Assembly: GCA_963674825.1 (NCBI GenBank)
Contig: OY771587.1
Location: 1-64,000 of the forward strand
Length of the DNA: 64,000 nucleotides
From: Candidatus Cloacimonadales bacterium
GTDB lineage: Bacteria; Cloacimonadota; Cloacimonadia; Cloacimonadales; JAIOQZ01
Reading direction: 5' to 3'
The stretch's first letter is position 1. Each line of letters starts with the position of its first letter. A model generated the notes under the pieces. It was not told the DNA's origin. It saw only the letters and a list, made by a program, of their open reading frames with translations, and did no database searches. A program made the translations under genes and the position numbers. This document shows positions 1-64,000 of this stretch, piece by piece.

Positions 1-788
1 TCCAGATCAAGCTCAACGCCGAGATCTCCACGAGCAACCATGATTCCGTCGGCATAGCGGATGATTTCATCCAGCTTCTCGATCGCCTGTTTGCTTTCAA
101 TCTTTGCTATAATCAGGATTCCCGATTGATCGTTTTCTTCACGCACCAGATTGCGAACCTTGAAGATATCTTCCGCCGAGCGGACAAACGAGAGTGCGAT
201 AAATTCCAGGTCCTTGCGTACAGCATATCGTATATCATTGATATCTTTTGTGGAGAGGAATGGTAACGGGTAGTCCATGCCGGGAATTGTCAAATGTGCT
301 CTTGGGCGCAAAATGCCACTGTTGCTTAGTTGTATCTTGATCATATCACCCGAAGCTTCTATGATTATTGACTCAATGTAACCGTCCATAAGCAACGCTT
401 TCTTGAATCCCTTTGCATGCTTGCCGATATTTGCAAGATTGGTATATAGTAACGATTTCGATCCACTCGAGGATTGCTCGAGGTCCTTTCCAGAATAGCT
501 CTGAATTTCCAGGACATCACCCGAATGCAGTTCTATCTCCTCATCGTAACCATACACACGCACTTCGGGGCCTTTGGTATCAAGCATGAGGGCAAGCGGG
601 ATACCCCGTTCGTTACGGATCGTGTCCATCAACTCAATGATCTCGTCACCATCCCCGGGACTCATATGAGAAAAGTTCATACGAACTACGTCCATCCCAT
701 TGTCGATAAGCTTCTCCAGGAATTCGCGATTAGCCCGTTTCGGATTAATTGTACAGACGATCTTTGTCTTTGCACCACCGTATATCAT
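1..788 (-). CDS. pyk: Pyruvate kinase, 5' part (runs off the window start; missing from the ORF track)
   Basis: Manual translation from ATG at 788: MIYGGAKTKIVCTINP...GMDVVRMNFSH...MLDTKGPEVR...IIAKIE...DGIMVARGDLGVE. Confidence 0.93.
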   Translation of the reverse strand, partial: MIYGGAKTKIVCTINPKRANREFLEKLIDNGMDVVRMNFSHMSPGDGDEIIELMDTIRNERGIPLALMLDTKGPEVRVYGYDEEIELHSGDVLEIQSYSGKDLEQSSSGSKSLLYTNLANIGKHAKGFKKALLMDGYIESIIIEASGDMIKIQLSNSGILRPRAHLTIPGMDYPLPFLSTKDINDIRYAVRKDLEFIALSFVRSAEDIFKVRNLVREENDQSGILIIAKIESKQAIEKLDEIIRYADGIMVARGDLGVELDL

Positions 789-1140
789 TGAACTTCTCCC
801 CTCGTTGTTGATGATCAAGTCACGTAATACCTCTACAAGTCAGTAAGAAATGTCACGCGCCTCAATTTGACAAGAAAAAAAAGCTGTGAAATCGTTCGTT
901 ACTGTATTAGTTTTTATTTTGGTATATGCACACATCGAATTTTAACACAATTTCCTCGTTTTCAATGGTCTCTTTGAGCAGAGGATTGATTCGATATGCC
1001 GTGCCATTCCAAATATCTCTACTCGGTGGTAATATGCCATCTGAAAAATGATTACAGTAAGAATCCAAAATAAAAAAAACTTGATAAGACTGACCTACTT
1101 TTTAGTGTCGGTACAATATACACGATGAATCGAGGTGGAT

Positions 1141-1953
1141 ATGCCCAAAGGGAAGCAACAATATCAGTATAGTACAATTAAAAAGTACGAACGCGGCGAG
1201 ATCGTCATTCGCGAAGGCGAAGTGGGCGATGAAGTATTCATTATCCGTAAGGGACAGGCAAAGATTGTTAAAACAGATGCCCAGGGAAATGAACTGGTGA
1301 TCGACATCGTCTCTGAAGGTAAGGTTTTCGGCGAAATGGGATTTATTCTGGAACAACCACGATCCCGCACCGTACGCGCACTTACAGAACTCGAGGTCGA
1401 AATCATCGATCCCCGTGTTTTCGGCGAGCTATATAAGCTCGAATTCGGACAGATGATCCGTCCGATCATTCAAACCATGGCGGAGCGCCTTCGCTTTACC
1501 GATATGCGGCTGGCCGAGCTCGAAACAGAGCGTATCTTCTACGCTCCGGTCAACGAAGACCGGCAGAAAGGATGGTCATTAACGCTTCGCGCCAATTCAG
1601 CCGTAGCTGTAGAAGCTCTTGCCGGAAAATCCAGCGTCGAAATCAATACCTTCCCGGTTTATGTAGGACGCTATACCCGTCGTCGCGCTGATGATCTCTT
1701 CCATTCCAACAATCTCTTCCTGCATGACGAACCGCCCTATACGATATCGCGCTCACATTTCTCGATCATCCCGTTCCACAACGACCTCTACTTCTATGAT
1801 CGCGGCAGTACCCTTGGGACAATCGTCAACGGCGAGCAGATTGGTGGTATGAGCCGGCAAAAAAAGACACTCCTGAAGTTTGGAGAAAATGATCTGATTA
1901 TCGGCGGAGAGAAATCCAAGCTGGTTTTCAAGCTGATCACAAGACTCGATTAA
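1141..1953 (+). CDS. Cyclic-nucleotide-binding domain + FHA domain protein
   Basis: N-terminal CNBD (IREGEVGDEVFII...GKVFGEMG...PRSRTVRA); C-terminal FHA (VGR...ISRSH...STLGTIVNG); GAGGTGG RBS before ATG 1141. Confidence 0.85.
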   Translation: MPKGKQQYQYSTIKKYERGEIVIREGEVGDEVFIIRKGQAKIVKTDAQGNELVIDIVSEGKVFGEMGFILEQPRSRTVRALTELEVEIIDPRVFGELYKLEFGQMIRPIIQTMAERLRFTDMRLAELETERIFYAPVNEDRQKGWSLTLRANSAVAVEALAGKSSVEINTFPVYVGRYTRRRADDLFHSNNLFLHDEPPYTISRSHFSIIPFHNDLYFYDRGSTLGTIVNGEQIGGMSRQKKTLLKFGENDLIIGGEKSKLVFKLITRLD

Positions 1954-1959
1954 TACAGT

Positions 1960-2010
1960 AACGCTCATTCCAATTTCCCGATTTCAAGACGTTGGAATGA
2001 GCGTTTTTTT
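1960..2010 (+). terminator. Intrinsic terminator between convergent genes
   Basis: aacgctcattccaa...ttggaatgagcgtt stem followed by a T run. Confidence 0.7.
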
Positions 2011-2584
2011 ATGACTGAAAAGCCGCAAGCAACGTTGGTGTATTGAGATTTTCCAGCACGCTCTGATCCTCTACTTTTACCACGTTGGTGTTCTGTACCA
2101 TCTCACGCAGGATGGAGCTTGGATCCATGTCGAGAATCCGTTGCCCCATATGCGGATGAAAAACGAGCGGGTGACCGGGAAGCAATTCACCATCAATTTG
2201 TACTCCAGGCTGCATGATAAGGCAGTCGAATCTCCAGGCATCAAGTAGTCGCTCATACACATCCACGGAGACACCTGGCTGATCCACCATTTGCAACAGG
2301 ATGGGATTTTTACCACTCACATGCCTGAACCCTTCTTGGACGGATGAGAACATCCCCCTTTCATGCTGTTCGTTATACGCAACGATGACCTTATCCCGAA
2401 CTCCAAGTACTTCACGAATCAAATCGTGATTATTACCTGTAACTACGATCAGCTTCTCGCTTATCGGCAAGATCTTCTTCAGATGGATTTCGATGCAGAC
2501 CTCACCACCAATCTCCATCAACGCCTTGTCCGATCCCATACGGCTGGACTTCCCGGCTGCAAGAATAACGGTATCGAACTTCAT
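2009..2584 (-). CDS. MobA/MocA-like nucleotidyltransferase
   Basis: VILAAGKSSRMGSDKAL, GMFSSVQEG, VDQP, GHP, NLNTP motifs. Confidence 0.85.
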   Translation of the reverse strand: MKFDTVILAAGKSSRMGSDKALMEIGGEVCIEIHLKKILPISEKLIVVTGNNHDLIREVLGVRDKVIVAYNEQHERGMFSSVQEGFRHVSGKNPILLQMVDQPGVSVDVYERLLDAWRFDCLIMQPGVQIDGELLPGHPLVFHPHMGQRILDMDPSSILREMVQNTNVVKVEDQSVLENLNTPTLLAAFQS

Positions 2585-3117
2585 TTGATCAGCTTGGATA
2601 TTTTACGGAATGCCGGATGGCTCGCATCCTCCATGATCTCGAAAAGCAGCATTTCGGTAGTGACTATCTGGCAGCCATTCTGCCGCATCCGGTCGAGCGC
2701 AATATCCTTACTGTGCGGTGCGCGAGAACTTACCGCGTCGCTGACTACCATTACGTTCATCCCATAGCGAATCATGTCCAGCGCGCTCTGCATTACGCAA
2801 ACATGCGCTTCGATGCCAAACAGCACGATCCAGGATGGATCAATCTCAAAAATCGAACGCCTGATATCATCGTCGCAGATGCTAAAACGGGTCTTCTCGA
2901 AGCGTAGAGCGTTCTCTGGCTGGTAAATCTCGGCCATGGTTTTGCCCAGTCCCTCTGGATATTGCTCGGTTATCAGCAGCTTCACATCAAGCAGTTCCGA
3001 AGCACGCGTAAGGATATCACAATTGCGTAAAACCATGTCCATATCATGAATAGCAGGACGGAAGCGTTCCTGCACATCGATCATTACAAAAAGGGCATTG
3101 TCCGCTTTAATTTTCAT
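2581..3117 (-). CDS. Isochorismatase-family cysteine hydrolase
   Basis: IDVQERF, TEQYPEGLG, EKTRFS, GIEAHVCV, DAVSSR; GGAGG RBS before ATG 3117. Confidence 0.88.
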   Translation of the reverse strand: MKIKADNALFVMIDVQERFRPAIHDMDMVLRNCDILTRASELLDVKLLITEQYPEGLGKTMAEIYQPENALRFEKTRFSICDDDIRRSIFEIDPSWIVLFGIEAHVCVMQSALDMIRYGMNVMVVSDAVSSRAPHSKDIALDRMRQNGCQIVTTEMLLFEIMEDASHPAFRKISKLIK

Positions 3118-3229
3118 TATTCCTCCACATAAACGTTGACACATTTACCTGAACCGTCAATTCGTTATCTACTGGCACTTAATCATCGTGCCAAGAGGTT
3201 TGTCAATGGATTTTGGAGGTTGAACCATT

Positions 3230-4885
3230 ATGACACCCGGTGACTACAGTTCGAACCGTGAAGTTGCAAAACTGCTGGATGGCATTCGCCAGCAGATCAA
3301 TAAATTTGCAGGCGACCAGCTTTCGCACATAGATCGTCTGCGCGAGATTGGTATCGCGCTCTCAGCCGAAACCAATCTCGATAAGATCTTCGATATGATT
3401 CTCGAAGAGGCGATATCGTACACCAACGCTGATGGTGCAACCATCTATTCTGTATCGAAGGATAAATCGTTCCTCGATTTCCGCGTTGTGTACAACCGTA
3501 CCATGAATCTTCGCATGGGTGGTACCCACGGACCCATTTCCTGGCCGAGTATCGCGCTTTATCAGCCTGACGGCACCAAACAGCTTCGTAACATGGCAAC
3601 ATACGTCGCACACAAGTGCACCGCACAGCGAATCGAAGACGTCTATAATCAGGAGCTCTTCGATAACAGCGGCACCCGGAAGATGGATCAGACGAACAAC
3701 TACCGCTCCAAATCGATGATGGCGTTCCCGCTGAAAGATCACGAGCAGGAAGTCCTTGGCGTGGTGCAGCTCATTAACGCGATGAACGACGAAGGCGAAG
3801 TCATCAGCTTCACCGACGAACACATGGCCATGTTGAACGCCCTGGCATCCTTCGCAGCGATATCCATGACAAACAAGAAGCTGGTAGAGGGCCTCGAGAC
3901 CCTCTTGAACCAGTTCATCCGCTCGATTGCAGGCGCGATCGACCGCAAATCGAAGTACACCGGCGGACACATTGAGCGCGTCGCCAAGCTCACAGAAGCT
4001 ATCGCAGAAACCATCCAGCGAGATAAAAAAGGGCATTTCAAGGACACGCATTTCACAGACGACGAGATGAACGAAATCAGTATCTCCGGGTGGATGCACG
4101 ACCTTGGAAAGATCATCACACCCGAGCATATCATGGACAAAGCAACTAAGCTGGAAGCGCTCTTCGATCGCATCGAACTGGTTCGTACGAGATTCGAGTT
4201 GGTTGAAGCCGTTATCGAAAAGGATCTCCTTAAAGCCGAAGGCGAGCAGAAAACGAAGCTGGAAGCGCTGATAAAAGAACTGCAATCGGATTTCGAATTC
4301 ATCGAGCAAACCAATTTCGGCGGAGAGTTCATGAAGGACGAAGATTTGATGCGAGTCGAAAAGATTTATCAATTCCAGTATAAATCGAACGATAAGCACT
4401 ACTTCCTTCTGAACGAGAGCGAGAAAAACAATCTTTGCGTACGTCGCGGAACGCTGATGCCGGAAGAATTCAGCATCATGCGCGATCATGCACAGGTCAC
4501 AAGCGAAATGCTGAACGAACTGACCTTCCCAAAGAAATACAAGAACGTCCCGCTCTACGCGTCGTCGCACCATGAGAAGCTCAACGGTAAAGGCTACCCA
4601 CGCCAGCTCGATGAAGCGAATCTACCTTTGCAGGCTCGTATCATCTCCATCGCGGACCTCTTCGAAGCGCTTACCGCATCCGACAGACCATATAAAAAAG
4701 GCAAAAAGCTCACAGAAACCATGCGCATCATGGGATTCATGGCGAAGGATCGCGAGATCGATAAGGATATCCTCGATCTGCTCATCGATTCCAAACTCTA
4801 TCTGGCTTACGCGCATGACTTCCTGAAGCCGGACCAGATCGACATCATCGACGTAGAGAAGATAAAATCGCTTTATCACGGGTAG
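3230..4885 (+). CDS. GAF + HD-GYP cyclic-dinucleotide phosphodiesterase
   Basis: GAF (GVVQLIN...F), YTGGHIERV, HDLGK, HHEKLNGKGYP, ADLFEALTASDRPYK. Confidence 0.9.
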   Translation: MTPGDYSSNREVAKLLDGIRQQINKFAGDQLSHIDRLREIGIALSAETNLDKIFDMILEEAISYTNADGATIYSVSKDKSFLDFRVVYNRTMNLRMGGTHGPISWPSIALYQPDGTKQLRNMATYVAHKCTAQRIEDVYNQELFDNSGTRKMDQTNNYRSKSMMAFPLKDHEQEVLGVVQLINAMNDEGEVISFTDEHMAMLNALASFAAISMTNKKLVEGLETLLNQFIRSIAGAIDRKSKYTGGHIERVAKLTEAIAETIQRDKKGHFKDTHFTDDEMNEISISGWMHDLGKIITPEHIMDKATKLEALFDRIELVRTRFELVEAVIEKDLLKAEGEQKTKLEALIKELQSDFEFIEQTNFGGEFMKDEDLMRVEKIYQFQYKSNDKHYFLLNESEKNNLCVRRGTLMPEEFSIMRDHAQVTSEMLNELTFPKKYKNVPLYASSHHEKLNGKGYPRQLDEANLPLQARIISIADLFEALTASDRPYKKGKKLTETMRIMGFMAKDREIDKDILDLLIDSKLYLAYAHDFLKPDQIDIIDVEKIKSLYHG

Positions 4886-4887
4886 CT

Positions 4888-5634
4888 ATGCCGAATCAAC
4901 TTACGCATAATCAGGTCAAGTTTCTCGCCAGTCTCAGCCAGAAGAAGAATCGGATCGAGCATGGCAGGACTGTCGTCGAGGGCGTTCGTGTCCTCAAACA
5001 ACTGCTGGACAATGGTCTTTGCCCTGATGAAATCTATATCACACACGAAAAACCGGAGTATGCGGACATCCTGAGAAAAGCGGCCTCCGCTCCAGTGTTT
5101 GAGCTTAACACGCGAGAATTTAATCGCATTACGGACACCCTTTCACCACAGGGAATCGCAGCCCTCTTCCCTATTGAACAGAGCACACTTGAGAAACGCA
5201 ATTTTCTGCTTTATCTGGATCACATAAGCGATCCGGGTAATATGGGCGCAATCATGCGAACCGCAGCAGCCGCAGGCGTTGATGGCGTAGTGCTGTCTCC
5301 AGAATGCTGCGAGTTGAGCAACCCCAAGGTTATCCGATCGTCGCTGGGAGCATCCCTCTTCATGCCATCGGAAGTCCATGACCCTAGCTGGCTATCCAGC
5401 TTCGACTACGTCTATGCTGCTGACGCGAGTGGCGAGGATGTCTTCACGAACGACAATCTCCTCTACCCCATCATTCTGGTGATCGGTTCCGAAGCGCACG
5501 GCTTGTCCGAAGAAGTAAAATCGCTCTGTGATAAAACTCTATCCATCCCGATGACAAATCGCATGGAATCGCTCAACGCCGCCGTATCGACTGCGGTTCT
5601 TATCTACGAGATTCGACGAAAGAACACTCGATGA
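4888..5634 (+). CDS. TrmH/SpoU-family RNA 2'-O-methyltransferase
   Basis: DPGNMGAIMRTA, IGSEAHG, IPM...ESLNAAV SPOUT motifs. Confidence 0.92.
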   Translation: MPNQLTHNQVKFLASLSQKKNRIEHGRTVVEGVRVLKQLLDNGLCPDEIYITHEKPEYADILRKAASAPVFELNTREFNRITDTLSPQGIAALFPIEQSTLEKRNFLLYLDHISDPGNMGAIMRTAAAAGVDGVVLSPECCELSNPKVIRSSLGASLFMPSEVHDPSWLSSFDYVYAADASGEDVFTNDNLLYPIILVIGSEAHGLSEEVKSLCDKTLSIPMTNRMESLNAAVSTAVLIYEIRRKNTR

Positions 5635-6599
5635 TCTTCGATAATAAAATCTGGCTGGCCCCGCTGGCAGGTTTCACAGACCAACCCTTCCGAACCATCT
5701 GCAAAGAAAACGGCGCCGATATCATGGTGACCGAGATGGTAAGCGCGGACGGCCTGGTTTACGACGAATCCCGCAGCATCCAGTATGCCGATTTCCTCGA
5801 GTCGCATCGTCCTCTCGGCATCCAGCTTTTCGGCAATGATCCCGCCATCATGGCAGATGCGGCCCTATTGATAGCCCTGAAGCGCAAACCCGATTTCATC
5901 GACGTGAACATGGGCTGCCCAGTGAAGAAAGTGGTCAATCGCGGCGCAGGATCAGCGCTGATGAAGACACCGGAGCATGCCGGGAAGATCATCGCAGCCA
6001 TAAAAAACGCGCTACGAGAAATCGGCATCCCACTGACCGTCAAGATCCGTAGCGGATGGGACCACGAGCATATCAACGCAGTGGAAGTCGCCTCTCTTCT
6101 TGCTGATTCCGGCGCAGACGTGATCGCGGTTCACGCCCGGACGCGCAACCAAATGTATAGTGGAAGTGCAGACTGGAAAATTATTGCATCTGTGAAGCAG
6201 GCAATCACAGTGCCGGTGGTAGGCAATGGCGACATTCGCACACCACAAGACGCTATGCGCATGCAAGAGGAAACCGGGTGCGACTCAGTGATGATTGGTC
6301 GTGGAGCGCTTGGAAATCCGTGGCTGTTCAAGCAAGTGCACGATTTTCGCTTGACAGGCGAATTTAATGAGGTATCGTATCTTGAGAAATATACGGTCAT
6401 TAAGCGGCATTATCTGTCGGCAATCAATTACTATGGAACCGGCCGTGGAATCCGCGAAATGAGAACGCATCTTCATGATTACACAAAGGGTTACAGAGGT
6501 GGAGCCGCTGTCAGGCAAGCGATCAATCGGTGCGAAGACCCCGAGCAAGTGTTGACCTGGATCGCCGATCTGCTGCAAGTGCCACAAGACGAAAGATAA
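5631..6599 (+). CDS. dusB: tRNA-dihydrouridine synthase B
   Basis: LAPLAG, DVNMGCP, GAGSALM, VKIRSGWD, HART, GNGDI, MIGRG.LGNPW. Confidence 0.92.
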   Translation: MIFDNKIWLAPLAGFTDQPFRTICKENGADIMVTEMVSADGLVYDESRSIQYADFLESHRPLGIQLFGNDPAIMADAALLIALKRKPDFIDVNMGCPVKKVVNRGAGSALMKTPEHAGKIIAAIKNALREIGIPLTVKIRSGWDHEHINAVEVASLLADSGADVIAVHARTRNQMYSGSADWKIIASVKQAITVPVVGNGDIRTPQDAMRMQEETGCDSVMIGRGALGNPWLFKQVHDFRLTGEFNEVSYLEKYTVIKRHYLSAINYYGTGRGIREMRTHLHDYTKGYRGGAAVRQAINRCEDPEQVLTWIADLLQVPQDER

Positions 6600-6600
6600 T

Positions 6601-7527
6601 ATGGACGATATTCAAAATTTACTTTGGCAAGCGAAATTCGAACGCAAGCGCAATTGGCTGCATGCGGTACGCATTTTGGAAGAGTCGCTGGAGGTGCATG
6701 ACCACGATCCGGTGATTCTCACCGAAATGGGTGATATCTACACAGGCAGAAAGCTATACAAGAAAGCTATCGAAGTCTATCAGAAAGCGCTCGAGAAGGA
6801 TCAGAAAAATCCTAACCTGCTCTTTAAGATCGCCAACTGCTACCTTTCCATGAACGAGATGAACATTGCGCTCTATTATTACGACCAGATGGGCGATCCC
6901 TTCCCGGAAGCCAAGTATAACAAGGCAATCGCGCTTTCCCGTGTGAACCGAGTTGAAGAGAGCATCATATTGCTGGAAGAACTCATCCAGATCAATCCCG
7001 ATTCGGAGCTACCTTACTTCTTCCTCGTCGAGCAATACCTGTCGCAAAAAAATTACGATCAAGCTATCGACAGGCTGAACCTCACCGAGAAGATTTTCGG
7101 AAAGTCGGGTAAAATCTCGTTTCTGCGTGGGATATCCTATACTTACGAAAAGAACTGGCTCAAGGCATATATCGAGTTTCAGGACGCGGAGAAGCTGAAG
7201 TATTCTTCCGCCAATTTCTACCGTGCATACGGCATTACCAGCGAAAAGATCGGCAAGTCGGAGCAGGCTATCGATTACCTTCTGAAGAGCATCCGCAAGG
7301 AACCCTTCAATATCACGACCTATCTTGATCTGATCAATATATACATCGCACACGAACGGCTTCTGGAGGCGCATCGAATCGTCGAACACGCCCGAAAAAT
7401 CGGCCCGTTCTCCTCAGCGCTCTCGCTCATTCACAACAAGATTCTGCACCTGATTAAAACCAAATACGGCACGACCGACTTCCTGCAGAAGCTTTCGGAT
7501 GAGCAAGATGACGATGAAACTATTTGA
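6601..7527 (+). CDS. Tetratricopeptide-repeat protein
   Basis: Repeated TPR helical pattern (AIEVYQKALEKD, AIDYLLKSIRKEP); starts 1 nt after the dusB stop. Confidence 0.8.
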   Translation: MDDIQNLLWQAKFERKRNWLHAVRILEESLEVHDHDPVILTEMGDIYTGRKLYKKAIEVYQKALEKDQKNPNLLFKIANCYLSMNEMNIALYYYDQMGDPFPEAKYNKAIALSRVNRVEESIILLEELIQINPDSELPYFFLVEQYLSQKNYDQAIDRLNLTEKIFGKSGKISFLRGISYTYEKNWLKAYIEFQDAEKLKYSSANFYRAYGITSEKIGKSEQAIDYLLKSIRKEPFNITTYLDLINIYIAHERLLEAHRIVEHARKIGPFSSALSLIHNKILHLIKTKYGTTDFLQKLSDEQDDDETI

Positions 7528-7599
7528 CATCATCAAATAATTTTCTTACCTTGTCTCAAAGATCATTGTAATCTGATAACACGATACATGGAGTGTGAC

Positions 7600-8604
7600 A
7601 TGAGAAAATACGTGCTGATGCTGCCAATATTACTGGCGGCGTTACTGCTGCAAGCTGCACAGCTGAACGTGGTCGGGGAGGTATTCTCCACCGTTTGTGA
7701 TGGTTGCGGTGGTGACTATTCTGTAGCGCGGTCGGCGCTCATTCAACTTTCTCAAGAATATCCATTCATCATTCCGGTGATATGGAACATGACCGATGAA
7801 ACTTCACCCGGCAGTGTGGATCGTTTTGAGTGGTATGAATCCACGGAAGATCCGTACTCGGCTTGGGGCGGCAGTCTCTTCTACGGAGGAGATTATGACG
7901 TTATCAACACGTTTTATGATTACTACATGGAGCTTGTAGGCGTACAGCCTCCGATGAAAATCTCGTCGCAAATGACAGTCAGCGGCGGAAGAGACACATC
8001 CGTTCTCATCGATTCAGATGTCGAGTTGTACGAAGATATCATTGCATCCGATGTGCGGATTTTCTTCCTGCTGACCTATCACGACCTGACGAATTACCAT
8101 GGCGTAGTGCTCGATAAGTCAGAAGAATCTGAGCTGCTCTCTTACACAGGCGGTTCGGTGACGAACTATGTCTATGAGTTCCCGGTTCTCGACGAATGGG
8201 AATTGGACAGATTACGAGGCGTGGTGATCGTACAGGACTGGAATTCTAAGGAAATTCTCCAGGCTTCCCAGGCAGAGATCGTGCTCGCAAATGACGAAGA
8301 AGATGTCGTGCCTCCTAGCGCGATGGACGTTCGGGTTTATCCCAATCCGTTCAACCCGGAGACGAACATCTCCTTCAATGTCACCGAGCTTGATCGCAAC
8401 AAAGAAGTAACCGTCGATGTGTTCAACATCCGAGGCCAGAAGGTTCGCAGCCTGTACCGGGGCATCCCGACTTCAGAGACTACTACCCTGTCCTGGAATG
8501 GTACGGATGAAAATGGCAGAAATGTCGGAAGCGGAGTTTACTACGCGGTCGTTCTTGTTCCTGGCCGCTCAACGAATGTCAAAAAGATGATTCTGTTGAA
8601 ATAA
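7600..8604 (+). CDS. Secreted Omp28/thioredoxin-like (CxxC) protein with FlgD-Ig/T9SS-like C-terminal domain
   Basis: Signal peptide; GEVFSTVCDGC; VVIVQDWNSKEILQA (Omp28-like end); YPNPFNPET...GSGVYY...KKMILLK. Confidence 0.72.
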   Translation: MRKYVLMLPILLAALLLQAAQLNVVGEVFSTVCDGCGGDYSVARSALIQLSQEYPFIIPVIWNMTDETSPGSVDRFEWYESTEDPYSAWGGSLFYGGDYDVINTFYDYYMELVGVQPPMKISSQMTVSGGRDTSVLIDSDVELYEDIIASDVRIFFLLTYHDLTNYHGVVLDKSEESELLSYTGGSVTNYVYEFPVLDEWELDRLRGVVIVQDWNSKEILQASQAEIVLANDEEDVVPPSAMDVRVYPNPFNPETNISFNVTELDRNKEVTVDVFNIRGQKVRSLYRGIPTSETTTLSWNGTDENGRNVGSGVYYAVVLVPGRSTNVKKMILLK

Positions 8605-8622
8605 AACAATCTAGATACATTG

Positions 8623-8657
8623 AAGCGCCCCCATGAATTCATGAGGGCGCTTTCTTT
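8623..8657. terminator. Probably bidirectional terminator
   Basis: aagcgccc-ccatgaattcatga-gggcgctt hairpin plus T run between convergent genes. Confidence 0.7.
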
Positions 8658-8687
8658 TACGCCAGTTGTCTATCCTGAACGTTTACG

Positions 8688-11600
8688 TTATCGTGAAATC
8701 TCTTTCCTTGCCTTCGTTGAAGTCGAACGCACAGCCGATTCGGTGGAGGCGATAATGCGGTAGAACCTTCGCGTTGCAGATGGTTGCGGGCAAATCCAGC
8801 TGACTCTACCAGGTGAATACTCTGTCGAGATTGCACCATCGGAACTCACATCGCTGAATGTTCCGTCCGGTGAATCGGACGCCATCACGAGCCATGAATT
8901 TGCATACTGAACGGGGTCCCAGGACAGAACAAGGTCTTCCCCATCGAATGCAATGGTAATGTTGGCCGGTATCGCGATACCACCTGGCTCGGCGGTGAAA
9001 TTCCATACGTCCTTATCGCTAATTCCGTCGTATGGTATTTCGCCCCAACTCCAAATTGAATGGGATTCGATCAGCACATAATATGTTATTCCCGGTTCAA
9101 GTGTGTTTTGCGGGTCTACGTAAATTGAGAAACTATCATCGCTCACATTCAGTGAAGCAACCTCCATTTCTTCGAATAACGTATCGTCGTCGTAGCGGTA
9201 GATACTCAAAGAACCATCACTTGGCCATATCTGCATGTTGAACGTCAGCTCGAAGACTACACTGTCCTGCACTACCGATCCATCCGGAGGGGTTATGCCG
9301 GTAAGGTGGAGGTATTCGTTACTGCTGAGCTTATACAAACCATTGTAGACATAGTTGCTGTACGTGACGGTGTTGTCGGTAGAGTTGACGTTCGAAGGTA
9401 TTCCTGTATTCCAGTAGGTGTATCTGCGATATACCTGGCGCCAATTGACGTCAATGAGATCCATATGTGTTTCGTAATAGGGGTCAATCGGCTCAGCAGG
9501 CTGAAAGATAATATCGGTGTCGAAATCATCATCACTGAAAAGATGAATCGCCCAGAACTGAGCATCGAAGGAATTATCCCCATACACCGGATGATGCGGC
9601 ATTGTGGTAAACCGGGTCACGTAGGCATGGATATCCGAAGTCATCGATTGCACATCGAGCGATACGCCTGTCGAACCGATTGCATCAAGCCCTGTCTCGG
9701 TGATGGTGATCATGGATGGATCGATGTTCCCGACCTCGATTGTCGATTCGGCACGATCCGCGTCTCCGGTCGCGATTTCTCCGGATATCAAGTCGTTATA
9801 CTCTTCTCCCTCTTCGTTGAACTGAATATAGCTGATCAGGTTCTCGTCGGTTACATCCGCGATCCGGTGCATATACATGCGAACTTCGTCGGTTGTAAGT
9901 GCACGGTCCCATATCTTGATTTCATCCACTTTGCCATCGAAGAACTCGTTGGATGGCGGACATTGCTTTCCAACCCGGAACTCTCCGCCTTGCGGATTTC
10001 CAATAGCCGAGCCCCGTGACGCTTTCAGGAATCCATCGATGTAAACCTTCGTGTCGTCAGTGCTCTTGACAATCGTGTAATAGTGCCATCCGCTATCCAG
10101 AGGGAATTCCACACCCGTATTGTTCCAACCATCACCGCAACGTACATTTCCGTCATTGCTTACGCCCAGATAGAACTTAGTGCCATCTCCAGCCATCTGT
10201 GAGACGATCTCACGGAAACCCGTCTGATCTTCATCCGCAAGCGCCCACAGTGAAAGAGAGAAATCACCACTCGGCGGGATCAAGCCGTCTTCGAACATGA
10301 TATTCTGCGAGATACCGTCAAACTGCACACAAGTACCCGACTCGATGCTGACATCCATCGTCGTGAACGACCATTCTCCGCATACGTTGATACCAGGGAA
10401 AGCGTTGCCGAAGAAAGTAAATGCGTCTGGATCTACCAGGGCATAGTATTCCGTATTCAATTCAAGTGATGTCGCAGGTGCAAATGTTGCAGTCTCATCA
10501 TCAATCGTGGCATCAGAAGCCTGTATCTCGCTGATAAGGTTATCGCTCATGTCATAGATACGGATAAAGCCGGATCCAGCAACCACTTCTTTATCGAACG
10601 TGAGTGTCATTTCTGTCCGAACGCTGGTGCCATATGTATCATTCGCAGGAGCCATGGCAAGCAGTGTTGGTATTGTCGTATCCTTGCCGATAACGAACTG
10701 CCCCGTCTCGGTTATGCTCTCGAACAGAAATTCCATCTCAGTTGACAGACTTGTCGCATTACAGGCATATTCCCACTCATAGATGGAGTTTGATGCCCGG
10801 TTACAGAGCTTGAAATAGCTCGAATCGTCCATACCAACTTCCTGATTGGGTGTTAGTTCCAGCGAGATTGTGCTGGTAGCGCTGTCGAAGTTCTGGAAAA
10901 TCCAGTAACAACTGGAAAGGGTTGACTCGATGACAGGCAGAATGTTTGGCGCAGAATCGAGCCTGGACAACATGATTGTCGTGGGCAAATCGGATTCGTT
11001 TACGTGGACGACATCATCCAGCATCGGGTATTCGCCAGTTTCATTGATTGTCAGGATTTCTGAAGCCCCATCGGCAATCGGTGCACTGGTGATGACATGC
11101 GAACAATCCTCGACACTACCGCTGGCATGACCAGTCCAGTCGTAACACGTGTTGCCGGATTCTTCATCGAATTTCCAATATGAAACCAGATCTGCATTCG
11201 TCTCCGTGATCGGATGATGCATGTTCAAGCGAATTTCTTCGAGCGTTCGTGCGCTCTGCCATATCCGGACATCATCGATGAAACCATTCCAAGAGCGATC
11301 AAGTATTTCACAATTAGCACCGATGATCACGGGAAAGTCATTCACTGGAATCGTTCCTGCACATGTTCCAGCCACATCCAGCACGCCATCAACATAGAGG
11401 CGAAGTTGCGTACCATCTTTTACCGCGGCAATGTGATGCCACTGGTTATCGTTGATGTTAACCGTACCGATAATGTTGTTCGTGCTTCCATTCCCGGCAG
11501 CAAACTGGAGCGTATTGCTTGTCGAATAACGTTGCAGACGCCAGCTTGTATCGCCCTTGGTCACGATACCATTATACATATTGTTCAGGCCATCTGCTTT

Positions 11601-13250
11601 TATCCATGCCTCGATAGTTAGATTTCCACTGGTGAAATCGAAGAGAGACTCGTTATTGACAACAATGTAGTCGTTATCTCCATAGAAATGGATGCAATTT
11701 CCAGCAAGTGAAACACTTCCAGTCGCGGTAAAGTTCCAGGTCGTTTCGTCATCAATTCCCATCACAGGCATGTTCTGGTCGTCTGTAAGAGCTCCATGAT
11801 CAAGCTTCATCGAGTAATAGCCGCCTTCCTCGAGCGGATTGGCTGGCGTGAATGTAATGGTTGCACCTGAAACCATCGAGTCATCCAGCGGAATTGTCTC
11901 CACCAGCGCACCTTGGCGATAGAGGTAAGCGTTACCACTTACCGCCGATATCTGACACGTGCTACCACCACTGTAATCGTGCGCAATGGTAACCGATAAC
12001 TCGGGCGTTAACCCTGTGACATCTTCGTCCGATGGTTCGATGACGCTGATATCCGATTTCTCCTGCGGTACGATACCATATACCAAACGATTACGTGTAT
12101 TGTACGATGGATCCCAATACTGATCCACATCGAAGCTGAAGGTTGATGTACGAGTACTGACATCATACTCGGATGCTGTGTCCCAGTTTTGCCAGAAGCT
12201 ATCGTAAGTATCAGGAACGAAATAGAGGTTCAATTTCTCCGGAAACACCGCAAAATACTCACCGAGTTGCACATTCGTCTGGAAGGATATCTGATCGACT
12301 GACCAGGAGGCGACCCCGCCGTCACGATAGTCGTACAGGTAGTACACAAAGTCATCGGTATAATCAAGGATTGAATCTGGCTTAAGTGTCTTGTGTACAT
12401 AAACATCGTGAAGGCCAAACTCTGTGGGAATGTGAAGCGAAACGCCATTATCGAAGGTATAACTTCCGTTGGACTGGATTATGATATGATCGACAGTGGT
12501 CAATCCCGTGGGAGAATTGCCATTCACGAACGTCGCACCATTGCATATGCTACCCTGAATCGTGTCGCTGCTTCCACGATGTCCTTCCAGAACTGTAGCA
12601 GATTGCGAATTGAACTGGATGTATGTGTAAAGATCCGGCTCATTGCAAGGCAATGTAGCATGCATTTTCTGGCGTATTTGTTCCTTTGTAAGCTCAACAT
12701 TCCAAACTTTGAGCTCGTCTATCTGCCCAGAAAAATATTCTTCGTAAACCGCCCACCAGGAGAAGCTGTATTGCTTTCCAATCCAGGATGTGTTCATTAA
12801 TGGATTCCGGATCGTTCCGCCCTTTAGACTCGCAAACTTGCCGTCGATATACAGATAGGTTTCACTTGCGCCTTTTACGACGGTGAAATTGTGCCACTTG
12901 TTGTCATCCGGCCATGGCACGCCGGTATCCTGCCAGTCATCACCGACACGAACGTTACCGCTCGAACCGCGACCAAGATAGAAGTGTGCCCCAAACGGAT
13001 TCCAGAAGTACATGGACCAGCTATTCTGCTGAGCAAGAACTTCAAACACCTGATCGGCATCCTCATCGGTTCTCACCCACACTGACAGCGTAAACACACC
13101 TGAAGAAGGAACAAGGTACTCATCCGGAAGATTTACATACTGGTTCTGACTGCCGTCGAACTCCATGGCATCACCGTTGTAGTTGTACCAGTATAAGCCA
13201 AACACCAGATTCGGCAGCAAACACAAAAGAAGAAATAGAATGCTTCGCAT
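8688..13250 (-). CDS. 1520-aa secreted surface protein: three (LamG/ConA-like + SbsA-type Ig) units and a C-terminal beta domain
   Basis: Signal peptide; three LamG motifs (WHH/WHN...LY.DG...G.IDE/DD.W); three Ig-like units (..P..L.....YY......W.FT); C-terminal LSWDPV...RRFYRIIA. Confidence 0.82.
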   Translation of the reverse strand: MRSILFLLLCLLPNLVFGLYWYNYNGDAMEFDGSQNQYVNLPDEYLVPSSGVFTLSVWVRTDEDADQVFEVLAQQNSWSMYFWNPFGAHFYLGRGSSGNVRVGDDWQDTGVPWPDDNKWHNFTVVKGASETYLYIDGKFASLKGGTIRNPLMNTSWIGKQYSFSWWAVYEEYFSGQIDELKVWNVELTKEQIRQKMHATLPCNEPDLYTYIQFNSQSATVLEGHRGSSDTIQGSICNGATFVNGNSPTGLTTVDHIIIQSNGSYTFDNGVSLHIPTEFGLHDVYVHKTLKPDSILDYTDDFVYYLYDYRDGGVASWSVDQISFQTNVQLGEYFAVFPEKLNLYFVPDTYDSFWQNWDTASEYDVSTRTSTFSFDVDQYWDPSYNTRNRLVYGIVPQEKSDISVIEPSDEDVTGLTPELSVTIAHDYSGGSTCQISAVSGNAYLYRQGALVETIPLDDSMVSGATITFTPANPLEEGGYYSMKLDHGALTDDQNMPVMGIDDETTWNFTATGSVSLAGNCIHFYGDNDYIVVNNESLFDFTSGNLTIEAWIKADGLNNMYNGIVTKGDTSWRLQRYSTSNTLQFAAGNGSTNNIIGTVNINDNQWHHIAAVKDGTQLRLYVDGVLDVAGTCAGTIPVNDFPVIIGANCEILDRSWNGFIDDVRIWQSARTLEEIRLNMHHPITETNADLVSYWKFDEESGNTCYDWTGHASGSVEDCSHVITSAPIADGASEILTINETGEYPMLDDVVHVNESDLPTTIMLSRLDSAPNILPVIESTLSSCYWIFQNFDSATSTISLELTPNQEVGMDDSSYFKLCNRASNSIYEWEYACNATSLSTEMEFLFESITETGQFVIGKDTTIPTLLAMAPANDTYGTSVRTEMTLTFDKEVVAGSGFIRIYDMSDNLISEIQASDATIDDETATFAPATSLELNTEYYALVDPDAFTFFGNAFPGINVCGEWSFTTMDVSIESGTCVQFDGISQNIMFEDGLIPPSGDFSLSLWALADEDQTGFREIVSQMAGDGTKFYLGVSNDGNVRCGDGWNNTGVEFPLDSGWHYYTIVKSTDDTKVYIDGFLKASRGSAIGNPQGGEFRVGKQCPPSNEFFDGKVDEIKIWDRALTTDEVRMYMHRIADVTDENLISYIQFNEEGEEYNDLISGEIATGDADRAESTIEVGNIDPSMITITETGLDAIGSTGVSLDVQSMTSDIHAYVTRFTTMPHHPVYGDNSFDAQFWAIHLFSDDDFDTDIIFQPAEPIDPYYETHMDLIDVNWRQVYRRYTYWNTGIPSNVNSTDNTVTYSNYVYNGLYKLSSNEYLHLTGITPPDGSVVQDSVVFELTFNMQIWPSDGSLSIYRYDDDTLFEEMEVASLNVSDDSFSIYVDPQNTLEPGITYYVLIESHSIWSWGEIPYDGISDKDVWNFTAEPGGIAIPANITIAFDGEDLVLSWDPVQYANSWLVMASDSPDGTFSDVSSDGAISTEYSPGRVSWICPQPSATRRFYRIIASTESAVRSTSTKARKEISR

Positions 13251-13260
13251 AAGTTACTCC

Positions 13261-13566
13261 TTATTTATCAATTAAATCCATGATTTGTTTCATTACCTGT
13301 TTTTCTGACAATATGCCCAGGCGATCAGATGCGATTGGGGTTGATCCGGTATTATCGATTACGAGGAAATGCGTATCAGGATAGCTGTCGGTAAGACTTA
13401 CGATGAAATCATTCAGATCAGCAGACCGGAAGATAGCAAGTGCGATCCTGTTTCTGCTTAAAATGCGTGAGATGTCGTGCTCCGATACCGCCAGATAGAT
13501 ACTGATATCGCGGTACGATTCGCTGAGATCGCGCTCGAGAAAGAAGTTGTATACAAGAATATTCAT
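13261..13566 (-). CDS. Small hypothetical protein, possibly a degenerate receiver-like fold
   Basis: AGGAG RBS before ATG 13566; MNILVY...IALAIF...YPDTHFLVI alternation resembles a CheY-like fold without acidic pocket; ends 10 nt before the LamG gene. Confidence 0.55.
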   Translation of the reverse strand: MNILVYNFFLERDLSESYRDISIYLAVSEHDISRILSRNRIALAIFRSADLNDFIVSLTDSYPDTHFLVIDNTGSTPIASDRLGILSEKQVMKQIMDLIDK

Positions 13567-13588
13567 ACTGGCTCCTATATGCAATAAT

Positions 13589-13605
13589 TGCATTAGTAGT
13601 GCCAG
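13589..13605 (-). promoter_or_regulatory. sigma54 (-24/-12) promoter
   Basis: Minus strand CTGGCAC-TACTA-ATGCA, exact GG-N10-GC spacing, about 22 nt upstream of the ATG at 13566. Confidence 0.72.
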
Positions 13606-13688
13606 CAGTGTATTTGCTTGATATTTAAGGGCTTATCTTTTCAGTATGTATTATACGGATGATATTAAATCAATCTCAATCAGTAAAA

Positions 13689-13749
13689 TGTCGATTTCGT
13701 CACGCAAATCACATTATTGCGGGAATATGCATGACGATTTCGTCACGCA
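13689..13749. promoter_or_regulatory. Two palindromic upstream activator (enhancer) sites
   Basis: TGTCGAttTCGTCAcgca (13689-13706) and TGACGAttTCGTCAcgca (13732-13749), 43 bp apart, 85-145 bp upstream of the -24 box. Confidence 0.65.
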
Positions 13750-16113
13750 TCAGCGGTCGCGCTTGATCTCATACTTGATCATGCGACGCTCCAGCGATTT
13801 CGGTGTGATCCCTAACAGCTTGGCTGCGTTACGCTGATGAAAGCCTGTCTGCTTCAACGCTCTGAGCACCATATCCCGCTCGAGAATATCAAGCGGTGTG
13901 ACGGAATCGTCACGTACAGTCACTTCCGGTATGGTAAAGCAGGAAAGCTTGAGCGTAGATGAATTGGAGAGGATTACCGCGCGTTCGATCATGTTCTTGA
14001 GCTCTCTGACATTCCCCGGAAAAGAGTAGCTCATCAGGGCCGTTTCCACCTGCTTTTCGATCTTGACGATCTTCTTTTTGAGATGATTGCCGAAATGCTT
14101 CACGAAGTATTCGAGCAGCGCGGGAATGTCTTCCACTCGTTCTCTCAGTGGTGGGATATTAATCACGAAAGATGATAGACGGTAGTAAAGATCGGCGCGG
14201 AACCGGTTTTCATCGATCATTTCCTGGAGACTGTCGTTGGTAGCGCTTATGAGGCGGAAATCAACCGGGATCTCACGCTCGCTTCCCACCGGAATGATCT
14301 TCTTGCTCTCCAGAACGCGCAGAAATTTCGATTGTAGCTGGGGTTGCCAGGTTCCCACTTCGTCCAGGAACAACGTTCCTTCATTTGCGATTTCAAACCA
14401 CCCGGCTTTATCGTCTTTCGCTCCGGTGAAGGCATTCTTTTTGTAGCCGAAGAATTCGCTTTCAAAGAGGGTTTCGGGAATACTTGAGACATTGACAGCG
14501 CAAAAATTTTCCCCCTTGCGTTCGCTGCAATTGTGGATCGCACGGGCAACGAGCTCCTTGCCGGTACCGGTTTCGCCCGTGATCAGTACCGATGTCGATG
14601 GCGCTTGAGCTACGCGCTGCACGAGCTCAAGAATACGCTTCATCTGTGAGCTTTCGCCGATAATGGTCAGACCGAGCCTCTCCTTGATCTCATGGTTCAG
14701 AAAGTCGTAGCTGATCTCCGATTTACGTAGCTGGTTCAGCGTCTTCTCCAGCTTGACCTTCTGTGCGGAAATCTCCTGATTCTTCTTCTCGAGCTCAATT
14801 GCTTTATCGCGGTAGATCTCGGCTTCTTTTTCCTTTTGCTCGACCTCAAAAGCCGCCTGCATCTCCGCAATCTTCTGATTATAATCGTTCCTGGACTGCT
14901 CTCGAAGCGCTTCGATCTGCTTCTTCTGGTATTCCACTACTTTATTTACATCGCCTTTTGCAGTATAGAGTTCGGAGAAAGTCTTATATATCTCGGGATT
15001 TTCGTTCTCACCCTGGTTTTCCATCGCCATGTTCAGGGCTGCTTCCGCTTTGTCGCAATCCTTCAAAATTAAAAAGATAGCAGCCCTACTATGGTAAACA
15101 TTCCTCAGGTAATGCTGCTGCGCACTATCGGTAAAATACTCCTCCGCCCTATCCAGATATGCGAGAGCCGTTACGTAGTCTTTTTCTTCAACATACACAT
15201 CACTGATGTCGAGGTAATTCTTGGCTGCAACGCTCCTGAAGCCGGCTTTCTCGCTCATTACAATCGAGCGTTTGAACCACTCTTTCGCCTTGTCGATTTG
15301 CATCTGACGCATATAGAGTAGGCCGATATTGTTCGTAGTGGATGCCTGGGAAAAGCTCTCTTCCTTGGTCGGTTCCGCCGATAGTGATTTCTGGTAATAT
15401 TCGAGCGCTTTATCAAAATTGCGTTTATCGGAGTAGATATTGGCGATGTTGTTGTAGATATGGGCCTCGAGACTTCTATAATCCATCTGCTCGCCAGTCT
15501 GGAGAGCAAGCCTGTAATACTCGATCGCTCGATCGTATTTATTCAGATTGTAGAAGATTGAAGCGAGATTGTTATATGCGAAGATGAGGCTCGTGCTTCC
15601 GAGTCGCTCACCGATTTCCACACCTCTGCGAGTAATCTCCATGGCCTGAGTATAGTGTCCCAAGTGCAAGTGCTCAACACCGATATCGGTCAATACATGC
15701 CCAAGGTATTCTTCTTTGCCCAGACAATCGAGCATTTCAGCCGCTACCAGGTGATAGCGCATAGCGAGTTGATACTCGCGTGCCATCTGATATTCGGCTC
15801 CCAAATGAAGATACAGCATAGCGATCAGGAAATCATCGCCTTTATTCTCAAGCTCGTTAAGCACAAGCTGGAAATGCTTTTCCACGCCTTCGTCACGCTC
15901 ATGATAGAAATGATTCAGCATGATCAGAATGTAGTAATCGATCCGGGACTGCCGACTGAGAGAGATCGATTCGATTGGGTGATCCTCAATGAATTGCGTG
16001 ACAGCTTCCGGATTTTCTTCGATCTGATGCAGGCATTCTTCGAATAGAGCTTTTATCCGTTGTAGCTCAGGTACGTCTTTTATCTTCTCTTGAATGGATT
16101 CAAGCAGCTTCAT
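13750..16113 (-). CDS. TPR-repeat sigma54-dependent transcriptional activator (bEBP) with Fis-type HTH
   Basis: TPR array (YNNLASIF, YNNIANIY, NNIGLLY), coiled coil, GETGTGKE, ESEFFGY.KNAFTGA, LFLDEV, FRADLYYRL, PGNVREL, AAKLLGI. Confidence 0.92.
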   Translation of the reverse strand: MKLLESIQEKIKDVPELQRIKALFEECLHQIEENPEAVTQFIEDHPIESISLSRQSRIDYYILIMLNHFYHERDEGVEKHFQLVLNELENKGDDFLIAMLYLHLGAEYQMAREYQLAMRYHLVAAEMLDCLGKEEYLGHVLTDIGVEHLHLGHYTQAMEITRRGVEIGERLGSTSLIFAYNNLASIFYNLNKYDRAIEYYRLALQTGEQMDYRSLEAHIYNNIANIYSDKRNFDKALEYYQKSLSAEPTKEESFSQASTTNNIGLLYMRQMQIDKAKEWFKRSIVMSEKAGFRSVAAKNYLDISDVYVEEKDYVTALAYLDRAEEYFTDSAQQHYLRNVYHSRAAIFLILKDCDKAEAALNMAMENQGENENPEIYKTFSELYTAKGDVNKVVEYQKKQIEALREQSRNDYNQKIAEMQAAFEVEQKEKEAEIYRDKAIELEKKNQEISAQKVKLEKTLNQLRKSEISYDFLNHEIKERLGLTIIGESSQMKRILELVQRVAQAPSTSVLITGETGTGKELVARAIHNCSERKGENFCAVNVSSIPETLFESEFFGYKKNAFTGAKDDKAGWFEIANEGTLFLDEVGTWQPQLQSKFLRVLESKKIIPVGSEREIPVDFRLISATNDSLQEMIDENRFRADLYYRLSSFVINIPPLRERVEDIPALLEYFVKHFGNHLKKKIVKIEKQVETALMSYSFPGNVRELKNMIERAVILSNSSTLKLSCFTIPEVTVRDDSVTPLDILERDMVLRALKQTGFHQRNAAKLLGITPKSLERRMIKYEIKRDR

Positions 16114-16337
16114 GTTTCCTCATTTTACCCTTTTCGCGAACATGACGAATCTGCCCGTACAATGTCAATGAAGAATTTTTTTCTGCACGCTTTACGAACT
16201 ATATGCAATTGGCAAACGGAGGCTTACCCGGAGCTCGAGCGCTACTTTCTCCACAAAGCAGCGTGGACGTCTATAACAAAAAAAGGCTCGCCTGAAATCG
16301 ACCCTTGATGCAAGTCCTGTCCCTTGTCTCCTGGAGA

Positions 16338-18941
16338 TTATTTCATCATCATCATCTTTTTTACGCCAACCGGCTTGCCATCCACCTTCATGCGATAGAA
16401 ATAGATGCTGGAAGATACGATATTGCCAGCGTCATCATCACCCTGCCAGGTGACATCGTGACCACCCGACTTAAGCAGATCGTCGGTAAGCAGCTTCACG
16501 CGCTGTCCACGTACGTTGAACACCTCGATGACCACATGGCTATCCTGCGCCAGGCTGAAACCGATGCGTGTCACGGGATTGAAAGGATTCGGCGAATTGC
16601 CGAGGAGCATATTCGAATATTCCGAGATTCCGCCTTCATTCGTTGCGCCACCAAAGTAGAACCAGAACGGTGCAGCTTCTCCGGTTGTATAAACAGCAAA
16701 GATGCCGTACGTATAATCACCGGGAGATAAGTTCATATCCCAGTACTCTGTCTCTGTCTGAAGTTCAACAAGCGTCTGGCCGTTTCTCGTGATCTTGTAG
16801 CCCAATAATGAGCGGTCACCTGGAGCAGGTACCTGCTTTCGCTCTTTTACGGCGTTGCGTGTTAATGAGACCGTGCTTTCTTCCGTGATGAACTCGATGC
16901 AATCCAGCTTGATCCAGTACATATTGACACAGTCGCAGTGATTGAACGCGACATGGCAAGTCGAACCGGAATATTCGCTGAGATCGAGCACAACCTGGTG
17001 CCATCCAGCGTCTTCAAGTGTTTCTTCAAACAGCAACTCGGTAAAATCCTCCGGGGCAATACCCGTAGTCGAGAGGCGAACAGCATAATGATCCCAGACC
17101 CAGTCCGGATCCTGTCCGGCAAGCCAGAAGCTGAACTGTGTATTACCGTTGATCTCGAGGGGTGGAGTAATCAGCCAGTTATCCGGATACAATGGACCGA
17201 TTTCGTTGATATACGATGCCGACCCGATTGCATGCTCGCCCTCATAGACTTCCCAGTCTTCGGGAATAATCTCCCACGTGTAGCCATCTTCGTCTTCATC
17301 GAGTACAATCCAGTCTTCAGGAACAACGCCTTCCTCGAAATCTTCGTAGTAGAATAGATCAGGTGGATCATTGGGCGGATACCAGCACATGAACAAATCA
17401 TTCCCATCGACATAACCTTCTCCAATTGTCACCGGCAGCAGCGTCTCGGTCAGTTCAACATAGTATTCCTCACCCTGGAGATCTTCAATGAGTACATTCT
17501 CCTGAAAATAGTCGTCAAAACCATCGAGCGACACGGATAGTGTGTATATTCCAAGCCAGACCGGATAGAAGAACGCAATCCCATCTTCGTTTGTAAAGGC
17601 TTCATAGACATGGTTTTCGTCGCCATCGATGTTTTCAAGATTCACATAGGCTCCCGCCGCGCTTTCGCCTGAATTCGTGGAAACATGCACTTCATAAACA
17701 GGACAATAGATACGAGGCATCACATTCGAGAAGATTGTGCCGGTCGTATTGCCGTCTTCGGATTGATATGCCGCCGCCCATTGGTGTTCACCCCACTCCG
17801 CATCATCCCATGTTTCATCAACAAACGTCGTATCGGGATAAGTATAATCCCCTTCACCGAGGTAAATCCACTGAGAGGGATCGTCTGCATCATCTTCATA
17901 GAAACGGTAGAACGTGATGTGGTAAGTTGAATCAGGGCGGTCGAGTCTGGTCGTAGCTACTTCCGGCATCTGGAATCCACCAAAATAGACCGGAGCTTCC
18001 GAGATCATCTCACGGGCGACATCGCTACGTTCAGACTGTCTGGCATCGTATTCGATTTCTCCATAGTTCAAGCCTTCAGCCCGAATCGCGAAATTGAGTG
18101 GATAACCGTATTCATCTGGATCATGCCAATCGTTCGAACTGGCAGCGTTTGTCACCCACTGTGTACCGGAAATGTATTCATACGGATCGCCCGAACCGTC
18201 GTCAGTACCCAAACCGAGGAAACCTACCGGATAGTTCAAGCAGATGAAGAATCCATTGGGTGCAGAAATCGTCTCGTCCAGCTCCAGCGTGTTCCATTCG
18301 AGGTCTGTGTTTCCAATACTTGTAGCTGAGAACAGCTCATCATTTGTATCTGGCAAGCCTGAGCCGTCCAGGCCGTAAATATACAGATCGACCGCGTTAT
18401 GCGGGCCGCCTTCGTCAGTCAAGTACCACTTGACCGAATAGATTTCAGCATAGCAGAAATGAGCTGCGCCAAGGCGCACATCTTCGCCTCCACCTGCATA
18501 TCCAAGCTGTCCAGTGATAATGCCGTCGTCGTAACGGAACTCGGTCATATCACCATTCCCGATCGACCAATTCAGCGTCACAGACTGATAATCAGAGCTT
18601 TCTGTCGCGACCAGTTGAATCGGCTGAGGCGGTATATAGGTTATAACAATGTCGCCTAAATCGATGTTGTAATATTCAACGAACACTTCACTGTTGTATT
18701 CTTCATAACCGGAGGTACGGATACGGATTTCGTATGTCTGATTTTCGGTCACCCACTCGAAGTAGAAATAGCCATCTGCATCTGTATATTCAGTAAAGCT
18801 ATTATAACCCGTCAGATCAACGCGCGCACCCTCGATTCCGACATCCAAGTTATCGCTTCCCAAGCACCTTCCGCATACCGTCGTAGCCATCAGGCCAGTT
18901 GCCACAAAGACTATCAGCAAAAAAATACTCATTCGTTTCAT
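16338..18941 (-). CDS. Secreted multidomain surface protein (carboxypeptidase-regulatory-like, cleaved-adhesin-like, Fn3-like, FlgD-Ig CTD)
   Basis: Signal peptide; EDFEEG...W...D.DEDGYTW...PDNWLITP...HYAVRLSTTG; SPNPFNPVT...KKMMMMK. Confidence 0.8.
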   Translation of the reverse strand: MKRMSIFLLIVFVATGLMATTVCGRCLGSDNLDVGIEGARVDLTGYNSFTEYTDADGYFYFEWVTENQTYEIRIRTSGYEEYNSEVFVEYYNIDLGDIVITYIPPQPIQLVATESSDYQSVTLNWSIGNGDMTEFRYDDGIITGQLGYAGGGEDVRLGAAHFCYAEIYSVKWYLTDEGGPHNAVDLYIYGLDGSGLPDTNDELFSATSIGNTDLEWNTLELDETISAPNGFFICLNYPVGFLGLGTDDGSGDPYEYISGTQWVTNAASSNDWHDPDEYGYPLNFAIRAEGLNYGEIEYDARQSERSDVAREMISEAPVYFGGFQMPEVATTRLDRPDSTYHITFYRFYEDDADDPSQWIYLGEGDYTYPDTTFVDETWDDAEWGEHQWAAAYQSEDGNTTGTIFSNVMPRIYCPVYEVHVSTNSGESAAGAYVNLENIDGDENHVYEAFTNEDGIAFFYPVWLGIYTLSVSLDGFDDYFQENVLIEDLQGEEYYVELTETLLPVTIGEGYVDGNDLFMCWYPPNDPPDLFYYEDFEEGVVPEDWIVLDEDEDGYTWEIIPEDWEVYEGEHAIGSASYINEIGPLYPDNWLITPPLEINGNTQFSFWLAGQDPDWVWDHYAVRLSTTGIAPEDFTELLFEETLEDAGWHQVVLDLSEYSGSTCHVAFNHCDCVNMYWIKLDCIEFITEESTVSLTRNAVKERKQVPAPGDRSLLGYKITRNGQTLVELQTETEYWDMNLSPGDYTYGIFAVYTTGEAAPFWFYFGGATNEGGISEYSNMLLGNSPNPFNPVTRIGFSLAQDSHVVIEVFNVRGQRVKLLTDDLLKSGGHDVTWQGDDDAGNIVSSSIYFYRMKVDGKPVGVKKMMMMK

Positions 18942-19014
18942 ACCTGTCTCCTGATCAATCTGTTTTGATTGAAGTTACTCGTTCATTATATCTCAGATTG
19001 AGAACAAATGCGAA

Positions 19015-19068
19015 TGAAATCATCTTCTGAATCCGCCCTAGATGCACGTCCGACCCTTCGACTCCGCT
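19015..19068. repeat. Partial copies of two intergenic repeat families
   Basis: tgaaatcatcttctgaat (19015-19032) is identical to 34834-34851; ccttcgactccgct (19055-19068) is identical to part of the 23802-23827 repeat. Confidence 0.6.
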
Positions 19069-19167
19069 AACATGAATTCGCTGCGCAAATGGTTTTCGTT
19101 CTCACTTCGCGAGAACCGAAAAAGGCTTTCGTTCGACCATTTCGTTTTAGCTACGCCAAAGCCGAAA

Positions 19168-22100
19168 TTACTTCATCATCATCATCTTTTTAACGCCAAA
19201 CGGTTTACCGTCCACCTTCATGCGATAGAAATAAATACCCGACGATACAGTATCACCTGCGTCGTTATCACCCTTCCAGATGACGGTCTGACTACCAGCA
19301 TTCAAAAGATCGTTGGCAAGCAGCTTCACTCTTTGACCCCGCACATTGAATACTTCGATAACCACATGGCAGTCCTTCGCCAGGCTGAAACCGATACTCG
19401 TCTCGGGGTTGAAAGGGTTGGGAGAATTGCCGAGGAGAGCGGTGGTATATTCGGGTATCGTTGTATCGTTGGTAGCAGTAGGTATAATTGTATAGGGTTC
19501 GGACTCACCGGTTTGGTAAACTGCATAGATATTGTAAACAAGGTTCCAATAACAATCATAGTCGAAGTAGCATGTCTCTGTCTGTAATTCGACAATGGTC
19601 GTACCATCTCGCTCAATACGGTATCCTAACAGCGAGCGGTTCCCCTCACTTTTGGCCTGTTTGCGCCCGTTGATATTCCGCACATCGGTAACCTCTTCAT
19701 CGAAAGTAATGATACCGCCCGGATATTCAATCGTGATGTTATCGATGAAGAAGGGATAACTCAATCCATCTTCACACACACAATTCCATGCGAGTTTTAC
19801 TTCCTGGTCTGCGAAATTGCTCAGATCAACACAGTACTCCTGCTCAAAAGAGTTCAATCCTTCATCCAACTCACTTGCATCCCAAAGGATATCCCAAGTA
19901 TTCCCGTCATCCTCAGAAATTTTGAGATACATATGTTCGTCTTGATCCGATCCCTCATGACAAATAGACCACCAGGTTACACGGCAGTCTTCCCAGCATG
20001 TGAACGAAGGTGTGATTAGCCACTCGTCCTGCGGATTATCAGAACTCCAAACACCACAATAATAGTTACCCAATGGATCATAATAGGCATCAGAGTAATT
20101 TGTTACTGTGAAGAAGCCAGGTACAAACCATGTATCCTCTTCGCAAATCCCACTGACTTCCCAGCCAGCCGGCATGATTCCCGCTTCAAAATCTTCCGTT
20201 ACGGGTTTAAATGGAGGATACCACCACAAAGACGCTACCGTATAGAAATCCGATCCACACCCTTCTGTCACCGGCAGCAGCAACTCTTCCAATTCAATGT
20301 CCAGGACAACGTGATCGTCTGCGCTGAATTCAAGCACCAGGTTCTCCTGCGTGTAATCGTCGAACCAGGGGAGAACCACGGACAGGTCGTAGATCCCGGG
20401 CCACACAACAGGAAATGTAAGGCTACCATTGGCATTGGCGTGACCAATATAAATATGCTCATCATCTCCGTCCTGGTTTTCCAGGACAACCGAAGCGCCT
20501 GCCGCGCTGTCACCCGAATTGGTCGTCACATTGAGCGTCACAACACCCAACGGTGGACAATGCGAAATGATGTTGGAGGACAAAGCCCCGGTTTCGCCAT
20601 ACTCCGTTTCGTAGAGCATTACAAACTGGATCTCGCCCCAATAGTCTCCCCAATTCTGGTCAACATATGTCGTGTCGTTCTCCGTGAAATCGCCTTCGTA
20701 GATAAAGTTCCACTGAGACGGATCATCATGATACTGATAATCGAACCAGTAGAAAGTCATGTGGGTTGTCATTCTGGAATACCGTGAATGCTCAGGCATC
20801 ACGAAACCATCGATATAGAGCAGGTCTCGCTGCGGTAATCGGTGGGAGGAGATGGAGCGTTCGGGAAAATCCAGCTCGCCGTTGTTTTCACCTACAGCGC
20901 GAATTGCGAAATTAACCGGATAGCCATATTCCTGCGGATCGTGCCAGTCATTTGTACTTGCGGAGTTTGTCACACACTGTGTACCGGGCGTGAAATTATA
21001 CGGAGCACCCTCACCGTCGTCTGTGCCTAACCCAAGAAATCCCTCAGGATAATTGATACCGATATAAAATCCTTCCGGCGCATTGACAGGCGCAGCCAAT
21101 TCGTACGTATTCCATTCGAGATCGGTATTGGCCACATCGGTGACCGAAAAAAGTTCGTTATTGTAGTCCGGCAGGCCGTTTTCATCGAGCCCATAAATAT
21201 ACAGGTCAACCATGTCGTGTGGACCGCCCTCGTCTGTCAGGTACCACTTGATTTCATAGATCTCAGCGTCATTGTAATGAACTGCACCGAGCCTTACATC
21301 GTCACCGCCACTGCCGTATCCGAGTTGGCCAGTGATATAGCCGTCGTCGTACCGGAATACATAATCATCGGGGTAATCATATGTCCAGGACAGAACGACT
21401 TGCTCCTGGTCAGGCGATTCGGTTGCGATCAGGTTGTGCGGAACCACGACCCGGGCATAGAGCATGATCGTCCCAATATCAATATTGATATCCGACACAT
21501 ACATCTCGGTCATATAAGACTGATAGTCAAATTGACCATCGTCGTAGCTTACATCGACGGTATAGATACGGCCTGCGGGGATATCTTCAAACAAGAAATC
21601 GCCTTCGACTGTAATTGCCTCGAAGACATAGGGATAGCTTTCGAGCACTACCACTGCGCCATCAAGTCCCTCATCGGGATTGATATTCGATGTGACATAC
21701 CCGGAAACATTAACCGTGTATAGATAAACAACAGCAGTCACCGGTATCGAATAGCCGTCCGAGTATAATGTCCTGATTCCGTAGGTGTACACACCGTCAG
21801 GAAGATCCACATCTGTAAAAGTCGTATCTGAGACATCAAGCGTGGCGATGATATCATCGTCTCGGGTGATCTCGAAGCCTGTCAGTTCGCGATTTTGTTG
21901 TGGAACACCCCAACTCAGGACAACGTCTCGACCATCGAGGAGCGCAGAAAACCATAATACTTGCGGAAGGGATTCCACCATCAGTAGATCGCCCATATCG
22001 ATATCCGAGCTTCCTATCTCAAGGTAGATTGTATAGGGCAAATATCCATAGACAACTGCATTGACTTCATAGTCTGCAACTTCTTCTACACCGGTGATCG

Positions 22101-22284
22101 AGAAATAGCCATTGGAATCCGTGGATCCCGAGTAGTTTCCATATTGCCCCGTCATGGTTATCTCGACATCGGAAATGCCGGAATCGGGAGTTTCTGAATC
22201 GACGCAGCGACCCGACACAGTGACAGTAGCCAGCAGCGTTGTTGTAAATAGAATCACAGAAAGTGCGATCATAATGCGTATCAT
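19168..22284 (-). CDS. Secreted multidomain surface protein, tandem paralog of 16338-18941
   Basis: GGAGG RBS before ATG 22284; shares FRYDDG.ITGQLGY...KWYLTDEGGPH...LGLGTDDG, TNSG.SAAGA and CTD blocks with its neighbour. Confidence 0.8.
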   Translation of the reverse strand: MIRIMIALSVILFTTTLLATVTVSGRCVDSETPDSGISDVEITMTGQYGNYSGSTDSNGYFSITGVEEVADYEVNAVVYGYLPYTIYLEIGSSDIDMGDLLMVESLPQVLWFSALLDGRDVVLSWGVPQQNRELTGFEITRDDDIIATLDVSDTTFTDVDLPDGVYTYGIRTLYSDGYSIPVTAVVYLYTVNVSGYVTSNINPDEGLDGAVVVLESYPYVFEAITVEGDFLFEDIPAGRIYTVDVSYDDGQFDYQSYMTEMYVSDINIDIGTIMLYARVVVPHNLIATESPDQEQVVLSWTYDYPDDYVFRYDDGYITGQLGYGSGGDDVRLGAVHYNDAEIYEIKWYLTDEGGPHDMVDLYIYGLDENGLPDYNNELFSVTDVANTDLEWNTYELAAPVNAPEGFYIGINYPEGFLGLGTDDGEGAPYNFTPGTQCVTNSASTNDWHDPQEYGYPVNFAIRAVGENNGELDFPERSISSHRLPQRDLLYIDGFVMPEHSRYSRMTTHMTFYWFDYQYHDDPSQWNFIYEGDFTENDTTYVDQNWGDYWGEIQFVMLYETEYGETGALSSNIISHCPPLGVVTLNVTTNSGDSAAGASVVLENQDGDDEHIYIGHANANGSLTFPVVWPGIYDLSVVLPWFDDYTQENLVLEFSADDHVVLDIELEELLLPVTEGCGSDFYTVASLWWYPPFKPVTEDFEAGIMPAGWEVSGICEEDTWFVPGFFTVTNYSDAYYDPLGNYYCGVWSSDNPQDEWLITPSFTCWEDCRVTWWSICHEGSDQDEHMYLKISEDDGNTWDILWDASELDEGLNSFEQEYCVDLSNFADQEVKLAWNCVCEDGLSYPFFIDNITIEYPGGIITFDEEVTDVRNINGRKQAKSEGNRSLLGYRIERDGTTIVELQTETCYFDYDCYWNLVYNIYAVYQTGESEPYTIIPTATNDTTIPEYTTALLGNSPNPFNPETSIGFSLAKDCHVVIEVFNVRGQRVKLLANDLLNAGSQTVIWKGDNDAGDTVSSGIYFYRMKVDGKPFGVKKMMMMK

Positions 22285-22576
22285 ATCAACCTCCAGAGAT
22301 ACCACATTATTGAAAATCTGAAAGAAAACTGCAAGTATTTTTTCTTCAGGCCGTATGGTTAATAATTCTTGTGTCGTTTCGAACGCCGTCTTCGAGACAT
22401 AGCATCAATTGAGAAGAATCGCGAAGCGCGAATTAATTCCGACGAATATTTCATAATTTACGCACTACTCATCAGATACACTCGCGCTCTGAAATCCTAT
22501 CAATTTTTCACGAGAAAAATGTTGCAGAACAGGCATCAAAACATACTATATCAGTAGTATTGGAAGGAGCAAGTGG

Positions 22577-22912
22577 ATGAAGTATTTGCCGGTATCGAAA
22601 TTGGAACCCGGAAACCTCTTAGGGCGAGATGTTATTCTCCCCAATGGCAAGATATTGTTGAAGCAGGGCGCTGAATTGGATGACTATTATATTGAGACAA
22701 TCCGTAAATATGATGTCGAAAGCGTTTGCATAGCGGCGAAGCATGAACTGAAGTTTCAGACTCCATCGGAAGAGGAGATGAATAACCTCAAGAGCATTGC
22801 ACGTGAGCATAAAAAAGACCTCTTCAAGTACGCGTTGACCGACTCGAAGATGAAAGAGTTATATGAAGCGATTGTCGCTCATACGGCCTGGGAGCTGTCA
22901 CGTGAAGAATAG
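22577..22912 (+). CDS. Small protein resembling the N-terminal accessory domain of HD-GYP/HDOD proteins
   Basis: LEPGNLLGRDV..PNGKILLKQGAEL...IETI pattern; AGGAG RBS. Confidence 0.7.
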   Translation: MKYLPVSKLEPGNLLGRDVILPNGKILLKQGAELDDYYIETIRKYDVESVCIAAKHELKFQTPSEEEMNNLKSIAREHKKDLFKYALTDSKMKELYEAIVAHTAWELSREE

Positions 22913-23768
22913 GGCCGAAATCATACAGTATCTGCGTGATCTTGTAGCCGAAGACAAAGATTTCCTAATCCGCACCAGCGGTCTTGTCGGATTTCTCAAC
23001 CTCATCAAGAAAGATCACCTTGAAGCGAAAGAAATGTCGAACTTCATCCAGCGCGATCCAGCCCTGACCATGCTTGCACTCAAGATAGCCAACGCAAGCC
23101 AGTATGGGTTGATCAAGAAAGTAGCCAGCGTCAAACACGCCCTCGCGGTGGTTGGTATCACTCAGATGAAGAAAGCGCTGACGGTAAAACTCTTCCACCA
23201 CGCTTTCAGTAACGAAACCGATCCCGAGATCGACGGCCTCTGGCGGCACTCGCTGGCAGTGGCAATCGCTGCACAACAGCTCAACGCCAAATCCAAAGAT
23301 TTCAAGAAGTACCATGACACGCTGTTTGTCGCAGGCATCCTGCACGATGTAGGTAAGCTGGTCATGCGTGTGTTCCTGAAAAATGAAGTACGCGAAATCC
23401 AAAAAATCCTTGCAAAAGACGAACGGAAGCGGATCCTCAATGCGGAAAAGACAGTTCTCGGCGTAACCCATCAGGATATCGGGGCGTTTTTCGCAAGGGA
23501 ATGGAATCTCCCGCCGATGATCGTCGAGGCGATACGCTACCACCACTTCCCGGATAACGCTACCGAGGATAAGACATTTGTCGGCCTTATCCAGGCTGGA
23601 AACTCAATAGCAACCGGCATGGAGCTTGGCCAGACCGAATCGCCGTATGTCGATCCCATCCCGCGCTGGCTCTGGGGCCAGTGCGATATCAAGGACGAAG
23701 ATTTCCGCACGATCATCCCTAATATCGAGCACCACTACCAGTCAACCATGGCGCTGTTCCTGGGGTAA
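22902..23768 (+). CDS. HDOD-domain signalling protein
   Basis: DPALT..LKIANA, WRHSLAVA, AGILHDVGKL, HQDIG...WNLP...AIRYHH; probable GTG start overlapping the upstream gene. Confidence 0.88.
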   Translation: MKNRAEIIQYLRDLVAEDKDFLIRTSGLVGFLNLIKKDHLEAKEMSNFIQRDPALTMLALKIANASQYGLIKKVASVKHALAVVGITQMKKALTVKLFHHAFSNETDPEIDGLWRHSLAVAIAAQQLNAKSKDFKKYHDTLFVAGILHDVGKLVMRVFLKNEVREIQKILAKDERKRILNAEKTVLGVTHQDIGAFFAREWNLPPMIVEAIRYHHFPDNATEDKTFVGLIQAGNSIATGMELGQTESPYVDPIPRWLWGQCDIKDEDFRTIIPNIEHHYQSTMALFLG

Positions 23769-23790
23769 TTTTTCTGGACTTTGGTAGTAA

Positions 23791-23981
23791 AATAATTGTG
23801 TTCCTTCGACTCCGCTCAGGATGACACAATTATTATATTTCGCAATCCCAGTTAATTCTATCAACCATGTATTCAAGAGCTGTTAGCTCGGCAAAGCATA
23901 AACGCGAATTTATCCTAAGTTCGTGTGCATGACGCTATCAACCGTGTCATCCTGAGCGGAGTCGAAGGACAAACGGTTGAT
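23791..23981. repeat. REP-like inverted pair (perfect 26-bp inverted repeat)
   Basis: tccttcgactccgctcaggatgacac (23802-23827) is the exact reverse complement of gtgtcatcctgagcggagtcgaagga (23944-23969). Confidence 0.85.
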
Positions 23982-24063
23982 TATGACATCATATTATTAG
24001 GACCTACTTACAAATTGATTGACACTTCAAACAACAACCAACTTATCACATTAAGAGGTAATT

Positions 24064-24837
24064 ATGGTTTTTGATCGAGAAGATAAACAGATAATCGATA
24101 ATACTTTGACTCCCGCAGGAAATTTCGATTTCAATGCTCTATTATGCTATGTATCTGGAATTGCAATATCAATTTCTCCAAAAATATTGTCATTGATATT
24201 GACCCCGATTAAAGGTATTCTCGATGAATATTCGACACGCAAGAGAGTTGAGGAAATGAAACATGTTCTACAAATTTTTGTTAATGCAATTAGGCATCTT
24301 GATGATACGAAGCTGAATATAGAATATATTGAATCAACTGATTATCAAATGCAAGTAAAGAAAATACTTCGGATAGTTAAAGAAGAGGAACGCGAACAGA
24401 AACTATCCCAGATCACTTCATTCCTTAATTATCAGCTACAGTGCAACTTACAGACTTTTGAGATTATCGATACCCTAATTGCGCTCCTCGATCAAATCCA
24501 TCCCCAAATTTTGGCTATTCTTACTTCTATGATTATAGAGGCTGATAAGAAAATTCCAAGACCAAGACTTCGACACTTAGTTATAAATCAATCATATAAA
24601 AAAGCTGGACTTGTAAAATTATGGCATGATGCGGGCTTGATTGATCCTAATCTTAATGATGGATCAAGAATTATTGATAATGTGAGCTACCTATTATGCA
24701 TCCTGGAGTCAAACGGGCTAATTGAAGTAATTAGTGCTTCAAGCATCGGTGGAGCCATAGACAAGAAATATCGAATTACCTTATTGGCATTTACTTTAGT
24801 CCAATTCCTGACTAACAGAAATGACTTGTTAGATTAA
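24064..24837 (+). CDS. AT-rich hypothetical protein, possible C-terminal winged helix
   Basis: 257-codon ORF with GAGGT RBS; visibly more AT-rich than flanks; LESNGLIE...YRIT ending. Confidence 0.7.
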   Translation: MVFDREDKQIIDNTLTPAGNFDFNALLCYVSGIAISISPKILSLILTPIKGILDEYSTRKRVEEMKHVLQIFVNAIRHLDDTKLNIEYIESTDYQMQVKKILRIVKEEEREQKLSQITSFLNYQLQCNLQTFEIIDTLIALLDQIHPQILAILTSMIIEADKKIPRPRLRHLVINQSYKKAGLVKLWHDAGLIDPNLNDGSRIIDNVSYLLCILESNGLIEVISASSIGGAIDKKYRITLLAFTLVQFLTNRNDLLD

Positions 24838-25008
24838 TTGATAAAATCCTCATGGAATTCATTTCGTTGAAATACAAGATGTCCTCTTCTAACCTCCTTG
24901 CCCCACCTCTCTATCCGCTTATATTTCAACTGAAGCGCGAAAAAACCTTTACAAGAAAGTGGCGGATTATTTTCTTGCGCTGTAAAAAAACTGAAAAGGA
25001 GGTGTCAA

Positions 25009-25278
25009 ATGGCACTGAACACCGAGGCCAAAGTGGCGATTATGGCAGAGTTCAAACTCCATGATTCCGATACCGGCTCACCAGAAGTACAGATCGCGCT
25101 TCTCTCGCACCGTATCAAAGATATCACGGAACACTTGAAAGTTCATTCAAAGGACTTCCACACCCGCAGGGGTCTTCTTCAAATGATTGGTAAGCGCAGA
25201 CGCTTACTCAACTACCTGCAGAAGAAAGATATTGAACGCTACCGACAAATTATCAAAGCCCTGGGCTTGAGAAAGTAA
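25009..25278 (+). CDS. rpsO: 30S ribosomal protein S15
   Basis: [15 protein letters not shown]...[10 protein letters not shown]...RRRLLNYL...LGLRK. Confidence 0.98.
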
Positions 25279-25285
25279 TAATCTC

Positions 25286-25326
25286 GGGAGGGATATCCAC
25301 TCGATATCCCTCCTTTTACTTTTTTT
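25286..25326 (+). terminator. rpsO terminator
   Basis: ggagggatatc-cactc-gatatccctcc hairpin followed by T runs. Confidence 0.85.
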
Positions 25327-25344
25327 CGATCTTTGAAAACCTTC

Positions 25345-25413
25345 CGTGGAGAGCCTTGAGCAATACGCTGAAGCTGAATGAGCGGCTTGAGCCTATTGCT
25401 TCAGACCTCCACG
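25345..25413 (+). promoter_or_regulatory. Long irregular hairpin in the pnp leader (probable RNase III site)
   Basis: Pairings cgtggag/ctccacg, tgagcaata/tattgcttca, gctgaagctg/cggcttgagc. Confidence 0.6.
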
Positions 25414-25442
25414 TACAAGTCTGGAAAAATAAGGAAAACACG

Positions 25443-27746
25443 ATGTTTAATATCGTACGCAAATCAATGGAACTGGCAGGGAGAACCCTGACCCTCGAGA
25501 CCGGCAGAATGGCAAAGCAAGCCAATGGCTCTGTCCTGGTCACCTATGGCGAAACCGTAATGCTGGTTACCGCCACTGCATCGAAAGAAGCCCGTGAAGG
25601 CACCGACTTCTTCCCTCTTATCGTTGACTTCAACGAAAAAATGTACGCTTCCGGCAAGATCCCGGGTGGATTCATCAAGCGTGAAGCCAAACCTTCAACC
25701 GTTGCAACACTCTGGGCACGCCTCATCGACCGTTCTATCCGGCCGCTTTTCCCGGATGGATTCCGCAACGAAGTACAGATTGTGGTTACAACCCTCTCCT
25801 ACGACGAGACCTGTGACCCCGGCTGCCTTGGTATCCTTGGCGCATCCGCCGCACTCGGTATCTCCGATATTCCGTTCCACGGCCCCATCGCTGGCGCTGC
25901 TGTGGGTGAGATCGACGGCGAGCTGAAGCTTTACCCCACCGATGAAGAAATCCAACGTGCAACCATCGACCTCTCGGTCGCCGGTTCCGAAACCTCGATC
26001 GTTATGATCGAATCCGGTGCTACCGAAGCTACGGAAGACCGCATGGTCGAATGCGTCTATTTCGGTCATGAAAACATCAAGAAGATGATTGAACTGCAGA
26101 AGGAATTCATCTCTGAATGTGGCAAAGAAAAGATGGATTTCACCGTGGACCTGGTCCCCGAAGAACTGATCAACAGCATCGACGGACAGTATGGCGAGCG
26201 CATCAAAGAAGCAGCTCACATCCTTGGCAAACTCGAACGCCAGAACGCTTTCGACGATCTCCAGAAAGAGATGCTCGAGAAATTTAAAGAAGAACTCGAA
26301 GAAGCCGAATACGAAGAGAAAGTTCGCTATCTCAAGAACGGCTTCCACGACCTTATTAAAAAGTACGTCCGTTCCGCGATCCTTAAGGATCACCATCGCG
26401 CAGATGGACGCGGCCTGGACGATATCCGCCCGATCACCTGCGAAGTTGACGTTATCCCGCGCGTACACGGTTCTGCACTGTTTACCCGTGGTGAAACCCA
26501 GGCTCTGGGCGCAATCACCCTCGGTTCGGTTGGCGATGAAAAGATCATCGACGGCCTCAGCGAAGAATACCGCAAACATTTCTTCCTGCACTACAACTTC
26601 CCGCCCTTCAGCGTTGGCGAAGTTGGCTTCATGAGAGGCCCGGGAAGACGCGAACTCGGCCACGGAATGCTGGCTGAACGCGGACTCCAGCCGATGGTTC
26701 CTTCGAAAGAAGACTTCCCCTACACCATCCGTGTGGTATCGGAAATTCTCGAATCGAACGGATCGTCCTCCATGGCGACTGTCTGCGCCGGGACCCTGGC
26801 GATGATGGCTGCCGGCGTGCCGATGAAGAAACCGGTTGCCGGTATCGCAAACGGCCTGATCATGGACGACGGCGAATATGTCGTTCTGACCGACATCATG
26901 GGCCTGGAAGATCACCTCGGCGACATGGACTTCAAGGTCACCGGTACCCGCGACGGTATCACTGCCATGCAGATGGATATCAAGATCGAAGGTATCACCA
27001 AAGATATCATGACCATCGCACTTACCAAAGCCAAAGCAGCGCGCCTGTTCATCCTCGACAAAATCGCTGAAGTGATTCCGGAACCGCGTAAGGACCTCTC
27101 GGCCCACGCACCGCGCATCGAATCTTTCACCATCGACACCAACAGAATCGGAGAGGTAATTGGACCATCCGGCAAAATGATCAAATCCATTATCGAGAAG
27201 ACTGGTGTTCAGATCAACATCGAAGATGACGGAACCGTTTCAATCATGTCACAAGATGGTGACAGCATGATGGAAGCTCGTCGCATCATCGAAAATATCG
27301 TCTTTGGACCGCAATACGACACGATTTACGAAGGTGTTATCACCCGCATCGAATCGTACGGCGTTTTCGTGAAAATCATGGACGGACTGAAAGAAGGTAT
27401 GGTTCATATCTCCAACATGGACACCTGCCGCATCAATCAGCCTACCGACCTCGTCAAAATGGGCGACACCGTGAAAACCAAGTTCATCGGTGCTGAGAAG
27501 GGCAAGATCGCGCTCTCCATGAAAGGCATTCCGGGAAACCCCAGCAAAGCCGACGATCCCGATTATAAGATCGAGCGCAGCAATAACGGCGGTGGCGGCG
27601 GACGCAGAGACGACCGTCGTGACGACCGCAGAGACGGACGCCGTGACGAACGCAGAGACGGACGTCGCGATGATCGCCGTGACGACCGTAGAGGCGGACG
27701 TGACGATCACAGAGGTGACAACCGGAATCGCAGACGCTACGAATAA
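25443..27746 (+). CDS. pnp: Polyribonucleotide nucleotidyltransferase with an R/D-rich repeat tail
   Basis: [55 protein letters not shown] and S1 domains; start taken at ATG 25443. Confidence 0.98.
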
Positions 27747-27757
27747 AGGATTGCACT

Positions 27758-29161
27758 ATGGATTACAAGATTGCCGATATCAATCTTGCCGACTTCGGTC
27801 GCAAAGAGATTGAACTCGCTGAAGTGGAGATGCCGGGATTGATGGCGCTCCGCGAAAAATTTCAAGATCAGAAACCGTTGAAGGGTGCCCGGATAACGGG
27901 CAGCCTTCATATGACCATACAAACAGCCGTGCTAATCGAGACGCTCAAAGCGCTTGGTGCGGATGTGCGCTGGGCAAGCTGCAACATCTTCTCCACTCAA
28001 GACCACGCGGCCGCAGCCATTGCGAAATCGGGCACTCCCGTCTTCGCATGGAAAGGCGAGACGCTGGAAGAATACTGGTGGTGCACGAAACAGGCTTTGC
28101 TTTTCGGTGAAAAGGGTCCGGATCAGATCGTCGATGACGGTGGTGACGCGACTCTTTATATCCTCGAAGGATGCAAGCTTGAAGAGCAGTACGAGAAGAC
28201 GGGTAAGCTCCCCGAACCAGTCACCAGCAGTCGCGAATTCGCTATTCTGCAAAAGCTTATCATAGGCGATTTAAAGGAATACCCGAACCGCTGGCGCACC
28301 ATCGCGAAGAACCTTCGCGGTGTCAGCGAAGAGACCACCACCGGTGTCCATAGGCTCTATCAGTATATGGAACGAGGCGAGCTCCTATTCCCGGCGTTCA
28401 ACGTGAACGACTCGGTGACCAAGAGCAAATTCGACAACCTCTACGGTTGTCGCGAATCGCTCGCTGACGGTATCAAACGTGGTACCGACGTGATGGTAGC
28501 AGGTAAGGTCGTGGTTGTCTGTGGATACGGCGACGTCGGCAAGGGCTGTGCCCAATCCATGCGTGGCTTCGGCGCACGCGTAATCATCAATGAGATCGAT
28601 CCCATTTGCGCGCTTCAGGCTGCGATGGAAGGCTACGAAGTCAAGCCGATCGAAGACGCGCTCACTGTCGCCGATATCGTTGTTACCGCTACCGGTAACC
28701 GTGACGTCGTGACTGTCGATCACATGATGAAGATGAAAGATAAAGCGATCGTCTGCAACATCGGGCATTTCGACAACGAAATTCAGGTGGACGCACTTCT
28801 GGCAACAGATGGCGTGCAGAAGATCAACATAAAGCCGCAGGTCGATGAAATTCGCATGCCGGATGGCCATTGCATCATCCTTCTTTCTGAAGGACGACTG
28901 GTCAATCTCGGTAACGCGACAGGACATCCTTCGTTTGTTATGAGTAACTCCTTTACTAATCAGGTTCTGGCTCAGCTCGAACTCTGGCAGAAGGATTACG
29001 AGAACGAAGTGTACCGCCTTCCCAAGCACCTGGACGAAGAAGTCGCACGTCTGCATCTCGCCAAGCTCGGCGTGAAGCTGACAAAGCTTTCCCAGGATCA
29101 AGCCGATTACATCGGCGTGCCGGTAGAAGGCCCATACAAGCCTGAGCATTATCGTTATTGA
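27758..29161 (+). CDS. ahcY: Adenosylhomocysteinase
   Basis: [56 protein letters not shown]. Confidence 0.98.
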
Positions 29162-29170
29162 TCTATAAGC

Positions 29171-29396
29171 CTAACTTCTGAATGTGCCGCTACGGCTCTT
29201 ACGAATATCTGGTTAAAGGTTTTCCGAGACCACAATTCGAAAGAGTCTCAGCGTGACGCATTCAGAAGTTGGTTTCTATAGGAACCGATGATTTCAAAGA
29301 GTCGGTTTCCATAAAAACTGAAGGTAGATAGATAATACCCGTGAGAAATCAGCATTCGGAAGAGTCACTGCCAGACACATTCAGAAGATGATTTCA
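29171..29396. repeat. Three copies of a bipartite intergenic repeat ATTCGGAAGAG-N9-15-CACATTCAGAAGWTGATTTC
   Basis: Copies at 29171-29206 (-), 29235-29276 (+) and 29354-29396 (+); the first two form an inverted pair. Confidence 0.72.
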
Positions 29397-29494
29397 CGAA
29401 AAAGTGTTATCTTGTGCGACGCGATGCGTTGTATGAAAAGACGACACGAAAAACAAAATACTCATACAATAAATACATGATGTAAGGAGTCAGA

Positions 29495-30793
29495 ATGGAA
29501 CTTCTGAGTAAAATCGAGAAGAAGACTGCCGTTGTGACCGTTGTAGGTCTTGGTTATGTCGGACTGCCCATGGCGGTTACTGTTGCCCGTAAGGGATTCA
29601 AAGTGCTTGGCGTAGATGTCAGCGATCACGCGGTGAACAGCGTAAACGCAGGCAAGAACTACATCGGCGACGTTGATGACAACGAGCTGAAAGAACTGGT
29701 TGAGAAAGGAATGCTTCGCGCAACAAGAGATTATTCTGAAGTCGCGGAAACAAGCGTGATTATGATCGCAGTCCCCACTCCCCTCGACAAGTATCAGCAG
29801 CCAGATTCCTCTTATGTTCGAGCAGCAACGGAATCGCTGGTCGATCATGTTACTCCTGGAACCCTGGTGATTCTCGAAAGCACCACTTATCCCGGAACTA
29901 CTGAAGAGATTATCGCACCGCTGTTTGAAGATAAAGGCTTCACCATCGGCGAAGATATATTCATCGCGTTCTCACCTGAGCGTGTCGATCCGGGCAATCA
30001 GCAGTACAAGACGAACAATACCCCCAAAGTAGTGGGTGGAATGACCGAAAAGTGCAACAAGGTCTCCGAAGTATTCTACAAAGCCATTCTTGATGCTGAA
30101 GTATATGCTGTTTCCTCTCCGCGCGTTGCTGAAATGGAAAAGATTTACGAAAACACCTTCCGAAATATCAACATCGCGCTCGCGAACGAAATGACTATCC
30201 TTTGCGACCGCATGGGCATCGATATCTGGGAAGTAATCGAAGCCGCGAAGACCAAACCTTACGGCTTCATGGCGTTCTATCCCGGCCCCGGCGTAGGCGG
30301 ACACTGTATCCCGATCGATCCCTTCTACCTTACCTGGAAGGCTCGTGAATTTAACTATCACACACGCCTTATCGAGCTTGCCGGCGAGATCAACGTGTCA
30401 ATGCCGTCCTTCGTGATCAACAAGGCACAGCGCCTTCTCAACGATGAAGGAATCGCCATTTCCCGTGCAAAGATACTCCTTCTCGGCGCGGCATACAAAA
30501 AGGACATCGAGGACATGCGCGAATCCCCCATCATGGAAGTGATCCACGAACTCGAAGCCCTCAACGCCGATTTCGATTACAACGATCCTCACGTACCGTC
30601 GTTCCACAACGAACTCACGGGCAAAGATTATCAATCAACCGATATAGAAAATTTGAAGAAGTACGATATCGTGATCATCATTACCGATCACACCGCATAT
30701 AACATGGAAGATATCGTCAAGCGATCCCGCCTGGTGCTTGACACTCGTTATGCAACCAAGGGAATCGACTCCGACAATGTCGTAAAACTGTAG
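29495..30793 (+). CDS. UDP-N-acetylhexosamine 6-dehydrogenase (WbpA/WbpO/WecC family)
   Basis: GLGYVGLP, AVPTP, LESTTYPGTTEE, SPERVDPGN, GVGGHCIPIDP, AYKKDIEDMRESP. Confidence 0.93.
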   Translation: MELLSKIEKKTAVVTVVGLGYVGLPMAVTVARKGFKVLGVDVSDHAVNSVNAGKNYIGDVDDNELKELVEKGMLRATRDYSEVAETSVIMIAVPTPLDKYQQPDSSYVRAATESLVDHVTPGTLVILESTTYPGTTEEIIAPLFEDKGFTIGEDIFIAFSPERVDPGNQQYKTNNTPKVVGGMTEKCNKVSEVFYKAILDAEVYAVSSPRVAEMEKIYENTFRNINIALANEMTILCDRMGIDIWEVIEAAKTKPYGFMAFYPGPGVGGHCIPIDPFYLTWKAREFNYHTRLIELAGEINVSMPSFVINKAQRLLNDEGIAISRAKILLLGAAYKKDIEDMRESPIMEVIHELEALNADFDYNDPHVPSFHNELTGKDYQSTDIENLKKYDIVIIITDHTAYNMEDIVKRSRLVLDTRYATKGIDSDNVVKL

Positions 30794-30841
30794 CGGAACA
30801 TTCGCAGCCGGAAACGTGAACCTTCCAACCCAGCCAAGGAG

Positions 30842-31816
30842 ATGAGCATGGACGAAGGTGATATTTTAAAGACAAAAACGATCCAACTGAAGAGCAAACG
30901 CGTTCAGTTAATCGTTCTGATTATTGTAATCGCCGCGATTCTATTGACCGGTTTCTATGTGGTCAATCCCGGCGAGGAAGCTGTTGTGCAGCGATTTGGC
31001 CAGTACGTTCGCACTACGTACTCCGGTCTTCATTTCAAGCTTCCCTTTGGGATCGAGCACAAGACGATCGTCAAAGTGAAGGAAATCCGTAAAGAAGAAT
31101 TCGGATTCCGTACCGTTGAAGCCGGAATCAAGACGCAGTATTCGCGTGGCGACTACTCGCAGGAATCCCTGATGCTCACCGGTGATCTCAATATCGTCGA
31201 TGTGCAATGGATCGTGCAATTTCGCGTAAAAGATTCCAAAAATTACTTGTTCAAGATTCGCGACAACCGCGAAACGCTTCGAATTCTGTCCGAATCAGCC
31301 ACCCGTCAGGTGGTGGGCGATCGCAGTGCGGACGAGGTGATCACCCTGAGTCGTCAGGAGATCGCAGAACTCGTGCTGGAAGCCCTTCAGGGAGCGCTGG
31401 ACAACTACGATGCCGGTATTGAGATTGTGACGGTCGTTATGCAGAACGTCAATCCGCCCAAGCCGGTTCAGCCGGCCTTCAACGAGGTCAACTCGGCTCG
31501 TCAGGAGCAGGACCGGATCATCAACGAAGCGCAGTCGCAATATAACAAGATCATTCCCGAGGCCAAGGGTCGTGCCCAGCGTATGATCCAGGAAGCCGAG
31601 GGTTATGCGATCAATCGCGTGAACCGAGCCCAGGGCGATGCTTCACGCTTCACCGAAATCCTGAAGGAATACCGCAAGGCCCCGACGGTTACGAAAAAGC
31701 GTATGTACCTGGAAACCATGCAGGAAGTTTTGCCCGAACTCGAACACGTGTATATGGTGGATGATAAGCTGAAGAGCTTCCTTCCGCTGCTGAATCTGCA
31801 AAAAGGAGGTGAGTGA
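30842..31816 (+). CDS. hflK: FtsH protease modulator HflK
   Basis: SPFH domain; MLTGDLNIVDV, PP.PVQPAFNEV, RMYLETM. Confidence 0.93.
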   Translation: MSMDEGDILKTKTIQLKSKRVQLIVLIIVIAAILLTGFYVVNPGEEAVVQRFGQYVRTTYSGLHFKLPFGIEHKTIVKVKEIRKEEFGFRTVEAGIKTQYSRGDYSQESLMLTGDLNIVDVQWIVQFRVKDSKNYLFKIRDNRETLRILSESATRQVVGDRSADEVITLSRQEIAELVLEALQGALDNYDAGIEIVTVVMQNVNPPKPVQPAFNEVNSARQEQDRIINEAQSQYNKIIPEAKGRAQRMIQEAEGYAINRVNRAQGDASRFTEILKEYRKAPTVTKKRMYLETMQEVLPELEHVYMVDDKLKSFLPLLNLQKGGE

Positions 31817-32802
31817 TGAATAAGCATATCGTGCAAATCATCCTGCTGGTCATCGCCATCTTCATCGTCGCGGACGCATTTTACACACTCGACGAACGTG
31901 AACAGGTCATCATCACACAGCTGGGACATCCCATTGGTGGAGCTGTCACCAAAGCTGGGCTTCATATGAAGATTCCGTTCATCCAGAAAGTCCACTACTT
32001 CGAAAAGCGGATTCTGGAATGGGACGGCGACCCCAATCGCGTTCCGACTGCCGACAAGAAATATATCTGGATCGATATTTTTGCTCGTTGGCGCATCGCG
32101 GACCCATTGACTTTCTTCCAGTCTGTTAACACCGAGAACGTAGCACACAGCCGCCTGGACGGTATCATCGATGGTAAAACGCGTGACATCATCGCGAAGA
32201 ATACGCTCATCGAGATCGTACGGAACTCCGACCGTCAGATGGAATTCGCTGTTGACGATGTTCCGACATTCGAAGAGATGATGAAAGAACAGGATCAGCG
32301 AGAAGGCAAAACCGCGTCGGATATGGAAGATCAGAACTTCAATTCTTCTGAAGGAAGGCGACATCAGATCGCGGTGGAGATTCTGGAAAAAGCGAAGATA
32401 GACGCAGAATTGCTTGGCATTGAACTTGTCGATGTTCGCATCAAACGCGTAAACTACGAAGATCAGGTGCGTCAAAAAGTATATGACCGCATGGTCTCTG
32501 AACGACAAAAAATATCCGCATGGTACCGATCTACTGGTGAAGGTGAAAAAGCCCGTATCCTGGGTGAGATGAAAAAGGAACTGGATCGAATCGAATCAGA
32601 AGCCTACCGTGAAGCTCAGGAGATACAGGGTCGTGCAGATGCAGAAGCCACACGGCTATACGCTGAAGCATACGAGAAGAATCCTGAATTCTTCGAATTC
32701 ATCAAGACACTCGAGTCTTATAAAAAGACCATGAACGAGAAAGGGACGCTGATCCTTTCGACGGACAGCGACTATCTGCAAGAACTTAAAGAAGGTAAAT
32801 AA
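31813..32802 (+). CDS. hflC: FtsH protease modulator HflC
   Basis: [48 protein letters not shown]. Confidence 0.93.
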
Positions 32803-32818
32803 AGCATTTGGAGGAAAC

Positions 32819-34156
32819 ATGAAGATCGCGATAATCGGAACAGGATATGTCGGTCTGGTTACTGGCACCTGTTTTGCCGATGTTGGCAACAATGTCATAT
32901 GCGTGGATAACGATACAAGCAAGATCGATCGTTTGAACAATGGCGAGATCCCGATCTACGAACCGGGCCTTGATCGTCTGGTTATCCGTAATTTCAAAGA
33001 AGGTCGCCTTACGTTTACGACCGATATTAAAAAAGCTGTGGAAGAATCACTGATTTGCTTCATCGCGGTGGGTACACCTCCGGATGAGGACGGATCTGCC
33101 GACCTTAGCTATGTTCTCGCTGTTGCGAAAGATATCGCAACCTACATGAACGATTATAAGATCGTTGTCGATAAATCTACGGTACCGGTCGGAACGGGCG
33201 ATAAGGTCAAAGCCCTGATTGATCAGGTTCTGAAAGAACGCGGAGCTGATTACGAATTCGACGTGGTTTCCAATCCCGAATTCCTTAAAGAAGGCGCAGC
33301 GATCGACGACTTCATGAAACCCGACCGCATCGTGATCGGAAGCGACAACGTTCGCGTCCGTGAGCTCATGCGCGTTCTCTATTCACCGTTTGCCCGTGCG
33401 CATGAGAAAGTGATTTTCATGTCGCTTCGCTCTGCCGAGATGACCAAGTACGCCGCCAACTCAATGCTGGCAACAAAGATCTCATTCATGAATGAAATCG
33501 CGACCCTTTGCGAGAAGTTGGGCGCTGACGTGGGCGAAGTTCGCCACGGTATCGGCTCTGATTCGCGCATTGGCTATAAATTTATTTATCCGGGTGTCGG
33601 CTACGGTGGAAGCTGCTTCCCAAAAGATGTCAAAGCCCTGATCCATATGGCGAACAAGAATGGTATCCTTCCACAGCTCATGCAAGCCGTCGAAGATGTC
33701 AATGCGCGCCAAAAAATGCTTCTCGCTGAAAAAGCGATCGCGCACTTCGGTGGCGATATCAAAGGCAAGAAGCTTGCACTGTGGGGTCTCTCATTCAAAC
33801 CCGAGACCGACGATATGCGTGAAGCACCTGCAATCATCATTATTGAAGCGTTACTTGAAGCTGGAGCAGAAATTGTCGCGTACGATCCGGTTGCAATCGA
33901 AGAATCCAAGAGACGCTTTGGTGAACGCGATGGCCTCACCTATGCGGATAGCAGCTATGCTGCGCTTGAAGGTGCAGATGCACTTCTGCTGATTACCGAA
34001 TGGCACCAGTTCCGCTATCCCGATTTCGAGAAGATTAAATCGCTGCTGAAGACTCCGGTCGTATTCGATGGAAGAAATCAGTACAGCTATTCGAAGCTCA
34101 AAGCGATGGGCTTCACCTATTACGGAATCGGCCTTGGAGACCAGGCAAACTCCTGA
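32819..34156 (+). CDS. ugd: UDP-glucose 6-dehydrogenase
   Basis: [54 protein letters not shown]. Confidence 0.95.
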
Positions 34157-34595
34157 CGAATACTGGATGGGACTTGCCCTCGAGGAAGCTCGCAAGGCGG
34201 CTGCGCTGGATGAGGTTCCAATTGGGGCAGTAATCGTAAAAGATGAGAAAATTGTCGCAACCGGTTATAACCTGACTCGCAACTGCGGCAATCCTTTAGC
34301 TCACGCCGAGAAGATCGCGATCGAAAAAGTTATCGATTCGGGTGAGAAATTCCTTTACGATTATACGCTGTTTGTGACGATTGAACCTTGCCTGATGTGT
34401 GCGGGAGCAATCATCTGGAGCCGGGTTGGACGTGTTGTTTTCGGCGCGTACGATGCCAAGGCAGGAGCGGTTGGTTCGATCTACAATGTCCTTCGGGACA
34501 AGAGCGTGAATCATCACCCGGAAGTCATTTCCGGTGTCAGAGAAGCCGAATGCTCTCAGCTGATTCAGGAGTTCTTTCAAAACAAACGTAATTGA
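34134..34595 (+). CDS. tadA: tRNA adenosine(34) deaminase
   Basis: [32 protein letters not shown]; start (TTG 34134) uncertain. Confidence 0.92.
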
Positions 34596-34608
34596 TATAA
34601 GAAAATGC

Positions 34609-34698
34609 GGAGAGGTGCCGGAGCGGTTGAACGGGGCGGTCTCGAAAACCGTTGAATGCTTACGCATTCCCAGGGTTCGAATCCCTGCCTCTCCGCCA
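34609..34698 (+). tRNA. tRNA-Ser (anticodon CGA)
   Basis: GGAGAGG/CCTCTCC acceptor stem, anticodon arm gcggt-ctCGAaa-accgt, long variable arm, GGTTCGAATCC, encoded CCA. Confidence 0.97.
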
Positions 34699-34722
34699 TT
34701 TTTGTAGCTACAATTCTATATG

Positions 34723-34751
34723 AAGCCACCTTTTATGGTGGCGTTTTTTTT
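34723..34751 (+). terminator. Terminator after tRNA-Ser
   Basis: gccacc-tttta-tggtggc hairpin plus T run. Confidence 0.8.
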
Positions 34752-34788
34752 GGGGGGAAAAAGTCCCTGTGTCTGCCCGTTTCTCTTC

Positions 34789-34817
34789 CCTAGGAACGCG
34801 GACGTCCTCGTCCGCAT
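34789..34817 (+). repeat. Dispersed RAYT-type REP copy
   Basis: cctaggaacgcggacgtcctcgtccgcat aligns with the REP at 60484-60513 and carries a compensatory A-T to G-C stem change. Confidence 0.75.
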
Positions 34818-34833
34818 TGGTTTTCAGATCCCC

Positions 34834-34880
34834 TGAAATCATCTTCTGAATGTGCCGAACAGCGTGAGGCTCTTCCGATT
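34834..34880 (-). repeat. Bipartite TTCnGAA repeat copy
   Basis: Reverse complement reads aatcggaagag-N15-cacattcagaagatgatttca; 21 nt identical to 29376-29396. Confidence 0.72.
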
Positions 34881-35194
34881 GTTGGTTTCATGGGTTGTGT
34901 ATTATTGAAGAAGAATTGGGATATTGATGCCAAGCTGGGGCTTGGCGCTCCAAATGGATTGTAGGTGCTAATCTCCGAGCAGCGCTTCCTCTGGCTCGCT
35001 ATCGTTTCACTCGGGATTCGTGTTTGCAAGCAAACACACAGGAGGTCGAGCAATACAAAGCAATACTTGAGGCATCATCGATTGCCGTGTCGTCCTTCGA
35101 TACAATCCGACACGTCGGGTCACTCAGTGTGATACGGGATGAAGGCGAAAGGGGATGCGTCTCACCCTCACCAACTCGTGACTCTTTACGGGTA

Positions 35195-36997
35195 CTATTT
35201 CTCCTCACTCAGCGTTACCATCTTGGTCTCATGGCTATAGAAATCGAAAACGTACTGATTACTTTCCCGGTAGCGTTCCAGAATCTTCTGGATGCGATTT
35301 ACGGAGTTGTTCAAGCGCTTGAGATAGGTTTTCTCCTTTTCAGTGAGATTCCTCTCCCCCAGCGACGCAACAAGCAGCTCCAGATTACCCTGAATGACCA
35401 TCAGCGGTTGATTGATTTCATGGTTGGCCGTGACCGCCATCGCCAGCGCTGAGTTACGCCGTTCAAGATCGATCATTTCATTGCCTTGCTGCATAAGCCT
35501 CTTGTTGGCTTCCTTCAGGTCGGTGTTGATCTTCTCAAGTTCTTCGGATTCCTTTTTCTTGAGCTTGAGCTCGAGCTGCGCGGTAACTTCCTCGACCTTC
35601 TTCGCCATGCTCTCGCCGGTATGTTGATCTCGCAGCATGTTCTCATCGCGTAGAAGATCGGAAGATTTCCTGAATACTTCGCACGCTTCTTCAAACTGAT
35701 TCAGGCGCATTAAGGTGAGGCCTTTGCTGTCCAGCATATCCGCGTATGCGCGATAATGCCACAGTATAAGCTTCTTCGCCTGAATCTCGTCGATGAGCTT
35801 CCGGGCTTCCTCAAGTCGCTCTTCAATCCAGTCGAATGTCTTGATGTCTTTACGGTTATGGGCGTCTTCCGCCAGCATATAGCTCATGACGTTGATGGTC
35901 TCAATGAGCTCGTATTTGTTGCCGTGCTCCAGCGCTGTGTCATAGGATAATCGCACATAATCCACGGCTTTATTGATCTGCCCAGTATGCTGACAGACAA
36001 TGGACAGGTTGTTCAGCAGTGGCACTGTCTCCCGTTTCAGGTTCCCCTGAAGATATACGCCCAGTGCTTTCTCGTAGTACTCACGAGCTTTCTCCGACTC
36101 ACGCATCTTCATATAAACAAGCCCGACATTATTCAACGAAGACGCATATCCACCAGGGCTACCGAGCCTGTCGTAGATCTCCGCGGATTTCTGATAATAC
36201 TCAAGCGCCAGTTCAGAATGATTGTTGTCCATGTAGATATTGCCAAGGGTGAGTAAGTTTCCGGCGAGTGTTTTTTCCAAATTGTGCTGTTCACAGATAT
36301 CTCTTGCTTTTGAGAGGCAGTTGATCGCTTCTTCATCCTCACCCTGCCGATTGAGGATATTCCCCATCTTGCTCCAGGCGTTTGCTTTGGCATGAGGCGT
36401 CATGATATCCTGATAATCATCAAGAATACGCTGCAAATAACGGCGACAGACGACGTAATCGCCCTTGAGCCATTGTAGTGTCACCTGAAGGTGTAACGTC
36501 TTGAGAATCTCGATTCGATTCCCTGATGGCTCATAATATTCCTGTGACTGGTCAATAAAGGGTTCGGCTTCTTTGTCGCGGTCTTCGTGTAAAAGTAGGG
36601 TGGCCGTCAGCTGGTTCAGCTTCGCAGACAAGTCGTCTAGATTTATTTCTTTCACTTTGGGTGTGATATCCACCAGCAAATCGAACGCCTGTTTATAATC
36701 TTCGTTTCGGATAAGCTCATAAATCCACAGAAACTCAAAACGAACTACGTCCCCAGCTGTACCGTTGCGACGGACGAGCTCACAGATATCCTCATACAGC
36801 TCGATATCCGGCTTCTGTGCTCTACGATCCTGGTAGTAACTGCTGGCATCGAACAAAATCCTGTGGAGTTCTGTTATCTGGTTCTGTACTTCTGCTTTTT
36901 CCAAAGCAGATTCAACCTTTTTCATGAAATCACGCAGATCAATCTGATCAAAGTCTGCGGTTCTGAGATCTTCCATAGCTTGGATGAATGTGTTCAT
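35195..36997 (-). CDS. TPR-repeat protein with C-terminal HisKA domain and no ATPase domain
   Basis: TPR array (LGNIY, LNNVGLVY, LNNLSIV), coiled coil, H-box ANHEINQPLMVIQG; protein ends about 65 aa later. Confidence 0.82.
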   Translation of the reverse strand: MNTFIQAMEDLRTADFDQIDLRDFMKKVESALEKAEVQNQITELHRILFDASSYYQDRRAQKPDIELYEDICELVRRNGTAGDVVRFEFLWIYELIRNEDYKQAFDLLVDITPKVKEINLDDLSAKLNQLTATLLLHEDRDKEAEPFIDQSQEYYEPSGNRIEILKTLHLQVTLQWLKGDYVVCRRYLQRILDDYQDIMTPHAKANAWSKMGNILNRQGEDEEAINCLSKARDICEQHNLEKTLAGNLLTLGNIYMDNNHSELALEYYQKSAEIYDRLGSPGGYASSLNNVGLVYMKMRESEKAREYYEKALGVYLQGNLKRETVPLLNNLSIVCQHTGQINKAVDYVRLSYDTALEHGNKYELIETINVMSYMLAEDAHNRKDIKTFDWIEERLEEARKLIDEIQAKKLILWHYRAYADMLDSKGLTLMRLNQFEEACEVFRKSSDLLRDENMLRDQHTGESMAKKVEEVTAQLELKLKKKESEELEKINTDLKEANKRLMQQGNEMIDLERRNSALAMAVTANHEINQPLMVIQGNLELLVASLGERNLTEKEKTYLKRLNNSVNRIQKILERYRESNQYVFDFYSHETKMVTLSEEK

Positions 36998-37190
36998 TAT
37001 TATCTGCTTCCCGACAAATTTTCATATAGATGAATCAATAGGATATCATCATATATCTTGTCAATCATTACCCATTTTATGCATTGAACTCATGCGACAC
37101 ATTTTCCTGTAAGATATTGATAACCGCTATTTTACTTATTCGGTAAATTTTGCGTATAGCTTGCTATAGCTGGATTCACTTTTTTCCAGA

Positions 37191-37619
37191 TCAATCGTAG
37201 AGGAAATACTTCCTCGAGAAAAAATTCCAGATATAGACGAACGGGTTGGTCAGAATGTTAGAGATGACATAATAGATACAAAGCTTGGATGTGAAGATCC
37301 ACAGGAAAAATTCATAGATGATCAAGCCGAAGAGATTGATCACAAGGAACGTGGACAGCTCGTAGAGCTTGCTATGATGCTCCCTGCTGTGAAACACCCA
37401 TTTCACTCCGATGATGTAATTGATCACCAGATACACGGAAAATGCGATTGCACCGGCGAACATATAGTGAAGATTCGCCAATTCCTTGAGCACAACCAAT
37501 ACCGTGAGCTCGATAAACCACGTCAGCGCTGCTGTAAGAGCGTAGCGGATCGATTGAACCCATGTGTTCTTCGTGCGTTTTCGAAAGACTCTGTGGAAGA
37601 TTTTTGCGGGTGAAATCAC
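37191..37619 (-). CDS. GtrA-family membrane protein
   Basis: Four hydrophobic segments; Q.IRY, NY....KWVF, WNFFSRK. Confidence 0.85.
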   Translation of the reverse strand: MISPAKIFHRVFRKRTKNTWVQSIRYALTAALTWFIELTVLVVLKELANLHYMFAGAIAFSVYLVINYIIGVKWVFHSREHHSKLYELSTFLVINLFGLIIYEFFLWIFTSKLCIYYVISNILTNPFVYIWNFFSRKYFLYD

Positions 37620-37634
37620 GACCTCCCGTCAGGC

Positions 37635-39362
37635 TCATTCTTTATCAGGAAAGTATCTCCGGTATGACTTTGCGCTCAGCTTCTGCAAATCGAACAGACC
37701 AAGCCCGTCAACCGTGTTGGAGAAACTTTCGTCCACTCCAAAATCTATAAAGGTCAAACCACCGTAATCGCATAACCTCGTATATTCCTTGTAAAGAACC
37801 GGAATAGTGAATCCCATTCCCTTGAGCGCGATCTTCATATTCGTAAATTCTTCGGTGTAATTTTCGCCGTTGAGAGTTGCTTCGGCTTCCTCTTCGGCTT
37901 TTTTTGACAGCACAAACTGCTTCTTCGCAACCGCCAGATTCTGGTCATTACCGTACCATTTCTTGTAGTAATAAACCATCATGGATTTCGCAAGTTCATT
38001 GTACGAATCGCTGATGCTGATACATCCGAACATCCAGCGTATCTCGGGGTTGCGGGTCAGGAATGCGCCGATTCCCTTCCATAAATACTCCAGCGCATGG
38101 CTCTTCCAATACTTGTATTGCACGAAGCTGCGCCCAAGTTCAACACAATTTGCCAGAATCGGATGAAAATCCTCGCTAAAATCGAATAGCGATGCCGAAT
38201 AAAAAGCATCTGGACCGAACTTCTGCATGATCTCGCGTCCATCGCCGATGCGATAAGAGCCCATAATCTCGAGGTTCTCATCGTCCCAGACGACGATATG
38301 CTTGTAATAAGCATCGTATTCATCCGTATCCAGCTTACCGCCAGTACCTTCACCAACCTTGCGGAAGGTTTGCTCGCGAAGGCGCGAAATCTCGCGGATG
38401 ATATGAGGAGCTTTGTCCCCATGCACCAGATAGACATGCTTCTTCTCTTGCGGTTTCACAAGAAATTCTGCGTCAGCGAGCTCTTCACGCAGGTGATGCT
38501 TTGGAACTGGATGTATGATCGTCTTGACCGTCTTGAAGACGCCCTTACGTCCCTGACCTAACCGATAAACATGCTTCTTGAGCAGCTTCGTCACGTCATT
38601 CAAATTCATACCGGATGCCTTCAAAACGCTAGGCGGAATCGGGTCACCGATCTTGAAAGTTATATTGTGGTTCCGCTTTCGGAAGATTTCATCTGCCAGC
38701 AGGAACGTGGAGAAATTTCTATGTAGCAGCGAGAAGCAATAGAATCCTGGGGAATTAAAGCCTTTCACGAACACAGGCAGAATAGGTGCATCGAATTTCT
38801 GCGCGAACTGCACAGCGCCTTTCTTCCAATACCCGTCACGGATACCTTTGACACCAAAACGCGAAACCTCGGCAGCCGGGAAGAAAATCACCGCTTCTTC
38901 GTTGAGAAGCGCATTACGGATACGATTTACCGATTCCTTCTGATTCTTCGTTGAAAAAACATCGAATGGTATTGCGAATTCCTGCAGCGGTTCGAACATC
39001 ATCAGAAGATCGTTCAGGACGATTCTTACGTCCTTTCGTATCTCGTAGATCATCTTGATCAGCGCAACGCCGTCCATAGCTCCCAGCGGGTGGTTTGCCA
39101 CGATTACGAGCTTTCCTTCCGAAGGGATTTTCTCACGGTCGCTGTTGGAAATCAAGTATGAGAAGTTCAGGTATTCAAACATCGTCTCAATGAAACGAAT
39201 TCCCCGCTTGTCATGGTGGAGATCGACAAATTCGTTAACCTCCCGAGCATGCACAACGCGTTCAAGGAAGTGATACACCAACGATCTCATGAAACCAGGG
39301 TAGCGACTCATGAAGTTTTCACTCTTCGCGTTAATCGCTTCTCTGAGGTCGATTTTCTGCAT
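37635..39362 (-). CDS. Fused PlsC-type acyltransferase + GNAT N-acyltransferase (OlsF-like)
   Basis: ANHPLGAMDG, FFPAAEVS; LREQTFRKVGEGTG, DEYD.YY.H, GSYR, ELGRSFV. Confidence 0.85.
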   Translation of the reverse strand: MQKIDLREAINAKSENFMSRYPGFMRSLVYHFLERVVHAREVNEFVDLHHDKRGIRFIETMFEYLNFSYLISNSDREKIPSEGKLVIVANHPLGAMDGVALIKMIYEIRKDVRIVLNDLLMMFEPLQEFAIPFDVFSTKNQKESVNRIRNALLNEEAVIFFPAAEVSRFGVKGIRDGYWKKGAVQFAQKFDAPILPVFVKGFNSPGFYCFSLLHRNFSTFLLADEIFRKRNHNITFKIGDPIPPSVLKASGMNLNDVTKLLKKHVYRLGQGRKGVFKTVKTIIHPVPKHHLREELADAEFLVKPQEKKHVYLVHGDKAPHIIREISRLREQTFRKVGEGTGGKLDTDEYDAYYKHIVVWDDENLEIMGSYRIGDGREIMQKFGPDAFYSASLFDFSEDFHPILANCVELGRSFVQYKYWKSHALEYLWKGIGAFLTRNPEIRWMFGCISISDSYNELAKSMMVYYYKKWYGNDQNLAVAKKQFVLSKKAEEEAEATLNGENYTEEFTNMKIALKGMGFTIPVLYKEYTRLCDYGGLTFIDFGVDESFSNTVDGLGLFDLQKLSAKSYRRYFPDKE

Positions 39363-39377
39363 GAATTCTCCTGTAAT

Positions 39378-40739
39378 CTACAGATTCTCGATGTTCTTGA
39401 GCGGTTTTGGCGCGGTTCCCGGCGTTACGCCGTCACCAGAAAGGTAACCAAGAACCGGTTTTCCTTTGGGATTGCCATCATCGTCAATACGATAGAACTC
39501 GAGCGGAATACGGATAGCCTTTCCATCCTTCTCCAGGATGTCTTTGCCTTCTGCGTCGGTCTCGAACGGATTGTGTTTGAACCAGCCAATGCCGATCGCC
39601 GCAGTACCGTTTTCTTCGTTAACAGCCTTGCGCTTGGAGCCGATGAACTGGCGTTTTTCCAGCGGAACATTAGGTGAATTAATACTTGAAGTAACCACAC
39701 CCAATTCTTTGCCATCAAGATAGATAGCACGATCGACAACAATACCCTCCGTAATGACGATTGCCAAGCGCTGATCGTTATTTTTATCCTTCACAAGTGC
39801 GTCTTTACCGACGAACGATTCCTTGATCAGATCGATCGCAGCACCATAAAGCGGGGTATTGGTCGGGATCCAATCGGGGCGATATTCCTGGCCCATAAGC
39901 GGTAAACCGAATGGCCCGGCAGACATGCGGTTCTCGTCTCTTCCTCCAAGGCCGACAAGCATTCCGCCCATCTCCAGAGCACTTTCTACGATCCGCTTGA
40001 ATTCCTGCTCGCCTACATTAATCGGCACATAGAGCTCCCAACCCCAGCGGTTGGTGTAACCTGTGCGACTGATGATATAGTGATTACCGTCGTAATCGAA
40101 CTCGTTGAAGTTAAAGAAGCCCATATTCTTGTCGGGCTTGTTGCGATTTCGAAGCACATCCACACCGTATAGTTCGGAGATTAATTTATACGAATAGGGG
40201 CCTTGTATATCGATCTTGACCAGCTCGTCGGAGAGATCTTTAACAACGACATCTTCCCTATCCTTCTTGTAGCGCAGGATGAAATCGGCGTCGGACACTT
40301 TGCCTACAGACTCATCGGTGAGGTCATGTCCAGCGTTGATAACAGCGATCACCCGCTGTTCGTCCATGCGCATCAGGATCATATCGTCCATGACGCCGCC
40401 GTTTTCGTTGATCAGAAGCGTATATTTACACTGGCCGATTTTCATCGATGTGACATCGGTAGGAAGAACCCGATCCAGCAGCGCGATCGCGTCGCTTCCG
40501 CTGAATTCGATCTGCGCCATATGGTCGATGTTGAATACGGCAACCTTCTCGATCGCCTGAGCCTCTTCCAAAACGGATGTGAGGTAATTCACCGCCATAT
40601 CGTATTCGCCGAAATTGCTGCGTTTGATCGGCTCGTATTCTCGTCCGAGTCGTTCCGCAAGTAATTTCTGATACCATTCCTCAGCTTCGAAAAGCGCTGT
40701 TTTTCTGGGGGTATCCGGGATGTTCCAGCCAATAGCCAT
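39378..40739 (-). CDS. Folate-dependent aminomethyltransferase family protein (divergent GcvT-like)
   Basis: FNIDHM, KYTLLINENGGVMDD, IQGP, SRTGYT...GWELY, GLGGRD; AGGAG RBS before ATG 40739. Confidence 0.82.
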   Translation of the reverse strand: MAIGWNIPDTPRKTALFEAEEWYQKLLAERLGREYEPIKRSNFGEYDMAVNYLTSVLEEAQAIEKVAVFNIDHMAQIEFSGSDAIALLDRVLPTDVTSMKIGQCKYTLLINENGGVMDDMILMRMDEQRVIAVINAGHDLTDESVGKVSDADFILRYKKDREDVVVKDLSDELVKIDIQGPYSYKLISELYGVDVLRNRNKPDKNMGFFNFNEFDYDGNHYIISRTGYTNRWGWELYVPINVGEQEFKRIVESALEMGGMLVGLGGRDENRMSAGPFGLPLMGQEYRPDWIPTNTPLYGAAIDLIKESFVGKDALVKDKNNDQRLAIVITEGIVVDRAIYLDGKELGVVTSSINSPNVPLEKRQFIGSKRKAVNEENGTAAIGIGWFKHNPFETDAEGKDILEKDGKAIRIPLEFYRIDDDGNPKGKPVLGYLSGDGVTPGTAPKPLKNIENL

Positions 40740-40880
40740 AACCAGTCTCCTTTTATGCATTTTATTTATTTTCAACATCATTACAACCAGACCACATTCG
40801 CTCGAAAAAGCTCTTTTTGTAAAGAGAATTATCTGCGTCCGGTCATACTTCATCACATCCTAAAAATCGGACAGAATTCA

Positions 40881-41777
40881 TTAATTCGGATGGGATACCA
40901 ATTTCCCGCGATTACGTCTGGCTGCATGCAGGATTTTCGGTATTTGAAGCGTAAGTGTTCCCAGCAATATCAGCCCGCAGCCAATGTAGCTTCGCATGCT
41001 CATTATCTCATGCAGGATCAGCATTCCACCGATCAAAGCAAACACGCTCTCCAGGCTGAACAGCACTGCCGCATGGGATGGAGGAGCATCGCGCTGCGCC
41101 ACGATCTGCAAGCTAAACGCGATACCAACCGACATAATACCGCCATAGGCGATCGTAATCCATGCCTCGCGTACGCCATCGAGCTGGATTTCGCCAAAGA
41201 TCATCGCTGCAATCAAGCTCAGAAAACCACACGTTATAAAGCTGTAGAAAGCAAGCGCTGTCTGGTTTCCCAAACGTGCATGACGATCGATAAACTGAAT
41301 CTGAACGGCCCATACAACCGCGCACAGGAGCACGAGGATCTCGCCGTAAGAGATGGTGAATCTTTCGTTTACACTGAGGAGGTACAATCCGATGACAGCC
41401 AACAGAACACCCATCCAGGCAAAGATACCAATGCGTTGCTTCAGAAACAACCCCAGCACAGGCACAAAAACAACGTACAAGCCTGTAATAAAACCTGCCT
41501 TGCCGGCTGATGTATAGACCAACCCAACCTGCTGGAGCGACACCGCAGTAAAAAGAATCAAGCCGAGGATAACTCCGGGAAGCGGCTTGTTCCAGCCACT
41601 CTTCTTACCCCGCAGTAGAACAATGATGTAAAGCGTCAACGCACCCAAAAGAAACCGGATCCCATTGTAGAAATACGGACCGATGAAATCCATCCCCTTG
41701 CGCTGGGCGACGAATGAAAAACCCCAGATAACCGCTGTGAACAATAACAGCAAGTCCGCCTTGATCGCTCGATTCAC
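40881..41777 (-). CDS. EamA/DMT-family transporter
   Basis: IWGFSFVAQ, QQVGL.YTSAGKAGFITGLYVV.VP, SLESVFA; about 10 hydrophobic segments. Confidence 0.92.
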   Translation of the reverse strand: MNRAIKADLLLLFTAVIWGFSFVAQRKGMDFIGPYFYNGIRFLLGALTLYIIVLLRGKKSGWNKPLPGVILGLILFTAVSLQQVGLVYTSAGKAGFITGLYVVFVPVLGLFLKQRIGIFAWMGVLLAVIGLYLLSVNERFTISYGEILVLLCAVVWAVQIQFIDRHARLGNQTALAFYSFITCGFLSLIAAMIFGEIQLDGVREAWITIAYGGIMSVGIAFSLQIVAQRDAPPSHAAVLFSLESVFALIGGMLILHEIMSMRSYIGCGLILLGTLTLQIPKILHAARRNRGKLVSHPN

Positions 41778-42010
41778 GTCCTCTCCTCGATTTTTGAATA
41801 AGCCTGTTTTTCCTATATGCCATTCGTTTGCAAGGAAAAAGAAGTGTGTACCAAAAATATTTTGAGCTGGACATTGAAGCTATAGCAAGGCATTTTCAGT
41901 GTGATTCAGTTTTCCAATAGATTTTTCTGGACAAATGCCTGTCAATCATATACAAATATCCCCATAAACATCACCCTAAAACAAAAGAAAGCAGTAAGTT
42001 AGATTAGTTT

Positions 42011-42026
42011 CGGAACAGATTTTGCA
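42011..42026 (+). promoter_or_regulatory. Candidate sigma54 promoter
   Basis: CGGAAC-AGATT-TTGCA with exact GG-N10-GC spacing, 31 nt before the ATG at 42058. Confidence 0.55.
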
Positions 42027-42057
42027 TCTTTAATATTTCACCACAAGGAGGTGTGCA

Positions 42058-43272
42058 ATGAGAACGCTTATCGCATTACTAACCATATTTTTCGTTGTGT
42101 CGCTCAGCGCACAAGACTGGACACCGTTTACTACGGTAGAGGGCAATATTCTTTGCCTGTTCTTCAACCTCGAAAACCCCTACTACACCATGGCTGGAAC
42201 AGATGATGGGCTTTACATCGATCCGGAATTCAACAGCACGTTTCTGGAACTCAATCTGCCAGTCAAAAGCTTCGCACCGATGGACGCTACCCACTGCCTA
42301 TTCATTATGGGCGATGGAAGCTGGTCCGACGGTATTTATGAACTCGATATGGAGAGTCAATACTATGACGTGATGGTCTACTCGCCATGGCCTTATTTCA
42401 TGGAGAAGGACCTCTCAACCGGTATATACTATGCCGGAGCTGAATATGGCCTCTACACATCTGAAGATGGAACAAACTGGGACGCTCCGGGAGACGATGA
42501 AGGTGCTCGGTACGATATCGCTTTTTGGGATACTCATATTGCAATCGCCGGAGAATATTGCATCTACCACTCAGCCGATGGGGGTGAGAACTGGGATACA
42601 TATCCGATCAGTCTTGATATCCGAGCTATAACATACGATCCATCAGGTATTCTGTACGGAGCATTCGGGGATGTATCTGATTCATCCGGATTATGGTCTT
42701 CAACGGATAACGGAGAGAACTGGACTGTCGAATTCTATTCCGAGCATCTCAACACCGTTGACTGGAACTGGAGCGGAGAGATCTTCGTCGGCTGGAATCC
42801 ACCAACCGGAACAGAATCGGAAGGTATCGCGGTATGGTTCCCAGATATCTGGGATCTGGTAAATATTACCAGCGATCTCCCCAACACGAGGATCAATTCG
42901 ATCACAACTCATCCGCTGATCGACTGCGAAAACGTGATTGCTTGCACCGAAGACGGTGCATACATGAACACCTCATGGTTCAATGATACCGAAGAAGTGA
43001 CCGACCCAGAAGCCACACTGCGCCTGACCAACTACCCCAATCCCTTCAACCCCGAGACGACAATCAGCTTCACGCTCGATAAGCCTTCCTTCTGTGAGAT
43101 GAGCATCTACAACGTCCGCGGACAGCGGATCGTAACGCTGGTTCAGGAAAGACTTGAGGCCGGACCACATGCGATCGTATGGGATGGTGATAGTGCGCCT
43201 TCGGGCATGTACCTTTGCCGCCTGAAAACAGATAGCGACGAGGTCGTTCGCAAGCTTGCGATGATTAAGTAG
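42058..43272 (+). CDS. Secreted Asp-box (BNR) beta-propeller protein with T9SS-like C-terminal domain
   Basis: Signal peptide; SEDGTNW, SADGGENW, STDNGENW; NYPNPFNPET...SGMYL. Confidence 0.82.
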   Translation: MRTLIALLTIFFVVSLSAQDWTPFTTVEGNILCLFFNLENPYYTMAGTDDGLYIDPEFNSTFLELNLPVKSFAPMDATHCLFIMGDGSWSDGIYELDMESQYYDVMVYSPWPYFMEKDLSTGIYYAGAEYGLYTSEDGTNWDAPGDDEGARYDIAFWDTHIAIAGEYCIYHSADGGENWDTYPISLDIRAITYDPSGILYGAFGDVSDSSGLWSSTDNGENWTVEFYSEHLNTVDWNWSGEIFVGWNPPTGTESEGIAVWFPDIWDLVNITSDLPNTRINSITTHPLIDCENVIACTEDGAYMNTSWFNDTEEVTDPEATLRLTNYPNPFNPETTISFTLDKPSFCEMSIYNVRGQRIVTLVQERLEAGPHAIVWDGDSAPSGMYLCRLKTDSDEVVRKLAMIK

Positions 43273-43361
43273 ATTAGGTAGTTAACGGTTTTTTGCTGGA
43301 CATGACCCGTGAGGTTTTGCATCATCTGAACGCACAATAAAATTGCGAGGTAAATACAGCT

Positions 43362-43802
43362 ATGTCGAAGCTCTCGGATCATTTCCAGCAAACGCTCCAT
43401 GCCCATCTGTTCACGCCGAAAGAGATGAAGCGATACAATCTCCTGCTCATACCGAAAATCATCGACCGGATGGAGCAGCAGAAGGATTGCCAGGAATGTA
43501 GAGATCATTTGCAGAAAGTACCCGAGCTGGTCGCCATGCTTCACGAAATCCGTAGCGATCGATCAATTCGCAGAAAATTCAGAAAGGTACGCAACATCAT
43601 GGAGCGTCACTTGGCCTCGAAGCATAAAATCGTGCGAAAAGGCTATTACGCAGGCATGTTTATAGCGTTTGGCGTCGCGATGGGAACCAGCTTTATGGCC
43701 GCTCTTGACAGCCCCGCCGGTATCGCGATCGGTATTGGTATTGGCGTTGCCATAGGCAGCAGCCTGGATAAAAAAGCGGAGAAGGAAGGCAGGGTACTGT
43801 AG
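43362..43802 (+). CDS. Hypothetical membrane protein (CxxC, C-terminal glycine-rich TM pair), copy 1
   Basis: CQEC; GIAIGIGIGVAIG; paralog of the next gene. Confidence 0.78.
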   Translation: MSKLSDHFQQTLHAHLFTPKEMKRYNLLLIPKIIDRMEQQKDCQECRDHLQKVPELVAMLHEIRSDRSIRRKFRKVRNIMERHLASKHKIVRKGYYAGMFIAFGVAMGTSFMAALDSPAGIAIGIGIGVAIGSSLDKKAEKEGRVL

Positions 43803-43885
43803 AGACCTACACAAATATTCTCTGGACACACCCCACCCATAGTCATTTACATGTACTCATCATTAGAAAAGAGGATCAAACGACT

Positions 43886-44326
43886 ATGGCGAAGCTCTCC
43901 GATCAATTCACGCAAGCATTGGACAACCACGGCTTCACTCCCAAAGAAATCAAGCGCTACAATTTACTGCTTATGATAAAGATTGTCGATCGAATGGAGC
44001 AGCAATCAGCTTGCTCGGACTGCACAGAGCATCTGCAGAAAGCTTCGGAATTAGTTGAAGCGCTACCCGAAATTCGCACCAGCCGCGAAGTGCGGAAGAA
44101 GTTCGAGAAATACCTCAATGCGATGGAGCAACACCTCGCTTCAAAACACAAGATCGTGCGCAAAGGGCATTACATCGGCGCATACATGATGGGAGGATTT
44201 ACTCTGGGCGCACTTGCTCTGATATTCTTCGATTTGTCTTCGGGTATGGCGATCGGCATGGTTTTGGGGTTGGCAATTGGAGCCGGTGTTGATAAAAAGG
44301 CTGCAAAAGATGGAAAGGTGATTTAA
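43886..44326 (+). CDS. Hypothetical membrane protein, copy 2
   Basis: CSDC; shared KLSD, FTPKE.KRYNLLL, HLASKHKIVRKG, DKKA.K.G.V; same 146-aa length. Confidence 0.78.
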   Translation: MAKLSDQFTQALDNHGFTPKEIKRYNLLLMIKIVDRMEQQSACSDCTEHLQKASELVEALPEIRTSREVRKKFEKYLNAMEQHLASKHKIVRKGHYIGAYMMGGFTLGALALIFFDLSSGMAIGMVLGLAIGAGVDKKAAKDGKVI

Positions 44327-44379
44327 ACTATTGCAAATGCCTGATGTTTGACCTTCGTTCTGTAGGCTGTTCAATTTAA

Positions 44380-44419
44380 ACTCGGAAGAGTTACTCCATA
44401 ACACATTCAGAAGTTGATT
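44380..44419 (+). repeat. Bipartite TTCnGAA repeat copy
   Basis: actcggaagag-ttactccataa-cacattcagaagttgatt. Confidence 0.65.
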
Positions 44420-44420
44420 G

Positions 44421-44457
44421 AAAAAGCCGGAGAATCTACTTGAGACTCACCGGCTTA
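44421..44457 (-). terminator. Terminator for the aminotransferase gene
   Basis: aagccgg...ccggctt stem with an A run on the + strand. Confidence 0.6.
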
Positions 44458-44476
44458 ATCTATTGCAATTCAATGA

Positions 44477-45676
44477 TTATCTGTTACGATACGCCTCGAG
44501 CGCTTTCTTGAAGATGTTCATCGCTTTGCGAAGGTCGTTTTCGTTCAGGATATAAGCAAGACGGACTTCGTCCTTACCCATTCCCGGTGTCGCGTAGAAG
44601 CCTTCAGCAGGAGCAACCATCACGGTTTCGTTATCGACCGAGAATTCCTTCATCATCCAGATGGTGAAGTCTTCCGCGTCCTCGATGGGCAGCTTGGCAA
44701 TGATATAGAATGCGCCGGCGGGTTTCTTGCAGATCACGCCGTCGATCGTCATCAATTCATCGAAAACGATGTTGCGACGCTTGTCGTATTCCACAAGGAT
44801 CTTCTCGAAGTATTCCTGCTCGATATCGATTGCGGCGTTGGCTGCCAACTGATCGATGGTGGGCGGGCAAAGACGTGCCTGCGCAAACTTGAGCGCGGCT
44901 TTCATAAGTTCCTGGTTCTTGCTGACGATGCAGCCGATACGAGCGCCGCACGCGCTGTAGCGCTTGGAAATACTATCGACCATGATCGCGTGTTGCTCCA
45001 TGTTCGGAATTTCCATGATGCTGGTGTGCTTCTTACCGTCGTAAACAAATTCACGATAGACTTCGTCTGCGATGATATAGAGGTCGTGCTTTTTGACGAT
45101 CGCGCAGAGGCGTTCGATATCCTCACGGCTATATACTGCGCCAGTTGGATTACCCGGATTACAGATCATCAGAGCACGGGTCTTATCGGTGATCTTGGCT
45201 ACAATCGCGTCATCCTTGGGAAGCGCGAAACCGTCTTCCGCATAGGTTGTGAGCGGAACAAGGTTAACGCCGGCCTGGGTCGCGAAGCCATTGTAGTTGG
45301 TGTAGAACGGCTCAGGAACAAGCACCTCGTCGCCAGGATTACAGGTTACCAGCAGCGCGAAAATGATCGCTTCCGATCCCGCGGTGGTGACGATGATTTC
45401 GGTCTTGTCAGTATCATCGAGCATGATATTGTGGCGCTTGTAGTAGCGTACCAGATTCTTACGGTATTCCAGCAGACCCTGGGATGGGCCATACGCCAGA
45501 ACCTTGTCTTCGTAGTTTGCATAGACGTCGAGCATCTCTTTCGGAGTCTCGATGTCGGGTTGTCCGATATTCAGATGATAAACATGGATGCCGGCTTCCT
45601 TCGCAGCAGTAGCATAGGGATAGAGCTTGCGGATGGGAGATTCCTGCACCTGGTGGGCTCGTGTCGATATCTTCAT
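44477..45676 (-). CDS. Class I PLP-dependent aminotransferase (aspartate aminotransferase-like)
   Basis: LNIGQPD, NPGNPTG, DEVYREF, DSISKRYSACGARIG. Confidence 0.93.
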   Translation of the reverse strand: MKISTRAHQVQESPIRKLYPYATAAKEAGIHVYHLNIGQPDIETPKEMLDVYANYEDKVLAYGPSQGLLEYRKNLVRYYKRHNIMLDDTDKTEIIVTTAGSEAIIFALLVTCNPGDEVLVPEPFYTNYNGFATQAGVNLVPLTTYAEDGFALPKDDAIVAKITDKTRALMICNPGNPTGAVYSREDIERLCAIVKKHDLYIIADEVYREFVYDGKKHTSIMEIPNMEQHAIMVDSISKRYSACGARIGCIVSKNQELMKAALKFAQARLCPPTIDQLAANAAIDIEQEYFEKILVEYDKRRNIVFDELMTIDGVICKKPAGAFYIIAKLPIEDAEDFTIWMMKEFSVDNETVMVAPAEGFYATPGMGKDEVRLAYILNENDLRKAMNIFKKALEAYRNR

Positions 45677-45701
45677 AACACACCTCGCTAATAGTATGAT
45701 C

Positions 45702-46367
45702 TTATTCAGGCAGGTTTTTAAAGCGGTTGATTCTTGTCAACTCCAGCATTGCGCTTTGTACAAGATTATATTTCGAGCTGATCTCTTCTTTGGTTTCGAT
45801 GTAGATCGGATCGCCGTACCGGATGCGGATTCGGGCGAACGGTTTGGGCAATCGGAACCGGTCCCACGATTTGAATTCGATGACGCGATCGACATCAATA
45901 GCCATCGGGACAAGCGGGAGCTGCGTATAGTACGCGAGGAAAAGCGCACCTTCTTTCACCTGGTGTGCTGGGCCTTTGGGACCATCGGTTACGATCAGAA
46001 CCGAGCGTTCCTTCGCAGTACGAATGATTTGCTTCGCAGCCTTCATCCCACCGCGTGCGGCTGAGCCGCGAATCGCCTTGAAGCCCATCATCTCAGCTGG
46101 TCCGATTACATAATCCCCATCTTTGGAAAGAGAGACGAGAAACGCCATGCCTTCGAATTTCCGGCTGATCATCATCAGGATATTTTGATGCCAGAGCAGG
46201 TAAAGGGTATGCAGGTCTTTATCTTCGTTGATGCGTTCAATGCGCCATGTAAGGCTGTAAAGGTAGAGTAGAAGCGTGCCGAGATATTTCGCGATCAGCG
46301 ACAAAGTGGCATGAACGAAGCGGCTCTTGAAGAACCGCCGCAGCGGCCCTTTCTTCTTACGGGACAT
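45702..46367 (-). CDS. DUF374 / acyltransferase-like protein
   Basis: LWH, S.SKDG, IRGS, DGPKGP, SWDRF.LPKPF; overlaps the lpxB stop. Confidence 0.85.
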   Translation of the reverse strand: MSRKKKGPLRRFFKSRFVHATLSLIAKYLGTLLLYLYSLTWRIERINEDKDLHTLYLLWHQNILMMISRKFEGMAFLVSLSKDGDYVIGPAEMMGFKAIRGSAARGGMKAAKQIIRTAKERSVLIVTDGPKGPAHQVKEGALFLAYYTQLPLVPMAIDVDRVIEFKSWDRFRLPKPFARIRIRYGDPIYIETKEEISSKYNLVQSAMLELTRINRFKNLPE

Positions 46368-47526
46368 CGATCCAGCTCGGATCCTGCAATAGTTTGAGGG
46401 CGATATGGGCTGTCTCGACAGACGCTTCCTTCTCGCCCAGCAGTTTATGGATCTCTCGAAGTCGGCCTCTCATTTCGTTGTAGAGCGATTCGTCGGTCAT
46501 ATAGCGTTTGATTGTTTCGGAGATCGTCTTGCCATTTACATCTTTTTGCAACAGCTCGGGGACGACATCGTCTTCGAGGATGATGTTCGGCAGGCCGATG
46601 CGCTTGATCTTGACCAGGCGCTTTCCGAGTTCGTAGGAAAGCCAGCTTGTCTTATATACAATAATGAATGGTGTACCGATAAACGCGGTTTCAATCGTCG
46701 CAGTACCGGATGTCACCACCAGAAAATCACAATGCGCCATCAACGAGTAGTTGCCCTTTTCGATCAGACGGAAATTGCGAAGGCTCGATTGCTTGGCCAT
46801 ATGCATGTATGTCTCGGTCGGAATATTGCTGGTGGTCGAGACGAGGAACTCGTATTCGTTGGGATCGAGACGCTTTATCGCCTGTAGAAACGGTGGGAGC
46901 ATCTTGTTGACCTCGATCTCACGGCTACCGGGAAAGAATCCCAGCCACTTTTTATTGAGGTCGAGGTTATGAGCTCGAGCGAATTGCTCACGAGTATTGT
47001 CGATAGATATCTCTTCCGCAATGGGATGCCCGACATAGGTGCAGTTGACCCGGTGAATATCCAGCAATTCCTTCTCGAAGGGCAAGATCACCGCGACATG
47101 CCGCGTATAGTCTTTGAGTTGATGCACACGTTTGTGTTTCCAGGCCCAGAACTGAGGGCTGATGTAGTAGAGCACCGGGATTCCGAGATTGTCGGCCATT
47201 TTGGCAATGCGCATGTTGAAGCCGGGGTAATCGACCAGCACAACCAAATCAGGTGCGCTTTTTTCAAACTCCTGCTTGATGCGTTTTTCGACCTTCATGA
47301 AGAACTTGAGGTGTTTGACTACTTCCACGAACCCCATCACCGCGAAACGATTAAACGGGAAGAGGGTCTTGAGTCCCTGTTTTTGCATAAGGGGACCGCC
47401 GATACCCACATGGTAGTATTCGTATAACGATTCCTTCATTGCCTTCATGACATTGGATGCATGAAGGTCGCCCGATCGCTCACCGGCAATCCAGAAGATT
47501 TTTTTCTTATCGACTTCGATTGTCAT
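46357..47526 (-). CDS. lpxB: Lipid-A-disaccharide synthase
   Basis: AGERSGDLH, VMGFVEV, DYPGFN, YISPQFWAW, ILPFE, VGHP, PGSR..E, SGTAT.E. Confidence 0.96.
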   Translation of the reverse strand: MTIEVDKKKIFWIAGERSGDLHASNVMKAMKESLYEYYHVGIGGPLMQKQGLKTLFPFNRFAVMGFVEVVKHLKFFMKVEKRIKQEFEKSAPDLVVLVDYPGFNMRIAKMADNLGIPVLYYISPQFWAWKHKRVHQLKDYTRHVAVILPFEKELLDIHRVNCTYVGHPIAEEISIDNTREQFARAHNLDLNKKWLGFFPGSREIEVNKMLPPFLQAIKRLDPNEYEFLVSTTSNIPTETYMHMAKQSSLRNFRLIEKGNYSLMAHCDFLVVTSGTATIETAFIGTPFIIVYKTSWLSYELGKRLVKIKRIGLPNIILEDDVVPELLQKDVNGKTISETIKRYMTDESLYNEMRGRLREIHKLLGEKEASVETAHIALKLLQDPSWIDVP

Positions 47527-47644
47527 GATGTGAACATGAAAACCATTAGCAAAATTGTCCAGAAAAATCGGTGTTCAAAAGTCCTTGACGTAATCACGCT
47601 GTAATGCAGGTTTCATAATACCGATGACGGATAAGGGGAATTGA

Positions 47645-50584
47645 ATGATCGACAGGCAATTGATCGACTTCTACACACGTTTCAAGTTCGGCGAAGACAA
47701 CTTCCACAACCTCATGCAGAAGCGCGTGAGCAATGTCCTGTTGGTTGCCAGCTACTACGACGCTTATATTCTGGAACAAGATGGCCGGTTATCGGAACAG
47801 ATCGTTGGCGAATACCGGCAACTCGACCTCAGCATGAGTCCCATGATCACGACCATGATGCTTGACGACGACATCATTTCGGCTGTTCTGGATGGTGATT
47901 TCGACATGGTCGTTTTCATGATGCGTCTGGACAGTCGTCGAATCTTCGATCTCACGAGTATAATCAAACAGCATATACCGGATCTGCCTGTTGTTCTGTT
48001 GCTCAACCGCTATTCCTATAACATCGCGCTGTTCCGTCGGCCCGACCTCAATATGTTCCACGACCTCTTCCTTTGGATGGGAGACGCCCGTCTTTTCGTG
48101 GCGATTATCAAGTCGATCGAGGACATGCGAAACGCGCAATATGACACTACCAACGGCAACGTACGCGTCGTATTGTTAGTGGAAAATACCGTCTATCAGA
48201 CATCCAAAGTGCTGCCGATCCTCTATTCGATGATCATGGAGCAGACCCAGGAATTGATTAAATCCGAACTCAACGACGTCAACAAGAGGCTCTTGATGCG
48301 CACCCGTCCCAAGGTGCTACTCGCTCATACTTACGACGATGCGATCAGGCTTTACGAGCAATACAAAGACTATCTGCTTTGCGTGATCTCCAACGTAAAC
48401 ATGCGTCACGCAGGTAAGTACGATGCGAATGCTGGTATCAAGTTGCTACGTAAAATCCGTAGCGAATCAACTAACTTACCCCTTCTGATGATGTCCGTTG
48501 ACCGCGCCAACCGCGAGTATGCGGACCAGGTGCAGGCTGCTTTCATTGACAAGAGTTCTCAGCGCTTCAACGTGAAGCTCAAGCGCTTTATCGAGCATTA
48601 CCTCGGGTTCGGCCCGTTCATCTTCCGCTATCCGGATTCCACCATCATCACACGGGCGCACAGCCTGCCGGAATTCCAGCAGCGGCTTCACGACATCCCT
48701 GACGAATCGCTGATCTATCATTCACAGCAAAACGACTTCTCCACCTGGCTTACCGCGCACGGTTTTTATCACGTAGCGCAGGAGATCCGCAGCATCACCG
48801 TCGATGATTTCGCATCGGTGAACGAGCTCCGGGCTCACCTCATCAACATCTTCGACGATATCCGCCACAAGCGCAATCGTGGTAAGGTCATCAACTTCGA
48901 CGAAGAAAGCCTCGACGAGCAGGATCGAATTCTGCTGCTTTCCACCGGATCCCTCGGTGGTAAAGGGCGTGGCCTGGCATTCTTGAATGCGCTTCTGACT
49001 ACACTCGACCTTGAGAAAGATTTCCCGGGGATCAAGGTGAAAGTACCGCGTACCGTGATAATCGGAACCGACGAATTCGACTGGTTTGTGGAACACAACC
49101 ATATCCATCAGGAAGCGCTGAATTGTGCCAGTGAAGACGTCACCGGCTTCTTCATGAGAGGAAGCCTCAGTCCGCAAATGATGCAGCGACTAACCATCTT
49201 TCTCAAGCACGCGCGCTACCCGTTGGCCGTGAGATCCTCCGGACTTCTCGAGGACTCGCAGTCGCAGCCATTCGCCGGTATTTACGATACATACATGCTG
49301 CCCAACAACCATCCCGACGACAGTGTCCGACTCAAGCACCTCGCGGATGCCATCAGAATGGTTTTCTCTTCTCCATTCCAGAAAGATGCACGCAACTACA
49401 TCGAGAGCATCAGTTACAAGCTCCAGGAAGAAAAGATGGCCGTGGTTATCCAGGAGATTGCCGGAAAGGAATATATTGAAAGAAACCACTTCCCTCTACT
49501 TTCCGGTGTAGCGCAGTCACACAACTTCTATCCTGTTTATACCGAACCGGAGGACGGCGTGGCACATATTGCGGTGGGACTGGGAAAGATCGTGGTCGAA
49601 GGCGAAAAGAGCTTCCAGTACTCACCCGGAAAGCCCAACATCGATATCCTCAAGATCGAGGATGTAGTCGAGAGCAATCAGGATAACTTCTATGCACTCG
49701 ACCTCTCAGACTCCGATTTCGACATCTCAATTGGCGAAGACGTCACAATGAACCGTATCTCGATCACCTCCAAGCTCAAGGAAAGCGTATTCCTCCCTGT
49801 CACATCCGTTTACGACTACGAACGCAAGCAGTTCCTGGATGGCAAATACGCGCAAGGGCCACGCGTGATCACCTATCGCAACCCCATCCGTTACGGTAAT
49901 TTCCCGCTGTCTTCCATCCTGAGCCGGGTACTTGACCTCGGCGAAGCAGCGCTGGGCGTGCCGGTGGAGATCGAGTTCGCCGTTGATCTCGAACCCGCCA
50001 CCTTCACCCTCTTGCAGATCCGTCCGCTCTTCGTGCAGCAGGACACAATCGATATCGACTTGAACCATCTCGACCGGGAAGGATTGCTGCTGCTCTCCAC
50101 GCGCTCGCTCGGAAATGGCGTCATCAATGATCTGCACGATATCGTTTACCTCCGCAACGACCGGTTCGACGTCACCAAAACCGTCGAGATGAAGGACGAG
50201 CTGGAAGCAATCAACCGCATGATGAAGGAGCAGGATCGGCAGTACATCCTGATTGGGCCGGGCAGATGGGGTTCCCGCGACCGCTTTCTGGGCATCCCCA
50301 TCAAGTGGACGCATATCGACATGGCGAAGGTCATCGTCGAGGCCGGTCTTCCCCACTTTCAGGTGGAGGCATCGCAGGGAAGCCACTTCTTCCATAACCT
50401 CGTCGCGCTCAACATCGGCTACTTCAACGTTCCCCACGAAACCGACGACAGTTTCATCGACTGGCACTCGCTCGAAAACAGCCCCGTCGAGCAGGAATGG
50501 CACTATTTCCGGCTTGTCCACCGCGAAAAACCGCTCAAAGTAACGATGGACGGTAAAAAACGCCTTGCGATCGTGACAATGTGA
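47645..50584 (+). CDS. PEP/pyruvate-binding (PPDK N-terminal ATP-grasp) protein with receiver-like N-terminal domains
   Basis: GSLGGKGRGLAF, AVRSSGLLEDS..QPFAGIY, EEKMAVVIQE, EIEFA, LLQIRP, GPGRWGS, SQGSHFFHN. Confidence 0.85.
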   Translation: MIDRQLIDFYTRFKFGEDNFHNLMQKRVSNVLLVASYYDAYILEQDGRLSEQIVGEYRQLDLSMSPMITTMMLDDDIISAVLDGDFDMVVFMMRLDSRRIFDLTSIIKQHIPDLPVVLLLNRYSYNIALFRRPDLNMFHDLFLWMGDARLFVAIIKSIEDMRNAQYDTTNGNVRVVLLVENTVYQTSKVLPILYSMIMEQTQELIKSELNDVNKRLLMRTRPKVLLAHTYDDAIRLYEQYKDYLLCVISNVNMRHAGKYDANAGIKLLRKIRSESTNLPLLMMSVDRANREYADQVQAAFIDKSSQRFNVKLKRFIEHYLGFGPFIFRYPDSTIITRAHSLPEFQQRLHDIPDESLIYHSQQNDFSTWLTAHGFYHVAQEIRSITVDDFASVNELRAHLINIFDDIRHKRNRGKVINFDEESLDEQDRILLLSTGSLGGKGRGLAFLNALLTTLDLEKDFPGIKVKVPRTVIIGTDEFDWFVEHNHIHQEALNCASEDVTGFFMRGSLSPQMMQRLTIFLKHARYPLAVRSSGLLEDSQSQPFAGIYDTYMLPNNHPDDSVRLKHLADAIRMVFSSPFQKDARNYIESISYKLQEEKMAVVIQEIAGKEYIERNHFPLLSGVAQSHNFYPVYTEPEDGVAHIAVGLGKIVVEGEKSFQYSPGKPNIDILKIEDVVESNQDNFYALDLSDSDFDISIGEDVTMNRISITSKLKESVFLPVTSVYDYERKQFLDGKYAQGPRVITYRNPIRYGNFPLSSILSRVLDLGEAALGVPVEIEFAVDLEPATFTLLQIRPLFVQQDTIDIDLNHLDREGLLLLSTRSLGNGVINDLHDIVYLRNDRFDVTKTVEMKDELEAINRMMKEQDRQYILIGPGRWGSRDRFLGIPIKWTHIDMAKVIVEAGLPHFQVEASQGSHFFHNLVALNIGYFNVPHETDDSFIDWHSLENSPVEQEWHYFRLVHREKPLKVTMDGKKRLAIVTM

Positions 50585-50649
50585 AGATATTCGCTGACAT
50601 CGAATTTTGCGTTAAAAAGGTTGAAATATTCTTCACTGCTGGAGGTACT

Positions 50650-52302
50650 ATGCGTACTGTTCACATTTGCATTTTTCTGTTTGTTATATCTTGCATGGGG
50701 TTTGCTGATGCGCCGACATGGATCTGGGGACAAAGCATTGGAAGTGCCGGCACCGAATACGGTCTATCAATGGTTGATCAGAACGGTAGCGTCATTGTCT
50801 GCGGATCTTTTGAAGGTTCCTTACAATGTGGCGATTTCACATTAAACGGAAATGATGGTCTGACATTCTACGTCGCAAAATTCGACGCGAACGAGCAAAA
50901 CTCATGGGCTATAAATACCGGGGGTTGTGGTGACCAGTATTTGAATTATTTAACACTTGATGGAGATGGAAATATCTACCTTTTGGGAGGATTCGAGAAC
51001 ACCATCGTATGTGGTGAGACGACCTTATCAGCAATCGGTGGCGAGGATATCGTCGTTGCCAAGATCGATACAGATGGAAATTGGCTTTGGGCAGTAAGGG
51101 CAGGTGGGTGGAATTGGGATTATCCTCAAGGTGCAGATGTTGATCAGAATGGTGATGTCTACATTACAGGCAAGTATGAAGGTCTGGCAACATTCGGTCA
51201 AATACAGATACAATCCTTCGGCGAGAATGATTTATTCGTGGCTAAAATCAGTTCCGATGGAGAATGGATATGGGCAAACGGTGCTGGTGGTGAAGATGAT
51301 GACAGGGGTCTACGCATTGCGGTTGACAGCCAGAACAATAGCTTCATTACAGGCCATTTTTCCAACCAGGCAACATTTGACGATATTACAATGAATTCGG
51401 GGACCGCCAACTCGGCGTTCTGTGCACAAATCAGCCCGGATGGAGATTTCATATGGGTTAAACAATTAGGAGTTATCTGGGGTGAATATGGTGTATGGTA
51501 TCCAATCGAAGTTGATCATACCGGAAATCCAATCATTGCAATAGGATTTTCCCAGACAGCGGAGATTGGAGATATCACATATATAAGTGCTGGTGGACTC
51601 GATACCTGTATTGCAAAATACAACACAGATGGTGATGTGCTATGGTCGAAGCAACTTGGTGGATTGGGGGATGACAATCTCTTTTCGATTGCAGTCGATC
51701 CTGATGATAATATCTGTAGTACCGGCTATTTTGGTTTCTCCTTGATCCTCGGTGAAACCGAGTTATCCACGAATGGTGGGTCGGATATTATTCTTTCGGA
51801 ATTGTCGCCTGACGGAGAGTGGTTATGGGCTTCGTCGTACGGAAATGTCGGTGATGATGCCGGATACTTCTTACATAACTACAGTAATGACATGTTCTAT
51901 CTCAGTGGTATATTTACTGGCAGTATCACATTGGGAGAGATAACATTGCCAGGATATGGAGGTATAGATGCTTTCATTGCGAAGGGCGATGCTTCAACAG
52001 GAATAACAGATCAAACCTCGAAGCCTAATTGTGGCTTGTTGTGGAATTCCCCCAATCCGTTCAACCCGGAGACCACCATCAGCTATTCGCTCGCGAGTTC
52101 GAGCGAGGTGACGCTGAGCATCTACAACATCCGCGGCGAGAAGGTGACTACGCTCTACAACGGCTGGCAGAACGCTGGCGAACACAGCCAGGTGTGGAAC
52201 GGTCACGACGCCAATGGAAGACCCGTCGCCAGCGGCGTGTACTTCAGCAGATTGCAGTCTGAGAACAAAACAGCCGTCAGGAAAATGCTGCTGCTGAAAT
52301 AG
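50650..52302 (+). CDS. Secreted SBBP-type beta-propeller protein with FlgD-Ig C-terminal domain
   Basis: GGAGG RBS before ATG 50650; repeats of D.FVAK....G.W.W....GG...D.....VD..GN.Y.TG; SPNPFNPET...ASGVYF...RKMLLLK. Confidence 0.85.
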   Translation: MRTVHICIFLFVISCMGFADAPTWIWGQSIGSAGTEYGLSMVDQNGSVIVCGSFEGSLQCGDFTLNGNDGLTFYVAKFDANEQNSWAINTGGCGDQYLNYLTLDGDGNIYLLGGFENTIVCGETTLSAIGGEDIVVAKIDTDGNWLWAVRAGGWNWDYPQGADVDQNGDVYITGKYEGLATFGQIQIQSFGENDLFVAKISSDGEWIWANGAGGEDDDRGLRIAVDSQNNSFITGHFSNQATFDDITMNSGTANSAFCAQISPDGDFIWVKQLGVIWGEYGVWYPIEVDHTGNPIIAIGFSQTAEIGDITYISAGGLDTCIAKYNTDGDVLWSKQLGGLGDDNLFSIAVDPDDNICSTGYFGFSLILGETELSTNGGSDIILSELSPDGEWLWASSYGNVGDDAGYFLHNYSNDMFYLSGIFTGSITLGEITLPGYGGIDAFIAKGDASTGITDQTSKPNCGLLWNSPNPFNPETTISYSLASSSEVTLSIYNIRGEKVTTLYNGWQNAGEHSQVWNGHDANGRPVASGVYFSRLQSENKTAVRKMLLLK

Positions 52303-52340
52303 CAGCCTCGATATAATTCTCGAAGCTACGACACATTATG

Positions 52341-52369
52341 CCCAGTGCGCAAGCGCTGGGTTTCTCTTT
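52341..52369 (+). terminator. Intrinsic terminator
   Basis: cccagtgc-gcaa-gcgctggg GNRA hairpin plus tttctcttt. Confidence 0.75.
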
Positions 52370-52791
52370 GCGCACATCCTACCACATGCAGCAGATTCGT
52401 TCGATCACGGGCAGCCGTGTTCATCCACTTCGAAGACGTGGTGTTATACAATTTCCGCTTTGATAGATCATAAATAGGGAAATATGTGGAGGCGGAAATT
52501 GTTTTTTAGAGAGGATTTTCCGATTGAGGTATCAAATAAATTCAGGGCATCTCAATCGAAAAACCGTATTACACGGCGTCGCGAGGAGATCGGGCGAAGA
52601 TGCAATGTGACGAACATAAACCAACAGCACTCTCCACCCCTTCCCCTTTTTCCAAAGGGGAAAGCCGGAGTGAGGTTCTCTCTCATAACTCGTAACTCGT
52701 AACTCCTCCCCACCCCCAATATTCTTTTCTTGACGAAAGCGATTGCATATTGCCATCATTACCTAAATAATCTTTAGAGCAGGTTCATGGG

Positions 52792-53958
52792 ATGAAACGC
52801 TGGCTTTTCAAGAAGTTCAACAGGCTGATGATAAGGGTATTCCACGACAAGGAGATCCCCCGTTCATTCATGTGGATCATCGTATCCATCATCCTGCTGG
52901 TCTTCCTTAGCGCGGTGCTGTTCCAGGCTCTGGAAAAGTTCGGGCATTCCGAGGTCAACTCACTACGGTCGTTCATGGACGCGGTATGGTGGGCGATTGT
53001 TACCATCACAACCGTCGGCTATGGCGATGTGGTACCTACCACCTTCCCCGGTAGAATCCTCGGCATCGTGCTGATCTTCGTCGGCTTCACTCTGTTTTCT
53101 CTGCTGACTGGTTTGATTGCATCCCTCATGGTGGAAGATAAATTGAAAGGAGCGCGTGGCGTGAAACCTATCAAAGAGCGTGGACATATAATGGTCTGTG
53201 GCTGGAACGAAACCGCAGCGGCGATGCTGACCGCATTCGCTGAACGAAACATCGACGATACGATCGTCTTGATCGGCAACTATGTACCGGAGTTCTTCTC
53301 CGAGCAGGAAGCCAAGTACCCCAATCTGGTACTGAAATATATCCGCGGCGATTACTCCCAGAAGGAGATACTCGAACGCGCGAACGTCGCCAAAGCCCAA
53401 CACGTGATCGTCATCGCGGACGAGAATCTGCCCCGCCAGACAGCGGACGACCGTGCTGTAATCGTGGCTAACGCCATCCGATTCTGCTCACCCTCGGTAC
53501 CGCTGACCATCCAGCTCCTCAACGCCATGAATAAAGGCCACCTCGATTCCGCTCGAGTCGATAACATTGTCTCGTTCGACGAGATGGGCGGCTACATGCT
53601 GGCAAGCAACATCATCAGCAAGCACACACTCAATCTCTATAACAATCTGCTGCATCACCCGGAGAAGAAGTGCCAGGCTTTGGCCATCCCACAGCAATTC
53701 GTCGGAAGGAAATACCACGAGGTTGTCAGCCACTTCTACGAAGAGCGCGGCGTCATTCTGATCGGTATCCTCAACGAACGCCCTCAACTTGCCATCGAGG
53801 ACATCTTCTCCGCTGACACATCCCCCATCGACGCCTTCATCAAGCAAGCGCTGGAGCAATCGCAAAGCAAGATCCCGGATCAGCGTTTCACCATCCACAT
53901 CAACCCCGAGAAGACCTACATGATCCAGGAACGCGATCAGGCACTGGTCATCGATTAG
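52792..53958 (+). CDS. Two-TM potassium channel with RCK domain
   Basis: WWAIVTITTVGYGD selectivity filter; HIMVCGWN, IRGD...LERAN RCK motifs. Confidence 0.92.
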   Translation: MKRWLFKKFNRLMIRVFHDKEIPRSFMWIIVSIILLVFLSAVLFQALEKFGHSEVNSLRSFMDAVWWAIVTITTVGYGDVVPTTFPGRILGIVLIFVGFTLFSLLTGLIASLMVEDKLKGARGVKPIKERGHIMVCGWNETAAAMLTAFAERNIDDTIVLIGNYVPEFFSEQEAKYPNLVLKYIRGDYSQKEILERANVAKAQHVIVIADENLPRQTADDRAVIVANAIRFCSPSVPLTIQLLNAMNKGHLDSARVDNIVSFDEMGGYMLASNIISKHTLNLYNNLLHHPEKKCQALAIPQQFVGRKYHEVVSHFYEERGVILIGILNERPQLAIEDIFSADTSPIDAFIKQALEQSQSKIPDQRFTIHINPEKTYMIQERDQALVID

Positions 53959-53966
53959 GAGAAGGC

Positions 53967-54488
53967 ATGGAAGAACGTAAGGATCAAATCAGCGTCGATC
54001 ACAGTTCTCTGGGCGAGTTCCAGACATTCAAAGGCTTATCTACTGACCAGCTCGAGGCCATCGCGTCGTATCTTGTGCCAGTTGTCTATAAGATGGGTGA
54101 ATACATTATCCGCGAGAATAGCAGCGGTGATTCGCTTTATATCCTCTACAAGGGCCGGGTCAACATTACGCGCACGCTGACCATGCAGATTCAGGGCTTA
54201 AACGCTGAAGAAAAGAAGCTAACATCGCTCTCAGAGTCGGACATGGCTGCTTTTGGTGAGAATGGTTTGGTGGGAGCCGGGAAAAGAACCGCAAACGTTA
54301 TCGCTGCATCCGATTGCATTATGTATCGTCTATCCAGCGAAAGTTTCAAAAAGATAGTGGAGCAGGATATTCAAGCTGGATACCGGATCATGCACAATAT
54401 CTCTAAAGCTCTGGCAACTCGTCTTGCGCATACAGATGAGGACCTCGTGAAGTTGGCTACGGCATTTTCTATCGCGTTACGAAGGTAA
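53967..54488 (+). CDS. Standalone cyclic-nucleotide-binding domain protein
   Basis: IIRENSSGDSLYIL..G, FGENGLV...RTANVIA; no HTH; starts 8 nt after the channel gene. Confidence 0.85.
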   Translation: MEERKDQISVDHSSLGEFQTFKGLSTDQLEAIASYLVPVVYKMGEYIIRENSSGDSLYILYKGRVNITRTLTMQIQGLNAEEKKLTSLSESDMAAFGENGLVGAGKRTANVIAASDCIMYRLSSESFKKIVEQDIQAGYRIMHNISKALATRLAHTDEDLVKLATAFSIALRR

Positions 54489-54493
54489 ACAAA

Positions 54494-54793
54494 TCAATCA
54501 AGATCTTCAATAAACAGGTCATCCTCAGGTGCGGCAGCAATTTTAGCGGTTGGGGCAATAACACCACTTTCCTGATCTTCTTCGTCATTTCTCGGAAGTT
54601 TGAACAATTTAAACGTATCGAACAGAACGGACATCAGGATAATTGTGAAAAGTACTGATCCAATCGCAGTAAGAAGATACTGCAGAATCGTGCTGTACTG
54701 AAACGCTTCCGATAGCTTGAAAACCATCATCCCATCGCCAAAAGCAATATTGACGATCAGAAGAGCAAGCAGAAGCAATACAACAAGTTTCAT
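54494..54793 (-). CDS. Small hypothetical membrane protein
   Basis: Two hydrophobic segments and an acidic tail; AAGGA RBS. Confidence 0.55.
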   Translation of the reverse strand: MKLVVLLLLALLIVNIAFGDGMMVFKLSEAFQYSTILQYLLTAIGSVLFTIILMSVLFDTFKLFKLPRNDEEDQESGVIAPTAKIAAAPEDDLFIEDLD

Positions 54794-54851
54794 CGTTTAA
54801 TCCTTTATCCCGGTAACACGTACTCCGATTCTTATATCGACAGGAGCAGGG

Positions 54852-55991
54852 TCACAATTTAGATAAATCGGGCTTCAGGTCAGGAATACAGATAAAAAAC
54901 TCGGTTCCATCCTCTTTTGTGCTTGTGACACCCACCTCGCCATTGAGATATCGCTCTGTCAGAAGCTTGATACTATACGTACCAAATCCACGTCCTGATC
55001 CTTTTGTCGAAAAACTTGGCTGGAATAACTGGTAGAAAACCTTCTCCGGAATAACTTCTACATTACGAACACTGAAACGAACCATATCATGGGCTCTCTG
55101 GCTCCCAATCCGCACAATACCACTTCCAGCCTCCAGTGCATTCTTGATCATGTTGAAAAGCACACGAACCAGTAGCGTTTTGTCCGTATAAACCTGCAAG
55201 TCTTCAAAGGATGATTCCAGCACTATATCGCGATTATTAAACCGTTGATAATTGCGAACATGACTCAAGACCTGCTGAACAACCTTCGTTGTGTTCAGCG
55301 AATAGGGTGAAACTTCCAAGTCGTTCTGCTCGGCCTTGATCAACTGCTGCTGATCGGCAATTTCCTCAATCAGTCGCTGCGCTGTCGACGGCATCGAAGC
55401 TTTGATTTCTTCCCGATACTCGGTCGCTTCGTCATCGAAAAGTAGCTCAAGACCGGATGATATTGCATACGCGGTGTTCAGGATGTCATGAAAGAAGATT
55501 CTCTCAAGCGCCTGCTTGCGAACAACCGCACTGATATCCTCAATCGTAAGCATGAAAAACTGATGTTCTCCTACAATGAGCGGAGCAGAAGTAACTTGCA
55601 GATTGAGCGCTTCAACAATCTGGTCTTTCCGAACAAGCATACGGCATTCTTTCGTACTCGGTTTACCGCTCAGGCCATCCAGAATCGATGTAAGCGCGCC
55701 GCAAAAACGACAGTAGTTCGTCGTACCACATCTGTGCTCGGTATGATACAGGTGGTTACACTTGAATAACTCACCGAAGTATTTACCTATGACCTCATTA
55801 CGATCGGTAATCTCGGTGAACTCCATCGTTGAACGGTTAATATAGAGCACCGAGCGCTTGTCATCAATAATCACAACATGCACCGGTATCGCATCAAGCG
55901 CATCGGTCAACAGGCGATTATTCGTTATCGCCAGCAATTTGTCTTGAACAGCCTTTTCCATAATCTGGAAGTTCGTGTTTTGAATACCCAA
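54852..55991 (-). CDS. PAS-domain sensor histidine kinase with a Cys-rich insert
   Basis: PAS with C-x9-C-x5-C-x2-C; FFHDILN H-box; NMIKNALEA; FSTKGSGRGFG. Confidence 0.88.
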   Translation of the reverse strand: MGIQNTNFQIMEKAVQDKLLAITNNRLLTDALDAIPVHVVIIDDKRSVLYINRSTMEFTEITDRNEVIGKYFGELFKCNHLYHTEHRCGTTNYCRFCGALTSILDGLSGKPSTKECRMLVRKDQIVEALNLQVTSAPLIVGEHQFFMLTIEDISAVVRKQALERIFFHDILNTAYAISSGLELLFDDEATEYREEIKASMPSTAQRLIEEIADQQQLIKAEQNDLEVSPYSLNTTKVVQQVLSHVRNYQRFNNRDIVLESSFEDLQVYTDKTLLVRVLFNMIKNALEAGSGIVRIGSQRAHDMVRFSVRNVEVIPEKVFYQLFQPSFSTKGSGRGFGTYSIKLLTERYLNGEVGVTSTKEDGTEFFICIPDLKPDLSKL

Positions 55992-56002
55992 AATCAGTCC
56001 AT

Positions 56003-56989
56003 TCAGCTCTTTAATTCGGTAATAAGTTTTTCAATAATGTCACGTGCTCTCAGGCCTTCCGCCTCGGCTGTGAACGATATGACAATACGATGTTGTAAAA
56101 CGATCTCCGCAACGCGAACCACATCTTCGATCGAAGGCGAAGGCCGGTTCTGCAGAGCGGCTCTTGTCTTCGCAGCAAGGATGAGATACTGCGATGCTCG
56201 AGGACCTGCTCCCCAGTTCACCCAACGCTGAATAAACTCCGGGGCGTCAGCGCTCTTCGGCCTGGTCGCACGAGCAAGTCTGACAGCGAAATCGAGCACA
56301 TGATCGCTCACAGGCAAGATTCTCACGGCTTTCTGAATCTCCCGAATATCCCTTGCACTCATCATTGGCTTCACTTCCGGCATCTCCAACGAAGTCGTCG
56401 TTCTTACGATCTCCTTCTCTTCCTCGAAATCCGGGTAATCGATATTGATGTTGAACATGAAGCGATCAAGCTGCGCTTCCGGGAGCGGATAAGTTCCTTC
56501 CTGCTCGATCGGATTCTGCGTGGCAAGCACAAGGAATGGACGATCCAGCTCAAAGGTCTGATTTCCCGCAGTCACCTGAAATTCTTGCATCGCTTGCAAG
56601 AGTGCTGCCTGCGTCTTGGGCGGCGTTCGGTTGATCTCATCTGCAAGGATGATGTTCGAGAAGATGGGACCCTTGATATACTCGAAGTATCGCCTACCGT
56701 CCGCCTTGTTTTCCGCCAGAATATCCGTACCCGTGATGTCGGATGGCATCAGGTCGGGCGTGAACTGGATGCGGTTGAATTTCAGATCCAGTATCTGCGC
56801 CAGCGTCGAGACCATAAGCGTCTTCGCCAGGCCAGGAACACCTTCGATGAGGCAGTGACCACCCGCGAACAGTGCGATGAGAATTTCTTCCACGACGCGT
56901 TTCTGCCCGACGATAATCCGGCCAATTTCCGTTTCGATCTTCTGTCTTGTATTTGCCAGTTTCTGTAACAATTCCACATGCTCGTTCAT
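56003..56989 (-). CDS. MoxR-family AAA+ ATPase
   Basis: EGVPGLAKT, RIQFTPDLMPSD, DEINR.PPKTQ, ATQNPIEQEGTYPLPEAQLDRF. Confidence 0.95.
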   Translation of the reverse strand: MNEHVELLQKLANTRQKIETEIGRIIVGQKRVVEEILIALFAGGHCLIEGVPGLAKTLMVSTLAQILDLKFNRIQFTPDLMPSDITGTDILAENKADGRRYFEYIKGPIFSNIILADEINRTPPKTQAALLQAMQEFQVTAGNQTFELDRPFLVLATQNPIEQEGTYPLPEAQLDRFMFNINIDYPDFEEEKEIVRTTTSLEMPEVKPMMSARDIREIQKAVRILPVSDHVLDFAVRLARATRPKSADAPEFIQRWVNWGAGPRASQYLILAAKTRAALQNRPSPSIEDVVRVAEIVLQHRIVISFTAEAEGLRARDIIEKLITELKS

Positions 56990-56991
56990 AG

Positions 56992-57861
56992 CTATAAACT
57001 ATCCTTCCTTGCTTGGTTTACCAATTTTTTCTCGTTAACAAACAGCACATAACGATGGTGCGCCCAGAATCGCTTCACAAGCCACGGCATGCAGTTCTCA
57101 AACCATGCGTGACGAAGCATCTTACGCTCGAAATCGGGATCTTTTCCCGTATAATAGTCCAGAACCGTCAGAGGCTCCGGCTTGACATTATCGTTTACAA
57201 GAAATCCGAGCCCGAATTTCTTCAGGAATTTTGCCTTGGGCATACCGATATCCGGCCACGGAGGACAGTCGATGAAATTACCTTCGACCTTCTTCCATCC
57301 CAGTTCACACATGATTTTTGTGAACCTGCGCGGCTTGATGTAATCCTCTTTCAGGTACTTTTTAAGGTCGTCCTTTCCGGTATATTTTTGGCTTAGATAG
57401 CCAACACCCAGACGATTCGGTACACAGAGCACAATCGCCTTGCTGGTCACACGCGTAAGCTGCTTCAGAAAGACCTCAAGATCCTCAACGAACCACAACG
57501 CAGAAAAGTTCCAGCTTACATCGAAAGTATTGTCCTCGAATGGTAGATTCACATAGTCGTCGGTAAGCAGAACATCCGCCTCGAGCCCAACTTGCTTCCA
57601 CACTTCGCGGATCAGATCGACACGATCCGGCTCGTGATCCAGAATCGTCACCTCGATTCCACTCTTCGCAAGCGACATACTGTTGATTCCCGAAGTGCCG
57701 GTAAACCCAAACGATGGCGCTTCAAGAACAGTCTTTGCCTCGAACCGCCGACAGATTTGTACCATCTTGTGATTCAGGATAATGCGCTCATAGGATGATC
57801 CAAGGCCTTCATCCGGCTCGGAAAAGTATTTCTTCCAGAAATGCAATATAGGAATCGCCAT
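56992..57861 (-). CDS. Class I SAM-dependent methyltransferase-like protein
   Basis: VLEAP.FG, VTILD, LPFEDNTFD, L.RV motifs; start taken at ATG 57861. Confidence 0.75.
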   Translation of the reverse strand: MAIPILHFWKKYFSEPDEGLGSSYERIILNHKMVQICRRFEAKTVLEAPSFGFTGTSGINSMSLAKSGIEVTILDHEPDRVDLIREVWKQVGLEADVLLTDDYVNLPFEDNTFDVSWNFSALWFVEDLEVFLKQLTRVTSKAIVLCVPNRLGVGYLSQKYTGKDDLKKYLKEDYIKPRRFTKIMCELGWKKVEGNFIDCPPWPDIGMPKAKFLKKFGLGFLVNDNVKPEPLTVLDYYTGKDPDFERKMLRHAWFENCMPWLVKRFWAHHRYVLFVNEKKLVNQARKDSL

Positions 57862-57865
57862 ATCA

Positions 57866-58840
57866 TTACTTCCTGTAAAAATCAAGAACGGACTTAAATC
57901 CTGCGAGCGTACGCACATGGCGCACGTTAAAAACCTCGTAAGTCTTTTCGACATCGTAGAACCACGACTGCGAAATCAGCCGGAAACGCGCCAGCCAGAG
58001 GTCGTTTTTCATGAACATTGCGATTCGCTCACCCAGCCGGAACCACATCGCTGAAATGATACGGTTGCGAGGATAAGGCTTACCATGCAGCTTCTCGTGG
58101 ATCTCGTCAGCAAGCTCAAGCAGCGAAACAGGATGCCGGTCTGCTACAATGAACGCAGAACCGGGTGTCATTTGTGCTTCAAGACTCTTCACAAAAACAT
58201 CAGCGAGCGTATTCACTTCCGTTAAATGGATGCGTACTGTGCGATCGGGCAGGAAAAGAAGCCGCTTATCGACCAGCTTGGTGAGAGTGTACGGGAATCC
58301 GTAGTCGCCGGGACCGTAGGTGATCGCTGGTCGAATGATGTAGCCATCGAGACCTTCAAGTACCATCTTCTGCACGATGGCTTCGGCGTGAATTTTCGTC
58401 TCGTGATAATAGCTGTCAAACTGTCGTTCGGTGTGGTCGTTGGCAGGAAGTTCGTTTGGAATCGCGCCAAAAACACCCACTGACGAGCAAAACACAAATC
58501 GCGCCTTGGTTCGCCACGCGGCCAGCATAAGCTGCTCGGTCGCAAGGACGTTTGCTTCGTAGTATTTCTTCTTGGGAAATCTTCTTCCACCGCGAATCGC
58601 ACCGATATGCAGGATCGCGTCAAACTCGTTTTCCTGCAGAAACTTCGTGAGTGAGGAAATATCAGAGAGGTCGATCTTGACGATCTTCATGAAACCTTCA
58701 AGCGATTCGAGACGTTTCTTTGAGGTCTCGGGACGGGCAAGTCCCACCAGATGCAGCTTTCGTGGAGCCAAGCGCTGTGCGACATGCCTTCCGATAAAGC
58801 CGGTTACACCGGTGATCAGTACTCGATTTATCTTTTCCAT
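57866..58840 (-). CDS. NAD-dependent epimerase/dehydratase (extended SDR)
   Basis: VLITGVTGFIG, NV.AT, SSVGVFG, YHETK (YxxxK), RP...YGPGD. Confidence 0.9.
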   Translation of the reverse strand: MEKINRVLITGVTGFIGRHVAQRLAPRKLHLVGLARPETSKKRLESLEGFMKIVKIDLSDISSLTKFLQENEFDAILHIGAIRGGRRFPKKKYYEANVLATEQLMLAAWRTKARFVFCSSVGVFGAIPNELPANDHTERQFDSYYHETKIHAEAIVQKMVLEGLDGYIIRPAITYGPGDYGFPYTLTKLVDKRLLFLPDRTVRIHLTEVNTLADVFVKSLEAQMTPGSAFIVADRHPVSLLELADEIHEKLHGKPYPRNRIISAMWFRLGERIAMFMKNDLWLARFRLISQSWFYDVEKTYEVFNVRHVRTLAGFKSVLDFYRK

Positions 58841-59625
58841 AGGAAATCCAGAACCTTCTTGATAGGATGACGACCGTCTTCCTTATCCACCTCCGCAACA
58901 CTGAGGTAGAAGTGGTCGATATCCTCTCCTTGCAGCATCTTGCGGGGATTTATTTTCGTCAGAAGCTCCGCAGTATATGCGTCGTACCGCTCGGTAAGAA
59001 GCGCCACCGCCTCCTGGAGAGAATTGGTCTCTGAGCGGCAATGGTTATCCGAAGCCAGGAAATGCGCGAATCCCGCATCAATCAGCTCCCACGCAGTGCG
59101 TTCGACATTGTTGCCATAACCACCAGTAAGGCTGCCGGAATTGATCTGCAAATACACATTCCGGTGTAGCAGATCTTCGGCCATGCCAAGATTCATCTGG
59201 ATGTCCATATAGCGTTCCGGATGAGCCAGAATGGGTTTGTAGCCGTTTCGCACGAGGTCGTACAGCGCTTGGATAAAGAATCCTGGAAAGCCGTTCATGC
59301 TGGATTCGACCAACACATATTTCGTGTCCGCAAGGTGCAGATCGTGCTGCGTGATATCGTCCAGAATATTGGTATCCAGCATCACCTCGGCTCCAGCGTG
59401 GAACTTCATCTCGATACCAGCGTCCTTGACCGCTTTTTGCAGGCCAGGCAATATCTTCAGCAGCTTTTCGCGTGGGTTGTCGTAGCTCCCACGCAGGTAG
59501 TGTGGCGTGAGCACGATTTCGGAAATACCGGCGTCCTTCGCAGCCTGAACAGAGGCAACAGAGGTCTCGATATCGGGCGAGCCATCATCGACACCGGGCA
59601 AAACATGTGTGTGAATATCGATCAT
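58828..59625 (-). CDS. PHP-fold CpsB/CapC/YwqE-type phosphatase
   Basis: MIDIHTHVLPGVDDG, TPH, LAHPERY, ASDNH. Confidence 0.9.
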   Translation of the reverse strand: MIDIHTHVLPGVDDGSPDIETSVASVQAAKDAGISEIVLTPHYLRGSYDNPREKLLKILPGLQKAVKDAGIEMKFHAGAEVMLDTNILDDITQHDLHLADTKYVLVESSMNGFPGFFIQALYDLVRNGYKPILAHPERYMDIQMNLGMAEDLLHRNVYLQINSGSLTGGYGNNVERTAWELIDAGFAHFLASDNHCRSETNSLQEAVALLTERYDAYTAELLTKINPRKMLQGEDIDHFYLSVAEVDKEDGRHPIKKVLDFLWKR

Positions 59626-60374
59626 CTGGTAATCCCGTGTAAAGCGTCAGCGAAAGCACGCACAAGCGACGTGTCCTTCTTGTCCTCAATTACAGTGCCA
59701 GTCACAATGTAGTCAGCGCCGGCTTTCGCAAGTTCGACGGCTGTTTCAGGTGTGCGGATTCCTCCACCCACAATCACCGGGATCTCGACGGCATCTTTGA
59801 CCGCCTTGATCATGTCCGCAGACATCGGTTCTTCCGCACCGCTTCCAGCGTCCATATAGATCAACCGCATACCAAGATATTGTGCTGCCAGCGCATGCGC
59901 GACGGCGATATCGGGCTTGTTGCGCGGGATGGGAATGCTATGACTCATGTACTGCACCGAAGTCAACTTGCCGGATTCGATCACCATATAACCGGTTCCA
60001 ATCACCTCCAGGTTGCAACTGCGGATAAGCGGTGCCGCGCGGACTTGTTCGCCGATCAGCATTTGCGGATTGCGGCTCGAAACCATGCTCAGAAGCAACA
60101 GCGCGTCGGCGTGCCGTGAGACGAAATTGAAGATGCCAGGGAAGATCAGCACGGGGATATTGACCGCCCGGCGGATCAGCTTGAGCGACTTCTCGAAATT
60201 ATCGTGGATCATCAGGCTACCGCCGATCAGAAGCGCGTCAGCTCCGCTTTCGGCACAGCCAACAGCGAGATCCACTGTTTCGTTGATATCGAATCGATCA
60301 GGGTCGATCAGGCAGAAATAACCCGCTCGTTCAGCGGCATGTTTCGTCAGTCTGTTGTAGATTTTCTTTTTCAC
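59622..60374 (-). CDS. Geranylgeranylglyceryl-phosphate synthase family prenyltransferase (group II-like)
   Basis: LIDPD, IGGS, PVLIFPG, SRNP..LIG.Q, GYMVIESG, YLGMRLIYMDAGSGA, VGGGIR, GAD.IVTG; GGAG RBS favours GTG at 60374. Confidence 0.92.
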   Translation of the reverse strand: MKKKIYNRLTKHAAERAGYFCLIDPDRFDINETVDLAVGCAESGADALLIGGSLMIHDNFEKSLKLIRRAVNIPVLIFPGIFNFVSRHADALLLLSMVSSRNPQMLIGEQVRAAPLIRSCNLEVIGTGYMVIESGKLTSVQYMSHSIPIPRNKPDIAVAHALAAQYLGMRLIYMDAGSGAEEPMSADMIKAVKDAVEIPVIVGGGIRTPETAVELAKAGADYIVTGTVIEDKKDTSLVRAFADALHGITR

Positions 60375-60483
60375 AGCATTCTCCAAAGTACCCTTATAAC
60401 GTTTATGCACATATCCCGTTTCGGCTTCGATTTGTCAATGTAGTTCTCAGGAGAATAGCTAGGCGAAGCGCAGTTGTGCCTGC

Positions 60484-61261
60484 CCTGGGTACGCAGACGT
60501 CTCGTCTGCATCTTCTTCTCTTGTATCTACCTCTGTTAGAACGCTGATGACCATTCCCACATTTCAGGTTTCTCGACCAGCCCTGCAGAAACCGGATTAT
60601 TCCTGATGTATCGACTTGTGGTTTGAAAGTGCTCTTCGGTTCGTATATATCGATCAAAGTAATCGTGCATCCAAAATTTACCTGAGCGATGCAGAGCCTT
60701 GTTCTCTTCGTGGGCGATGAATGATTTCCAGGATTGGATTATCTTCGGAATCGAATATCCGGATAATGGTTTGATCAAAGCGTGCACATGGTTTGGCATG
60801 ATACACCATTCAATGAGTGCGTATCGCTCTGAATCAAAAAACACAATCGCATTCTGAGCAATCTCAGCAATTGCCGGGATTCGCATGAAACAAGACCCAT
60901 ATCCCTTATCGGCATATTGCTGAATTAATTTTCTCAATACCGCTAACTGCTTAGGGTCTTTTTCTGATTTTTCCGTCCAATCAAATTCCATCTTCCATTT
61001 ATCAATAACATGGCTTGGAACTGAGTCGTACAAGCGTAACGTGATAAATTGATAGACTTCGTAACCATCGAAATGGGGGACGTATCCTCTTGAGTGCCAG
61101 CCTTTGTTAATCTTCATGAGGTAGGATTGTCGCGAAGATATGATTTGTCAATGAAAATAACGAGAACGCAGGCCGTTGTAGATTCCAGGTTTTATATAAA
61201 AACCTACAAGACGCCTGCGCTCCCAGAACAGAGATGCAGACGAGACGTCTGCGTACCCAGG
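60484..61261. mobile_element. REPtron: RAYT gene flanked by a perfect 30-bp inverted REP pair
   Basis: cctgggtacgcagacgtctcgtctgcatct (60484-60513) and its exact reverse complement (61232-61261). Confidence 0.85.
60536..61117 (-). CDS. REP-associated tyrosine transposase (RAYT, Y1 HUH family)
   Basis: GWHSRGYVPHFD, FITLRL.DS.P, IMPNHVH (HUH), WKSF, FW..DYFDRYIR, YIRNNPV.AGL, W.WSS. Confidence 0.92.
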   Translation of the reverse strand: MKINKGWHSRGYVPHFDGYEVYQFITLRLYDSVPSHVIDKWKMEFDWTEKSEKDPKQLAVLRKLIQQYADKGYGSCFMRIPAIAEIAQNAIVFFDSERYALIEWCIMPNHVHALIKPLSGYSIPKIIQSWKSFIAHEENKALHRSGKFWMHDYFDRYIRTEEHFQTTSRYIRNNPVSAGLVEKPEMWEWSSAF

Positions 61262-61286
61262 AAGGAGAGGCGGAGCGCAGGCCCCT

Positions 61287-61796
61287 TTACAGCTCCACCC
61301 AGTACTGCCTGAACAATTTCCCTTCGTGGGTTGAGGTGGTGTAGGCCTTGCCGCCGTTGTTCTCGATGGTTTTCGCAGAGCCGATGTTGTCGTCTTTGCA
61401 TGTGATTAATACCCGTTCATAGCCCTTTTCACGAGCGATATCCATCATCAGCTTGAGCATATGCGTCGCGTAGCCTTTCCGGCGCTCGGATGGACGAACA
61501 CCATACCCGATATGCCCACCGAAGTGCTTCAGGAAGTCGTTCAGCTCGTGCCGGAAGTGGATTCCACCGAGGATACGCCCGTTGTCGTCCACCAGAAAGA
61601 ACATGGTCGCCGGCACCCATCCGTCCGGGCAGGTTTCGCGCTTCGTTTCCGCTTCCCATTGCGCGACCGTCTCGTCAAATGTACTGTTTCCTCGAATCGC
61701 TACCGAAGGAGAGATCATCTCACTCGATTGCAGCAACTCACGCTTGTAGTCTTTGTATTCCTTCTCGGTAATCTCGTCATATCGAACTAATCGCAT
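61287..61796 (-). CDS. GNAT-family acetyltransferase
   Basis: GWVP, RHELN..L...GGHIGYGVRPSERRKGYAT, N.GS.K.IE.NGG. Confidence 0.9.
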   Translation of the reverse strand: MRLVRYDEITEKEYKDYKRELLQSSEMISPSVAIRGNSTFDETVAQWEAETKRETCPDGWVPATMFFLVDDNGRILGGIHFRHELNDFLKHFGGHIGYGVRPSERRKGYATHMLKLMMDIAREKGYERVLITCKDDNIGSAKTIENNGGKAYTTSTHEGKLFRQYWVEL

Positions 61797-61845
61797 GATG
61801 TCTCCCTTCTCATGGTGTTGATGTTATGGTCGTTAGGGAAATAGG

Positions 61846-61938
61846 GATGCAGGCAAGGGTGCCTGCGTACCCGGTGAGAGATGCAGACAAGAGTGCCTGT
61901 GCACCCAGGGAGAGATGCAGGTAAGGGTGCCTTTGTAC
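61846..61938 (-). repeat. Three tandem degenerate RAYT-type REP copies
   Basis: gatgcaggcaagggtgcctgcgtacccgg, agatgcagacaagagtgcctgtgcacccagg, agatgcaggtaagggtgcctttgtac at about 33-34 bp period. Confidence 0.8.
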
Positions 61939-61944
61939 ATTAAG

Positions 61945-61972
61945 AAAAAAGGGGAGAACCTGAGCTCTCCCC
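61945..61972 (-). terminator. valS terminator
   Basis: ggggaga/tctcccc stem with an A run on the + strand. Confidence 0.75.
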
Positions 61973-61995
61973 CTCTATTTATCATTCGATGTTGA

Positions 61996-64000
61996 TTATC
62001 TCAGATCATCCAGAAGAGTCCGGGTTTTTTCGAGCGTGACACGCACTTCCTCGTACTTCTCCTTCTCCTTATCGACCACTTCTTGCGGTGCGCGGGAGGT
62101 GAAGCTTTCGTTATTCAACTTACTCTCGATGCGCCCCAGATCCTGCGCGAGCTTCGCTTCTTGCTTCTCCAGACGTGCGATTTCACTATCAATGTCCACT
62201 AAACCGGTCAAGGGCAGGTAGATCTCGATGTCGGTCACTACATCCGCGAGCGACGGTTTTGGACGCTCGACGTCGGTTCCGCAAGTCATCTCTTCCACCT
62301 TGGCCAGCTTGCTGAAGTAGCCCAGGTTATCCTCGATGATGGCCTTCTGCTCACCACGAGCGACCTTTATGGACACGTTCACCATCTTGCCCGGTGATAT
62401 ACCCATCTGCTTGCGCAGGTTACGGATACAGCTTATGCAATCCTGCACGAGCTGCATCTTCGCGTCCACATTGGCGTCGATAAGGCAATCATCCGCCTGA
62501 GGATAATTCGCGATAATAAGGGCTTCTTCTTCGATAGGCAGCATGCCTTTGAGGCTCTGCCAGATCTCTTCGGTGATGAACGGCATCAGCGGGTGAAGCA
62601 GGCGCATGGACTGCTCCAGCACGTGCAGAAGGATATACTTCGCGGTGCGCTGCGCCTTCGGATTGTCGTCGTTATAGATGCGATCCTTGCTGAGCTCGAG
62701 ATACCACGAGCAGAATTCTTTCCAGATGAATTCCTGGAGGAGCTGTGCGGCGTCGTTGAAGCGCACGGCCTCGAAGTGCTCGTTCGCTTCTTTCGTCACC
62801 TGGTTGAGGCGCGAAAGAATCCACTTGTCGGCGAGCTCGAGTTCGATCTCGTCATCGGCAGGCAGCCCTTCGATTTTCTCCACGCTCATCATGATGAAAC
62901 GATAGGCGTTCCATATCTTGTTGGCGAAATTACGCCCATGCTCGATGACGCCCTCGGAGAAATAGCTGTCCTGACCACGTGGCGTATTGAAGATCATGCT
63001 GAAACGGAGCGCGTCGGCGCCGTAGATCGCGATGAGGTCGATCGGATCGGGCGAATTGCCCAGCGACTTGCTCATCTTGCGACCCTGTTCGTCCAGGACC
63101 ATGCCGTGCAGGAATACCGTGTCGAACGGAATCTTGCCGGTAAATTCCAGCGTGGACATGATCATCCGCGCAACCCAGAGGTAGATGATACCGGGCGCGG
63201 TGACCAGCAGGTTGGTGGGCAGAAAATACTCGAGGTCTTCGGTCTTTTCCGGCCAGCCCATGGTCGAGAAGGGCCACAGCCAGCTCGAGAACCAGGTATC
63301 GAGCACGTCTTCGTCCTGACGCAGTTTATCGCTGCCACACTTCGGGCAGGTTGTTGGATCCTCTTCGGAAACGATCATCTCGCCGCACTCGCAGTACCAC
63401 GCCGGGATGCGGTGTCCCCACCATATCTGGCGCGAGATACACCAGTCGCGGATGTTCTCCATCCAGTGCAGATAGACCTTTGTCCAGCGCTCGGGGATGA
63501 ACTTCACCTCGCCCTTGTTCACCACGTCGATGGCAGGTTCGCCAAGCGGTTTCATGCGCACGAACCACTGATCGGAGAGGTAGGGCTCGATAACGGTGGC
63601 GCAGCGGTAACAATGGCCTACCGCGTGCTGATGATCCTCGATCTTGGCGAGCAGGCGTTGCTGCTGGAGCTGCTCGACGATCTTCTTGCGGCAATCGAAG
63701 CGGTTCATGCCCACGAAGAGCGGACCCGCGTTCTCGTTCATCACGCCGTGGTCGTCCATCACCAGGATGGGTTCCAGGCCGTGGCGCTGCCCCATCATGA
63801 AGTCGTTGGGGTCGTGCGCCGGGGTGATCTTCACGCAGCCAGTACCGAATGTCATATCGACGTATTCGTCGGCGATGATGGGGATCTCGCGGCCTATGAA
63901 AGGCAGTAGAACCGTCTGGCCGATCTTGTCTTTATAACGCTCGTCATTCGGATTTACCGCTACAGCGACGTCGCCCAGCATGGTTTCGGGGCGAGTGGTG
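61996..64000 (-). CDS. valS: Valine--tRNA ligase, 3' part (5' end beyond the window)
   Basis: FGTGCVKITPAHDPND, DWCISRQIWWGHRIP, DVLDTWFSS, KMSKSLGN, C-terminal coiled coil. Confidence 0.98.
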   Translation of the reverse strand, partial: TTRPETMLGDVAVAVNPNDERYKDKIGQTVLLPFIGREIPIIADEYVDMTFGTGCVKITPAHDPNDFMMGQRHGLEPILVMDDHGVMNENAGPLFVGMNRFDCRKKIVEQLQQQRLLAKIEDHQHAVGHCYRCATVIEPYLSDQWFVRMKPLGEPAIDVVNKGEVKFIPERWTKVYLHWMENIRDWCISRQIWWGHRIPAWYCECGEMIVSEEDPTTCPKCGSDKLRQDEDVLDTWFSSWLWPFSTMGWPEKTEDLEYFLPTNLLVTAPGIIYLWVARMIMSTLEFTGKIPFDTVFLHGMVLDEQGRKMSKSLGNSPDPIDLIAIYGADALRFSMIFNTPRGQDSYFSEGVIEHGRNFANKIWNAYRFIMMSVEKIEGLPADDEIELELADKWILSRLNQVTKEANEHFEAVRFNDAAQLLQEFIWKEFCSWYLELSKDRIYNDDNPKAQRTAKYILLHVLEQSMRLLHPLMPFITEEIWQSLKGMLPIEEEALIIANYPQADDCLIDANVDAKMQLVQDCISCIRNLRKQMGISPGKMVNVSIKVARGEQKAIIEDNLGYFSKLAKVEEMTCGTDVERPKPSLADVVTDIEIYLPLTGLVDIDSEIARLEKQEAKLAQDLGRIESKLNNESFTSRAPQEVVDKEKEKYEEVRVTLEKTRTLLDDLR

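Follow-up and report, generated by a model that had tools for sequence, protein, structure and literature searches.

Considering that a gene for a sigma-54 activator, two palindromic sites, a promoter, a small ORF and a gene for a giant secreted protein follow one another in the window (the whole 64,000-nt stretch of DNA analysed here), the question is what this locus switches, in response to what, and whether the small ORF has a part in the switch. On balance, we favour a cassette in which a TPR-activator switches an operon for a pseudo-receiver and a secreted protein, and in which the pseudo-receiver likely binds back to the activator and brakes it. The ORFs and motif positions confirmed that all parts lie in this order on the minus strand. 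The activator gene (13750..16113, minus strand) encodes a soluble protein of 787 aa with TPR, coiled-coil, AAA+ and Fis-HTH parts. Pfam returned TPR families, Sigma54_activat (PF00158, residues 484–651, E 3.7e-64, 216 bits), the AAA lid (657–724) and HTH_8 (742–781), and no membrane segment was found (highest 19-residue hydropathy 0.89). In the structure model, helical hairpins cover residues 16–386, the fast-diverging TPR array and presumed sensor (14956..16068, minus strand), and a single helix of 92 residues follows (389–480; 14674..14949, minus strand). Thus both Pfam and the model agreed with the initial annotation, which had described an enhancer-binding protein (bEBP) with a TPR array and a coiled coil and without a receiver domain.

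The AAA+ sigma-54 interaction domain (13942..14664, minus strand) contains Walker A (GETGTGKE, 513), NAFTGA replacing GAFTGA (560), Walker B (FLDEV, 582), the R finger and sensor II. Walker A/B, R finger and sensor II were intact in all 27 activators compared; Phe and Thr of the GAFTGA loop were invariant in these 27, and the first position varied (NAFTGA in 13/27, NAFTNA in 2/27). A fold search with the full-length model returned only AAA+ matches among those listed, and Foldseek matched the ZraR entry 1ojl at E 4e-16. Like NtrC1, ZraR and NtrC4, the protein combines an AAA+ domain, a Fis HTH (13771..13890, minus strand; recognition helix TPKSLERRM, 770–778) and a long linker helix. Unlike them, it has some 370 residues of TPR array in the receiver's place; the receiver-fold protein is separate, comes from the gene that opens the target operon, and has no phosphorylation residues. 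The first half of the 389–480 helix is common to soluble TPR-kinases, while the second half marks the cassette clade. A TTGACA 5′ of the activator gene (16163..16168, minus strand) is likely part of its own housekeeping promoter; a possible autoregulatory half-site in the same region showed no conservation by eye in orthologues.

Two predicted enhancer sites of 18 bp lie between the activator and its presumed target, a distal one with the core GACG-N4-CGTC (13732..13749) at −140 and a proximal one (13689..13706) at −97 from the TGGCAC box, neither assigned to a strand. The pairing noted previously proved to be exact, since both sites match TGCGTGACGAAATCGWCA and their starts are 43 bp apart. 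With up to three mismatches the pattern had 4 matches against 0.16 expected, but it was derived from the two sites themselves, which makes the homologue tests below the better gauge of chance. The −97 offset recurs in five other loci, and sigma-54 activator enhancers are placed about 100–150 bp upstream in the part of PMC7057263 consulted. The −24/−12 promoter, CTGGCAC-TACTA-ATGCA, was located at 13589..13605 (minus strand) with the exact GG-N10-GC spacing that had been claimed, and transcription is predicted to start near 13578. The 80 nt 5′ of the box are 70% AT and include an IHF-like site with one mismatch to the consensus (13611..13623, minus strand); such sites occurred in 17 of 46 loci against 8.3 in shuffled sequence, a modest excess. 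The initial annotation had made its reading depend on rpoN, and the gene was found in this genome (E 7.3e-50) as well as in 219 of the 232 genomes of the phylum. By analogy with other bEBPs, it is very probable that the HTH binds at −97 and −140, that the DNA loops and that ATP drives the opening of the −24/−12 promoter. In the proposed mechanism, the soluble TPR-sensor activator would thus bind the adjacent palindromes and turn on a sigma-54 operon whose output would be the pseudo-receiver and then the large secreted protein.

The spacer also holds a sigma-70-like TTGAGA-N18-TATAAT (13650..13679, minus strand; 11/12), an element overlooked before. That it drives the operon and the −24/−12 box is incidental seems hardly credible to us. 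The element itself and the NAFTGA variant of the activator speak for this explanation. However, sites of this kind were not above chance in the scan (10 found, 13.6 expected) and inspection of the two closest orthologues by eye showed none; the invariant Phe and Thr and the wide presence of rpoN also argue against it, as does the sigma-54 box in 43 of 49 small-ORF loci. In these loci the box scored at least 12 within 100 nt of the ORF, compared with 63 of 2273 other long ORFs, and mostly stood 37–50 nt 5′ of the start codon.

The small ORF (13261..13566, minus strand; 101 aa) had zero Pfam matches, and a single-sequence search found only the protein itself; its relatives required profiles. Nevertheless, the receiver-like character proposed for it was well founded. 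Its structure model matched 3cnb (VIA Z 11.0, rmsd 2.5, 101 aligned), 49 of 50 fold matches among those listed were judged receiver-type, in part by title, and hhalign to a receiver from the same genome gave 95.9%. What had escaped notice is that the phosphorylation residues are lost: Arg, Asn-Phe, Ile and a gap replace the phosphoacceptor Asp, the acidic pocket, Thr/Ser and Lys. Across the family the phosphoacceptor Asp was present in 10/49, the first pocket Asp in 2/49 and the Lys in 0/49, the Lys column being poorly aligned. The small ORF is therefore a receiver fold without phosphorylation residues, a pseudo-receiver, and its family comprised 70 clusters at E up to 1e-10.

We found that the cassette recurs in Cloacimonadota, the window locus being one of its copies. 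This genome contains six copies with a TPR-activator, one with a TPR-kinase and receiver-activator, and two without a regulator. Upstream of the 49 small ORFs there was a TPR-activator in 27 cases, a receiver-activator in 7 and no adjacent activator in 15, and a signal-peptide-like gene came next after 43 of them; because the genomes are related, these counts are not independent. The homologue comparison suggested by the initial annotation was also made on 13 new loci chosen by the activator alone. Two were truncated by contig ends and left out; in all 11 evaluable loci the small ORF was present, as was a sigma-54 box scoring at least 11. The arrangement is thus conserved across Cloacimonadota. 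Among first-round activator loci, the small ORF was missing within 1.5 kb in 3 of 17 evaluable cases, and each of these three genomes had a small ORF elsewhere. In this genome, four TPR-activators that belong to a separate clade had no small ORF. As a control, neither the TPR module nor the small ORF occurred in any of 82 activators, generic ones that a scan with the full alignment returned from a collection-wide genome sample. A metagenome scan gave two loci with generic activators, in which no cassette was found by eye.

The enhancer sequence varies with the recognition helix of its activator. Where the helix is of the xxKxxERR type, 13 of 15 loci had the exact GACG-N4-CGTC; where it is of the xR type, 0 of 12 did. 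The motifs had been chosen on those same loci; on new loci the rule gave 4/4 and 1/7, respectively. The identical enhancer, again at an offset of −97, stands before an unlinked operon at 1.249 Mb in the genome, and the window's activator likely drives that operon too, as judged from these sites. The term "self-contained", applied earlier to the circuit, was thus too strong, because of this operon; moreover, an activator paralogue has the same recognition helix and enhancer core. The PEP-CTERM system PrsK/PrsR/PrsT likewise combines a sigma-54 activator with an enhancer motif and −24/−12 boxes that precede many exported-protein genes, and includes a TPR protein, according to the part of PMC1569441 consulted. 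In that system many genes depend on a single membrane kinase/regulator pair, and the TPR protein is a lipoprotein, whereas in the cassette each paralogous soluble TPR-activator lies next to an enhancer variant of its own, and a pseudo-receiver is present in addition.

As to the input, the TPR array has a conserved Asn ladder (N181/182, N221/222, N261/262), which fits binding of an extended polypeptide in the TPR groove. The best natural sequence matches of the region were LGN/Pins TPRs (E 8e-17), and these bind extended peptides. We consider it fairly probable that a cytoplasmic polypeptide ligand in the groove acts via the long helix to free the AAA+ domain; the ligand signal would pass through that helix. 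A quite improbable version is quorum sensing of the RRNPP type (Rap-Phr, NprR, PlcR), in which an exported and re-imported peptide would bind the array and switch the activator. Those regulators share the cytoplasmic TPR array with an Asn ladder, weak matches to Rap proteins and to RNPP_C exist, the former at E 8e-5 to 1e-4, far below LGN/Pins, and Rap likewise binds a lone receiver, Spo0F (entry 3q15, among the fold matches listed). But RNPP_C on the activator stayed below the cut-off (20.8 bits against 26.5), the array is longer, the output is sigma-54, the same TPR-linker module occurs in kinases and a cyclase, and the adjacent small gene encodes no signal peptide. In addition, a heuristic scan of 500 nt upstream and of the downstream gap, looking for small secreted ORFs on the same strand that have a ribosome site, found one beside 0 of 27 activators, and none was convincing beside the 36 TPR-sensor genes of this genome; therefore RRNPP-type quorum sensing is unsupported. 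From the one-component switch first proposed, the sigma-54 activator with its own enhancer, promoter, small gene, secreted protein and conserved arrangement stands, and peptide sensing of this type lacks support.

Alternatively, the groove might sense unexported cargo or another polypeptide of the secretion pathway, which would make the circuit an export checkpoint with an optional pseudo-receiver; we hold this to be improbable. The Asn ladder, the LGN/Pins matches and the secreted nature of the targets would suit it. Nevertheless, TPR and cargo similarity correlated at only 0.15, orthologues exchange cargo, and cargo with a signal peptide should leave the cytoplasm early. Precedent exists in Vibrio, where, in the part of PMC10482370 consulted, the sigma-54 activator VasH drives secreted-protein operons, also controls unlinked clusters and is directly repressed by Hcp, a product of its regulon. 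The cassette resembles VasH-Hcp in its secreted-protein operon and predicted unlinked target; it differs in sensor domain and secretion route, and cargo as the ligand is unsupported.

The pseudo-receiver would, as the first operon product, dock on the activator as a feedback brake; that it damps the activator in the manner of PspA, HrpV or FleN is, by this analogy, an even call, and the sign of the feedback is putative. PspA is the first gene of the PspF target operon. Anti-activators acting in trans on sigma-54 activators have precedent in the parts of PMC7057263 and PMC8528422 consulted, the latter for FleN. As expected of an anti-activator, the pseudo-receiver has its gene within or next to the regulon and stays together with the activator. 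The proposed damping would liken it to PspF-PspA, HrpRS-HrpV and FleQ-FleN; what sets the cassette apart is the receiver fold of the partner, the additional sensor domain of the activator itself, and a binding that is only weakly predicted. The complex prediction scored 0.52 against 0.00 for the best control, weak support that gives no interface; runs agreed in 93% of contacts with partner pLDDT at least 69. In the benchmark, 116 of 157 solved pairs and 2 of 215 mismatched ones attained this mark, with just 18 solved pairs and both mismatches at 0.60 or below. A score of 0.52 lies in a band more often wrong than right, and solved structures of the receiver-AAA+ (NtrC1) or Rap-Spo0F kind may lie behind it.

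The same gene could instead have no action on the activator, being an output that binds other signalling proteins (e.g. the DHp domains of the many TPR-HisKA proteins) or a relic in decay that persists as a translation leader for the cargo, which we regard as rather unlikely. Low conservation fits such a role: no invariant residue other than Met1 was found in the family, C-terminal halves are ragged, and the window's own copy is weakly constrained (omega 0.38–0.45). Its stop codon stands 10 nt before the cargo start, 15 of the 49 copies have no activator adjacent upstream, and 16 of 18 TPR-sensor proteins scanned had HisKA and no HATPase match. However, pN was below pS in 11 of 11 pairs, and the type adjoining TPR-activators conserves its own S(I/V)YLAVS motif. 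Small-ORF similarity followed AAA and HTH similarity (Spearman 0.45/0.44) more than cargo similarity (0.19), the closest orthologue locus retained the small ORF with a different cargo, and it was also kept where the next gene lacks a signal peptide (L085, L223). The small ORF thus stays with the activator, by these comparisons, while the secreted cargo is swapped. The weakly supportive complex prediction also counts against a non-acting protein. The pseudo-receiver is the most constant target of the cassette, which had been overlooked.

More tentatively, and with more doubt than belief, the braking pseudo-receiver may be a receiver freed from an ancestral two-component activator to become a phosphorylation-free anti-activator in trans, with paralogous sets as self-limiting channels, insulated by the enhancer-helix code, that choose among interchangeable giant surface proteins. 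If so, this would be a new regulation of sigma-54 activators and a phylum-wide surface-switching network; if the pseudo-receiver simply inhibits the activator, a receiver-fold anti-activator would join their known controls. In any case, the locus offers a regulatory unit that is complete and open to test, from activator, binding site and promoter to partner and targets, in a largely uncultured phylum, a natural recognition-helix/enhancer code upheld on new loci, and a defined pseudo-receiver family whose member in the window has no Pfam match; the cassette is compact and could be rebuilt in E. coli. A full-text literature search, most matches being judged by title and abstract start, returned no description of the cassette, and bEBP surveys outside it may list TPR architectures. 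In PMC3162934 the term TPR occurs 0 times. "Tpr" in PMC5552954 is a resistance marker.

The cargo itself (8688..13250, minus strand) is a secreted protein of 1520 aa with a signal peptide, three LamG domains and a Big_5 Ig domain, in which no catalytic domain was found. It is indeed the large LamG/Ig protein that had been called a giant adhesin, a label resting on domain content, so that adhesin identity is a candidate assignment. It has no NxPNPFN-type tail, and SprA-like and PorP-like genes exist in the genome. Its C-terminal part holds a domain of some 100 aa (8730..9029, minus strand) that looks FN3-like by eye and is a candidate sorting or anchoring domain; it occurs at the C-terminus of 47 proteins of the same genome.

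All elements named in the initial annotation were found on the minus strand of the window, in the order it described. The sigma-54 activator (13750-16113, minus strand; 787 aa) combines TPR repeats, a sigma-54 interaction domain and a Fis HTH, and 3' of its gene lie two 18-bp palindromic sites (13732-13749 and 13689-13706), a -24/-12 box, CTGGCAC-N5-ATGCA (13605-13589, minus), a 101-aa ORF (13566-13261, minus) and, downstream of that ORF on the same strand, the gene for a 1520-aa protein with a signal peptide, three LamG stretches and Big_5. We refer to this arrangement as a cassette, to the small protein as a pseudo-receiver and to the large secreted protein as cargo. Blast returned 24 genome matches to the activator AAA+ domain, 10 of them 710-831 aa long, and six of these ten were followed by a 140-263 nt gap, a -24/-12 box, an ORF of 96-137 aa and a secreted protein of 1064-3160 aa. 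The regulator of a seventh copy was a soluble TPR-kinase and receiver-activator pair, and two further small-ORF/giant-gene pairs had no adjacent regulator. The cargo of the eight other copies carried LamG, GLUG, Chlam_PMP, Ig, FG-GAP or lamin-tail domains, and no catalytic domain above the cut-off was found in it. Four TPR-activators outside the cassette clade (L009, L010, L011 and L012) lacked a pseudo-receiver; downstream of two of them lie a sigma-54-like box and different small ORFs (67 and 95 aa). Between two cargo genes at one locus (L004, genome 1839576-1841198) lies a 540-aa protein that, by its motif, we take to resemble a serine recombinase, a possible route for cassette shuffling.

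The distribution of the cassette was investigated with a small-ORF profile (24 sequences) run against 151 genomes of the phylum. Strong matches were short frames; ordinary receivers gave weaker ones, most of them within frames about 450 aa long. The nine own copies and the 40 strongest short-frame matches elsewhere gave 49 loci, with about seven weaker ones left out. Control by sigma-54, as initially proposed, is very likely for the cassette operon: rpoN was found in the genome (one contig, 99.6% complete), and a sigma-54 score of at least 12 within 100 nt upstream occurred at 43 of the 49 loci versus 63 of 2273 other long ORFs. Upstream of the small ORF we found a TPR-activator (27 loci), a receiver-activator with a TPR-kinase (6) or with another kinase (1), and no adjacent upstream activator at 15 of the 49. 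The gene directly 3' was signal-peptide-like at 43 loci, and 33 cargo genes encoded at least 1000 aa.

Since the 49 loci had been picked by the small ORF, the converse test was run, starting from the activator. In a first round, 14 of 19 clade loci had the small ORF, three had none within 1.5 kb and two ended with the contig. A linker-helix profile then matched 26 of 232 genomes and gave 13 previously unseen loci, two of them cut by contig ends. This collection of TPR-AAA-Fis homologues, which the initial annotation had suggested, yielded the small ORF (E 0.008 to 6e-23) and a sigma-54 box (score at least 11) in all 11 evaluable new loci, and a signal-peptide-like next gene, by eye, in 10. Neither the TPR module nor the small ORF was found with any of 82 control activators from a collection-wide genome sample. 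The cassette is real and conserved, within sampled cassette genomes that are kin, several loci falling in one genus. As an arrangement it is apparently undescribed, no account having been found in the literature searched, which did not span two key reviews; the underlying mechanism is already known. Its predicted transcription mechanism is standard for sigma-54, with the enhancer 100-150 bp upstream, GAFTGA contact and IHF looping described in the excerpt of PMC7057263. In PEP-CTERM PrsK/R/T, a precedent, many exported proteins are under sigma-54 control and a TPR protein is a partner (PMC1569441, in excerpt). At L103 and L112 a kinase gene and a receiver-activator gene flank the pseudo-receiver, which has a perfect sigma-54 box upstream, a layout that suggests receiver-activator autoregulation. 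L223 (G151) and L085 (G108) retain an intact activator, enhancer, promoter and pseudo-receiver, followed by a gene that lacks a signal peptide. At L044 (G087) an ORF of 48 codons whose start resembles a signal peptide, seen by eye, occupies about 65-210 nt past the receiver-activator stop.

The palindromes followed the recognition helix of the adjacent activator. With enhancer motifs picked on the very loci compared, exact GACG-N4-CGTC occurred in 13 of 15 gaps beside xxKxxERR activators (22 sites; shuffled mean 0.025) and beside none of 12 activators with Arg at the second helix position (xR), eight of which had exact GGTC-N6-GACC, GGAC-N6-GTCC or GTCC-N6-GGAC. In the new loci GACG-N4-CGTC was present in 4 of 4 xxKxxERR versus 1 of 7 xR cases, the sole exception being a match inside a GGAC-N6-GTCC site. 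The proximal site lay 97 nt upstream of TGGCAC at six loci, namely that of the window, those of two orthologues and two paralogues, and one orphan. The evidence that the palindromes would be HTH targets is indirect but strong. The circuit had been called self-contained but is not strictly so, for an orphan operon at 1.249 Mb (L008) carries the identical 16-mer CGTGACGAAATCGTCA at -97. In G043 the orthologue of the window activator stands beside a cargo that shares 43% identity with the orphan's. The orphan's pseudo-receiver coding sequence itself contains a further pair of enhancer-type palindromes spaced by 41 bp (genome 1249044-1249100). At a further promoter at 1.9415 Mb (1941438-1941840), two CTGACGAATTCGTCAG-type palindromes spaced by 213 bp accompany a sigma-54 box, with related palindromic sequence about 98 nt upstream; a secreted protein of 581 aa follows, and the small ORF is absent. 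This promoter is probably controlled by one of the cassette activators from an unlinked position. Cross-talk of the window activator with a paralogue at 2.11 Mb is also likely, because the two share a nearly identical recognition helix.

The TPR array is soluble and diverges fast (in the closest orthologue, 48% versus 86% for AAA+), and it retains an Asn ladder, a hallmark of TPRs binding extended peptides. RRNPP-type peptide signalling, raised initially as a possibility, is unsupported: no cognate peptide gene was found in scans beside cassette activators and genome TPR-sensor genes, and the best natural PDB matches were LGN/Pins, with Rap proteins far lower. The TPR-plus-linker module occurs in 33 genome proteins with AAA+, kinase, HisKA-only or cyclase outputs, so by its sequence distribution it serves this lineage as a general input module. 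Across the genome, 16 of the 18 TPR-sensor proteins scanned matched HisKA (DHp) close to the C-terminus, with no match to HATPase. Most of these are soluble proteins whose C-terminus is a short tail of the Y-S-D-x-T-x-M-V-x-F type, and three of their genes stand in tandem at 3.149-3.154 Mb. They are possibly split kinases, phosphatases or kinase inhibitors.

The model of the small protein (pLDDT 81) aligned with receiver domains (Z 11.0, rmsd 2.5, 101 aligned); Foldseek returned receivers, none at E <0.001, and the family profile matched the receiver of a TPR-kinase-partnered activator of the same genome at 95.9% (profile alignment). The small protein has lost the acidic pocket and Lys, and the phosphoacceptor position is Arg in the window and Asp in 10 of 49. 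Small proteins beside two-component systems retain a fuller C-terminal half, and those beside TPR-activators have lost it and keep S(I/V)YLAVS. pN was below pS in 11 of 11 pairs, and omega was 0.07-0.45 in six unsaturated pairs, highest in the window's clade. Pairwise similarity correlated with AAA (0.45), HTH (0.44), coil (0.33), TPR (0.31) and cargo (0.19), no significance being claimed. A predicted activator/small-protein complex scored 0.52 versus 0.00 for the control, with contacts agreeing at 93% and a partner pLDDT of 69 or more, weak support that gives no interface. Of 157 solved pairs 116 attained the score mark, as did 2 of 215 mismatched ones; 18 of the solved pairs and both of the mismatched ones did so with scores of 0.60 or less. 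The score could be a by-product of likeness to solved receiver-activator or Rap-Spo0F complexes. Trans inhibitors of sigma-54 activators (PspA and HrpV) appear in the excerpt of PMC7057263, and VasH-Hcp is a precedent for a regulon product feeding back on its activator (PMC10482370, in excerpt); the odds that the pseudo-receiver does so are about even.

In a quick, midpoint-rooted tree of 61 AAA+/HTH rows picked by cassette, the 27 cassette TPR-activators formed one side of a branch (SH-aLRT 99), adjoined by a receiver-activator group, most with TPR-kinase partners (88). It is plausible that the cassette activator arose by fusing a TPR-kinase sensor to its partner activator, a direction that the midpoint-rooted tree does not give.

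Secreted proteins with FlgD/T9SS-like tails adjoin the window locus (16338-22305 and 7588-8604; 867, about 1036 and 333 aa); a cleaved-adhesin domain is present in one of them, and SprA-like and PorP-like genes occur in the genome. The NxPNPFN FlgD/T9SS-like tail occurs in 117 proteins. An approximately 100-aa domain that looks FN3-like by eye (window 8730-9029) is an alternative to it and a candidate second sorting domain; it forms the C-terminal end of 47 genome proteins, many of them giant and secreted, and is followed in some by a short basic tail.
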